Assembly (NCBI GenBank): GCA_053919585.1
Contig: CM132791.1
Length of the DNA: 64,000 bases
DNA from: Euprymna scolopes
Taxonomy: Eukaryota
Direction: 5' to 3' (one strand)
Shown here: one piece after another, positions 1-64,000 of the stretch
Layout of the letters: every line of letters starts with the position of its first letter
How positions within the stretch are numbered: the first letter of the stretch is position 1
Translations under genes and position numbers: made by a program
Notes under the pieces: generated by a model
Told to the model about the DNA's origin: nothing
The model's input: only the letters and a program-made list of their open reading frames with translations
The model's database searches: none

Positions 1-509
1 GGTGTGAGCAACCTGGGAATCCATCAAGCAGACACCTTATGTATATGCAAATGGTCATGAATGATAGTTTCCACAGACCCTGTACTAATCTTGACATCTT
101 GGGTCATTTGGCGAATAGTAATGCGCGGATCTTCCAAAATGGCAGCCTCAAATTGACGGACAGATACCTCATCAATGGCAGAAGGGGGGGGACCAGGTCT
201 GGAAGCTGTTTCCACAGACTTTCGGCCAAGTTTGAATTCCCAATGCCAGCGTTTTAAAGTCATATGATGGGACATTATCACCATAAGTTTCTTTCATTTC
301 CTGTGGTGTGCGTCCTTTCAAAGACAAAAACCGGATCACTGTTCGACATTCAACAGGCTCCATTTCACACCTGACTCAGTTCAAACACTAGTTCAGAGTT
401 GTAATTTGCCTCATAACCCGTAAAGATATAAATCATTGCACATGCCAAATTTCAGCTAGATCAGCCAACTGAAAGTTGGTCAGAGGCATTACTTATTGCG
501 CGCCCCTCG
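1..509 (-). mobile_element. Mariner-family DNA transposon, 5' part, frameshifted transposase relic (continues beyond window start)
   Basis: Overlapping ORFs 172-363 (MEPVECRTVIRFLSLKGRTPQEMKETYGDNVPSY) and 24-284 (WHWEFKLGRKSVETASRPGPP...ILEDPRITIRQM...STGSVETIIHDHLHIHKVSA) resemble the mariner N-terminal HTH domains. Minus-strand terminus TA|CGAGGGGCGCGCAATAAGT at 491-511 is a typical mariner end. Confidence 0.85.
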
Positions 510-2925
510 TAATAGGGAATGAACACACTACCTATATAAATTAACCGTAGATGTCTGCAAATATAAGGTTGTAGTTTCATATTTTGTCGATTAAGCACAT
601 TTAATATTTCACATTAAAAAGCCGATGAATACAGAAAAAAAGGAGAGTACAAATTAGGAACCGGATTAGAGAAATAATTAGAAAGATAGTTGTAGCAAGT
701 ACTGTCTCTCTCGCGATTTTTTTTAATCAGAGAGAACGTTTGTTTCGTATAAACTATGTGTAATACTTATAATTATACTTAGTATACGAGACTAAAACAA
801 TATGATATGGAGTACAGCCGGCAGGTCTATAGATACACCGGACTCAGTATTTAAAATCAGTTTAATGTTGACACCTCAGTCAATATTTCGAAATATCCTG
901 TTTGAGCAGATTCTACAGTGACAGGAGTATTCTCGTGAGAGACTTATAAGCTTTCTATATTAACGATGAATTGAAAGCGAATGCTTTTGCTTGAGACATC
1001 TTCACTAGAAAATTGCTGTATAGAGCCAACCTACTCCCCCTGTCTTGTTTGATTTTTTTACAGAGACGGCCTTCCAAAAATCTATCCTCGCTAGGTCTAA
1101 GAACTTTCTTTACATTCAGTATAGTAACCTTTCTAATAACTCTATTTATTTAAGTATTTTCATTTTTCAGAGTGTTACACCGTTCACAAACCTGACAAAA
1201 AACAGTACAGAGCGTGAAGTTTATCATGCCTTATATATATCTGGTTACCTACAGTGCCGTGTGTTGCATGTTGAAACTCAGGAAACTTTAAGCAGAAAAA
1301 AAAGTTTTGGAGTAAAAAGAGAAATTCCAGGCAATACCAAACAGTCACGGAAAGATAATGACAAAAGAAGACCTGGTTTTTCACCTTTGATGTAAATGTG
1401 TCCCGATATTTAAACTCTAGCCCAAAAGGAAAGGTTACTACAAACTAGACAGTGAGCCAATGAATGAGATATGCGCTATATACTAGCGACTATTCGGTTC
1501 AAGCATACTATCATCAAATTGAGAATAAAATTATAAGATTACAGAGTTAGAGCTTGGGTAGAAGCAGGCATTCTACTCTCTAGTGTCATTCCTCGATGCC
1601 ATTTTCCAATAAAGGAAATTTACAAGGAATATATATTTCGCAAGCTACCCCAAACCGAAAATGTCTACCAATCATGGTGGATGCGATACAACACAACGCA
1701 TTAACTAATGAGTGACCTGAATCAACATCCTTGTACTCTGTTGATCCACAAAAACAACAAAAAAAATTGAGTTTTAATTCGATTATGACTTAAGGTTATC
1801 TAACTGAGAATTAATTGCTATGTATTATAACTCGGCTTAATGATAAACTTTAACATGACTTTAATATTCACATCTGAGGCGATGATTTGGGTTCTGCCCA
1901 TCGTAGAGACTAGCAGCCAATTACACTCAGCATCTTATATGAGTTTAACATTGAAAAAAAAGTCGGTCATGTCTCAAATTTCATGTATAGACCTGGTATG
2001 CGTGATAACACTAACCAACATAGAATATGCTTGGTGCGTAGTAGAGATGCTGCAGTTCTTCGTAAAATACAATTATAACGTTACGTTTTACAATAGTTTA
2101 TTGTTCACTTCTGTGTAGGCGTATTACACATAGAATTGCCAATGGGTTTTGACTTTTATCCAGTCACGGCTGAGGAATGATTTGTGCCCACGTTGTGTTT
2201 ATAAAAGATTTCGCACGCAATTCCGTAAAGATCCTTGAGCTGGGCAGGAAGATTTGCTGACTTGCTAAATCCTAATAATCAACCAACTATAGCGTTTCTG
2301 TTTAAGTTAATCACAACTGAAACAGTAAAATAAAGCAAATCACTGTGTTATACAGAATATTGAAGGATGACAATCTTGATCGAAATAAAATAACCTCCGT
2401 ATATGCAAAATCAACATAATTAAGAGAAGTCAAATCTATTTTTAAGCAAGTGAAATCCTCCAGAACTGATTCGAAAATACAAAGAAACCACAGTAGAATA
2501 ACATCTTAACTTTCAACTCTGGAATCGAAGAGGAGCTAGCGCCACAAAACCATTGCCGCTGTGATGTCTCCACTTGGCCTTGTGCTATACATTAGCAAAG
2601 CTTAGTAAGTTATCAGAATTTTTATGATGTATTAATGTTTCGATGATTATGACGCTGAATGAAATATCTTTTATTAAAGTCACGGCGGCGTTTTATAATG
2701 ATAATAATTATACGTTTGACTTGTAATTATATACCATTATTAGTCACGGTAGAAGTTAGAGGCGTTGTAATCACGAATACGAGAAAAGCGCGTCACATTC
2801 AATGTCAATATGTTCTTTGATGCCATTCCTTAATTAATATATCTACCTATCTATCCATCTAAACCTAAATATATATTTTACACATTATCATGCAGACATA
2901 TCCAATTACACGCCGTGTGATCATA

Positions 2926-2968
<43 letters not shown>

Positions 2969-3014
2969 ATGAATATATATTTGTGTATAAACGTATATAT
3001 ACATGTGTGTATGC

Positions 3015-3049
<35 letters not shown>

Positions 3050-3758
3050 ATTGTCGGCATGTATATATGCATACAAAAATATATGAATAGTTATATTTAT
3101 ATATATAATCCTATATCTATATGTGTATATATGTATATAATTATATAAAGCGCATATTTTATATTCATTNNNNNNNNNNNNNNNNNNNNNNNNNNNNNNN
3201 NNNNNNNNNNNNNNNNNNNNNNNNNNNNNNNNNNNNNNNNNNNNNNNNNNNNNNNNNNNNNNNNNNNNNNNNNNNNNNNNNNNNNNNNNNNNNNNNNNNN
3301 NNNNNNNNNNNNNNNACAAACACGCATATATGCATGCAATGTATACACTTCAAAATATATATGAATATATAGGCATACNNNNNNNNNNNNNNNNNNNNNN
3401 NNNNNNNNNNNNNNNNNNNNNNNNNNNNNNNNNNNNNNNNNNNNNNNNNNNNNNNNNNNNNNNNNNNNNNNNNNNNNNNNNNNNNNNNNNNNNNNNNNNN
3501 NNNNNNNNNNTCGATAGCGTTGTCTCTATTGGTTTGCCATTTTTTTTCCGGTATTTTTCGCAAGTTCATCGTGCAATCCAATGACACAGATTGTCCCCTC
3601 TCAACCGTTCCCCTTCCTCTTTTTCCATACTCACCTTCACTTCACGATTATTCTTCCTGATCTTAACTATGCCTTCCTCTCCTCTCCACTTTCCACACTC
3701 TTTCACGCTTTTTCCAAAATGGCCGCACTGATTGATAGCACAGCGTGTAAATCCTTAC

Positions 3759-3992
3759 CCTGTAATCTCGAAGTCTTCAATGCGCTCCCGTTTGTCGTTA
3801 GCACCGGCTTTTCGCGCCTCTTTTTCAGCCTCTCCAATTAGACTCTCTTGATATGTGTTAGTTAGCGGCGGGTTTCTTGCCCTCTTTTTCTTTACTTGCC
3901 GTGCATCTTCTCTGGAGTATGTCAGAAATAGCGGGCGAAATGTCCCCCTGTGCCACGGTCCTTTACCTCTCGTCATTTGCTAATTTTATTGT
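3759..3992 (-). other. Candidate exon of an unidentified host transcript (contains ORF 3976-3755)
   Basis: Acceptor TTTTTATTTTCATTAAACAG at 3993 and donor GG|GTAAGG at 3758, inside a GC-richer non-repetitive island. The 73-aa ORF ends at the donor. No recognisable protein family. Confidence 0.25.
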
Positions 3993-4489
3993 CTGTTTAA
4001 TGAAAATAAAAACAATTTGTCCCTCATATTAATAACAGAACCCAAAACTGTATAATACGGTTATTCGAATACAAGTTGCTCTGCGATTTGCAAAAGGCGA
4101 GGAAAATTGTATGCTGACGTCTTGCCGACAGTATTAATGAGTAAACTAACTCTAAAAATACGAGTTTTTTGGACAACGACCTACGATATTTTTTTTACAA
4201 GTGTTCTTCACTAGGGCTACGACAAGAGATTATTCTTTTCTTATTTTGACTCTCGAGTATATATCAGTTAATATCTTATATGCTTTTTGATAGAGTCATA
4301 TTGGTCCCCGATTTATTAACTGTGTTTAACTGGATCGGATATATCAAAACAATGGCAAGAATATCCTTTTTCACAGCCCTAGTCATCACTTATGAAAACC
4401 CGTAGGACCATCGAGAATAAGTCTTAATGACTGTACGCTCATCTCCGAAACAGCAGCGTAGTAGACGTAAGTGCTGAAAAGTGGGTAAA

Positions 4490-4895
4490 TTTGCTTATTA
4501 AAGGAGACAGCTCAACAAGAATTCATTTACATCTGACTTGAAGACGACCATATTGTATTCAGTTGTAAAGCAGGATTAGGTAATAGAATTCAAAAAGCGC
4601 GCAGTTCTAAGAAAAAAAAGCTCGGTTCATGGAATTCGCGTTTAGGTTTAGACACAGGTAGAGAGTAAGAGAAGCTGGTAACATAATTGTTAGCCAGACA
4701 AGAGATACTTTGAAATTTGGCAACATCAATTGACGCTCAGGCAAGCAATTTCCATGTAAATTACGATAAAGTAGAGACAGTATCGCAATTTCGACTCTGT
4801 AAGAAAGTGGCTGAAGGGAAGAGAATAGGGTGTCGCCTCCTAGATTTCGAAGCCGGTTTTGAACTCTGTCAAACACGACACGGTACTTCTAGCAG
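4490..4895 (-). mobile_element. CR1/L2-group LINE 3' fragment (degraded)
   Basis: ORF 4607-4876 DRVQNRLRNLGGDTLFSSLQPLSYR... is homologous to the better-preserved copy at 30633-31154. Confidence 0.85.
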
Positions 4896-6784
4896 GCCCT
4901 GCTCAGATCGAAAATCCGTTGTGTATATAGGTTGGGAAGTGTCCGCACACGCATATTCTCAATTTAATAGATATACTAAAAGATGTAGGGGTATTGTTCC
5001 GCATTAAACGTAACGTTAAATCCATTTTTAAAACTTCCAATAAAAAAGAAACGGAAAGAAACTGAGACATGAGCATGTTTGTTTTCTTATCAGTTCACTT
5101 CTTGTAAGAAAAAAAAACATTCAGAACAAAGCTCAAACTTTAAGACGGAGAGGAGAATACGATAACCATTGAAAAAACAATGTAAACGATCTTTAGAAAC
5201 TGTTTTCAAATCCCGTGAAGGTTTTTACAAACACATACAACCCCGATGACTACCAATTACCAAATGTTCAATTTGGACGACTTAGCAGCGTTTTTTTTTT
5301 TTTTACCGGATGAAAACCGATTACAAATTGTTCCACATGTCTGAATACCCTATATACCAAATATCAAGTTTGTAGATCAAATATTCGTGGCGAGTATCGG
5401 TTGAGAAGTTTCCTCATATACATATTCTCACTTTTATACATATATTGATTAATTGAATTATTAAATTAATCGCATTTTAAAAAACACCGTTTCGGATCAG
5501 TTAAATTCTCTATTGTAGAAAATCGCTTTTTTATGACAATTATGATGAGTCCTTTCTATATCTGTTTTCAGTGTCTAGGTAACTAGTCATTTATGTACGC
5601 TTTCTATTCGGTACATTTACCTTTTCTGTTTTCCCTCATTAATTGCGCGAGAAGTACATTATAACTCATTCATAGATCATCTAAAAAATAATGCGTATAA
5701 TACATAAACTCTTCATACACATATCGTAGTTGCAATACTTTATATTTTAATTTAACAAATGGTTACCTTTAACATTTTTCAAGTAACTTATTTGGGAGTT
5801 CTTACTCGCAATCAGTTATTTTCTCATATAAATTGTGACGGAAATGATTTGCGTTATTTTAAACTATCGGGGTGTGGTATTCTGGCCTCGCTGGGTCGTA
5901 TAATTGTCTTAAATGTATTTTAATTGCTGTTATTCATTATCTGAATCTAAAAGTAATTCCCTGTTATATTTCATAGTTGACCATATATAAATTAATGATT
6001 TTAATTATTTAAACTGACTTGTATGCAATCAGCAAGAATCGACACCAAATCATTTAGCGCTCCAGTCCCGTTCCCTAGTGTTGGGGATACAACCCGATAA
6101 TTGAAAAAAAAATACTTAAAATTGAACGACTTCTAGCTATGAGTTAATTTACACATGCGCAAAACTAATAGGAAATATCGGCACATTAAAATAAACAGTT
6201 TGCACCTTAACCTGCTGACATATTTTTGTATGCATTATTTATCCACCCAAACAAATATGTTATTCCTTATAACCCATCTTTTTGGAAGAGTACTATTTCT
6301 TCTTATTTAAAGTGTTATGTGGTCAGTAGTTTAAATGGTTTTCGATTAAATCTTAACAAATAGACATACACATAGAGCCAAACATACATTTACTGTAATA
6401 TTTACGTAGAGTATGTGTCTTAATTAAATGCACTTTAAGTGTGTTTTATTAATTGCATTGCATTTTTTTTATTCCAGTCACTATTGGATAAATGAATGCA
6501 ATATAGCTTTTTATTCAAGAAGTTTTTTTTTTAAGGTCTTCAAGTTCGTAGAACTTTTCATACTAAGTGTTTTTTTTTCAACCTATACATTTAATCTTTT
6601 TAACCCAATTACCAATGAGAAACTCTCGTATTGGAGATCATCGTTCGTATTATTTAGTTTTTAGTTAAGCTTCTTCCCGACGTGTCTGGAGCGATTTCGA
6701 TAAAAAAATATAGTAAAAATATGAAGTCGAAAAATGTATATTTTCATAGGGATTATTATCCCTCTTGAAAATCCATGATTCATC

Positions 6785-6905
6785 AATTAATCTAAATGAT
6801 GCACAGAATACTTAATTAATAATAATTAATTAATCTAAATAATAAACAGAATACTTAATTCTTAATTAATAATGAATTAATCTAAATAATAAACAGAATA
6901 CTTAA
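6785..6905. repeat. Minisatellite, about 45-bp unit x3
   Basis: AATTAATCTAAATAATAAACAGAATACTTAA-like unit starts at about 6785, 6828 and 6875. Confidence 0.8.
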
Positions 6906-8924
6906 ACTGAACATTAAAATACGCGTCTTTGTCTATTGATATACAGCTTAACAATTTGTATCTTGTTTAAATATTTAAGTTACTGTTGCCATTTGATATG
7001 TTATTATCTCAACTGTCCGGTCGATGTAACATAAGACATTGGTTAATTGAGCTTTGTCGAAGTGAGGAGACATTATTTAGAATTCTGGGAATTGTACGGC
7101 ATGCCAAACCGAAGCATTTATTTAATATATGCGGGTATCGTGATCTCGTTCTGTCAGATATGACCAATTAAAACATGTGTCGCAATTGTGTAATTAGTAT
7201 TGTCCGTAATGACCATTGAACTTTCAACACCTAATAAGATTATCATTTAGGAGTAATTATATATTTAGCACTTGTATCCGTTATGTTATCAATTTTTGCG
7301 GTCATGGCTTACGGAACGAAAGCAAAATACACTTGTGGATTATGTAAATGGCGTGGTCTGAAATTTAGTGCATGTTAACGATTTTGATTTAAATATACAT
7401 GAATTCAATTAGACGCTCTTGGAAACTCGGAGATTGTATCTGCCTAAACGTGGTGTAAGTAAAACCAACGCTGAGAAAGGTAGATTAAATAAAGTAATGC
7501 AAATTATACTTAGATAGTTTAGAAAGTTATATGACATTTCAGATTAAACCACTACATAATATATAATTTTAAAAAATCAGATGTTTTATGAAATTGTCAT
7601 AGTTGTGAAATATAAAAAAAAATATTCGGATGCATATCCGGATTAAGCAGCAAATTTTTAGTAAAACATATCTTAAAATATGCATTATAAAGAAAAACGT
7701 TCAGGAAACGTAATGTAATGCCAGTCAAGCTGTTTTATCGCCCAGATACATTTAAAAAATCTTTGTGAATCAATGTATTTTCTGAAATTTACAACCGCAA
7801 AATATATATTACATTAACGCCAGTCTACAGAAATATTCGCTCGCCTTAGAACTCGACATGATAAGCAAATTAGCAATGTAAGTCTTCGAAGAGATACTTT
7901 CATGATGAAATCTCAACCGGCTCCAAAGTAACTGTTAGCGCTGTCCTACTTTAAAAAATATATCTGTAAAACTGCAAAACACCACGAGGTCGTAGAGCGT
8001 TTCAATAAAGCTCTTACGATGAGAAAAACCTAACTACATTATTGTAATCTTCAGCAGAGCCGGACGATCCAAATACAGGCTTGCACAGTTAGATCATTCG
8101 CTTCATTTTTTAGACCGCAGTAATATGAAGCGCAGTACGCAATTGTCCACTAAGGCAGATAGATTCCAACAAGACAATTATGAATACTGGGAGACGCAAA
8201 AATAAGTATGTGTTAAAGAAGGTCAATCTTCTTTAGAGTGACTGCTCATCACGGTAAACAAGATAACTGATTATGATAGGCTTAGAGCAATAATAAATGT
8301 GACTTCGGACATCCATATGATTAAGGAAAAGATGCATTACTTATTAAAGAAATTAATACACTTATATTGAATTGCATATTAAAATATACTTGTTTGTAAC
8401 GACAATATTTAAGTATATTAATGAAGAAATATATTATACGTGGAAAAATAAAGTTCTAGGCGAAAGGATCCAACTGTTGAAAGGAAGAAACTATACTGTA
8501 GCTCTTCCCCTAAGGGACATTTCTTATATAGATGAGATATTATTCTTGAGGATGAAACTAAAGCATGCGTGATATTGACAAAATATTTATCGTCTATCAT
8601 ATAACAATAATATATGGTCCTCATGTGGTGAGGTTTGCTGAAACAGCGTAAATAATTCTATTTCGTTACATTTTAATCGTAGTAGAATTTGTAATAAACC
8701 GATTTGATATTTTTCTAGTTTATTTTTATTATTAATATATTGTATTAATCTAGAGTTTGATCACGTGATCCAAGGGAGCAAGTTGTTCAAACACGGCCGC
8801 ATTTTCTCGAAAAATTAATCTGAAACTGAAACATATCACGTCATAAATCTTTAAATTCATTGAATGACTAAAAAATGTGTATATATATATATATATATAT
8901 ATACATATAGAGATAGAGATAGAG

Positions 8925-8958
<34 letters not shown>

Positions 8959-9125
8959 GATTTACTTTTATGAAAGTAATAATATTCAATAAAAAATAAT
9001 TAAAAAAATAATAAACACAATAATACGTTCTAAAATGTGGGGGGAAAAATGTAAACAAAAGGCAGATAAAGCACTGAGGGAGCGGAAAGAAAGAAAACAG
9101 AATCTCTAATAAAAGATAAATCAAC

Positions 9126-9189
<64 letters not shown>

Positions 9190-11373
9190 TGTAACGATTT
9201 CTTTTTCCTCTACTTAACCACTGTGTATCTATTTATTTAACTTATTTTTAATTTTTTCAACTTGATGTTTTTTGTTTAGTTTTGGTTTTGTCTCAGTTTT
9301 TTTCGTATCCCTATGTCGTCCTTCTCTTCCATCTAAGGTGTTCGATATATTCTTACAAATATATTTCATTTCTCNNNNNNNNNNNNNNNNNNNNNNNNNN
9401 NNNNNNNNNNNNNNNNNNNNNNNNNNNNNNNNNNNNNNNNNNNNNNNNNNNNNNNNNNNNNNNNNNNNNNNNNNNNNNNNNNNNNNNNNNNNNNNNNNNN
9501 NNNNNNTAATAAGTGGCGCGCTTATTAGATTAAGCTCAGGAATTGGTAAGCAGATTCTCGGACACCTCACATCTATTGCTTCCCCTTTTCAAGTTAAAAG
9601 AAAATGTGAACGCTAAAGATAAACAATTATTGGAAAATTTCCATTATGAAACATTAGGACAACCGTAGACGGATATTCAGAAAATAATATTAAAGATAAG
9701 AAAGCAAATGACACTTGTTGCTATATAATCTGTGGCTGGCATTTATTACAAGGATGCTGGAGAACAGTATTCTATTGATTCTTACTTTTTAGATATGGAG
9801 CTCATTATTTAACAAAGACATGCGTCATAAAATAATTAACCTCTATAAATACTAGGGTTTATATTTACCGACCAAAGATTGTGTTTCCTTATTACTTCTG
9901 GTCATATTAAATGAATCCCCTTGGAAGAAGTCACCCATCGTCGTGTGCTCTCAATGAGAATTTGTATTATAGATCCAAACTTAAAGACATGTGTTTAACC
10001 TGTAGCTAAGCCAAAAAATATAAACCTGCTTTGAATTTGATATTTGATGCAGTTTTGAAATTATTTAAGGACCAGCTACTTTCTAATATTAAGTATCGCT
10101 TCCACATTCTAATATTGACAGCTCAGAGCTCTTGTTCCTATCTTGAAGGAATACTGAATCGACTTTGATATTTAACATTATCTTTTTCTGATTACTCCCT
10201 ATAAATTGGAGACGTTATTTTTATCGCCATTTCCGTAGAAGGAGCTCGACTGAACTCAAATATCTGGTTACCTCTTGCCAAAATCCACAACAACATTTTC
10301 TGTCTCTCACCATCGCAAAAAGATTTCCTTCTTCCATGTTTCTAGTGCCGAGCGAATTTTCCACGAACATGGCTTTTTTGCAATAAAGATGTTGACATGG
10401 TAGTACTTCTACTGAACTTACAACATAGTTTTCTACTTTGCCAATCACTAGTTGCGAGAGAATGTTCCCATACGTAATCCTATTTATCATCGTCAATTCT
10501 CTCCTGATATCCTTCATGTTATAACTGGCAATCTAGTAATCTTAAAAAATCCCTATGTTGTTAATTTAGTATAGCCTGGATAAATGATAACACATTTGTA
10601 AAAAGTATAAAACTTAAACTATGGAGAGGAAATACACACTTTTTTTAGATCACATTTTATTTCTATGTTAGATGATAAATGACAACAAATCAAAATCTGA
10701 AACATAAATGACACTTAACAGTAAAACATTTCAACTAAAAATATACGTGTCGAAAATGATGTCATATCTAGTTATGAGAAAGCAAGGAATTAACACATAG
10801 GGAAATTAGAAGGTGTAATTTTAAAAATGAGATTTTTTACGTGCAAAGAATAACTTGGATACAACTAGTATATTTGAAGTTATTGTCAAGAACACAGGAG
10901 TTACGTAGCAATCTTATCTTTTTTTTTAACGACAAGGCAGTGGTTCGACTAATAATAACGTTACATTTTGCAATTTCTTATACATTATAGGTCAATTTTT
11001 ATTTATCTTTTCAACGTGTATTTATTTCAGTGCCTAATACAGATGTGATATTGTTCATTTGTTTACGACATAGTTCACAGCCTGGGTGTCCCAAGTTTGA
11101 ACCCAGTTGTTTCTACAAACCTCACTTTCATTTAAGATGTTGGCAATCTGTTCTTAGTAGCTCTCGTTAGTTCCCAATATATTAACATAAAGAATTCTGA
11201 CAAAGCTAATATCGGAAAAACTAACGCTTACATGGGAATTCGTCTGTTATGAAGATTAATACCTAATAGATATAATTTGCTATTAAGCTTTGACAGAAAC
11301 GGGAATTTATGCTTCAGGAATGAAATAGCCATTGTTGTATATTATATATCTAGATTATCCCCTCTATCTATAC

Positions 11374-14300
11374 ATGGATTATCTCTTCTTTGATAATCTA
11401 AGCTATAAAATATGTACATTTCCGCTTGTCAAGTAGTAAGGTCCTTAATTGAATAAAAGATTACGAGACGGAATCTCTTGTGGTGCTTACATTACAATTT
11501 ATTCAATTAAGTATGAAACAATTCATGCTACTGCGGAAATTCACAACAGATCCAGTAAGCAATTCAGTCAACTAGTACTCAAATCATTGGCGAGAGACAG
11601 TTACAACTTTCATCGAGGTTCTACCTTCAGAAAGACAGGGACGTCCCATCAATAAGTGTGCGCTCCTAACCAACAGCGACACACACAGATAAAAATTCAC
11701 TTTGGTTGTTCAATGCCCGCATTGAAAATGTGTTTATAGGTGACAGCAAACAGTCTCACACAGTAAATAAAATTATCTTGGATTGCGAAAAAGCAATCGA
11801 TATACTGAGTGCTACACACATAAAGCCTATTATAGATATTTTCTAGAGACCTGCTTGCAACTTGCCGACAATTATCAGGCAAAACATTCCACCATTTCCT
11901 TAAGAGCCTTCGGACACTGGGCACAGGTTGTGCTCTCTGGCAATGACGGCATTAGAAGCCCAAGAGCAACACGTTTTGGACGTCTACAACAACGACTTCC
12001 GTAATGTTTAGGTAAGACAACGTCTTCTTGAGAATGGATCTGTTACACTTAGAGCAGCTTACGAGCAAGCCTATGCCTTCGAATGTGATATACAGTAGTC
12101 TAGTTCTTATTTAAAGCCAAGCAACGGGGGTGCCGCGCTAAACCCACCTGTTCCTATTGCGCTCTCTCATGACGATAGACCGACGAAGCTTCCAGAACAA
12201 TCGGTCACTGCCACTTTAAAAAGAGACGCCTGCTACTTTTTGATTCAATTACACTCCTACGAATTCGATGCCCTGCCAGAGGCTCTTGTTGCTATAAACG
12301 TGGAAAACCTGTATGCAAGTCTTCTAAAACCATATACAAGCCCACTCCTCAATTACATCTGCAACTTTAGCCACCTCCCTTGACTGCCTTCCAAAACTAT
12401 AGTAAAAGTAAAAACTAACGTGAGATCTACTAATGCACAGGAGTTCATAAAATTTTATCAAAGAAACCGTGGTAAAAACGAACAAAATTATTTGGTCCCC
12501 TCCCCTGGCAGAGTAACAAAATGGCAGCCGAGTCATTTTCTGCAGTGACTATTGTTTGGGGGACTTACTATTTGATGACGTCTCTTATAAAGCCACTAAA
12601 TCACTCGTAATGAAAATCCTTAGTTGCAAAATAATACTGGGACACGATATTTCGCAGCGATACATACAGATTAAAATTCCATTGGGCTGTTGGCCTGCAT
12701 GTGTGGATAGTCGACCGCAAAAATCCAGTACTCGTCACTTTTCAAAAACCTAACATAAAACTGTAAACCCATAGAAATGAGAAGGAGACGTGTATCTTAT
12801 AAGAATAAAATAAATAATTGAATCTGAGATAAAAAAGACCATTCGGGGAGTGTATATTTGAGCCTAGCAATTATCCCTGGAGGGTTCAAGTAGGAATAAT
12901 CATTTCTGAAAACTATTAAAAAGAGAATGGTTATATATTACTGCTAAACCATAAATAGATTTACTCTTTTGTACGCATTCCCACTACTCAGAATGAATTA
13001 AATTATAGGCGCAATGGCCAAATATCGTATGTTTAGCACTTTGAGCCGGAAAAGCACGTATTATCTGATCGCAATTAGATCTAGAGACAAGCTATATACA
13101 GCTTTTGAGGCGAACGGTTGACTATATCAGTTTCGCAGGATTTTTTTTTGTACGTTCCGAAAGGGCTAGTCAGCTTCCAAATGACAGTCGACTAAATCAT
13201 CACAGATGAGAAACTGGGAAGCACATTTGCGTACATTTACAGCGTTATAATAAAATATTTATGTCGCCATAATAAAAATGAAAATCTCAGATGGTTCATT
13301 TCTGCCGTCGACAAAAAAACGACGACAAATTCTCGTTTGGACTGGACGAAATAAACCTACTGGTGCATACCATAAGCAAAGGGTTTATTGCACCGGGCGC
13401 AAATCGATTGAAACTTTTACTCCATATGCTTGTTCCTCACAATCGGCTTTCCCTTCGACATGCTATGGACATCTTTGCTCACTACGTCCAAAGGATTGCA
13501 TCGTTTTTAGAAAAGACATATCCATTAACACAAGTCGAGATGTTTCCCCTGTCCCGTCAAGCCGTTGAGGCATTCGAGGAACTGAAAAAGTATACTGCGA
13601 CATCAACAATTACAACAATAGACCAAAATATTCCTCTGTTATTGAAACGGATGCATCAGACTGTGCTATTTCTCCTTCTTTAAGACAAGCAGATTGTCTT
13701 GTAGCTTTTTTCAATGATTCTCTCTCGGGCCGAACGATGAGACCCCGCAATTGAAAAGGAAGTCTACGCCATGGTCGAGGCATTAAGAAAATGACGGTAC
13801 TACGTAATAGGCCGCCATATTAAACTTATTTTTGACCAATACTAAGTAGCTTTTATGTTCAACTCTAAGACTACAAGCAAAATAAAAAAAATGAGAAAAT
13901 AGCGATGTGGAGAATTGAACTATTTTCTTTCTCCTTTGACGTCAGCTACCGACCCGGCAAGGAGAACTTAACAACTTATACACTGTCAAGAGTTTTATGT
14001 ACGGCCTAAAACAGGGACGCTCCGAACGCTACATAACAATCTATGCCAGCAGAGGATTACTCGACTGGTTCATGCCGAGAGGTATAAAAACTTGCTTTTC
14101 TCAGTGAACCATGTAAAAAGAATTACAAATTCCTGTCGAACGTGTGCAGTAATAAATCCTCGGTTTTATAAGCCTAAAACGAGTGTTGTAATGAAAACAA
14201 CACAACCGTTATATATTAACTGCTGTCGACAAATATTCAGTGTTTCTTTTGCCTTCCCTTGGTCAGACATATCGGCTACTACAATTATACAATGCTTCTA

Positions 14301-15100
14301 TTCACACTTCGTTGTCTTTTGAGTTCTTGCCTGTATACATTCGGACATTATGTTTTCTTTCAGGTTAGAACAGTTTTCCGCAATTTTTACAAGAACAAAG
14401 AGTAGTTATAAGCCAAGCAACTGCTTACAAGCCTAATGAAAATGATCAATGCGAAAGATATAACGGCATTATTTAGGATACCGTTAATTGGCCGCATCAA
14501 ATAATGAATGTTCGATTGATAATTATGAAAATCTCCTTCCTGTCGCATTATACGCCATTCGATCCCTATTGTGTACCGTCACGTATGCCACCTCGACACG
14601 ACAGATTTTTCCTTTTTCAGCCACGGCATTCGGCTGGAGTTTCGCATTCATCTCGACTCTCTCGATCCGATACTGTTGTTCTGACGACATGCACATTACA
14701 CCAAACACGATCCTTTGGTGGACGATATAGAGCTCACAGAGGTGAACGCTCAGTACGCTCTAGTACGACAAGCAAATGGTAGAGAGTCTAATGTGTCTGT
14801 CAGAGACCTAGCACCTGCCGGAGACGTACCAGGTTTGAGGACAACCTCTGAGGACAGATCAACTCCCCTGACACTGAAGCCCCTTCGGAAGATCATGCCA
14901 CTGAAATTGCTGTCGACACGTTGACTAATGACACCATCAAACACTTCGGATGGGCCAACACTGAATTTCTGCCAGATGAAGCACTAGCACCGAAAAAACG
15001 TGTTCATCAAGAGATTGACTCTAACGCGAAACGGCCTGCTTCCCTGAGACGGAAACGTTTCAGAGCGAGGTATTGAAAAGCCCACAGACAGCTTTTATAT
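11374..15100 (+). mobile_element. Ty3/Gypsy LTR retrotransposon internal region, heavily degraded gag-pol
   Basis: Broken frames show gag VRQRLLENG plus a zinc-knuckle relic (~12010-12320); RT EPSNYPWRVQV...TINRFTLLYAFPL...DKLYTAFEANG (~12860-13150); RNase H ETDASD...AIEKEVYAMVEALRK (~13640-13840); and integrase zinc finger/core VKRITNSCRTCAVINPRFYKP...ENDQCERYNGII (~14030-14600). The order RT-RH-INT is Gypsy-type. No flanking LTRs recognised. Confidence 0.9.
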
Positions 15101-15309
15101 TACAAAGAAGAATAAGCAAAAGATGAACCGGTATATTAGAAGCATCGTTAAATCTGACGTAGTAATTAGAATAAGGACATTTATATAAATTAGGAAAAAT
15201 ACGTTTATTCTTTTATATTTTATATCTTTATATCTTTATTTTATATTCCCTGTTTTTTTAAATTTTATTTCCCCGTAGCTATCCTCTACATTTTTTCTTT
15301 TATTATATA

Positions 15310-17476
15310 CTAACAAGAAGACCCGACATTGCCCGGAATTGAATTATGATCTACGAATATTTCACAATCCTATATTTCATTGTCATCGAAATCCGTGAAA
15401 TCGCAGGGGAGGAAGCTTCACATGCGTCTATCTAGTAATTTAGTCTAAAATATATGTTCTTCTACGTTGCACTGTAGAGGACATATTGTTTCTTTTATGA
15501 AATAATTTTATAGTAGCGTGACCTTTGGAAATTCCACATAAGCATCTTTCATATGTAATATATTGCTGCTGAATATTCTATAGGCGTTCAGCATGAATGA
15601 AGACCCAACCATATTAAAAACTGTATCGCCCACTTACTAATATAATAACTTTGATATATTGCCTCTTCTGAATATTTCCATAGAAACACACCAATGAATA
15701 AACATACATTTCATCATTTTTCATAATTTTTAGATATGTTACTAATTTCGACAATTATTTTTCATAACTTTAACCCGCATAATCGCCCGCCCTTACTGAA
15801 ATAAAAACTTTTATATATTGTCTGGGGTGATGATTTCATTACAAACACACTAATCCATTAACTAACATGTCATTATTTTTTTATAATTCTTGGGTATACT
15901 ACTAATTTCGACAATGATTTTTCAAAATTTTAACCCACATTATCACCCCCCCCCTACTAAAATGATTACTTTGAAAAATCGCCTGGATAGATAATTTCAT
16001 TACAAACACACCAATCAATTAACTCACATTTCATCATTTCATTTTTCATAATTGTTGAATATTGTACTTATTTCGACAATCTTTTTTCATAATCTAAGCT
16101 CATATTATCGCCCCCTCCTACTAAAATAATCTTCGATATCTTGTCTGGTCTGATTATTAGATTACAAACACACTAATCCACTAACTCACATTTCATCATT
16201 TTCATAATTCTTGGATATATTAATGATTTCGACAATAATTTTTCATAATTTTTATCTATATTATATATATTGCCTGTGCTGATTATATCATTACAAACCT
16301 ACTAATGAATTATCACACATTTCCTCAATTTTTATAATTCCTTGATATGTCACAAATTTCGACAATCTTGTTTAATAATTCAAACCCACCTCCCCCCTTT
16401 ACTACAATAATTACCGTGATATATCGTTTGCGCTGATTATTTCATTACAAGCACGCCGATGACTTAACTCATATTTCATCATTTTCGTAAATCTTGGATA
16501 TGGTACTTATTTCTTTATTCATTTTTCATTATATAAACCCACATTATCGCCCCCCCCTTACTAAAATAATAAATTTGATATATTTTCTGGGGGTTATTAT
16601 TTCATTACAAACTCCCCAATAAATTAACTCACATTTCATCATTGTTTATAATTCTTTAATATGTTACTAATTTCGACAACTATTTTCCATAATTTTAACG
16701 CATATTATCGCCCCCTTCCTCTTACTTAAATAATAACTTGTATGTATTGCCTGTGGTGATTATTTCATTACGAACTCACCAATAAACTAACACAAATGTC
16801 ATCATTCTCTATAATTCTTGGATAGGTTACTAATTTCGAAAACCATTTTTTGTAATTTTTAATCCACATTATTTCCCAACACTACTAAAAGAATACTTTT
16901 TGATATTATCTGACCTTATAATTTCATTACAAACAGGCCAATCAATTACTCACATTTCATGATTTTTATAATTCTTGGATGCGTAAATAATTTCGACAAC
17001 TATTTTTTTTATAATTTAAACCACCTCATCGCCCCCTTAGTAAAATCGTAACTTGAGATGATTATTACATTACAATCACACCGATCAATTCACTCACATT
17101 TCATCATTTTTCATGATTCTTGATAATGTTACTAATTTCGAAAATCATTTTTCAATATTTAAATCCACATTATCGGCCTTTCCTTACTCAAATAAGAACT
17201 TTGATATATTGTCTGGGCTGATTACCTCATTACACATCCACTAATCCAACATTTCATCATTTTTCATAATTCTTGGATATGTTACTAATTTCGACACTCA
17301 TTTTTCATAATTTTTGCCCACATTATCGCTCACCTCTTACAAATATTATAACTTTGACATATTGCCTGGGATGATAAAACGCACCCATCAATTAACTCAC
17401 ATTTCATCGTGTTTCATAATTATTGGACATGCTACTAATTTCGATAGACAAAGTTGCATTGTTATAATTGTAGAGA
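15310..17476 (-). mobile_element. Non-autonomous Helitron-like element filled with a tandem array
   Basis: Minus-strand 5' end A|TCTCTACAATTATAACAATGCAACTTTGTCT (17476) is nearly identical to the start of the element at 21336. Minus-strand 3' end CCGGGCAATGTCGGG hairpin...TTAG|T at 15336-15309. Inserted between A and T, as Helitrons are. Confidence 0.7.
15600..17450. repeat. Tandem array (satellite-like), about 12 diverged units of about 130-165 bp
   Basis: The ACTAATTTCGACAA...ATTATCGCCCCC..TACTAAAATAA...TTTCATTACAAACACAC unit recurs, with ATTTCG anchors near 15746, 15906, 16070, 16226, 16356, 16670, 16833, 16990, 17135, 17288 and 17438, plus a more diverged unit near 16508. Confidence 0.95.
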
Positions 17477-17923
17477 TAGAGATAGTGATAGAGAAACAAA
17501 ATATTCCTCTACTGCTCCTTCTTATTTTGTCCTTGACATTTTCTTCTAATTATTTCACTTCCTTTATTGCACTGCTTTTCGAGTTTTAATCTGAAATGTA
17601 TTTAGAATTAGTGTCATCTATTTTGCATATACTTTACAAAATGTTGATTTTTTTCTCTTCATATGACAAGCATTTAGCTTTGAAATTCATGGTCTAAAGA
17701 TGTTCTCCTCACACTTATTTCCTTTTTACTTATTATAATCGTTTTTAACCTTATTGACATGTTAATGTAATAAATTGGTAATGTAATTTTATTCTTATCT
17801 CCTTATCCTTTCTAGGTACTTACTCTTCTAAATTCGGTAGAGATTTAATATCCGGATAGTTTGTCTTTTTAATGAAACATTCACTTTTATATAGTTTAAT
17901 TTATCTCTCTCTCTTTCTATCTT

Positions 17924-17997
<74 letters not shown>

Positions 17998-18447
17998 TAA
18001 AAACATATAGATAAAACCCAAAGAGAAATAATAGAAATGTATCCAGAGAGTTGCAAATAGGGAGATAGATAATAATTACAGTACGATACTATTCTATAAT
18101 ACATTATTTTTCTTAGATATGTCACGCATTTAAACCTATATGATTACTAGTATTATGAATTGAATCACTATACAAATTCAAAATACTGGTAGGAAAAGTC
18201 GATATATAAGGTCACGGAGAAAATAAGGTGGAGAAAAATTAAAAGAGAGAAAAGAAGAAAAAAAGAAACACATATCTTAAACATGAGCAAACTCTAAAAA
18301 AAAACAAGGTTAGTATTTTCTGTGGTCCCTCGATTAATGATTGTCATGATTTTATTTGTTTATTTAACGAAACTAGTAAAAGAGAATAACAGACACAAGT
18401 GAGATTCGAACTCTATAAACGATTGGATTTGATCCTGGTGCACTTAC

Positions 18448-18660
18448 ATAACAAGGGTTCGTCACTATCGAGCTCTACTCCTCTCATATCGTAGAATAGA
18501 GCGAGACACTGAAAGAGGCAAAATAAATTAAGCAAGAAAGATAAAAACATCGTTAAATAGAAAATAAATGATTTTACCACGAGAACGGATTCAACGAATG
18601 AGTTATTTCGGTCGAGAAATGTGAAAGAAAGACGGAAAAAAGCCGGTTCCATTTTGGTAG
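18448..18660 (-). other. Candidate first two exons of a host gene (about 18660-18578 and 18508-18448, 69-nt intron)
   Basis: Donor G|GTAAAA at 18577; pyrimidine-rich acceptor TTTATTTTGCCTCTTTCAG at 18509; donor T|GTAAGT at 18447. ATG at 18487 encodes MRGVELDSDEPLL; an in-frame upstream CAAAATGG lies at 18652. Confidence 0.35.
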
Positions 18661-19030
18661 TCGAGTTTACTGTTCAAAAGAATGGAAAAGTCGGAACTCG
18701 ATTCGCTGGTGGCTGTGACGAATTTCTGTCCAATTCACTTCAATAGGCAAACGAGGCTCAAAGACGTCGGGACCTAATGCGATCGCCTATCGTAAAACAA
18801 AATTGATCCATGCTAATTGCTGATTGGTCAAGTCGCCAGTGGCTTTTGTATAGCAAAGGGAGATGTCTTCTCTTTCTGATCTGTCCACCAAATAAAATGG
18901 CTGCCCTGTAATTAGATTGACAGATAAAAAAAAAACCTCTCTCTCTCGTTCTTTCTCTCATCGCTCTCTTTCTCTTTTTAGGTTTAGCGCCATTTCTCGC
19001 TACCCTTCTCTTAATCTATCGCTTTCTTGG
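18660..19030. promoter_or_regulatory. Promoter-like GC-richer island
   Basis: CTGATTGGTC (CCAAT box) near 18820, AAAATGGC (YY1-like) near 18895 and a (CT)n GAGA-type tract at 18936-18980, immediately upstream of the candidate minus-strand exons. Confidence 0.3.
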
Positions 19031-19496
19031 TTCCCATGCTTTCTAAATGTCACGTAACGCAGATCTCAATCGATTTAACTGTTTTTATTCCAAGACGACC
19101 ACAAAGAATACACAGAGGCATAAACTGGTCTGATCGTCATATGACATGGAAATACTTGCTTTATCCTTTGTGATACAATGTGCACGTGCATAGATTACGC
19201 CTGAGCTTTCAGAAGAACTTTTAGTAGATGACTTGATTTAATAATAATAGTAATTTTGCTAGAACCGTTAATTGTGTTAGCATACAATTTATTAAGTCAT
19301 TCCAAAAATTTCACTACAAGTGAATATATTCCGCACATTACCTACAGGCATGCACGTACTAACACACACATACATACATACATACATACATGCATACATA
19401 TATATATATGTGTGTGTGTGTGTGTGTATTAGGATGTATATTCGGTAAATCACAGGAAAAAGGTGATCAATATGTTAGTAGAGCTAAATACTTTTA

Positions 19497-19672
19497 TTAT
19501 TATTTAAACCTCGGAGCTTTTTTAGTTTAATCTTTACAAGTTGTTTCAATAGGCAGGGCAATACAATTTTGGCTTGGATCGTCTGACGATATCGGCAGCA
19601 TTATTTTATTGCCCTGTCTATTGAAGTAACTTGTAATGATTTAAGTAAAATTGGCCGACGGTTTAATAGTAA
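19497..19672. mobile_element. Fold-back (palindromic) MITE-like element, about 176 bp
   Basis: Left arm TTATTATTTAAACC..TTTACAAGTTGTTTCAATAGGCAGGGCAATA pairs with right arm TATTGCCCTGTCTATTGAAGTAACTTGTAA..GGTTTAATAGTAA around a short spacer. Confidence 0.7.
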
Positions 19673-19691
19673 GCACACACACACACGCACA

Positions 19692-19750
<59 letters not shown>

Positions 19751-20169
19751 CTGTTAGAATCTACTATTAATCGGAACCCGAAATCGGAATATTTTGTAGT
19801 ATTGTAATCAGAAAAATGTGTGCCTATTTTCCGATGCTAAAAAGGATCCCATTAATTATATTTTGTATTTGTATTTTGTTTCAAATAAAATCTTCCACTG
19901 CTGATAGTAATAATGAAATGATAAATATTCATTGATTTTAAACTAATATTAAAACTGAAATTTATATATCACCCCCCTCCAAGTCTGTTTTTACGTTTGA
20001 GAAATATATGTACTTTTAAAATGTGTTGGAAGATAATCGAAAGCAAAACATTTATACTTAAATAGTCAGAGATAAATAAAGGATCTTTATTAATCGTTAT
20101 TGTATCGGAATCGAGAAAAATATAGGAATACTTCCATCATTAATATGTAAATATATACACGCACATTAG

Positions 20170-21125
20170 GTTTTTTTTACAAGATGGTCACCACTTATAA
20201 AGGCACGGAAGCCACTCGGGGATAAGGGTTGTTGGCTGTACGGTAGGATAATGTTTAGATTTGATCAAGTGTCTTACTTAAGGGTGCGGTTCCTCAGGAA
20301 TTTGTTTATGTTTGACTTGAAGACATCCAAGTTGTAGTCAGGTGGGAAACAGGCAGACGGAACAGAGTTCCACAGGCGTGCAGTTCTAAGAAAGAAGCTT
20401 TGTTCATGGAATCTACGTTTTCGTTTTAGCACAGATAAAGGGTGAGGAAAGTTTTTTTACAATGGTTACAGCTAGACGGGCGTTTTTTGTGGAAGATCGG
20501 CGAGGAGGGACCAGTGATTGGAGCTCAGACGAGCACCTGCCAGGGAAGTAACGATAAAACAAAGATAGGCTTGCAACGTCTCTCCTGTAGGAGAGAGGTT
20601 GCAGGGAAGAGAAACGGGCATCCCCTACTAAGCTAGGAAGCCTATTTTGTACTCTGTCAAGGCAGGGTAGAGTGTTTTTAGCAGCTCCTGACCAGATGTG
20701 CCAATATTACTCCATCCTTGGACGTACTTGCCTTTTATATAAATAGAGAATTGCATACGCAGTGAGATATCTTCTGGAGCGGTAGAAGGACCCTACCATT
20801 TTTTCCAGCGACCTTGGCAATAGACTTGATGTACGTGTTCCATTTCAGGTCAGGAGTAAAGGTCAAGCCCAGAAGCTTATCAAAGCAGGGAGCTTCCCTA
20901 GTCGAGAGCCATCCATTTCAATTGATGACAGATGGGTCTGAGAGCGTTGATGATGTAAAGATAGTAGCTTGGTTTTAGATGCATTTAAAGTGACCAGCCA
21001 CCTCTTTCCCCACTGTACCACGCGCTCAAAATCAGAGGAGAGAGAATCAGATAGAACTTTGTAATTTCTGGCCTTTGAGGTGTTACCATAGATGGTCGAG
21101 TCATCAGCATAGATGTCAACGAATG
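20170..21125 (-). mobile_element. CR1/L2-group LINE, 5'-truncated 3' part with A-tail
   Basis: Homologous to 30505-31537. Starts at the YADD region (GTCATCAGCATA on + strand near 21100), has frameshifts, and ends in the conserved 3'UTR plus TGTAAAAAAAA. Confidence 0.9.
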
Positions 21126-21335
21126 ATTTAGTATATTTCTGTTATTGATTTGGTGGAAAACTAGTTGATGCTTATACATTTTTATATTTAATTTTTAAAC
21201 TTTGTGCTGATTCCCTGTGATGATTCAGAGAATTGTATCAGAAACAATAGTATACGAAGTTTCTGTATATCTTCATATTTTGGAGCGTATGAAAAAAGAT
21301 TATTTAATTAAGTTATTTACTTCGTATTCATATTA

Positions 21336-21938
21336 TCTCTACAATTATATGAATGCAACTTTGTCTGTCTGGTTATGAGGTCCTTCTTTATAGACTCCGA
21401 AACGGATGAACAGATTTTCTTAAAAATTTACAGAATTTTAGTGTATTAGTCTGAGAGTGTTCTTAGGTAAGTTTTGTTTCAGAATACCTCCGATAATTAC
21501 CAATAATCGATGGGCATAACCGTTATTTTGATTTATCTATCATCGGTAAAGCCATTATTCATATATCGTCGCGTAGAAAAAATAAGAAAGCAACGGCCAG
21601 TGAAAATTTGACTGTGGGTAAGATAATAGCGTGTTTTCATTTTTTTTTTATAGCGTTGCATGACGTGGTTTGTAGCTTATAACTCTGCACGTAAATTTCT
21701 TAATGTTATTTTTTGTAAACTGGAAAGAAGTTTATATCAGATAATTTTCTAAAAAAGAAATAGTAGGTTCCCTTTAGTGCAATGTAGAAAAACATATATT
21801 TTGGACTGAACTGCATGGACGCGTATGAAGTTTCCTCCCGGGCGATTTCAGGGAATTCGATGATTACAAAAAAATATATGAGTGGGAAATATTCGTTGAA
21901 CACCTTTCAATCCTGCGCAACGTCGGGACTCCTTACAA

Positions 21939-21939
<1 letters not shown>
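21336..21939 (+). mobile_element. Non-autonomous Helitron-like element
   Basis: 5' A|TCTCTACAATTATATGAATGCAACTTTGTCTG; 3' CCTGCGCAACGTCGGG..CAAG|T (degenerate hairpin plus CTAG-like end) running into (TA)n. Confidence 0.65.
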
Positions 21940-22016
<77 letters not shown>

Positions 22017-22059
22017 AGATATGCATACACATATACACATAAACACAAAAACGCATTTT

Positions 22060-22470
22060 AAAAGTAAGGCTTCCTATTTTTAATCAAATAATCAAACATT
22101 ACACAACTACGAACACGGAGGTGGTATCATTAACACACGTTACGATTTGTGAGCAATAATTTTTTTTTTTGGTCATAATCACCACTATTCCTAATTCACT
22201 TTTGCTAGCCTCTTTTTATGACTTTGACAGTAAAGTTTGAAATGGGCTATGCCACGTTCGCCTTTATCGTCATTCTGAAATCGACAAACCCAGCTCCCGC
22301 ATCGACATCAACAGCATCGGCTTCGTAAATGTTCAACAGCTGCCGCTGAATATTGTTCAGCTCAATTTCTGCATGGAGAAATTCATTTATGCATACCTTG
22401 TCCTAACGCATGTTAATGGCAGCAGTTGTTTTCTTAGAATCTCACAAGATCTGCAACAGAGAGATGAAAC
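22060..22470 (-). mobile_element. Mariner transposase N-terminal relic
   Basis: Minus strand ~22390-22250 reads EFLHAEIELNNIQRQLLNIYEADAVDVD then, frameshifted, SWVCRFQNDDKGE, resembling mariner IHRRL..VYG..AVD..TVRRW..RF. Confidence 0.6.
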
Positions 22471-22624
22471 TTTCAGATCACGAATGCACAAGTTAAGTCA
22501 TCAAAACACTACAAAATGCAATATAGTTTGATCCATTCGAGCGAAATATAAAATAGGAGACATCGGTTTTGAATGTTTCTCGCATCTCTCTATCTAACTA
22601 TCTCTGTGTGTCTATCTCTCTCTC

Positions 22625-22695
<71 letters not shown>

Positions 22696-25208
22696 GGGAG
22701 TAGTCACCAACAATGTGTATTTTTTAACATTATTTTATGCGGGGCGAATACGTAGATAGTTAAGTAAAGTTTAATATTCTAACTTTTCAGCAGTACCCTA
22801 ACTTAGTGTATTAATGTTAGTTGTTATAGTAAAAATAATATTTAGGTTTGGATATAAATTCCAAATCTATTTCACCCTAAATAATTTAGGTGACTGAAAT
22901 AGGAATCTAATTAAATCTTTAATTTCCTGAATTGTAAAAAGATGATTCACAATGGTCGATTTGCTGCTAATATCCATTTTTAGGTACGGGCTAAAATAAA
23001 CGAATAAGAATAGGGGGACTTATTTTTAAAAGCCGATTTTTCATAATTTTTGTTTAGGTTTCCGACAACTTTTTGATTGTATTTGGAAGATTAAGGACTA
23101 AACTTAATTTCCCAAAGGAAAATATTTGTACCCGTGATAAAAAAGTTATGACAAATGTTTTCACGGCAAGCTTACCAATTCAGCTAAATTTTTAAGTTAA
23201 ATACATTAATTGTAAACATCCTTTTAGAGATAATATCAGTTTTCTGGGTCTATTTCAAAGATAATTAGTAAATTAAAGTCCTAAGATATTGAATTAAATA
23301 ATAAAAAAACCCACATTGTTTATGCTAAAAATAACTGAATTAGGCCCACACACAGTGATTTTGCCGTTCGCATAAGCACAACAAACCGTACTTTTGGAAA
23401 TACGTAATATACAGAGGTCAAAAATCTGAAACAGTCGAAACGTTGTCTGAGAATGATGTCATAAAAGGAGGGCGAGGTGGTGGGTTTCTTTTTTTTACCC
23501 AGACTGTCATCTCCATCCGTACAATTCTATTGTACATATTTGTATGAATTTACCATTTTTTAATTTAATTATTTTTTCTATGTTCCTGTTTTTAAATGAA
23601 TTTTTCTTAATTACTGGCAAATATTATATAAAAATTAAAATACGCCGAAAGTTTCACATTCTTGCGAGCAAGGAAATTATCAAACTCTTGCATATAAAAT
23701 TCTGCGAAATCTTTAATTTAAAAAAAAGTATAAATATTTTTGCTATTATAATTGATTTTGTAAAAATATTAAACAATGTTTAAGTCAATGATAATATCGG
23801 TAGTTCGAGAAATTCATTTTTCTTTGAGTTATATCGAATTCATTAATACGGACTTTAGAGGGGTTTTTCGTAATGCCCCTGTATTTTTTTTATTATTGTA
23901 ACAAATTACGATGCTTTATTTATATAAAAAAGCAACAGTAAATTCTCTCGTTTATTATTTACTACTGAAAACCATAATTTTAGTGAAGGTATTTTTTGTT
24001 TAAACAAAATAATACATGTTCACTAAGATTTAAATAAAAAATAATTCCGCGATCATTATTTGATAAATAGTGTAATTTTCATTAAAATTGGTTAATTTCC
24101 TGATTTGGGGTGGATTTTTACGAAAAGGGAGGGGTTTATACATCTTGAGCCTCGGAAAGTGACCACATGTTGTTAATTAAATTTTAATTTCAATCGCATG
24201 GTTACATTATAAATAATTACGTGATTAAATCTATTTAAATTTTACCGATTAGAATCTGATATTTTAAAAATTATTTCATACAACATGATAAGAATCTGTT
24301 TACATAAAGCGAGTCCACGACCTGTAGTGGTGAGACCAAAATTCATTTAAGTGAGCTTACGTGATGGTTGGCGGTGATAAATAAATATGCCCCAAAATAA
24401 AAAAAAATGGCAACATCGGAACAACGAAAATAACCTATTTATTAAAGAAAAAATAAGTATAATATTATAATTAAAAAGAGATATATAAAAACACGCATGG
24501 ATACAGTAAACATATACCAAAATGTCGAAGGAATCGGTCCAATGGTTATTTAGACTATTTATAACGAACGAACCAAGAATTACACTTATATATATATATA
24601 TACATACATATATATAATAACGCAGATAATCGTTAACAAATCGAAAACATAATCACAGGCTACATTGGTCATCGATACAGTAAGGTGTACAGAACTAATC
24701 GAAGCAGTTAAACTCTTTCATAATGTTGGCGTTAGTGACATAAGATTATATAAAAACATATTTTAAATCCATGTTGGGTTTTCCTTCTTTTTTTATATAT
24801 TCCTCAGTATTTCTAGACGAGAGCAACAAGAAAAAAAATGCTTGTTCAGTGGTCGCATTATTAATAGCCATGAACGTCCGAACCCTGTCTGTAATTATGA
24901 GGCATTGTTAGCGACGGCCGAAAGGGGCGAATTGCATGGAATTAGTGTGGTTGATGCGGAGCTATATAAATTGATAGCGAATAAAACGAATGAATACGCA
25001 GACATATACACACACATACATAAAAACATGCATGCACATATAAAATGACAACAGAAGAAACGCACTTTTAAAATAAATTAAAATAATACACACGTACTTA
25101 AATTCTTGCTTCAAAGTCTGATAACACTCGGAACCGTACAAAGTAGATTTATTTTGGAATATAAATGATATATACAAATTTAAGTTTGTGTTTCGCTTAC
25201 GCACGCGA

Positions 25209-25282
<74 letters not shown>

Positions 25283-25322
25283 GTATATGGGGCGTTCCAA
25301 AATTTTGGGTACATTTTCGTAC

Positions 25323-25382
<60 letters not shown>

Positions 25383-25660
25383 GCAAGTAAATAGGGCGTT
25401 CCAAAATTTTGGGTACATTTTCGCATTGAATATCCCGACAACTAATAAAGATATAAAAACAGCTATATTAAGAAAACTCGCGTTCAAATTTTTCATTGGA
25501 ATATTTAAAGATGTTCAATATGAGCACTATTGGTCACTCGACATATATCAAACCGATAGTCATATAATTGCCAAATGCGTCAATCGTTTAAAAAGCCCGT
25601 TATTCTCTGTCTCTCATAAGTATATATAAGTTTATATGTTTATGCAAATAAGGGTTTATA

Positions 25661-27296
25661 CAGTGATGATCATATTTATTGGCACGGTAAAATAAAAGTG
25701 AAATTTTGTCTAATAAATTCTAAAAAAGGGATTAAATTAAAGAAAATAACGAAGTATATTATGTATTTTTAACTGGCCTTTCCGATGCAGCAATCGGATT
25801 TTAGAAAAAATAAATAACAAAGGAACAACAAACATAATTGCAAAAAACCCTTGTTCAAAATTATTGGCACGATTTATTTAATAATCAATTGTATAGCCTT
25901 TGGCCTTGATTACCTTCCTCAGTCGCTTTTCATAGTTTACAACCAAGTTGTTGCACTCTTCAGTAGTAATTTTAGCCCACTCTTCCTGACAATAATCCTC
26001 CAATTGAATAAGATTCTTAGGCTTCCTTTGCATTACCCTCAATTTTAATGTTCTCCATAAATTTTCAATTGGATTAAGGTCTGGGCTTTGTGATGGCCAC
26101 TCCAAAACATTAATATGATTGTCCTCAAGCCATTTCTTAGTCAGTTTAGCCGAATGCTTTGGGTCATTATCTTGCATGAACCACCAACGACGACCAAAGG
26201 AGAGTTCTTTAGCAGAGTCTTTCATGTTTTCATCCAATATTTTAACATAATCTTCCTTTTTCATGCTACCTGTGAACTTAACAAGTCGCCCTGGTCCAGA
26301 GGCAGCAAATGATCCCCAAAACATCAAAGTGCCTCCACCGTGCTTCACTGTGGGTATGGTGTTCTTAGGCAGGAAAGCTTCGCCAGATTTTCTGTAAATA
26401 TAAGACACTTTATTATGGCCAAATAACTCTATTTTCGTTTCGTCAGTCCATAGAACACGTTTCCAGAATGCAACATCTTTATCAATATGACGTTTTGCAA
26501 AGGCTAGCCTTGCTTTCAGGTGCATAGGCTTCAATAAGGGAGTCTTTCTCGGACGACATGCTTTTAAACCAGCTCTCTTCAAAACTCTACCAACTGTATG
26601 TCGAGATACATTCACTCCAGAGGTGCTCTGTTCATCAACAATCTCCCCAACAGAGATCCTTGGGTTTTGTTTTACTTGTCGAACAATTTTCCGTTCATCT
26701 CTTGGGGAAATAATCCTTTTTCTCCCTCTACCCTCTAAACTCATAACGTGACCTTGCGATTTGAACTTGTTTATTATGGCTCTAACAGTGGATTTGGGAA
26801 GGTTTAGCTTCTTTGAAATCTTATCATAGCCCTCCCCATTGGTATGGCATGCTACAACAAGCTTTCTGACGTCTTCGCTGTGTTCCTTAGTTTTAACCAT
26901 GGCGATTGAAAATTATAATTTAGTCACTTATAATAGTTTAAATAAATCGCTATCTAAAAATTATCTGAAAAAAATTATTCACTGAATTAGCGTTAAACAA
27001 GCATAATATGGCTATAAAAAAGTTCAGAAAGCACGTACACCGGAAATTGATTGATATTATACTGATACTAAAAGAAAAACAAAGCCGTGCCAATAATTTT
27101 GAACAAGGGTTTTTTGCAATTATGTTTGTTGTTCCTTTGTTATTTATTTTTTCTAAAATCCGATTGCTGCATAGGAAAGGCCAGTTAAAAATACATAATA
27201 TACTTCGTTATTTTCTTTAATTTAATCCCTTTTTTAGAATTTATTAGACAAAATTTAACTTTTATTTTACCGTGTCAATAAATATGATCATCACTG
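25661..27296 (-). mobile_element. Complete Tc1-family transposon with 211-bp IR/DR terminal inverted repeats and TA target duplication
   Basis: TA|CAGTGATGATC...GATCATCACTG|TA. TIRs at 25661-25871 and 27086-27296 differ at 3 positions by eye. Each TIR has an outer and an inner TTATTGGCACG-type direct repeat. Encloses an intact transposase ORF. Confidence 0.97.
25878..26900 (-). CDS. Tc1-like DD34E transposase, 340 aa, uninterrupted
   Basis: Paired-like HTH N-terminus, GRGRKR motif, WTDETK, TVKHGGG, MQDNDPKH and WPSQSPDLNPIENLW. Exactly 34 residues lie between the second D and the E. Confidence 0.97.
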   Translation of the reverse strand: MVKTKEHSEDVRKLVVACHTNGEGYDKISKKLNLPKSTVRAIINKFKSQGHVMSLEGRGRKRIISPRDERKIVRQVKQNPRISVGEIVDEQSTSGVNVSRHTVGRVLKRAGLKACRPRKTPLLKPMHLKARLAFAKRHIDKDVAFWKRVLWTDETKIELFGHNKVSYIYRKSGEAFLPKNTIPTVKHGGGTLMFWGSFAASGPGRLVKFTGSMKKEDYVKILDENMKDSAKELSFGRRWWFMQDNDPKHSAKLTKKWLEDNHINVLEWPSQSPDLNPIENLWRTLKLRVMQRKPKNLIQLEDYCQEEWAKITTEECNNLVVNYEKRLRKVIKAKGYTIDY

Positions 27297-27464
27297 TACG
27301 TAGGAAACGATTATTTTCTGATTTATAAGTCTTAAAACACTTATTAATCGACATACTTTATTGGTATACTCTACCACGTACAATCTATGTGAATAAATAC
27401 CGATCTGTATTAATTGTAGATACACAATTAGTGTCTGAATGATGATAATGCATATTATTTGGAT

Positions 27465-27590
27465 TACCCGGACTACTGCTCTTCATGTTTACTATTATTT
27501 GCACTGGGTTTCAGTCGATGTGACTTCCAAATTTCTTCAGGTGTATTTTTTTTAGATTTGGAAAATTTTCTGTCAAACTCGGGGATTCGT
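27465..27590 (-). repeat. Degenerate copy of the hammerhead-like short repeat seen at 57700-57840
   Basis: Reverse complement AATACACCTGAAGAAATTTGGAAGTCACATCGACTGAAACC aligns to 57755-57795; the upstream CCCGAGTTTGACAGAA is also shared. Confidence 0.7.
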
Positions 27591-28350
27591 CCGGTTTTCA
27601 GAAGTGTAGCATGTTCTTTTTTCCGTCCACTATCCTAAGTTTTCGTTCTAAGTAATGCACAACTGAATTTTAGTGTCTCCCTCACTCAGGAGTCAACCAT
27701 CTACTTTTAAAACAGTATAACTTACACCGTAATTTACCAAAAACTTTATTAACTACGCCATATGTTCCTGTGCAAAAAGGTCGAAAAGTTATACTTATGC
27801 TTCCGAGGTCGTGCCAATGAAAGTAAACTTTGAAAATATTATTATGCATAATTGGAAACAAGAAGGATATTGTGCGCCGTTATTTTCACGCCTTATTTGA
27901 ATAAAAAACGGGGTTACTTAGTGTTTAAATGATCAATACGATCAGAAAGAACTATATAAAAAATAATGAAGAGAAGAACTAAGATAATAGTAAATAAAGG
28001 CGTTATATGCACCGAAACGTATGATAAACCGCGTTATATGTACATTCACTGAACTGAGTTAAAATTAAGATCAAGACTGATTAGGAAAAACATGCAACTA
28101 AAAAGTATGGAAACGTTTTCAATTTGTAAGTGCACACAAATGGAACGAACATAAACCAAAATAATTTTGGAAACGTATATTCGCATAGAAATAAAGATAA
28201 AATAAAGATGCTCATTAAATGCAAAAAAACACTTGATAATAATTAAAGAAAAAAACTTGTTTAATTGTAGGTTTTTGTATCTCAGACGTTTAGAACATCT
28301 AGATCAGGAAAGCGAAAAAAATTGGCAAGTGCTTGGAACAAAAGGATGTC

Positions 28351-28396
<46 letters not shown>
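28351..28396. repeat. (AAT)n microsatellite
   Basis: About 15 AAT units. Confidence 0.95.
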
Positions 28397-28398
<2 letters not shown>

Positions 28399-28792
28399 GT
28401 TTTACATACACTAACATCTATATGGACCACATTTGAACAACATGCTTAGAGAATTTAGAAGGAAAAGGAATGCTGAGACCATATAAGAAACGGCAATTTT
28501 GAGAGCAACTTACGCGTTTAGAAAAAAATACATGTGGGCGGAAAACAAATAACTCACGCTAAACTGTTAAATATAATTATGAATAAGAAAAAAACAGATA
28601 GAAAGAACTTTACACGAACCGAAAATAAGTTCAGAAATGTCAAATATCAAAGGAAGTGACACCCAAATTAACAATTATCAGTTTTACATTCGAACGCATA
28701 TCATCACCTTTTTCCTATTAAACAATCCTTTATAATAATTTGAAAGTCCTTAGCGAACAAATAATTATGGCTATATTATGAAAAAGCCAGCA

Positions 28793-28837
<45 letters not shown>

Positions 28838-30504
28838 GAGATAGAGGGAGACAGCACCATTGCCATTTGCACCACCTGAAGATCATGAAAGCAAATCACA
28901 TACATTAAATTATTCTAGAGAAGTGAAAAAATATAGAACACTCGCAGGCTGGCTGTCGTTGTCCGGTTGCAGAATACGCTTAAATATATTTTAATTCATA
29001 CAAATTCACTATTTATTCCTACAGAGTGACTTCTCTATTGATTATAATTTGGTACCGAATATATATAACAAACGTGTTAAAAGTTAAAAGAAATTGACTT
29101 CCGTACCACCAGCGTGAATCAAAGTCCAAACTTTCGGCCCTCCGGGCTTAGTAGTTATTAAGCGCTACAGCTACAATAGTTACCATATGAGCCTTTAAAG
29201 TATAAAAATTAAGATAATGTATGCCAAAAATAGATATGGAAATATAATCGGAAGTTAGCTTATTTATTTCTGCCATGGTCATTTTTTTCAATGTTCAGCC
29301 TAAAAAGCTATTATTACAAACTAAACTGGAAGTCTTCCCGAAGTTCGAATACCCTATATATCAAGCTTGACTTTTAGCGACCAAATATTCAGAGGGAAGT
29401 TTGTGAGAGAAGTTTCGCACACGCAGACACAAGAGCGCTTTAGCATTCCATGGATATGATAGAAGGGGAGACATAGATAAATGCATTAATAATCACAGGA
29501 ACGTGTGCTCTAATTTATTAATCTAAAATCATGCAGGATGTAGAAACATGCAGAAATATCGTAATAGTTAAATTAAACAAATAATCTAATAAAGAACCAT
29601 AACAACGAATAATGAATTAAGGAATGCTGTTTTTCGAACAAATTACTATTATGGACCTGAGAAGGCCACTAAGTAAAGCACAGACACGAAGATGAGATAG
29701 AAAAGGTATAATATATTGATACAAAAAAGTATAAACCAAAGCAACCGTCTTAGTAAGTAGCGCCAAGTTGTCGGACTACGTAACTACACTGGCCACACCG
29801 AGTGTCGTAACTCTCAGTTAATTTATGTTGTTCGGAAGGGTGTGTATCTTGTGTGCGTCTTGAATCTCACAAACACCCCCCCCTCAAACATTTTTTCATC
29901 TCTAAAAAAGCTTGTCAAGGTCTTTTCCGCGTTATGTCGATAACCAGCATGCGCTGAATTTTATTCCATCACAAAAGTTGTTTTTCTGGTGTGAAAATGT
30001 GGACTTTTTTAAAACTATGTTTCTATTTTGACAATGCGGCGTGTCAATATTAGGGTTATACAATAATGAATATTTCATAAATCAGAAACAGGAATACAGA
30101 AAAAGCATTGTATGAGCTGAATGCATATTGAAAGCTAAATCCCACCTTCCCAAACGTACATATATACAAACATACACATTGTGACAGGTATTGCTTATTT
30201 TTTGTATAATACCTTTATATAAAATTAATGTAAATCTTAAATATTAAATATTTAAAATGAGACGTGGTGCACGTATGATCCCACTTAAAAATATTTTAAA
30301 TACTAAAATAAGCTTAAGTTATTTTGATTAATTTTTAATGCAACAAAATCTCACTTATTTAACTCTGTAAATAACTAGATGCCTGAGAGCATTCTACCTT
30401 AATATTTTTCTCGACTGCACAACTTTGGAATTCTCTCCTTGTTTTGTCCTTCCCTGACTGTATTAACCTGCATGCGTTTCAATGTATTGTTAACAGATAT
30501 TTTT

Positions 30505-31537
30505 TTTTTTACAAAGGCATCACCACATTATCAAGGCCCAGAGGTCACTCAAGGATAAGGGTTAAAGAGTGTACAGTAGAAATTGGTCAATATAGTAATC
30601 ATTAGTAATAAAAATTTGGAAAATTTAATAACCTATATGGAACGGCCTATCAAGAACTTATTTACTTTAGACTTGAAGACAACCATATTGTAGTCAGCCG
30701 GAAAGCAGGAAAACGGAAGACAATTCCACAGGTGTGCAGTTCTAAGCAAGAAGCTTTGGTCATGGAATCTACGTTTAGGTTTAGGCACAGATAAAGAGTG
30801 GGGGAAATTATTGATAGTGTTTACAGCTAGACGAGTGTTTCTTGTGAAAGTTTGGCGAGGGGGGACCATAGATTGAAGCTCAGTTGAACACTTTCCATGA
30901 AAATAACGATACATCAGAGACAAACTCGCAACATCTCTTCTGTGAGATAGAGGTTGCAAGGAGGAGAAAAGGGCATCTCCTACGAGGCTACGAAGTCTAT
31001 TTTGAACTCTATCAAGGCAGGGCAAGTCCTTCCTAGCAGCTCCTGCCCAGATGTGGCAACAGTATTCCATCCTTGGACGTACCTGACTCTTATATAGATA
31101 GAGAATAGCATCAGCAGTGAGATATCTACTAGATCGATAGAAAGATCCCACCATTTATCCAGCGGCCTTGGCAACAGATTTGATATACGTGTTCCATTTA
31201 AGATCAGGAGTAATGGTCAAGCCCAGAAGCTTGTCAAAACTTGAGGCCTCCTGAAGACGAGAGCCATTCATTTCAATTGATGACAAATGTGGATTAGAAT
31301 GTTGATGATGTAAAGAGAGAAGCTTGGTTTTAGATGCATTAAAAGTAACCAGCCACTCCTTTTCCCATTGTACTACGTGCTCAAGATCAGAGGAGAGAGA
31401 ATTGGAGAGAACTTGGTCGTTTACTGTCTTAGATGTGGTACCATAAATGGTAGTGTCGTCAGCATAAATGTCTACAAATGATGTAAGGATATGATTTGGA
31501 AGATCATTAATGTAGATCAGGAAAAGAGTTGGGCCCA
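30505..31537 (-). mobile_element. CR1/L2-group LINE, best-preserved copy: 5'-truncated RT C-terminal half, 3'UTR and A-tail
   Basis: ORFs 31155-31577 (LGPTLFLIYINDLP...YADDTT...FNASKTK...LGLTITPDLKW) and 30633-31154 (LYLYKSQVRPRMEYCCHIWAG...RTAHLWN.LP) are in the same frame, separated by one stop codon. Confidence 0.95.
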
Positions 31538-31892
31538 GTATATACTTGTAAAGAGTCCCCTCCAAATACGTATCCATTTTTTTCTGTCAATAAGGATATT
31601 AGTTGCTGCTTCACTCATCCTCTTGTCTTCTCCAAGTGGTTAACCTCGATGGATAAGAAAGTTGTTTTGTATCTGTATTAATTTGAGTAGGATTGAAATT
31701 ACAAACCATGCTAAACTTTAACCGTAGAGACTCAACGTTTCTATCCATTACACCACGGGTCAATTACATAGTGAAACCACAACAACTAACTATGAAGATG
31801 AGGGCAAAAGTCCGCAAAAAATGATTACAAAAATAATGAAGCTTCTTCTCAAAAGATTTTAAAAAAATAATAATATAATAATACCCTTTAGA

Positions 31893-32440
31893 CAAGGATG
31901 GAATACTGCTGCCATATCTGGATAGGAGCTGCTAAAAACAGCGTATCCTGCCTTGACAGAGTACAAAAAAGACTTCGTGGTTTAGTGGCGGGATGCCCTT
32001 TTCTCTACCCTGCAAACTCTCTCCCACAGAAGAGACGTTGCCAGCCTATTCTTCTTTTATCGTTATTTCCATGGCAGGTGCTCGTCTGAACTCCAATCTC
32101 TGGTCCCCCCCTCGCCAATCTTTCACGAAAAACACCCGTCTAGCTGAATCAACTGTGAAAATGTTCCCCCACTCTTTATCCGTACCTAAATCAAAACGTG
32201 GATTCCATGAACAAAGCTTCTTTCTTAGAACTGCACGCCTGTTGAACTCTGTTCCGGCTGCCTGCTCCTACCTTACTACAACTTGGACGTGTTCAAGTTC
32301 AACGTTAACAAATTCCTAATGAACCGCCCCCTTAAGTAAACACTTCATTAAATCTCCAAAATAACGTACTGTACTTGCAATAATCCATATCCCTAGTGGC
32401 TTCCGGACCTGGATATGTGGTGCCCACCGTGTAAAATAAA
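31893..32440 (+). mobile_element. CR1/L2-group LINE 3' fragment, inverted relative to 30505-31537
   Basis: MEYCCHIWIGAAKNSVSCLDRVQKRLRGLV...SFFLRTARLLNSVP, followed by the same 3'UTR motif and an A-rich tail. Confidence 0.9.
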
Positions 32441-33814
32441 TAAAAACATGTTTCAAAATATGCTCTTCTTACGTCCATGTAACAATATACTTTATTCGTG
32501 GAATAAACAAGCTTAAAATAAACATTTTAAATTTCACAAGAAATAAACGGTTTTCTAATTTTCAGGAAAGGTTTTCACATTTTCCGTTTGCCTAAACAAT
32601 AATAAAATTAAACATGTTTTATAGTTATACCTAGTATACCAATCAGCTTGGTTGTAAAGCAATATGTAACACTTAATTACTCGAGGCATAACTCAGTTTT
32701 ACACAAATATATGGACACATAAACGTTCTTATATTTTGAAGGATGGAGACATATGCGCATGCGTGTGTGTGGTATTATAATCTGTTTTGCATATGGCGCC
32801 ATATATCCTCTAACGTTTGTAAAAAAAACAATATATATGCATTGTTCTTCAAGTGCATGTGTGATGCCCACTAGGTAAAGAGTACACTCTCATTGAAAGA
32901 GATTCTCACTTTGTATTGCAAGCGTTATTGCATCGGCATCATATTCCGCCTTTCCGGTTACATTTTGGCTCTAATTACACATAAATATCGCATTCGCGTT
33001 AGACACCTGTTATTTGCTTTTGCCTTGCGCCGTGTAACATTGATTACCGAGCGTGTCGACAAGTCTTTTCCTTTCTACTAGTCGGACAACCAGTGCACAT
33101 GGTATGTTTCAAAAACCAATTTTCGGAAGATAAAAATAAAACTATGTAAATCACTGATTGAGAACGAAATGAAATGTGTAATGATATAAAATAGTGACGT
33201 TTATGTTTTCAACATAGAAACTTTTAATTTCATTGTAAGAAGAAAAATTAAAAGAGCCATGGATCGTATGGAAACAGATTTTTCTTTCCAATATAGCGCT
33301 TCAGACAAGACATATGACCACTTGATTAAAAGAGCTAACTATAATAAAAGAATGTTCTCGCATAGACAGTTCTAAAGAGACAAAATCTATAATTAGAAGG
33401 AAAGCAGCCAAAAAGTTTTACAAGTCATCAGTGTTTGTCAAAAAAGCTACAAAAATAAAAAAATAAAATCTACATTTAATGAGGTATCACTGTAATAACC
33501 CCATGAGGATCACTAGACAAACGAATTAAACAAACTAGATCAAAAAAGCTGGAGATGGATGTTATCACTCGAAAGGAATGCTAAAATAATATCTACGAAA
33601 AAACGATACTTGCCACACGACGTATATGAAAGAGAAGAGGGAGTTAAGCACGCTCTAGTAAGTCCTACATTAACTAGTCAAATTATAATAAATCTAACAC
33701 ATACTTGTTTTCCTGCTGGATTGGTCAAGGTAGAGAATAAGGTTATGTGCGGGAAACAGTTAAGAACGGTTTAGATAAAAAGCAAAAAGAGAATTGAATA
33801 TGATATTTTAAGTC

Positions 33815-34113
33815 GATCAATACCTCCGTCTAGTCTCGAAAGACAAAAGATAACCCTGTAGGGGCAGTTGTGCGTGTGTTTGTGAGGCAAAGGTCGCGCA
33901 ATCCCTAACCGCACTTCTCCTGAATCGACACTGTTTGGGTCCAGTGGCAAGGAGAAGGGCACGATGACTGGGAACAATGCAGAGATAAGCGGAGAGCACA
34001 TACAGCACCTGGAAGTCCCAAATGGTCACACATTTAGTACTGACCAGGCTCAACGTTGCTTAACTTTGGTGTCCCAGCAGGAACCGGTGTTTCAACGTGA
34101 TTATGCCGTATAT
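33815..34113 (-). mobile_element. 5S rRNA-derived SINE (SINE3-type), copy 1
   Basis: Minus strand begins TACGGCATAATCACGTTGAAACACCGGTTCC..CACCAAAGTTAGCAACGTTGAGCCTGGTCAGTACT..GTGACC..TGGGA.TTCCAGGTGCTGTA, colinear with animal 5S rRNA. It is followed by a ~180-bp body shared with 44738-45038. Confidence 0.85.
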
Positions 34114-34210
34114 TACTTTAAGTACGAAAAGAGTGTAAAAATAAATAATCCTCAGAATCGATGACACAGAGCCATCCGGGCGCATGACAGAAAAGGAGAA
34201 GCACGAGTCG

Positions 34211-34254
<44 letters not shown>

Positions 34255-34735
34255 TATATGTATACATGTGTGTGTGTGTGTCTCATTGTGATAGCATAAC
34301 CAGGCAGAATCGTTATTCCGTCCTCCTCCATCCCGTTCACTCTATTACCTTTCCTTTACCATACTCCCATGCAAAACAACTACTGCCCACATTCATAAAC
34401 TATACTCCCCTGTTTATTTCCCATATAAGCAACGCCCGAATATTAAATTATATATAAAAAAAACTGAGCTGTGATTCTCGTTTCAATAAGTTTCCTTCTT
34501 TGGTCTGAGTAGGTGGGTTTCTATAAATAGGGAATCCACCGAAACATATGTACCCAATAGCGACTGTACAATAAACAGACTACATACCTGCTCTGCCCTC
34601 CATTGAGCACACTTTAATAATAACACGGGTTTACATCTGCGAAACTAATTGACACAAACATTATACATATACACACACAGATATATATAAAAGCATATGT
34701 ATATATATATATTCACGCACCCACACACGCGCGTG

Positions 34736-34785
<50 letters not shown>

Positions 34786-35014
34786 ATATATTTATTTTAT
34801 ATATATACATTACATTTAGGTTTTGCATTTGTATTTTACCGTCACTGGATTTTTTTTATCTTCCACCAGACTATCCATTCATGTGTAATCACCTTTTTCT
34901 TCACCATATTCCCTCTGCTTAACTTATTTTGTTTTCAAGTAAGATCTTTGACTTACTTGTTGTTTCATCAAATACTTCTGCATGGAAAATCCGATCCCGC
35001 ATTTTGCTAATTCC

Positions 35015-35060
35015 TACCCTCTGATGAGAAGGAGTGTATTTCTTCGAAACTCCGCGGATT
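35015..35060 (+). ncRNA. Degenerate minimal hammerhead ribozyme-like motif
   Basis: CTGATGA (35021-35027), 6-bp stem II GAAGGA/TTCTTC and GAAAC (35046-35050). Stem III and cleavage triplet are not intact. Confidence 0.4.
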
Positions 35061-35154
35061 AACGACTATCCATTTATCTAGTGTTTCCTTTTCAGATGTA
35101 ATATGTTTTTAACTCATTTCAAAGTGTTTTTTAACATATTTTAGTAACTGTTTA

Positions 35155-35216
<62 letters not shown>

Positions 35217-35271
35217 CTGGACATCATTGTGTAATATGGAATTACAAGTATTGTATGTTCTCTCCACTTAT

Positions 35272-35410
35272 TAACACATTCTTTCCAGTCATCATATACT
35301 TTTTTTTTGTACTGGACGTAAGCAATGCCGATTCAGGAAAAGTATTGTTGGTTATTGCGCAACCTTGCTTCATAATTACACGCGCAGCTTCCTTTATAGG
35401 GGTCATTCAT
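35272..35410 (+). mobile_element. Partial, older copy of the 5S-SINE body (no 5S head)
   Basis: CCAGTCATC..ACTGGAC..AAGCAATGCCGATTCAGG..GCAACCTTG..AATTACACGCGCAGCT aligns to 44878-44995. Confidence 0.7.
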
Positions 35411-35815
35411 TGTACTTAAAATCGGATGATAAAATGTAAAGTAATATGTGTTAATATTTCACAATGCATTATACTTTTGACTCTCTTTGTATATACTGCA
35501 ACGTTTCGTGAAAATTACTAAGTTGAGTGATTCGATAAAAAAAGGAATAACAAAGTAAATAAAAAGGATACGGACTAGATGAATGGTTTGACGAAGAAAG
35601 CTACTAAAACGGACGATCCGCGAAAGAATAGTAGAGAAATACGTAATAGTAGGATACAAATCAAAAGGATGCGAAAAAGAAAAGATAAAAGACGGATACC
35701 AAATAAACGAATGCAATGAAGAAGAATACGACGAAGAAAGATACAATAAGCAACTGAAAGATAGGGTAGGGCAATGAAAGAGACAAAAAACAAAAGAAAG
35801 ATACGTAGATGGATG

Positions 35816-36160
35816 GGCCCTGTTGGTGGGGCATTAGAATACGCCGACTGCCCCCCTGCAGATGGTAAAAGTCCCTCAATGGGGGTCCTGGATATGACCT
35901 TAAACTATATCCAGTGGTGAGGCCCCAGCTTGTGGGCTTTGGGGAGTGTGGAGCCACTCTTTAATTACCATTGCTCCCAGATCCACTCTGACCCGGAGTG
36001 GTAGTACCTGTTAGGGTCCCAACTATGGGTTAAATAGAAACCGACGTGAAAACAACAAATATATTCTATTAAAAAAATGTTTTTCTTCAAAATCTTTGGA
36101 TTCTGCATTAAATAACCCGAAAAGGGTTGATATGCCGTAAAACAAAACAAGCAACAACCA
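35816..36160 (+). mobile_element. SINE-like short retroelement, family 2, probably full length
   Basis: Flanked by imperfect 13-bp direct repeats ACGTAGATGGATG (35803-35815) and ACATAGATTGATG (36161-36173). 3' stem-loop AACCC-GAAA-AGGGTT followed by an (ACAA/CCAA)n tail. A second copy is at 51173-51449. Confidence 0.8.
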
Positions 36161-38049
36161 ACATAGATTGATGTAAAGAGAAAGGCCAAGAACTATAACT
36201 AGAAGCAGATCAAGTAAAAGAGAAAGAGAAGAGAAAAGTGAGAATTGCATAATAAAAGATACATAAGAGAAAATACGAAAGACGAGAACGTGATGAAATG
36301 TCAAAGAAAGGCAAGAGAGCAATGAATCGAGTAAATAGAAATCGTAAACATCGATAATTTAAGAAAAGATAAAGAAATAAGGAGGAAAGCCATCGAAGGA
36401 TGAATAAGAATGGGACAAAAAAGAAAACGCAGGCTGGAAAATAAAATATAATAACAATTAATCCAAATAGAAGAATAATATTAAAATAGAGAAACCGTTA
36501 AAAAATAAAATATTAAAGAATATATTTAGTTCTCTCCCACTGCAAAAATTGTGACGCCAATATCGGAAAATGGGATTGAGGACGCAGTGCCACTCCACGG
36601 GGCACTCTGACCTGCAAAATTTCCTGAGCAGTTCCTTGATATTTCCCGCTAAGGCTGCCTCAGGCGATTAGCCAAAAAATACTTACCCCTTCTCAAAGAC
36701 AGAAGGAAACGCCTGGGATGGTGGACCTCCTAGAACTACACAGAACTAGTCTTACACCGCTATCAACAGGGGTCAGCCCATTACAGAAATGGTCTTATCT
36801 CGTTAGATTTTAGCGACCGAATATAAAAATCTCTAGTTGATGAATAGAAGAAAAATAGATGTAAAAGGATAAAATAGAATAATGATAAAAATAAGGCCGT
36901 ATTAGAAATATTGAAAATGGACGTCATTTGAAAAGTCGAAAGAGCGTTAGAACCGATTAAATGCGTAAAGATAGAAAACAAAAGACATAGCGGAAGTCGA
37001 AGAGTAAGAACTAGAACAGCTTTATTTGATCTAGCTCGTTTACCTTTTTGCTCTAGTAATCCCGATCTGTTTACTTCAGCAATACGTCATTCAACACAAT
37101 TTTTTATTTCAGTAGATTTTCTTTCAAGCAATATAGTCTTGTTTGCTGATTATTATCCTCCTATCTATAACGTTCCTTTTCTATTACTAAAGCTTGTGAT
37201 CATCACATGTCTATGCGATAATCATCGTTGATTCTTGTTAGCTCCTTAGATAAAATGACTATACGCTTTGTCGGAAGCGCTATCCATGAAAGAAAAATAC
37301 TGTTATACGATTCATAGATTTAAAAACATTATTTCTATAATAACGTAAATGGAAAAAAAAACTAATATAGAAGAACATGCCTTCATTAAGGCAGAGAAAA
37401 AGAAGAAAAACAGGATAATAAGAATAAATCAAGGAAAGTAATTAGTAATAGGCTCAATGCTTGACAGTTTTTGGCAGTATTCTACAGTTCTATAATTTAA
37501 TCGTTCTGTTAGTGCACACCTTGAACAGAATAAACAAAAATCTTTTAGCTAAATTAGTCGCACATAGTCTATCAAGCTCCAACTGCTGTGCCATCGATGC
37601 ATCTTCCATCCCTATGCTTGACTTACATGTAGGTGTACCAATGCTTCGCTCATCGTAAATAACTACGACCAAACCGAAAATACGCTAACCTTTAAATGTT
37701 CTACTATAATACTTTCATGTCTCGAACTGTTACCTTTTAAATTTTTCTGTTACCTATTTCACTGACTGCACCAACATAAAAAAATATATATATATGTATA
37801 AATATTTTGCTTAACAACTGCACACTTAGAATGCCACCATTTATTCACAACAGTCATTACCTTTAAGGGGAAACGTGCCTTTATCTAAATTTGAATTATT
37901 TATCGAGAAATAAAAAAAAAAGTGCAGACATTGTTAAATATTTACTGAGTAACGCTGAAGTGTTACTGATCGACGATTGTTATAATAATTCAAGCCGAAA
38001 TGTTTTGCCAGCCAAAATATATTTTAGAATAATAAAAATATTTACATAT

Positions 38050-38720
38050 TCAAGTCTGTTACCAAAGTCGCTGGAAAAAAGGTGGGATGCTTCTAGCGGT
38101 TCAGAAGATATCTCACTACTGATGCAATTCTCTATCTATGTAAAAGTCAAGTACGTCCAAGGATGGAATACCACTGAAACATCTGGGCAGGAGCTGCTAA
38201 ACTAGCATATCCTGCCTTGACAGAGTACAAAATACATACACTTCGTGGTTTAGTGGGGGGACCCTTTTCTCTTCCCTGCAACCCCTCTCCCACAAAAAAG
38301 ACGTTGCGAGCCTATCTTTGTTTTATCGTTATTTCCATGCCACGTGCTCGTCTGAGCTCCAATCTCTGGTCCCCTCGCCAATCTTTCAAGATAAACACCC
38401 GTCTAGCTGAAACCACTGTCAATAATTTTCCCCACTCTTTATCTGTCCCAAATCAAAACATAGATTCCATGAACAAAGCTTCTTTCTTAGAACTGAACGC
38501 CTGTGGTATTCTCTGCCGCTTGCCTGTGCCCTCCTGATTCAAATATGGATGTTCTCAAGTCTAACATAAACAAATTCCTGATGAACCTCCCCCATTTATC
38601 AAATCTCCAATACTAATGAATACTGCAACACTATCCCATTGATTACTGTACACAAAATAATCGTTATCCCAGAGTGGCTATTGGGCCTTGATGTTGGTGA
38701 CCTCCATGTAAAAAAAATAT
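38050..38720 (+). mobile_element. CR1/L2-group LINE 3' fragment
   Basis: Frameshifted homolog of 30505-31190, with the 3'UTR motif TTATCCCAGAGTGGC..GGGCCTTGATG..GGTGACC..TGTAAAAAAAA. Confidence 0.9.
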
Positions 38721-38889
38721 TTATTTACCTGGAATATGAACGAAAAAAAGTTTTACAAAATTGACAACTAAAAAAAAAACATAACATTCTTAATAATATG
38801 TAAAACGTATACTCATGACGTCATTTACAGAGAGATATGTTATTTTTTAGATACATAAAAATTAGTTAGTCATCCAGATTCGGGAGAGG

Positions 38890-41100
38890 AACAGAGATAG
38901 TCAACAGATCGTGATGGCGCCGAATTAGAGGAGACTGAATCAGACCTATTATTCCTAAGCGAAACTGGCATTGGACCGAATATTGCCCAAAAAGAGTTAG
39001 GAATTAAAGTATACTTTAACTTAACATCTTAATATGACCCCCAAAATGGCCATGGGTATGGAATATATGCCTACATTAAAAATGTCTTTCCATGTAGTAG
39101 GTAACCTCTCCAGAGAACATCTTAAATTACCCTGTATGTGCTTCCGGGTTGCACTTTCTCACACGACTGCGTTTATATTTGCCCTCTATCACCACCACGA
39201 CAGCAAAGTTACCATCTATAAGACTATATAAGAGCAAATTGACCACATCCCATATGCTCATCCTTGGGCTAACCTTCCTGTCTGTGGAGACTTCAATGTG
39301 GATAATGTGGAATAGTTACCCCACTCGAACAAGACATGATGACGGGAGGTTCTCTCACGATTTCTCCATTGCCTATGACCTCACTCAGATTGTCCACGAA
39401 CCCACCCGTATGCCCGATACTGAAGGTCAATATGCATGGCTCCTAGATCTTTTTCTCAGAACTTGCCCTAAGCTATGTTTATCTTCGGTTCTGTCTCCAC
39501 TGGGATCTTCTGACCACTCTGTTGTGTCAATAAAAATAAAAACGAAATGTAATGAGTCCTCTAACGTATCTCTTTATCGTACGGTATAGCTTCCGTACAT
39601 TTATATCAGATCTACCTCTGCGTTCCATGTTTAAAAAGGATGTGTCCTCTATAGTAAGAGACCTGCCGGAATGGTTACTTGTAGGTATAGATGTTTCATA
39701 CCCTCGAAAACGTTCCAACAAAACCCTAAAATAGTAATAAAGAACACGAGAGAGTTGTATGCCCAGTCCGTCAAGTCAAACGTGTCTGAGCAGCGGCTTG
39801 GTTCGCACCAGTTTTGGCAAATACAAACACGATCCTAAACAGAATAGTGTACTCTATCACAGCTATCATCAATGGACCTTAGGCAATGTCAACAGCGTCT
39901 GACAAACTAAACTCTTTGTCAAGAACTTTGCAGCCTATTCCACTTTATACGACCAAGGCCGCGAACCCCCTGTATTTCCTCTTGTATCAGAAAACACTCT
40001 ATGCGACCTACAAACATCCGCGCGTGATGTTGCCAAGCTAATAAAAAACTTGATTCCAGTAAAGCAACAGGCCCCGACGGCGTTCCTATTATAGTGCTCA
40101 AAACGCCTCCACTAGAACTAACTCCAATACTTACGAAGCTGTTTAAGCATTGTCTTAAGGAGAATTGCTTCCCAACATACTGGAAATCTCAGCGGTATGC
40201 CATGTATTTAAGAATTCAGGTAATCTCTCATCTCCTTCAGACGAATAAGTCTACTGTGCGTCATGAGTAAGTTACTTGAATCTGTGTTAAATAAAGAAGT
40301 AGTCAGTAATCTCAGCGAAAAATAACCTTCTTAATGACATGCAATAATGTTTCGGGTTTGCTAAATTTATTTCTCATGGGATTAGCGAAACTTTCTAGGG
40401 TAAAATGGAATACGTACATCAAATTCATTGTCAAGGTCGCTGGCAAGGTCGCTGCAAAAATGACGGGATCCTTCTATCGATCCAGTAGATATCTACCTGC
40501 TGATTGAATTCTCTACCTATATAAAAGCCAGACACCTCCAAGGGTAAAGTATTGCTGTCACACTTGGACAAGAGCTGCCAGGAAGATGTGATCCTGTCTT
40601 GACAGAATAGACTCTGTAACCTAGTGGGGAATTCCCTTTTATTTTTCCTGCCACTTCCTTCTTACAGAAGAGACAGTACGAGCCTGTATCTGCTTTTTCG
40701 TTATTTTATGGCAAGTGTTTGTCTGAGCTCAAATCTATAGTCCCCCCCTCGTCAAACATTCACAGGAAACACTCGTTTGGCTGAAAATACTATCTAATAA
40801 TTTCCCTCAACTTTATCTGTGCCCAAACCTAAACGCAGATTCCTTGAACAAGGCTTTTTCACGAACTGCACACCTGTGGAACTTTTTTCCGTTTATATGC
40901 TTTCCAGCTGACTAAAAAATAGTCGTCTACAAGTCGAATGTAAACAAGTTATTGATGAGCCGTTCCCCTTAAGGAATCCAATTTACCAAATATACACTAC
41001 TAACGATTACTATTTCTTTTGGCCACTGTACACTCTATAACCCTTACCCTCGAGTGGCCGCGGGGCCTTGATAAGTGTTGAATTCTTTAAACTAAAAAAG
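38890..41100 (+). mobile_element. CR1/L2-group LINE, longest copy: APE endonuclease and RT N-part, RT core deleted, 3' end present
   Basis: LFLSETG (~38950), CGDFNV (~39285), QIVHEPTRMP...LDLFL...LGSSDH (39390-39520), KATGPDGVP...LFKHCLKENCFPTYWK (40060-40190) and ISLLCVMSKLLES, then a jump near 40400 to the MTGSFYRSSRYL region. No YADD seen. Confidence 0.9.
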
Positions 41101-41527
41101 AAAAGAATCAGCGTTGTAACTTTCCAAAAGCGGAGAAATACTCCAGAATAAAATTTTGCCAAATATAAAACCTGAAAAGCTGTCGTTTCTTGGGAGAATT
41201 CCCATTACAGCGCCCCATCAAACATGTGAAAAGCATGCCAAAAGATGAACCAGATATGTTTCCAGAGACTGACGTCCCAAATAAGTGTTATTCTTCTTTC
41301 GTGTTGTAAACATATTTATGCTGATTACTGCCCCGCTATGAACTGTATTTAAATGTGCTCACGCACAAAGCGAACTCTAGATAAACGATACACCACTAGA
41401 CGGTTATATACGAACACAGCCGAGTTCATTAGATATCAAAAAAACACTGTTACAGATACCACTACACACTATTCGCGCTCCTTTAATACATATCAACATA
41501 TGTGAGAAATACAGACAGGTATATATA

Positions 41528-41573
41528 GAGGGTGGGCCAAAATTAGGGTCCTATCTTTAAATATAATCATATA

Positions 41574-41627
<54 letters not shown>

Positions 41628-41653
41628 TAGGACCCTTATTTTGGCCCACCCTG
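41528..41653. mobile_element. Tc1/mariner-type MITE, 126 bp, interior mostly (TA)n
   Basis: TA|GAGGGTGGGCCAAAATTAGGGTCCTAT ... ATAGGACCCTTATTTTGGCCCACCCTG|TA: 27-bp TIRs with 2 mismatches and TA flanks. Confidence 0.85.
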
Positions 41654-41950
41654 TACAAGGCACACTTATATATGTTATACACCTACTGACTATATAGCAG
41701 TATGCTTTAATCAGTCAATCAATCTGAGCATTTGAAGGTGATAGATATTAGCCGCTCACATTTTTTAATAACCCCAAACAACTTGAGACAATCGTTCACA
41801 CATGCTACGAGTATATTCAAGACTATTGTCACACTGTATACATCAATATCCATATAGCTTGACCGTATAATGTTTAAATTAATTAAGATCTAAAAACATA
41901 ATAATTTACGAAACAGATACACTGACAATAAATACGCATTTCTATCTTTA

Positions 41951-42475
41951 TCTCTATTTGCACTATTATTTACAAGTCACTTTGTATGTGCGTGAGTTCG
42001 TTCCTCATATGTACCGAAACGGCTGAGATTGTCTTGTGTTTTTGTTTTAATTTCACACAAATCTAATTCATATATCTGGCATTGTTCTTAGATATGTTCT
42101 TTTATTAGAGAAATTCATCTGATAAATGTCTAAAATCAACAACATAATTTAACTCTTTCCCTTGGACAGTTTAATGTTAAACATTCATTTATAAGACTTT
42201 TCTATTTTATACATAAGAGAGGAAAGACTATGTTTAAGACTGTCAAGCCAAAATATCAGCTGACGTGATATTGTAATCAAACAGAGACGGAATTTGATGA
42301 GCGACATTATCATTATCAGTTTTCTTTCGAATTAGTCCACCGAGCAAATTATTCCTCGTAATATGTAATAATAAATAGAAAGTTGTTTCTACAATAATAC
42401 CTACGCAATCTGCATAAATTAAAATATCATATTTAAGCATATTGTACGAGTGAGCAACGCCGGACGGCCATTTAG
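41951..42475 (+). mobile_element. Non-autonomous Helitron-like element
   Basis: 5' A|TCTCTAT...; 3' GAGCAACGCCGGACGGCCATTTAG|T. The last ~70 bp are homologous to 52059-52136. Confidence 0.55.
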
Positions 42476-43741
42476 TCTAAAATAAGATGAAATATCTTCA
42501 AATGTGTATGTGATACTATTCAAATAGAAAAGAAGGTTATGGTGGATGTAGAATTAACCCCTCAGAATGACAACACAAATGCAGGATTATCAACATGTCT
42601 CGTTACTTTTGAGGAAAGAAGGCAAACGACATGTTCATTGGCTCTTGGATTTCTCTCAGATAGCACTTGACATTAAAACCAAATGAAATAAACACTGGGG
42701 GAATCAGAAGAGGCGGTCTGAAAATATCCCCTTTTTAATGAAACATAAAAATGATTTGTGTGTGTTTTTTTTCTTATTCCGTTAGGTTCGTTTGTGAGAC
42801 TTCAACTAACGATGCTGCACCTTTCCTTCCTTTGCAATACGTGGAGTAGAGATGAGAACAATGCGAAAGGAATCTGGTCGTAAAAATTGATGAAGATAAG
42901 AATGAGTGATAAAAAGGCAGGGATAGATAGAGAATATGTGAAAAGGAGAGAGGGTGAGAATCAACGAAAATAATTGGATTGAATAAACTAAAAGAACAAC
43001 AATAGAGAGAAATGTACATCAAGATAAGGTAAAAAAGAAAGAGACACGGACACGAGAAAGAACAAAATAGAGGGGGAAGACGGGGCATACAGGAAAAGCA
43101 TGGAGAAAAGGAATACAGAGGTATAGAGAAGGCTATGACTGAGAAAGATACGTTTACAAAGTATGGATGCAATTTTATCCTTGTACTTAATTAAAGGTTC
43201 TATCCAACTCTAAATATACACCTAAGAAAGCCAAATTGAGATCGACAAGACGGAAGAAACAAAACTAAATAAAGACATAGAAAAGAATAAAAGACCATCC
43301 AATAATGAAAACTAGAATTAAGAAGCGAATCAGGAACATAGCGCCGATAAGGAAGAACGGCTCTTTTAACTGCTTATCTTTACCCTGAAAAGTTGAGGAG
43401 TCGATCGTCTTCATACGACATTAACACATTCATTCCTGCCGCAAAACTAATCAGACAAAGCTATAATCAGTTGAAAACACCAATCTTTACAATTCAGATT
43501 ATTATATTTTTGCATATAATAAATATTTTCCAACAAACAATAATATTATTGCATCTTTTTTATATAAAGTTATGTTAATCAAGCTGTCAAAAGTGTAAAC
43601 AGTTAAAACGATGTCGAGTAAATTATCTTATATTTTTTTAAAAAGATATTATGGAGAAATATTATTTTATTATGTTAGTTTCATGACATTATCCGTATGG
43701 AGGTATATTGCTAACCAGAAAATTCATGTAGAGATAAAATT

Positions 43742-44036
43742 ATTTTTTTTACATGGGGGTCACCACTTATGAAGGCCCGCAGGCCACTCAGCGATAAAGG
43801 TTACTGCGTGTACAGTAATCAATGAGATAGTATTGTAGTAATCATTAGTATTAGGGGGTTCGAGAGAGTGCCTTACTTAAGGGGGCGGTTTGTCAGGAGT
43901 TTGTTTATTTTGTGACTTGAAGACGTCCAAGTTGTAATCGGGTGGGAAAGAGGCAAGCGGCAGAGAGTTCCACTAGCGTGCAGTTCTAAGAAAGAAGCTT
44001 TGCTCATGGAATCTACGTTTGGAATTAGGCACAGAT
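43742..44036 (-). mobile_element. CR1/L2-group LINE extreme 3' fragment
   Basis: Matches 20170-20440, from the T-tract and GGTCACCACTTAT through GTGCAGTTCTAAGAAAGAAGCTTTG. Confidence 0.9.
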
Positions 44037-44737
44037 TTCAATATTATTCATTTTTTAAAAGATAGTAAAATGAAACAAGTCAGGTAATGCAATTCGGTTA
44101 AGTTATTTAAACGAAAAAAATGGTTGTCTAAAACTGTTTTTACGCGAAAATATGTTAGTCATCGTCACAAATTTCCTTTCTATGTTGTTCCCCAAAGCAG
44201 GTACACAGGCGAGACGTTTTTTTTTTCTATTTATTAGTATCCCGAAGTAAAACATCTTCTGAGATATCTGAGCAGATAACGAATTCATGCTTTGCTACAA
44301 TATGTCACATAAAACGCACAGTAATCTTGCTGTGCACCAGAAGTAAGTATATTTTGAGAAGAGCAATACAACAATTATTTTAAAGATCATATCGTTATAT
44401 TAACAGGGTAAAAATGAGAATTTTTAATCTTATTGTAATGCCACGGTGGTTGATATTAAGAACTGTATAAAGTCATACACATGTTTCTAGCCAAATTGTT
44501 TTCTCTTTAGGTCATTGTCGACTCATTGAGTAATGAAAGTATATATTCTGTTTACTTATTTAAGGTATTGCCCATAAATCAGATGATGATAAATTTGGCC
44601 GGAGTTTCCACGATATCATTCTAAGAATAATCTATAGAGAAATGCATGGGATATTACTGTAGTAACACGTAACAGAAAAAAGTGTTTCTATGGATCGAAT
44701 TCGATTTGAACTTGGAATACCCTTGTAAGTCTAAGTC

Positions 44738-45038
44738 GTATATGGCAGAATCAGGTTTGACACACCGGTTCTTGTCAGATCACCAGTTAAGCAGCGACCA
44801 ACCTGGCCAGTACAAGATAAGTGGTCATTTCTGGTTCCAGGTACTGTATGTGCTCTCCGCTTATATCGGCATTGCTTCCAGTCGTCCTGGACTTCTCCTT
44901 GCCACTGGACTCAAGCAGTGCCGATTCAGAAGGGGAGTGGTAGAGATTTTGCAACCGTTGCCACACAATTACACGCGCAGCTGCCTTTAAAAGGGGTATC
45001 CCTTGTCTGTCGAGACTGAACAAAGTCATCTCTTTATC
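44738..45038 (+). mobile_element. 5S rRNA-derived SINE (SINE3-type), copy 2
   Basis: GTATATGGCAGAATCAGGTTTGACACACCGGTTCTTGTCAGATCACCAGTTAAGCAGCG..CCTGGCCAGTAC is 5S-like, and the body matches copy 1. Candidate TSD TCTAAGTC at 44730-44737 and 45039-45046. Confidence 0.85.
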
Positions 45039-45366
45039 TCTAAGTCCAAGTCGTTTGCAACTTGAACCCCCGCCATTGTCTTTCTCTAGAATTGGAATAA
45101 CATTTAGCATAGCCAGAATGCATAAATATAATTATTTATTAAAAATCTTAAACGTCAAGGCAATGCGTCTTCTTTTGTATGTTTTTATAAATCTATAAAA
45201 TATACTGTTTCAATCTTATCTACTATATTCGTAAGTTATACATTAAAATAGGGCAATTTTTAAGGTCAATCTTCTTCTAAATATTATTTACAAAATTTGG
45301 CTTTGTAAAAAAAAAAGCAATCTGGTTATCTCTTTGAAATATAGCTTCGTTTAGATACACGAATAA

Positions 45367-45411
<45 letters not shown>

Positions 45412-45830
45412 TCATTATAAAATATAAATACATTAATTGTTGTAATGATGAGAAAAAAAACTCTGAAGTAAATACGTTACGTAGCGTTTCGTCATAGAAG
45501 AAAGAAGTCAGCGATATTTACATTAAAAATATTCGAAGAAAACGTGTAGAAAAGAAATACTGTCTGCAAAAGTGTGTTTGACTGTCGCTACAAATGATAT
45601 TTAATTTGTAATGAATTATGCAGCACTGTATTACTAAGTATTGATTCGGACATATTAATTTCGCGATAATTTTGCGCGTTAGTTTTTCACCACAGTTCTG
45701 GAAGTCTTACCCCACAGGTAAGTACAATTATAATGCTTTATACACACACACACACACACACGCACAAACACACACACACATATGTATTTATATGTAATGC
45801 ATTATAATTTCAATACTCTCGTTAGATTTA

Positions 45831-45873
45831 GTCACGCTGATGAGTTCTAGACGACGAAACACGTGTCAATGGA
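45831..45873 (+). ncRNA. Minimal type-I hammerhead ribozyme-like motif (Penelope type)
   Basis: CTGATGA (45837-45843), stem II GTT/GAC, GAAA, stem III AC-ACGT-GT with palindromic loop, and GTC cleavage triplet ending at 45867. Stem I has two mismatches next to the core. Confidence 0.55.
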
Positions 45874-46029
45874 TAATTATATTTAAAAAAATAATACATA
45901 TGCCACTCCCCACTTGGGGGTACACAATTGGCCAAAGGTAAAATTATTCCCAGCTGCATTTACGTAAAAATGCATTCTATATAAATAATTGAATTCATTC
46001 ATAAAGTGTCACTAACAAAAACAAACAAA

Positions 46030-46069
<40 letters not shown>

Positions 46070-46080
46070 CATATATATAA

Positions 46081-46697
46081 TCGGTCAATTTAGCTCTTAT
46101 GCATAGATCATCGTATAACGATTAGATCACTGTATGATTGACGTAAAGAACATTTACAATTAAAATGTTTAAATCCAACGTTATTTCACGGGGTTAATGG
46201 CAGCCGAAGGATACGGTCTTTGCTAATCGAGCCAGAGATAAATCGTGTTGCCGAGTTCAAATATCTCGGCAGGTATTAATCCTGACACCCTGCACTGAAA
46301 ATTTCCGAAAGGATGAACCACTAGTGTATGTAGGTATTTAATTATTATAATAAAAAATAATTATGACAGCCCCTTTAAGAAACTTGTTTCTTATGGTTGA
46401 GCCCTTTTGAATTGAATAAAGTCAGTCAATTAAGATCTTATGAATAGATCATCGTATAACGATTAGCTCACTGTCTGACTGGCGTAAAGAACATTTAAAA
46501 TTAAAATGTTTAAATTCAACGTTATTTCATGCGGTTAATGGAGCAGAATGGGTACGGTATTTACTAATCGGACCAGAGATGGCTCGTGTTGCCAAGTTCG
46601 AATCTGTCGACTAGAGGTAATCGTGACACCCTGCACTTAAGAATCCCGAAAGATGGAGCACTAGTGTTTGTAGGTATTTTATTATTATAGTAACAAA

Positions 46698-46704
<7 letters not shown>
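46081..46704 (+). repeat. Tandem duplication, about 341-bp period, each copy with a tRNA-like segment
   Basis: 46081-46361 aligns with 46422-46704 (TAGATCATCGTATAACGATTAG...TGACACCCTGCACT...ACTAGTGT.TGTAGGTATTT). Confidence 0.9.
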
Positions 46705-46740
<36 letters not shown>

Positions 46741-46747
<7 letters not shown>

Positions 46748-47479
46748 CTGAATGTCTCTGTGTATGTGTGTGTTAGGCTCCTATATCGTTGACTATTTAA
46801 AAAAACTGATTCCATATAATGATTAAATATATATCGATACACAGGAATGGGTATGTTTGATCTGGCAGAACGGTGGTTCATTAAAATTGTGGAGTCTGCG
46901 TCTGGTCCACAAAGTATGGAAATAAAAAAATTAAAATTAAACAAAAAAAACCTTTACAAGTGTTTTTGATATAGATGTACATAAGAATATGTTAATGAGT
47001 ATATTTTAACTTAAATAGGGATGGTATAATAAAATTGTGGAGTCTGCGTTCGCGCCTGGCCTCCATAGAATGGAAATAGGCATAAACTTTAATAAAGACT
47101 TTTCATATATATCTGCGTTAGTATACTTTGAGAATTATGTTTCAGTTTAAAAAAATATGGTATAATAAAATTATGGGGTGTTCATTCGCACCTGACCTCC
47201 ATAGAATGGAAATATGTCACAAAGTTTAACAAGGTTTTTTTAATATAGATCCACAGAATATTGTGATAAGTGTTTCAGTGTGAACAGGTATGGTATAATA
47301 AATTATGGGGTGTATCTATTTTATTTTTACTTTCATCATATTTTTCTTTGGTTTTGATACTCCCAAATCCAACCAAAATGTACAACCCTTCCTTTTAATA
47401 ACCTATCATACTTTCAAAAATCAGAGTGCATTTTCTGTAGGCTGTTCTTGAACCCAGTCAGCGACGGGAACTTTTGTTA

Positions 47480-47480
<1 letters not shown>
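46741..47480 (+). mobile_element. Non-autonomous Helitron-like element with internal ~135-bp tandem repeats, flanked by (TA)n on both sides
   Basis: Start TATAAAGCTGAATGTCTCTGTG resembles 48964 TATAAAGTGAACGTGTCTGTG. The TAAAATT(G/A)TGG unit occurs near 46882, 47030, 47166 and 47298. End CCCAGTCAGCGACGGG..GTTAG|T. Confidence 0.6.
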
Positions 47481-47547
<67 letters not shown>

Positions 47548-48231
47548 CAGGTCTATATTCAAAATTTCAAGATACTGTCTATCTTACCGTTTACTTTTTG
47601 ACAACACAGAGATGTTTGAACTCCAAGATTGGGAAACTAAAATACCACCCAATTGCAACTTCTTTTCTAATTTTCGGATTTTGTAATTATGTTCATAATC
47701 CTTTATTTTCTTTTAAAGATGAGTAATGTTTATTCGTCTAATGAGTAAGGGCAGAATAAATTTTAAAATTCATATCATTATTTCAAGAACGATTCTGCGC
47801 TAAGAAACAACGGCTGTGAGAATTGAACATTTTAAAATGCTTTAAGAAATAAAAGGTAAGATGGACGTTATTTTAACATTTTAAATATAGAGTTTTTGAC
47901 ATTTCTTTGTATATTTTCTTCGTAGATTAAAGGATCGGAAGAGAACTATAATTAAATAAGCATATTTTCTCGAAAACATATAAACAATATTATATACATA
48001 TAAATGTGCGTGCGTACGTCTCTGTGTATGGAAAAAGATATATGTATTATATCTATATCTATATATCTATATATATATATATATATATATGTATATCTAT
48101 ATGTGTGTATATACATATATATACATATATATATATTTTACGCATGTTGTAAATTCATACTTGATGTGTATCACTGATATTAAATCTATACTTAGAATAC
48201 GACTTATAAATATCAAAACGGTTATGATATA

Positions 48232-48287
<56 letters not shown>

Positions 48288-48952
48288 ATATACAATGTGT
48301 TTATATTTATGTATATACCTTACAATAGTTCTCGTGTTGAAATCTCTTTAGAATTGAACATATTTAATCCATGTATTGACGCAGTTATGACAATAGCTGT
48401 CACTTGAATGCCTCTCGGTCAATACTGAAGTTTAAAGTCCTTGGCCTATATTATAATTCATAATAACCCAGAAATGATGTGACCAACGATCTTTATTTTA
48501 TTTTTTTTCTTTTCGATCGAATGTCTCACTTAAAAAAGGCGAGGTTAATTGAGAGAGAGAGAGATAATAATATTAAGTATGAAAGTGAACGTCTATACTT
48601 CTATAAATTAGTATTTCGTTTGTGTATATTTATATTCATATTAAAACCTCTCTTTTCTATGTATTTAAAAAGAAAATACAATGTTCTTATATATGGGTTG
48701 TGGAATTGCGTTCACAAGCAAAAGATCTAGCTAATTTGCATATTCTTTTAAACATTCATTTTAATTATTTCCCTATTAGTTTTTCGGTTTTCCTATCGGA
48801 TGATAATATTTAGTTAACTATTATGTGTAATTATATTCATGCACATATTCTACATGATTTATACTTGCATAATATTTGCGTAAAATTTTACAGTAAACAC
48901 AAAATTATTTCCATATATATTTATGTATACGTATACATTTTAGTTTACTCTA

Positions 48953-50007
48953 TCTATTATATCTATAAAGTGAACGTGTCTGTGTGTGACTGTGTGTATG
49001 TGTGTGTACTTTCCCCTACGCAATAACTCTGTCAATTTTAAGATTTCAGACTCGAAATTTGATATACCGTGTACTGAGATTTGGGAAAATCTTTGTAATC
49101 CGTTTTCGGCCAGAGATTAGGATGTTAAGGGGTCAAAGTTCAATGATTAGACCTTTGAGAGCTCTACCAAACTCCTCCGACTGTTACATGATAAGGGATG
49201 TCCCCTTTTCATGTAAGTATAAAAATAGAGAGATTTAGTTAAAATGAAAATGAAATAGAAATAGACGAAATTCGAACCTCGTAATTTAGGTTTAGAAATA
49301 GATTACGTGTGAGAATTAGAAAAAGGAATGTAAAGCAAACGATTGTTTAGAATAGAGATAAAATATTTCAAGAAAAGAATGTGCACTGTCAATTTTGTTA
49401 TGAAAATTCAATTGAAAGAATGCAGCTATAAGATAATGTTTTTAACATAATGGAAAAATAAGTTACTGAGTATAGGTTGAAATTCCTTTTGTAAAAAAAA
49501 GGAAAAGTTTTGGGCACGCATGTCCAGAACACGTGAAAGAAGGCACATGTTTTAACATGTGCATGACGTCATGGAAAATAGAAGGTTCTAGAAATATACA
49601 GAAAAACTTTAGAGTTGGGCGGACAGAAGCAGGGGAATTTTGTGAGGGACAGACGACAGTCTAGTTTGGAATTCGAACGTCTAGAAGCGAGACGGTCACT
49701 TTGAAACTTAATATGTTAAGCTTTGAATTCTTGATGAGAAAACCACGGCCGGTCGTGAAGAAATAAACCACCAGGTGTTTTTGTAAACGTCGTCTTTGTG
49801 TTGTGATTCCAGCAAAAGGTAAAGTGAATTTTTATTATATGTCTATATGTCTGTGTTATAAAATGTCTTGACATACACATCTCATATCCACAATGTGAAT
49901 CTACATCTCATATCTACACTAAGACTGTCTGAACACTGTCTACACAATGTCTGAACACGATCTCCTCACTCGAAGAGTTTCCATATTTCACTTCCAAGTA
50001 ATGAACA

Positions 50008-50073
<66 letters not shown>

Positions 50074-50434
50074 CGTCATAAAACGAACAATATCTCTTTA
50101 CAACATCCCTCTCTCTCAACAGCATCACTTATAATAAGACTCTATCTTAACGACAAACACTCTAATAAGACCCTTTCTAAGCATCACTTATTATAAGAAT
50201 CTCTCTCAATGAAACCCATATATATCACGACAATTATGTGTCTAAACACTTGTAATTATAGATATAGGTTCCTTGGATAGGGCTATACTTAATAACTTGA
50301 TTTGAGCCTAAACCAGTAAATGTTAAACGGGTCATGATAGGGGTCAAAGTTAAAAAAAATATTGCCCGCTTATTTATTTATTTTTCTCAACATAATCCCC
50401 CGAATATCCGGACAACGCCGGGCTCCCAGGCTAG
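48953..50434 (+). mobile_element. Non-autonomous Helitron-like element interrupted by a solo LTR
   Basis: 5' A|TCTATTATATCTATAAAGTG; 3' CCGGACAACGCCGGG hairpin plus CTAG|T at 50431-50435. Confidence 0.7.
49182..50227 (+). mobile_element. Solo LTR (about 1,046 bp), 4-bp TSD, probably Gypsy-type
   Basis: CGAC|TGTTACAT ... ATATATCA|CGAC gives TG..CA ends, an imperfect 8-bp terminal IR and a CGAC duplication at 49178-49181 and 50228-50231. Internal TGACGTCA and AATAAA (~49762). Confidence 0.65.
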
Positions 50435-51172
50435 TTTTAAATATAGCGAAAGTAAAAAGAAACTGCTACTTTTGTAGGGTGGAAACGAATAGCTTATATA
50501 TTAAATATGAGAGAAAACGTTAAACTAGACATAATGTTGAATTTTGAGAGAAAAAACATTAGTATAATTTGACGGCATATAGATCATCTTCCTGTTATTT
50601 TATAATGGAAAGAAATGTGTTCTTGAGTTGCTTAGTACAGATAGACAAAAGCAAGAACATGCTCGGTAAATAAGCTCTTTGAAAACAAATCAACCTCCGA
50701 TTGTTAGTGGCGGCTACAATCAGCACTTGAAAAGCGTTGGCGCTCTCTGCCGGTATAAAAATAAAATCAGCTTGTTTCTACTGTCGGGCATTATCTGGTA
50801 ATAGAAGCTAGCGGAAAAATCTAACTCTCGTTATGCTATTGTCATCACTGATAGTTAATGATTTTAGTCGTAGTTTGGAGCGATTATTTGCGTGGATCGT
50901 ATTTTACTAGCATGCACTAGCTACCTTTTCAGCTAACAGTCACTGGCACCCAGGTAAGTGCAGTTTTCATGCCGATACTTGCGTTTGCTGGTGGACACTG
51001 GCTATCGTTACACCTGACATTGTGGGTTCTAGCGTTTATTGTCGTCCATGACGAGTATCTCTTTCCAGTATACTGCTCTGAAATGAAATTACGTCTTAAA
51101 AGATAAGCACTGATGGTAATGTGTAAGGCGTTTACTGGCAAGCAGTTGCTACCTCTATAATGATAGGCTATT

Positions 51173-51449
51173 GTTGGCTTGGTTGGTTGTTTTTGTTTTA
51201 TGGCATATCAACCCTTTTCAGGTTATTTTATGCCGAATCCGAAGATTTTGAAGAAAAATTTGTTAATAGAATATCTTTTTTGTTTTCAAGTCGGTTTCTA
51301 TTTAACCCATAGTTGGGACCCTAACAGGTACTAACACACTGGGTCAGAGTGGACCTGGAAGCAATGGAAATTAAAGGGTGGATCCACACTCCCCAAAGCC
51401 CGGAAGCTGGGGGCTCACCACTGGATATTGTTTAAGGTCATATCCAGGA
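51173..51449 (-). mobile_element. SINE-like family 2, 5'-truncated copy
   Basis: Reverse complement aligns to 35886-36160 (TCCTGGATATGACCTTAAAC...GTTAGGGTCCCAACTATGGGTTAAATAGAAACCGAC...GGGTTGATATGCC). Confidence 0.85.
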
Positions 51450-51745
51450 TAAACAGATTATTGTTTGTTGCTATCCATGATGGCATGTTCCTGACCCGAT
51501 TAAACTGCTTTGAATTGAAATCGGCTTCCTTCAGTTTTCATGCACTGTCATCCATTGGAGAGTACTCTTATCCAGTGGCGAACAGTGTTGTTAACTGGAA
51601 GTTTTTACAGTGATTGGCAATAACTGATCATCAGTATTCTTTTCAAGATTTTGATTTCACTTTTTGATAGTAGCAGGTACTGGTGAACAATTCACCTGTT
51701 TTATTCGCCGCACACTATCATCCATGATTGTTATTGCATTCATAC

Positions 51746-51833
51746 AAAGGTTATTGTTGGTGTGTAGAATACTAAAAGGTTATTGTTGGTTTGTAGAATA
51801 CTAAAAGGTTATTGTTGGTTTGTAGAAAACTAA
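51746..51833. repeat. 29-bp minisatellite x3
   Basis: AAAGGTTATTGTTGGTTTGTAGAATACTA-type unit at 51746, 51775 and 51804. Confidence 0.95.
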
Positions 51834-51899
51834 CAATGTTCTTTCCAAAAGTAAAAGTCGCAGAGTGGCGCTAGAGCCTCTAATGATTAGCCTTCATTT

Positions 51900-52136
51900 T
51901 GCACAATTTTCTTAATTTATTTTAATTGTTAATCGCTTTATATCCGTGTAAGGTTGGTACAATAATAACGTCACCAACTTTGCATGCTACAGTTTCGGTT
52001 TCGATTCTAGCTGATGGCACCTAAGTACGTCATTTCTTGGCTTTTGAAATCACGACGAAATCTGCAAAAATTAAAATATCATATTTATACGTATTTTACG
52101 ACCGGGCAAAGCCAGACGCCCTCCCGCTAGCGCTAG
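51900..52136 (+). mobile_element. Helitron-like 3' end
   Basis: CCGGGCAAAGCCAG..CGCTAGCGCTAG|T, homologous to 42400-42475. The 5' boundary is uncertain. Confidence 0.55.
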
Positions 52137-53691
52137 TTATATATAAAAAGGAAAAATTGAAAAACAGAAGCGTGATAAAAATTTAAAAAAGTGAAGAGAA
52201 GAATAAAGACAAAGAAATAAAGTATGGGAAATAGCAGACAGAGGAGTTTATATATAAAGTAAAATGGCGGACGTAAAGAATCAACTCAAGGCCTTAATTT
52301 ACTCTTAGATATTAAACATTTCCCCTTTTAGTTATGTAATAAAAAGTAAGAAAAAGAAAAAACACATTCATTTCTGATTGTTTATCAAATCTTTTGTTGT
52401 TTTTTAGACTTTAATCCTTTTATAATCTTATTTAGAAGGCGTTTCTGAATATTCGCCTCAAACCCTAGATATTACATTTGATTACTTTTTTCTTCGCCGT
52501 TCTCGATAGGTGAGGGATAAAGACCTCCCAACACCTTCCCCCGACAAAAGAAACAAGTCTGGTTCTCAGTCAAAGTCTTACAAGTTTTAAATAACCCCAG
52601 TTTTTTTTTTTTTAATTTGGTTTTTAAACAGGGAAAAATGAACTAATTTTCATCAAATGTACTAATAAAATTGCTTCTGGTGAAAAATAAGAGAAGGAAA
52701 TAAAAAGAATAGAACTAAAACTGTCTATATTCGCTTAATATATGCATCATAATTACGAACGTGTCAGAATAATAGATTAAACCGCGTGTAATAATTAAAT
52801 GCCAACAGTATACAAAATAATGGGATGTCAACGTGCAGAATATTGGAATATAGGAATGTAGAAATCATTTTTTTTATTAGAAATATTTAATGAATTATAT
52901 TTGGAAGAATAACAATATGCGTATCCATTTAATACATCTATCGTTATTATGAATGTGACAGAATAGTAGAATACATAACACTGAATAATACAAGGAAAAC
53001 AATACATAAAAACACAGAATGTAAAGAGAGGGAAACATATATAATAGCGGCACGGAGAAATGATTTTTCTATTGGAAAAAAAATAGTGTTAATATGTAAT
53101 TATAAAATCCAAATAACAACATCGCATTTCGTCACAGGATAAAAAGAAAAAAAAAACTCAATTTCAGATCGGAAAAAATAGACGAGTCTCATACGCGAGC
53201 AACTTTCTTTTGTCTAATTGAACGCGTCTGGCGGTGAGATGGCGACCCCCAGGTTGGTGTCCCTCCCATACATCGGTTCTGACTGATACAGAGTATTATG
53301 CTTTTTATTTAGTACAGCGATATAGGAAAAAGAGCACGCAGCGGCGTAACTCATATGTGTAAAAAGGGGTGGATTTAAAGGATTAGCTTTAAGGGCCAAG
53401 AATGACCGAGATCTTTAGCGGAAGAAATACGTTTTTGTTTTGCCTTCACTTAATTGAAGACTGTGTATATAAAGACAAAGAAACATACATTATAGCCCTT
53501 GGTTGAAAGCATTGTTTTCACGTTACCCGCCACTAAGATCACTCGTTTAAATTAAATATAAGTTTCTGAATAACAAATCGTAAATTACCGCATCTCTTAT
53601 TCAAATAAAAAAAATACGTAATTTGCATTAAACAACGAGGATGGTTTATCTCTCTCTCTTCCCCCCTCTCTCTCTATTTCTCTTCCTGTAT

Positions 53692-53723
<32 letters not shown>

Positions 53724-54343
53724 GATAGATAGATAGATAGATAGATGGATAGTTGTGTGTGGGGGTGTTTGTGTATTTATAGATATGTAACTATCCGTTT
53801 GTTTGTAATCAATTGACTAAAAAAATACAGATCCGTTTGTCTTGATATTTTGCGACAACGTTTTTAGCTAATTCAATGTGCTTTTATATATTTAAAACGA
53901 GAAACATATTATTATTATTTCATTTTTTTTTTACTAAAATAGTTTGTTCTTGACCATAATCCTCTATTTTATTCAGTCGCAAATGCTAGCATAGTAAGAG
54001 CGCCGATTGGCTGAATCCCAGAAGCGGGGGATGCCAGGATTGCTATTGTCCATATGGGGACGAATAAAATACACGGGTTTTTAACTGGTCCGCGAAGTTC
54101 TCCTTCGGCGAATGGAACTGAAGAAAGACTGATGGCAGTTATTTAAGCAAACAAAAGTTGGTTTCAAAACAAGGATTAATGCGCTGACGTACACGAGTCG
54201 AACCCAAGTGCCAAATAGATTCCGGCTACACCATGCAGTTTCAAAATGGATTTTGTTTTTTGTTTGTTTTTTCTGAAGAATTTTTGATAACCACACCATG
54301 CGTTTCTTTAAGTTCTAGAAAAAACTCATAAAGGTCAACATTC

Positions 54344-55515
54344 TTTTTGAAGAAAAAATAGCTAAATTCAAGAAATTTGGCCTACATACATCGAGAGAAG
54401 TCGTAAATCGTATAGGGCTTTTCCGGGACATTGATCGTGGAGCAGAAATTTGAAGTAAACCAAGACGCGACGAACTTTAACAAAACGATTGCTGTTGTAA
54501 TTATTGTTTGAACATGTAATGCCTTTTGCGATTATCAAAAATTGTTGAATATAAAAAAGTCTGGGTAAATCAATTTTAAAACAACATAGGTGGCACGTTC
54601 AACATTGTAGCCGATATCAATTTGGCAATGGGAATCAGATTGGTGTACGTTAGTCGATTAATGTTTCCTTTTTACCGTAAATTTGTCCAGATTATTTTTT
54701 TTTATTTTTTTGTTTTTTGTCCAAGAAAAGTTTATTTAAGAAAATTGGCAATAAACGTTTTTCGGCGTTCCATTTTCAAATAGGCACCGGCTACAATGTT
54801 GCACGTACTATCCATGCTATCTCTAAATGAATTTTGCCATAATGTGTTTATTTGCAGAATATTTATAACAGCATTATATATTTCTTTAATTAATACGTTT
54901 TATACATTTTGTTCTTTTATTTTTAGAATGATACACTTTTCCAATCGACTTTTATACTAAAGCATTTATGTTACCGTTCTGAAAATGTATGGTTATTGTT
55001 TTTGTTTTCATTTTTCTTTGCTTGTTATATAATGCAACAGTACATTCCTCGCCAGAAGGCACGTTTTGAGGGGATAGCTATAAAATTGTTATATAAAAAA
55101 ATTGCTATTTTTATAAAGTAAAATAATACGAGAAGTGCAAAATTCAAGTAAAAAAAAAAAAACAAATAAATACACACACAAAGCCAAACTTTTTGAAAAA
55201 GAAAACAGCTAAATTCATGAAAATTGGCCTAAAAACTCGAGAGTATATGTTAACTGGAGAGGTCTTTCCCAGTGCACTGATAGTGTAGCAGAAATTGGAA
55301 ATATATAAATACATGCAGACCTTTAACAAAACCGTTTCTGTTGTAATCATTGCTTTAACATGTAATGTATTCTGCGTTTATCAAAATTTCTTAAATATTA
55401 AACAGTGTGGTAGAACTCATTTAAAAACCACATGGACGCCGCGTTCACCATTGTAGCCGATATCTTTTTGGCAATGGGTGGCCGGTTCGCATACTTTAGT
55501 GATTAATGTGTTCCT
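54344..55515. repeat. Diverged ~325-bp direct repeats (54344-54669 and 55189-55515) with an inverted partial copy (~54745-54830)
   Basis: AGCTAAATTCA.GAAA.TTGGCCTA...CTTTAACAAAAC...CATTGTAGCCGATATC..TTTGGCAATGGG occurs twice. CGGCTACAATGTTGCACGT is the reverse complement of the same segment. Confidence 0.8.
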
Positions 55516-56201
55516 CACTGAAACACTAACAGAAAATTACATTTGTTGGAAGAAAAACAGCATCAAAACTCGATTTAGCGTTTCAACACTTAAATAGTGC
55601 TCGCCTTAATTCGCTGATTACTAGTCGAGCCCAAGACATGGCTGGTGGGAACTGTTGAGAATACGGGTCGAAATCTGCAAGAATACCATTTTTTTTTTCA
55701 ATTTCGTCTTTCTTTTATATTTTTGGATCGGATAATTTGCGATTGCTGTACTAAGAATATAAGAAATAAAAGGAACATATCCTTGGATCTTTCCTATTTC
55801 TCAAAAGACAATCAAGTTTTCTGCACCATATTGGTTTGTTGTCGAATTGCAACATTTTCTGTCCTTCTGAAAACCTATATTGGATCGATATGCACAACGT
55901 TACCTCTGTAAAGGCGGTTATGTTTGCGATTTAATTCATGTGTTTGTTACTATATGTGGAAGTTCACCTACAGCGTACGACACTGAGCGCTTGAACAATC
56001 GTAATCATACCTTTCGACATCTGTCATGGTCTAACGAAGAACTGATTCAATATGTATGTAGATCAGGATTCAACGGTAAGATAATAGGAAAGGCTAAAGT
56101 CGCGTTTCTTTTTACTAGAACTACGATCTCTTTAAGGATACAGGCTCTTGACTTTATCCATTTTGAGACAATAAAATTCCGCATTATATCACACATGGAT
56201 T

Positions 56202-56605
56202 GGTAATCTCCAAAAATGACGTTAGGGCTTACAACATGGCCGCCAGAAGAGTCACGTGATCCGGTTGATCCAAAACATGAATCGTGCAAATGGAAAACGC
56301 AGCCTTGAAGGCAAACTTTGACAAGCAATCACAATTTGGGTAATCTCCAAACACTGTTTTAAAAAACAAACAAACTGTGATTGTTTCTCAACAAAAAATT
56401 AAATGACCGTTCTAAATAAATTATTTATTATTATGATATTGAAAAACTGTTTTTGTACTTAATTATTATGCTTGTTTGTCAAAGTTTGCTTTAAATTTGC
56501 GTTTTCCGGTTTCGTAATACGGCGATTCATGTTTTGGATCAACCGGATCACGTGACTCTTCTGGCGGCCATGTTGTAAGCCCTAACGGTATTTATGGAGA
56601 TTACC
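56202..56605. mobile_element. Merlin-superfamily-type MITE (404 bp) with perfect 8-bp TSD
   Basis: CATGGATT|GGTAATCTCC ... GGAGATTACC|CATGGATT (TSD at 56194-56201 and 56606-56613). TIRs are near-perfect over ~83 bp and imperfect to ~130 bp. GGTAA termini and an 8-bp TSD fit Merlin/IS1595 hallmarks. Confidence 0.8.
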
Positions 56606-57758
56606 CATGGATTTTATATTAGATACTTTAAAATTTGATATTAGTACGACAGTCACACGTAATCATAATTTTCCGTATTTACAAGTACGAATTTTGAATC
56701 TTTTGCTTTTTGGTAAAAAATGTCAGCACTAGGAAAAAAAAATTCTTGAGTTTTCATGTTTGCTACGTCACGACGACGAAGATATCTTCATAAAAAACTA
56801 TAAATATAGGTAAAAGTTAAGACTTTGTTCCATCCCTAAGTTTCTGGGCGTAGATATTCATTCTTACCACGGGCGAATATTTTCGTTGTTTACTTTATTT
56901 TCCTCATCCTAGCTATTAATTTGTTTAATGGTATCTAGCCTTTGTACGTTCTCATTAAGTGGAATTAATTCTGTTTTGTTCCCATATCGTTCCTAAGCAC
57001 AGCAAAAGCATTACTCTTCATATGTCCTAGCCCCAGGAAAGGTAATGAATAAAATATCTGATACATATACTGCACATATCAAATCGAAGATTTATTTGGC
57101 TTTATCTGTTTCTTTATTAAAATCCTCTAACAAACTAATCAATTCGTATATATAAACTTTTACACATATATTCTAGGAAACACGATTATAAGTAGACGTA
57201 GTATCGCATTTAATACGATATGGGGGCCAATAATTATAAACAATAGATAATATATACAAGTANNNNNNNNNNNNNNNNNNNNNNNNNNNNNNNNNNNNNN
57301 NNNNNNNNNNNNNNNNNNNNNNNNNNNNNNNNNNNNNNNNNNNNNNNNNNNNNNNNNNNNNNNNNNNNNNNNNNNNNNNNNNNNNNNNNNNNNNNNNNNN
57401 NNNNNNNNNNNNNNNNNNNNNNNNNNNNNNNNNNNNNNNNNNNNNNNNNNNNNNNNNNNNNNNNNNNNNNNNNNNNNNNNNNNNNNNNATGGTGATATTT
57501 ATAACTAGAAATAAAATATGTTTAAGGCTCTTAGAATTCAGACTAGATTTATCCGGAATGACTCGCTGCGCCGCAGTTGAAGAAATTGAGACAATCGATT
57601 GTAAAATGTGCTATTCTCGCCATGGTTGAAGGTTCAATCCTTAGTGTAAGGAACCAAAAAAAAAACAATCAGTCATGACTGAGAGAAACCGCTACACCGT
57701 GAAGTAAATAAAGGGGTTCGCTCAAAATCCCTTCCAAATTCCCGAGTTCGACAGAATA

Positions 57759-57800
57759 CACCTGAAGAAGGCCGGAAGTTACATCGACCGAAACGTTGTT
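57759..57800 (+). ncRNA. Minimal hammerhead ribozyme-like motif (Penelope type) within a dispersed short repeat (~57700-57840)
   Basis: CAC-CTGAAGA-A-GGCCGG..TCGACC-GAAA-CG-TT-GTT: core CUGAAGA/GAAA, stem II with one mismatch, palindromic AACGTT stem III and a short stem I. A related copy is at 27465-27590. Confidence 0.5.
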
Positions 57801-57844
57801 AAAATTACAATCAAGACGACAACAGTGTCTGATGAACCAAAATA

Positions 57845-57910
<66 letters not shown>

Positions 57911-57912
<2 letters not shown>

Positions 57913-58900
57913 TCGTGAGCAAAAAAATGGTCCAAGCAAATTTTATACATTTTATAGCACTAAAAGCTATATTGTACAAAACACAATTGAACAAGGAAAC
58001 TTAAACGAGACTAATAACACAAGACAAGACGTTCACTTTAATAAATGCATAGGATGGAATCGCATTCCGTTTTGAGTTCTTTAAAAGATCAACCCTTTTA
58101 GACATGCTCTCAAACAAAGTGAAACACTATTCCATTCGCTTTGCACAGCTTCCCACAGTTTGCCATTGTTCTCAAAAGTTCTTTCGGCCAATGTCCGAGA
58201 TATTATGGACCAAATATTCTCGATTGGGTTTAAATTGGGACTTTTACCTGGCCAAAATATCACATCAATTGAATTTTCAGAAAACCATTTTTTGTGACTT
58301 TAGCAGTGTGTGCAGGGCCATTATAATGTTGAAAAATAATGTTCTAATATTCCCAGCATCTGGATACTTGGTAACAGTCCTGTTTCTAATATTTGAATAT
58401 ATTCCTTTGCATTGATTTTCTTCTCACATCAACTAAGTTCCCCAACTTCTGCTGCAGTAAAAGTTCCCCATACAATTATATTTCCATTTCCGTGTTTAAA
58501 TGTCGTTTCTATGCAACTTGGCAGTCATCTTTATCCATTTCTTCGATTGCACCGTTCGGTAGCATCGGGAGCATCACTAACAAGAAAAAATCTTGATTCA
58601 TCTTACCAGAAAACATTCCTGAACCGGTCTGTATCGTTCTTGCCATAACACGAACAAGAATATCTTTCTATCGTTGATGTTCTTCTTAGATAAAAAAATG
58701 CTTCTTTGCACACCTTCAAGAGTACAATCCCATTTCTCCCATTCTTCTAGATAGAAAGAGAATTCCCAGCCCCTGTTTTGAATTATTAGCAACATAAGTT
58801 TTCTTTCAATCCTTCAAAACAGTCAATTTGAGCCTGTGGTCGTCCATCAAAGCCGATGCTCTAGGGCCCGATAATATTTCTGGTAACTTCCGTGTCCACT
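57911..58900 (-). mobile_element. Degraded Tc1-family transposon (different family from 25661-27296)
   Basis: WPGKSPNLNPIENIWSII...LWEAVQSEW (58081-58263) and FQHYNGPAHTAK (QDNAPAH relic, ~58300-58335), with many stops and frameshifts. The end ACTCGTGAGCAAAA abuts (TA)n. Confidence 0.85.
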
Positions 58901-58936
58901 ACTCTCGAATTACAAGATAAGTAAAACAAAAAAAGT

Positions 58937-61080
58937 TACTCATGCAGACAGTGATCCGTGCTGAAATAATAACGTTATTATTAAAAAGGGCATTCTTTAC
59001 ATGGGGAAGGGAGGGGGTGTTGTACCTATTCTGTACTTTAACCTTACAATTGAGTAAAAACATATAAAACTTTAATTAAACGCGGAAATACGATTTAAAA
59101 AAATAGTGCGGATCACTCTCTGCATTAGCACAAAAAAATCCCATATTTAAAAAATTTAAATTAATTTATGTATTTACCATTTTTTATATTTTAAATACCT
59201 TTATTTATGTTAAGGCTTTTCACTCATGAAACATTACGTTTTAATTGTTTAGTTTCTTTTTTTTTTTGTTTACATAAAAAAGTTGGTTTTAACTTTTTCT
59301 AAACTTTTTAATTTTTACGACATGCCTCAACGTATTATATACACCCTAACCTCCCCATGTTAAAAAAACACGCCCTTCTATAAACCTCAAAAGCCGTTCT
59401 TAATATGGGGAGATTGGGGGGTGTTCATTCCGAAAGCCGTTTTAACATATGGAAGTTAGGGTGTTTATAATATGCTGGGGCGAGTCGTAAAATTAACAAA
59501 GTTACTATCTATTATTTATTGTAAAAATTGCTTGAAATTTATTTATTTGACAAAAAAAAAAAAATACAATTTGGTACTCCCTTAGTCGCTACCCCACCCC
59601 GCACATAACATCTTTTATTTACTGACGTTGCCGTAACTAAACGATTATTTGTCACATTTACGAACATTTATTTATTTATTTTGAGAAACATTTTTACTTT
59701 TTATTAATATGAAAAGAAAAATGGGTACTCGTGCAGAGAGTGATCCGTGTTGAAATAATAATGTTATTATTTAAAAAGCCATTCTTTATATGGGGAGGGG
59801 AGGGTGTTTTGTACCTAATCTGTACTTTAATATTGCAATTGAATTAAAAAAAACATAAAACTTTAATTAAACGTGGAAATACGATTTAAAAAATAGCACG
59901 GATCACTCTCTGTATTAGCAACGAAAAATATTACTAAACTTTTATTAATAATTTCTCACTTTTACAAACATTTGATTTTAAATTTCTTTTTAAATGACGA
60001 CTTTCTTTTTTAATAGTATTTGCGGATGGGTATGTTGACAACAACCCCCCCAACGGTGTTTATTCCGAAATCCGTTGTTAACATGGAGAGTTTGAGGGTG
60101 TTTATTCTGAAAGCCGTTCTTAACATTTGTGGAGGTGGACCTAATATAAAAAAAATAAATAAATAAAAAACTAAATCATTTACTGATAACTTCTCACTTT
60201 TACAAATATTTTTTTATTTACATGTTCGGATAAACAAATTGTGGAATAGTTCGAAAACAAAACGTTTTTGGTAATACACTTCGGGATAGTTTTTTGGGTA
60301 AATATTTACATTTACGTCCACCTCCACAATTTTCTTTTTTAAATGACGACTTTTATTGATAAATAAATTTACTTCTCCGCAACGTTCATTGATAAATAAA
60401 TCTACTTCTCTGTAACCGGCACTGAATCCCTCCCCTTATTTTAATGGTATTTCCGGGTGGTATGCTGACAACAAATATCAGTTAAATTTTGCAAATAGCC
60501 CCCCCCTCCAAAAGTGGTGTTTGTTCCGGAAGCTGTTCTACAGATGAGGATGTTGGTATGATTATAAGGTGGACCTAATCTAAAAATAAAACAAAAAATA
60601 GGGCAAGTTTTTTAAATGATTAAAATAATTTCTCACTTTTACAAACATTTTTACATGCGCACATAAGCAACTATTTTTTTATTAACTTTTGTTTACTATT
60701 TTGTCTAAAAATTATTAGATTTCAATGAATAGAATAATAAATTAGTTATCATTAATATGTGTTTTTGGTTTTGTGTTGAATGAAACTTTTTTTTCATTAC
60801 AACAATAATGAACCAATTTAAATCTTTCGGCATGCGTTTAAGGGTTACGAAATTATCAATAAATCGTTTAGTTACTAAGCCAACCTCAATAAATAAAAAA
60901 ATATTACGTGCGCATGCATTAGCCTTGACTAAGGGGATCTAAGGGGGCGACCATTAAATAATTATGTTGGTCGCCATCGAACTCAACGCCCAAGCAGTAC
61001 ATAAAGTGGTACTTATGCACTTATGTCGTGCTATTTTTTAAAATAGTATTTTCATGTTGAATTCAAATTTTACAAAATCT
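58937..61080. repeat. Complex modular repeat: two ~195-bp units with inverted ends (58937-59130, 59726-59920), recurring sub-motifs and an inverted partial unit near 61020-61080
   Basis: TACTC.TGCAGA.AGTGATCCGTG...CGGATCACTCTCTG.ATTAGCA occurs twice. TTCTCACTTTTACAAA at ~59953, 60191 and 60630; AAAGCCGTT repeated at ~59390, 59433 and 60110. Confidence 0.75.
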
Positions 61081-61679
61081 TTTTCTTTTATTAATTTGTT
61101 AGGTGAAAGTACATATAACCAAGTCGGTTTCTAATGCGCGGAAAATCTAGCCTCCCCCCCCCAAAAAAAAGGGTTACTCTGGATAGTAACAAAAAATTAA
61201 AATTGCCTCAGTCTCGAAGGATTTCTTCTCTACTGAACGAGGAAAAAAACGGTGAAGTGTAGTTCGCCTGTTTCTCTCCCCCTCTCTCTTCCTCTCTTAA
61301 TATCTCTCTATCCATCTCTCCCTTTCCTTCTCTGAATCAATCTTTCTCTCTATATCACCCTCTCCATCTGTCTTTGGACCCCTTTCTCTCTCTAACTCCC
61401 TCTATCTCTCTCCTTTCCTCTGTCTCATCCCTCTCTGTTTCTAACACTCCCCATCTCTCTTTATCTATCAACCCCTTTATCTCTCCTTCTCTTTCTCTAT
61501 TTTCATCTCACTTTCTCTTTTCTATCTATATATATATTCTACTCTATCTGTCCATCTCTAATCCCTCATCCTATTTTTGTCTCCTAAATTAATTACAGTG
61601 AATAAGGCGTTGTAAAACATGGATAAATCCTATTTTAGTCACCTAATTTACTGATTGTGAGAATAGAAGTTATTGTGAG

Positions 61680-62705
61680 AGTACTGCTACCTTGAACAGC
61701 ACCATAAGTAACTGTTAAAACCTTTATAATTAAATTGATTTTTGCAGCAATTTGGTAACAAAATGACATAGCTTTAGCCCTTGCTGCATGAGGAATACCT
61801 GCGACCTTGCTGCCAAATAGAAGAATTATTTATTCTACTTTAAAACATTCAATTTTTTAAAAATCTCATGTTCGACATCTCCAAAATATCCAATATGGGG
61901 AAAAATATTGCAGAAATGCAAACTTATTGTTAAGGATGAATGCACAATGGAACTCAAAAAATCACTTGAGGCTCTTGGTCGATCCTTGCAAGATTTGCGT
62001 GGCAATTTCAGACCATTTGGGAATGCAGTAATATTGCTTGCAGAAGACAAATGTTACCTGTTATTCTTCAATCAACATCAGCAGATGAAATAAATGCTTG
62101 TCTCAAATACTCTGCTTTTTTGTTCCATGTGAAGACATTAAACTTAACTCAAAATATGCATGTACAGTTGCAGACTGTCTGATCCGCACAAAAATGTTTG
62201 CATCATTTGTGGGAAATTGGGTACGAAAAAGTGCCAGCTGATCAGAGTTAAGGGTAAAATTCTTTGACTTTTAACTGCTGTAATTTCTGTAATTTTATTT
62301 CATCAAAAGAACAGTTAGTTTAAAATGTTTTTGCAGATATTCAAATTATAAGAATTCCACTTGACTGAGTGAATGAGCTATTCTTGCAGGTCAATACAAA
62401 GACGCCCATGAACTTAACGTTATTATTCAATGTAAAATTCCAAGTGAGGTAGTCAAATACAAATCCATCGACACTGTTGTGAAAGCAGATAAAGTGGTTA
62501 ATTATCTAACAGCTATATTTGCCATGGATGCCACCGCATGTATTGCAACTGAAATTTGGTGTACTAATTATCATGTTGTGAAATATAAACCAATCCAAGC
62601 TTTGTTTTTATTCACATGGACAATTTATGTTACGTATTCAAGAGTTACCAAACCAGAAATTCTCTATATCAGCTAAGAAAATGGAACAAAATAAACTGTG
62701 TACCC
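61680..62705 (+). pseudogene. Helitron Rep/Hel Pif1-type helicase, C-terminal relic
   Basis: IALALAA*GIPATLLP (~61768-61817), QKCKLIVKDECTM..KKSLEALGRSLQDLRGN.RPFGN..ILLA(G)D, ADEINACLK, YKSIDTV, MPPHVLQLKFG and an HGQ motif VI relic, with many stops. Confidence 0.9.
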
Positions 62706-62781
62706 ATGCAAAATTGAAAATTAAACCTATAAGAAACATGCTTTTTCTCATTTTGGAAAGTTTTCCATTACGCCAACTTGA

Positions 62782-62810
62782 GCCACAGCAAAGCGTGGCA
62801 GGGTAAGCTA

Positions 62811-62811
<1 letters not shown>
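62782..62811 (+). mobile_element. Helitron 3' terminus (hairpin + CTAG)
   Basis: GCCACAGC-AAA-GCGTGGC hairpin, 8-nt spacer, then CTAG|T followed by (TA)n, about 80 bp after the helicase relic. Confidence 0.9.
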
Positions 62812-62877
<66 letters not shown>

Positions 62878-63254
62878 GTCAGCGCCATACAGTACTGTTT
62901 CCTCGTAACAAAAACCATAAGCGGGGATTGGACTAGCACCTCTCCAAAACTTGAATTAGACCCATCACGTTGATAGCCGGCAGTTCTACCCATCGACCAA
63001 AAATAATGTTGAAGGATGGGATTCAGGTAAAAAATTTTTCCATGTTTTTTCCACATTAGGAAATTGTACTCCATTCCGTTCATTTTTAAAGTGTTTTTTT
63101 CCTTTATACGTCCGACGTAAGGCTGTCCGTGTGAACATTTTAAAACGACATAATGTTTGAATTTTTCCGAATATTCTTGAAACAATTGTAACTAACGGGA
63201 AATGCACTATTTGATGCTATCAGTCTATTCTTTGATGTCTTGATTTTGTTAAAA

Positions 63255-63293
<39 letters not shown>

Positions 63294-64000
63294 TACAAAT
63301 ATGTAGTACGAGCACTAATGGGTATTTTAAGAAATATGCCTTTTATAGAAGCTTAGTATTTAAGTAATCTGTTTCGATAAAATATAATTATGCAATCGTA
63401 AATACAATGTGATGGCAATAAAGATAAGAAGCGTTGTCATTTTCAGATCTTCCGTTTGCATTTTTATTTCTAATAATGTTGCTTGAAAGCAGGTTTCATT
63501 TCTCTACTTCCTCTCTGCTACTACGTTCTCTTCTTTTATCGTTATTTTATTTCTTTTCTGTCCTCTTATTTGCGAAGTCATTTTTTTTTAAATTGATATT
63601 TATACCTATCGTATTATTTATCTGCTAATTTTCCAATCATTAGTATTTTAAGGCTCTTCCATTGTCTTCTCCATTGCCTTTCTTTTATTCTTTTTATTCT
63701 TCTCATTGTCATATGCGTACAGGTGTTCTTTGTTCTTCTCTTCTTTTATTTTTTTCAACATCATTTCTCTATTTAATCAATTTCTTTCTTTTTTTTTCTT
63801 TACTTTTCTTCTTTGTCTTATTTCTCCTTTCTTTCTTTTTCTTACTCTTCTTTTTCTACTCTTCGTTTACTTTTTCACTTTTTTCGTTTCCTATTCTCCT
63901 TCAACATTCTTTCACAAAAGTGTTTATTGTTGTTTTCTTTACTCATTCTCTAGCAGGTTTCCAGAAAATTAGAACCAGTTTCTTCTTCATTTCTATCACG

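What the first reader, a model, noticed from the sequence alone, without database searches (positions are those of the whole stretch)
25661..27296. Intact Sleeping Beauty-like IR/DR Tc1 transposon: candidate active, possibly horizontally acquired
Seen: uninterrupted 340-aa DD34E ORF, 211-bp TIRs with about 3 mismatches, outer and inner transposase-binding-type direct repeats, and TA TSD. Every other coding element in the window is decayed, so this insertion is young. Known: IR/DR Tc1 elements (SB, Frog Prince, Minos, Passport) are used as gene-transfer tools and naturally intact copies are uncommon. Activity and horizontal transfer are inferences.
Basis: partly seen in the sequence, partly recalled or inferred. 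Interest (0 to 1): 0.7.

Follow-up and report, generated by a model that had tools for sequence, protein, structure and literature searches.

The report
Young complete Tc1 transposon copy, mollusc
This is a complete, young copy of a very abundant, transcribed "cut-and-paste" jumping gene of the Tc1 / Sleeping Beauty type in a mollusc genome. It is real and tidy but ordinary: this copy is slightly worn, and nothing shows that it came from another species.

Summary
Window 25661-27296 is a 1636-bp Tc1 element on the minus strand. It has a 340-aa open frame, a DD34E triad at D153/D244/E279 (Sleeping Beauty numbering), 211-bp inverted ends with 3 mismatches, two direct repeats per end, and TA on both sides.

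- **Abundance:** it is one copy of a very abundant family. Summed word depth is about 10^5 on the element against 10-25 on the flanks.
- **Expression:** the family's RNA is present in several runs, but no RNA read carries this copy's own letters.
- **Wear:** this copy carries 13 derived substitutions (0.8%).
  - Five change amino acids, and three of those residues are seen in none of 98 homologues.
  - A further change sits in its 5' outer direct repeat, in a core motif otherwise invariant in 23 of 24 repeats across six related elements.
- **Age:** the TIR mismatches are not shown to date the insertion. Only one is backed by reads as private to this copy, and the reads leave the other two open.
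- **Rarity:** intact copies of this kind are common in published surveys.
- **Horizontal transfer:** not supported. The nearest named relatives are fish elements at 57-58% protein identity, across a long branch. Relatives at 94% come from unnamed plankton metagenomes.

First-stage readers of this scan also flagged other apparently intact copies in this genome.

The parts
25659..25660 (.). TA target-site duplication, left copy
   Evidence: Sequence read directly. The inverted-repeat arms include it.
25661..25871 (-). 3' terminal inverted repeat, 211 bp (3' relative to the transposase gene)
   Evidence: 208 of 211 letters complementary to 27086-27296. Reads show 25700 and 25751 as letters private to this copy.
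25667..25687 (-). 3' outer direct repeat (putative transposase-binding site), core TTATTGGCACGG
   Evidence: D2, I2. The core is invariant across six related elements.
25852..25871 (-). 3' inner direct repeat
   Evidence: D2. The GTGCCA core is invariant in all six related elements; the longer motif is conserved in five of them.
25873..25878 (-). AATAAA polyadenylation-type signal overlapping the stop codon
   Evidence: Minus-strand sequence. Raw RNA depth falls about 20 nt downstream, at 25855-25856 (tables 2 and 6). Its function is inferred.
25878..26900 (-). Transposase ORF, 340 aa plus stop. PAI and RED helix-turn-helix domains, a GRGRKR motif, a KTPLL linker, and a DDE_3 catalytic domain with D153 (26442-26444), D244 (26169-26171) and E279 (26064-26066)
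   Evidence: The ATG lies in a gccATGg context.
26198..26329 (-). Cluster of 7 derived substitutions private to this copy's lineage (S191T, V209F, L226M, L235F and 3 synonymous changes)
   Evidence: Scan-statistic P = 0.002.
26901..27085 (-). 5' untranslated region between the inner direct repeat and the ATG; presumed site of the element's own promoter
   Evidence: Raw polyA RNA reads cover it, while the outer TIR has at least 10-fold less depth (table 2). A promoter is inferred, not shown.
27086..27296 (-). 5' terminal inverted repeat, 211 bp. Inner direct repeat at 27086-27105, outer direct repeat at 27270-27290
27275..27275 (-). G-to-A change (sense strand) in the core of the 5' outer direct repeat: TTATTGACACGG instead of TTATTGGCACGG
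   Evidence: The TGGCAC core is invariant in the other 23 of 24 direct repeats compared. The same letter lies on a DNA contig of run X6 that joins it to this flank with no differences (record 17).
27297..27298 (.). TA target-site duplication, right copy
   Evidence: Sequence read directly.

Best explanation
Window 25661-27296 is one young, structurally complete copy of a very high-copy, transcribed Tc1 family of the IR/DR (Sleeping Beauty-like) type in a mollusc genome.

Mechanism, inferred from the family:
- The 340-aa DD34E transposase binds through its paired-like PAI and RED domains to the four TTATTGGCACG-core direct repeats, two in each 211-bp inverted end.
- It synapses the ends, cuts the element out and reinserts it at a TA dinucleotide, which is duplicated.

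This copy is not the master sequence. It sits about 0.8% (13 derived substitutions) from the form that dominates the genome and the transcriptomes. It also has a substitution in the core of its 5' outer binding site and five amino-acid replacements. It is best read as a recent product of a recently active family. It may be weakened in mobility and in enzyme quality.

What is shown: the anatomy, family membership, abundance, family-level RNA, and conservation of the binding-site cores. What is inferred: transposition competence, the promoter and the polyA site.
For: **Anatomy:**

**Protein identity**
- Pfam HTH_SB 2.6e-18, HTH_Tnp_Tc3_2 1.9e-24, DDE_3 1.5e-17.
- SB100X catalytic domain 5cr4 at E 1.8e-86, colinear numbering, about 59% identity counted by eye from the match line.
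- H187, P247 and K248 are also in place.

**Abundance and derivatives**
- Summed word depth is 0.7-7 x 10^5 on the element against 0-25 on the flanks in two DNA runs, with 3707 and 1488 contig pieces laid.
- Joints from internally deleted copies are present.

**Family RNA**
- 400 raw polyA reads cover 25855-27118 at 15-50x, and the outer TIRs at no more than 4x.
- 1274-nt RNA contigs occur in other runs.

**This copy's divergence**
- 12-13 differences from the commonest form.
- All but one are polarised as derived in this copy, using the relatives at 94%.

**Binding sites:** phylogenetic footprint of both direct repeats across elements down to 68% protein identity.

**Selection:** purifying selection among intact relatives, dN/dS 0.23-0.41.
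Against: - No transposition, excision or DNA-binding assay exists.
- Copy number rests on summed contig word depth, which the tool itself says is not a copy number.
- No read from any run was shown to carry the whole copy. Word share was 0.77-0.81, about what the consensus alone would give.
- The RNA strand could not be settled. First mates lie on both strands, about 2.4:1 in favour of the minus strand, and the read starts suggest duplicate reads.
- The host organism and the organisms of the runs are coded, so 'mollusc' rests on an earlier agent's note and on run labels.
Confidence: 0.85

Rival explanations
1. This very copy is a fully autonomous, currently active element. Its own transposase is functional and its own ends are mobilisable.
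For: - The frame is open, and the catalytic triad and all recognisable motifs are intact.
- Three of the four direct repeats are canonical.
- Derived ORF changes are 5 synonymous to 5 non-synonymous, where 79% non-synonymous is expected. P = 0.04, which hints that part of them arose in a selected, active lineage.
- Some of its alleles appear at multi-copy depth in DNA contigs, for example depth 449 at 26225 and 923 at 26711 in X6. This hints at a small subfamily that has itself moved.
Against: - The 5' outer direct repeat has a G-to-A change at a position invariant in 23 of 24 repeats.
- T191, F209 and F235 occur in none of 98 homologues.
- At every private position all RNA reads carry the family letter, so no RNA from this copy was seen.
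- An open frame at 10 substitutions is expected by chance, P about 0.59.
Confidence: 0.3
2. The family entered this mollusc lineage recently by horizontal transfer from a distant taxon such as a fish.
For: - All the closest named relatives are fish Tc1 elements.
- Near-identical consensus sequence is held by runs under four organism codes and a 'mollusc metagenome'.
- Copies at 94% nucleotide identity with identical ORFs occur in many Tara Oceans plankton metagenomes.
- Horizontal transfer of DNA transposons is frequent in animals. One screen found 6043 events, more than 85% of them DNA transposons (PMC12400950).
Against: - Fish relatives are only 57-58% identical.
- The window's clade of ten rows has 100% support on a stem of 0.33 changes per site, apart from the fish rows.
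- That clade has its own depth, from 94% down to 68% identity, which suggests long residence in some group of hosts.
- Runs X1 and X6, under two of the organism codes, also match this locus's unique flanks at about 99-100%, so they are the same or sibling species.
- No relative was found on viral contigs.
- Named databases are heavily biased towards fish for this family.
Confidence: 0.15
3. It is a host gene derived from a transposase (a domesticated gene), and its open frame is kept by host selection.
For: The frame is open in a window where nothing else is. dN/dS is below 1 among relatives.
Against: - It has full TIRs, a TA duplication, very high copy depth, many different flanks and deleted derivatives.
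- Domesticated copies typically lose their ends and are single-copy.
Confidence: 0.02

Closest known systems
Sleeping Beauty (reconstructed salmonid Tc1-like element) and its natural SB / SB-like relatives
   Same: - 340-aa transposase with PAI and RED helix-turn-helix domains, a GR-rich motif and a PLL linker.
- DD34E at the same residue numbers (153/244/279), and H187/P247/K248 in place.
- An element of about 1.6 kb with TIRs of about 210-230 bp, each holding an outer and an inner direct repeat.
- TA target (PMC9777934 for the family's usual sizes).
   Different: - Only about 59% identical in the catalytic domain.
- 57-58% identical to the nearest named fish elements over the full length, on a separate long branch. 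The SB/ZB groups are reported as over 80% alike in CDS (PMC9777934).
- The direct-repeat core is TTATTGGCACG; no comparison with SB's own repeats was run here.
- The host is a mollusc.
- The ORF stops 6 nt before the 3' TIR rather than overlapping it.
ZB (zebrafish) and Passer: native, naturally active fish Tc1 elements used as tools
   Same: A natural element with an open frame, long TIRs and many young copies, which is the profile that led to ZB being tested and found active (PMC7913693 abstract).
   Different: Activity has not been tested here. This copy departs from its family's commonest form at 13 sites and in one binding-site core.
Unnamed relatives in marine metagenomes (P0001 cluster: Tara Oceans loci L001-L010, JGI locus L019)
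   Same: - The same element.
- 93.8% nucleotide identity over all 1636 bp.
- The same ORF offsets, TA flanks and direct repeats.
   Different: - A different host or population, which is unknown.
- Different insertion sites.
- 20 amino-acid differences.
- A canonical G in all four repeat cores.
Tc1-like elements with introns (TLEWI, DD36E) described in bivalves
   Same: Tc1-like transposases in molluscs (bioRxiv 10.1101/656579).
   Different: TLEWI elements are DD36E, low-copy, carry introns and mostly lack TIRs and TSDs. This element is DD34E, intron-less and high-copy, with full TIRs and a TSD.

Membership tests
Tc1 family (DD34E) of the IS630-Tc1-mariner superfamily | DDE catalytic domain with 34 residues between the second D and the E | tested here: met
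   D153, D244 and E279. DDE_3 at 1.5e-17. These three positions hold D, D and E in 98, 97 and 97 of 98 homologues.
Tc1 family (DD34E) of the IS630-Tc1-mariner superfamily | Bipartite paired-like N-terminal DNA-binding domain | tested here: met
   HTH_SB at residues 1-52 and HTH_Tnp_Tc3_2 at residues 70-140. Matches to the solved SB PAI and RED subdomains and to the Tc3 N-terminus.
Tc1 family (DD34E) of the IS630-Tc1-mariner superfamily | Terminal inverted repeats and a TA target-site duplication | tested here: met
   Relatives at other sites are also flanked by TA.
IR/DR subgroup (Sleeping Beauty, Frog Prince, Minos, Passport type) | Long TIRs of about 200-250 bp, each with two direct repeats, one at the tip and one at the inner edge | tested here: met
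   - The TIRs are 211 bp.
- The repeats lie at element positions 7-27 and 192-211 in both ends.
- Both repeat cores are conserved across six elements while the spacer between them diverges.
IR/DR subgroup (Sleeping Beauty, Frog Prince, Minos, Passport type) | The transposase binds the direct repeats, and all four sites are needed for efficient transposition | not testable with these tools
   Only conservation of the cores speaks for binding. One of this copy's four cores is mutated.
SB or ZB family in the narrow sense (PMC9777934) | High identity to SB or ZB transposases (groups reported as over 80% alike in CDS) | tested here: not met
   About 59% to the SB100X catalytic domain. 57-58% to the nearest named fish elements. 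A separate clade with 100% support. ZB itself was not compared.
Active (autonomous) transposon | Demonstrated excision and reintegration, or insertion polymorphism with identical copies at different sites | tested here: inconclusive
   - No empty-site joint was seen in two DNA runs.
- The right junction is probably present in X6, but only 25 nt of that contig lie inside the element, below the tool's 31-nt rule.
- Contigs cannot show absence.

The most novel reading that the evidence does not exclude
The family, rather than this copy, is a naturally active IR/DR Tc1 of molluscs that is still transposing and has spread recently between species. It has very high copy number, polyA RNA that starts inside the element, and the same consensus under four organism labels. 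Copies at 94% identity are widespread in ocean plankton. If so, its commonest form would be a native gene-transfer tool for molluscs, where such tools are scarce.
Probability: 0.25. Interest if true: 0.55.

Novelty: new member of a known kind. Interest (0 to 1): 0.3.

Why it matters
For biology at large it matters little. Young, intact Tc1 elements of this architecture are well documented, and this one behaves as expected.

It has modest practical interest. A native, abundant, transcribed IR/DR Tc1 lineage from a mollusc, about 59% identical to Sleeping Beauty in the catalytic domain, is a reasonable candidate to test as a transgenesis vector in molluscs. The six-element comparison defines its likely transposase-binding core, TTATTGGCACG.

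The useful correction for anyone following up is to test the commonest family form rather than this copy. This copy carries a binding-site change and three unprecedented amino-acid replacements.

Tried and rejected
1. **Exact-protein look-up of the window ORF:** not on record. Its 98%-identical neighbour P0121 is on record, but only on short RNA contigs without flanks.
2. **Orthologous insertion in a relative:** a BLAST extension of L002 20 nt into the window's flank looked like one. On alignment the flanks are unrelated.
3. **Host of the 94% relatives:** the long contigs L016-L018 hold no ORF besides the element and share no other repeat with the window.
4. **Viral vector:** no relative on viral contigs.
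5. **Run accessions in papers:** no hit.
6. **Contig ends as transcript ends:** the ends at 25842 and 27115 lie exactly 30 nt into the TIRs. That is the k = 31 assembly break, so they were rejected as evidence. Only raw-read depth was used.
7. **RNA strand:** it could not be decided from one run without a control gene.
8. **Earlier findings by sequence:** blank.
9. **TIR mismatches as an age clock:** not usable.
10. **Steps not taken:** The large profile search and structure prediction were not used, because family scans and solved-structure matches had already settled the protein's identity.

Full report
**1. What is there**

The stretch 25661-27296 (1636 bp) is a complete Tc1-type DNA transposon whose gene lies on the minus strand.
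- The frame 25878-26900 is open for 340 codons from an ATG in a gccATGg context.
- It is the only ORF of 180 aa or more in the 64-kb window.
- The two ends are 211-bp inverted repeats that differ at 3 positions.
- Each end carries a direct repeat at its tip and another at its inner edge (families D2 and I2).
- The element is flanked by TA on both sides.
- The 27-nt end motif occurs only at the two ends, with none expected by chance.

**2. The protein**

- Pfam finds the Sleeping Beauty PAI-type helix-turn-helix (residues 1-52), the Tc3-type second helix-turn-helix (70-140) and the DDE_3 catalytic domain (148-300).
- Against solved structures, the catalytic domain matches SB100X (5cr4) at E 1.8e-86 over residues 117-338, with colinear numbering. 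I counted about 59% identity by eye on the match line.
- The triad is D153, D244 and E279, that is DD34E.
- H187, P247 and K248 are present. These are the residues linked to SB target-site choice in the PMC8934666 abstract.
- A GRGRKR motif, a KTPLL linker and the HGGG strip are also present.

**3. The ends**

I aligned this element with five relatives from public assemblies whose transposases are 94% to 68% identical to it.
- Sequence conservation in the TIRs collapses to two blocks, the outer and the inner direct repeat, around the core TTATTGGCACG. The spacer between them diverges freely.
- That is the footprint expected of transposase-binding sites in an IR/DR element.
- The TGGCAC centre of the core is invariant in 23 of the 24 repeats compared. 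The single exception is this copy's 5' outer repeat, where window 27275 gives TTATTGACACGG.
- The change is not an assembly slip. A DNA contig of run X6 carries the same letter joined to this locus's right flank, with no difference over 329 nt (record 17).
- From established work on Sleeping Beauty (my own knowledge), both outer and inner repeats are needed for efficient transposition. This change could therefore reduce the copy's mobility. That is an inference.

**4. It is one copy of a very large family**

- In two DNA runs the summed word depth is 0.7-7 x 10^5 across the element, against 0-25 on the unique flanks. 3707 and 1488 contig pieces were laid.
- The tool warns that this is not a copy number, so I say only that the family is very abundant, probably thousands of copies.
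- An earlier agent's note on this genome speaks of thousands of copies of a Tc1 in 'a mollusc genome'. I did not check whether that is the same family.
- Many different flanks appear as loose ends at the element's tips, often (TA)n.
- Joints such as 25795>27174 show internally deleted derivatives. Deleted copies also occur in the metagenome contigs L017 and L018.
- First-stage readers flagged other apparently intact or near-intact copies elsewhere in this genome: s1-244972, s1-247440, s1-288705 and s1-288667. None of the notes shown carried a follow-up.

**5. How this copy relates to the family**

At 13 positions all, or nearly all, other reads and contigs differ from the window:
- 25700 and 25751
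- 26198, 26199, 26205, 26225, 26276, 26310 and 26329
- 26711, 26751 and 26865
- 27038

This is shown, table 3, and in the 1274-nt RNA contigs L011-L015.

Polarised with the relatives at 94%, the window letter is the derived one at all of these. At 26262 it is the other way round: the window keeps the ancestral M213 and the commonest form has I213. The copy is thus about 0.8% from its inferred progenitor.

In the ORF the ten derived changes split as follows:
- 5 synonymous.
- 5 non-synonymous: L64I, S191T, V209F, L226M and L235F.

How the evidence on these changes reads:
- With 79% non-synonymous expected, the split gives P = 0.04. That is a weak hint that part of them arose in a lineage still under selection.
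- Some of these alleles appear at multi-copy depth in DNA contigs, which fits a small subfamily.
- Against this, T191, F209 and F235 occur in none of 98 full-length homologues.
- Seven of the ten changes are crowded into 132 bp (26198-26329; scan P = 0.002). I cannot explain this crowding. Error-prone gap repair and conversion from an unsampled variant are both possible.
- An open frame after ten random substitutions is expected about 59% of the time. The intact ORF therefore needs no special explanation.

**6. Age and the TIR mismatches**

- Only the mismatch at 25700 is backed by reads as private to this copy.
- No read difference is listed for the mismatches at 25784/27173 and at 25682/27275.
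- The mismatch at 27275 lies 21 nt from the tip, where contigs break, so the reads cannot say whether it is private.
- The Tara relative L001 has the same letter on both arms at both of these positions.
- The family's two arms differ at TIR position 91, where this copy's arms agree.

The count of TIR mismatches is therefore not an age. The 0.8% private divergence is the better measure and still says 'young'. Converting it to years needs a mutation rate that I do not have.

**7. RNA**

- In raw polyA reads of run X23, depth is 15-50x from 25855 to 27118. It is 4x or less in the outer parts of both TIRs, and only one read fits both arms.
- Read-through from host genes would cover the TIRs too. 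The family therefore appears to be transcribed from within, starting near the 5' inner repeat and ending about 20 nt after an AATAAA at 25873-25878 that overlaps the stop codon.
- A promoter and a polyA site are inferred from this, not shown.
- Reads lie on both strands, about 2.4:1, with signs of duplicate reads. I could not decide which strand dominates.
- Frame-shifted variants are among the RNA: a 2-nt loss at 26425 in 8 of 55 reads, and a G inserted behind 26768 in 4 of 35.
- At every private position all RNA reads carry the family letter. The expression evidence belongs to the family, not to this copy.

**8. Relatives and the horizontal-transfer idea**

- The word-index protein search gave 6487 hits at E of 1e-20 or better.
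- The best is P0001 at 94%, followed by unnamed proteins at 83, 81, 77, 75, 69 and 68%. After those come named fish Tc1 proteins, with full-length ones at 57-58%.
- P0001 is encoded, with an identical ORF, on contigs from many Tara Oceans plankton metagenomes. Its whole element is 93.8% identical to the window's. A JGI metagenome holds another full copy.
- In a quick maximum-likelihood tree of 82 proteins, the window groups with nine unnamed proteins at 100% SH-aLRT on a stem of 0.33. This group stands apart from the rows that include the named fish sequences (midpoint root, for drawing only).
- dN/dS among intact members is 0.23-0.41, as expected for lineages that persisted by transposing.
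- Nothing here shows recent transfer from a distant taxon. The named neighbours are too distant, and the near neighbours have unknown hosts.
- The two DNA runs under different organism codes also match this locus's unique flanks almost perfectly, so they are the same or sibling species.
- No relative lies on viral contigs.
- Horizontal transfer remains possible, as for any Tc1, but it is untested. I could not name the hosts.

**9. Comparison with what is known**

- The element meets every testable defining feature of the Tc1 DD34E family and of its IR/DR subgroup.
- It does not meet the identity level of the SB or ZB families in the narrow sense.
- A published survey found 350 intact SB/ZB-type elements, mostly 1.5-1.7 kb, with transposases of about 340 aa and TIRs of 180-300 bp. 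It reports intact copies in 105, 183, 26 and 36 genomes for its four groups, with SB or ZB detected in single mollusc species (PMC9777934).
- Intact natural copies are thus not rare.
- The mollusc Tc1-like elements with introns (DD36E, mostly without TIRs) are a different thing.

**10. Verdict**

- The finding is real, cleanly delimited and ordinary. It is a new member, in a distinct lineage, of a well-known kind.
- The family was probably active recently and may still be.
- This copy is a slightly worn member, with one suspect binding site and three unusual residues.
- Horizontal acquisition is unsupported.
- Interest 0.3.

Noticed in passing
window:33997-34113 (-): A full-length 5S ribosomal RNA match (64 bits against a gathering score of 38; model positions 1-120), lying alone in repeat-rich, gene-poor sequence.
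   Followed up: no
window:30633-31577 (-): Two adjoining ORFs. The upstream one (31155-31577) matches part of a reverse-transcriptase domain (RVT_1, 1.5e-09). This is a decayed retroelement.
   Followed up: partly
window:58120-58620 (-): An old, unrelated Tc1/mariner-like remnant, 30% identical to the transposase over 168 aa (tblastn E 8e-19).
   Followed up: no
window:25209-25455: Just left of the element there is a 104-bp unit repeated about twice, built around (AC)n and (TA)n microsatellites. Many other copies of the family abut (TA)n at the same end (loose ends at 25657 in three runs), as expected for a TA-targeting element.
   Followed up: partly
window:26198-26329: Seven of this copy's ten derived ORF substitutions are crowded into 132 bp (scan P = 0.002). 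There is no single mutation type and no donor among the relatives, so the crowding is unexplained.
   Followed up: partly
L017:9925-10869 and L018:4928-5877: Two contigs of one long-read assembly carry the same kind of internally deleted derivative, with the first 54-74 nt of the 5' end joined to the last roughly 880 nt. This suggests a non-autonomous subfamily in the host of the relatives at 94%.
   Followed up: no
window:26262 (codon 213): The commonest form of the family in this genome and in the transcriptomes has I213. The window copy, the plankton relatives and 96 of 98 homologues have M213. The dominant form therefore carries a rare residue of its own.
   Followed up: partly
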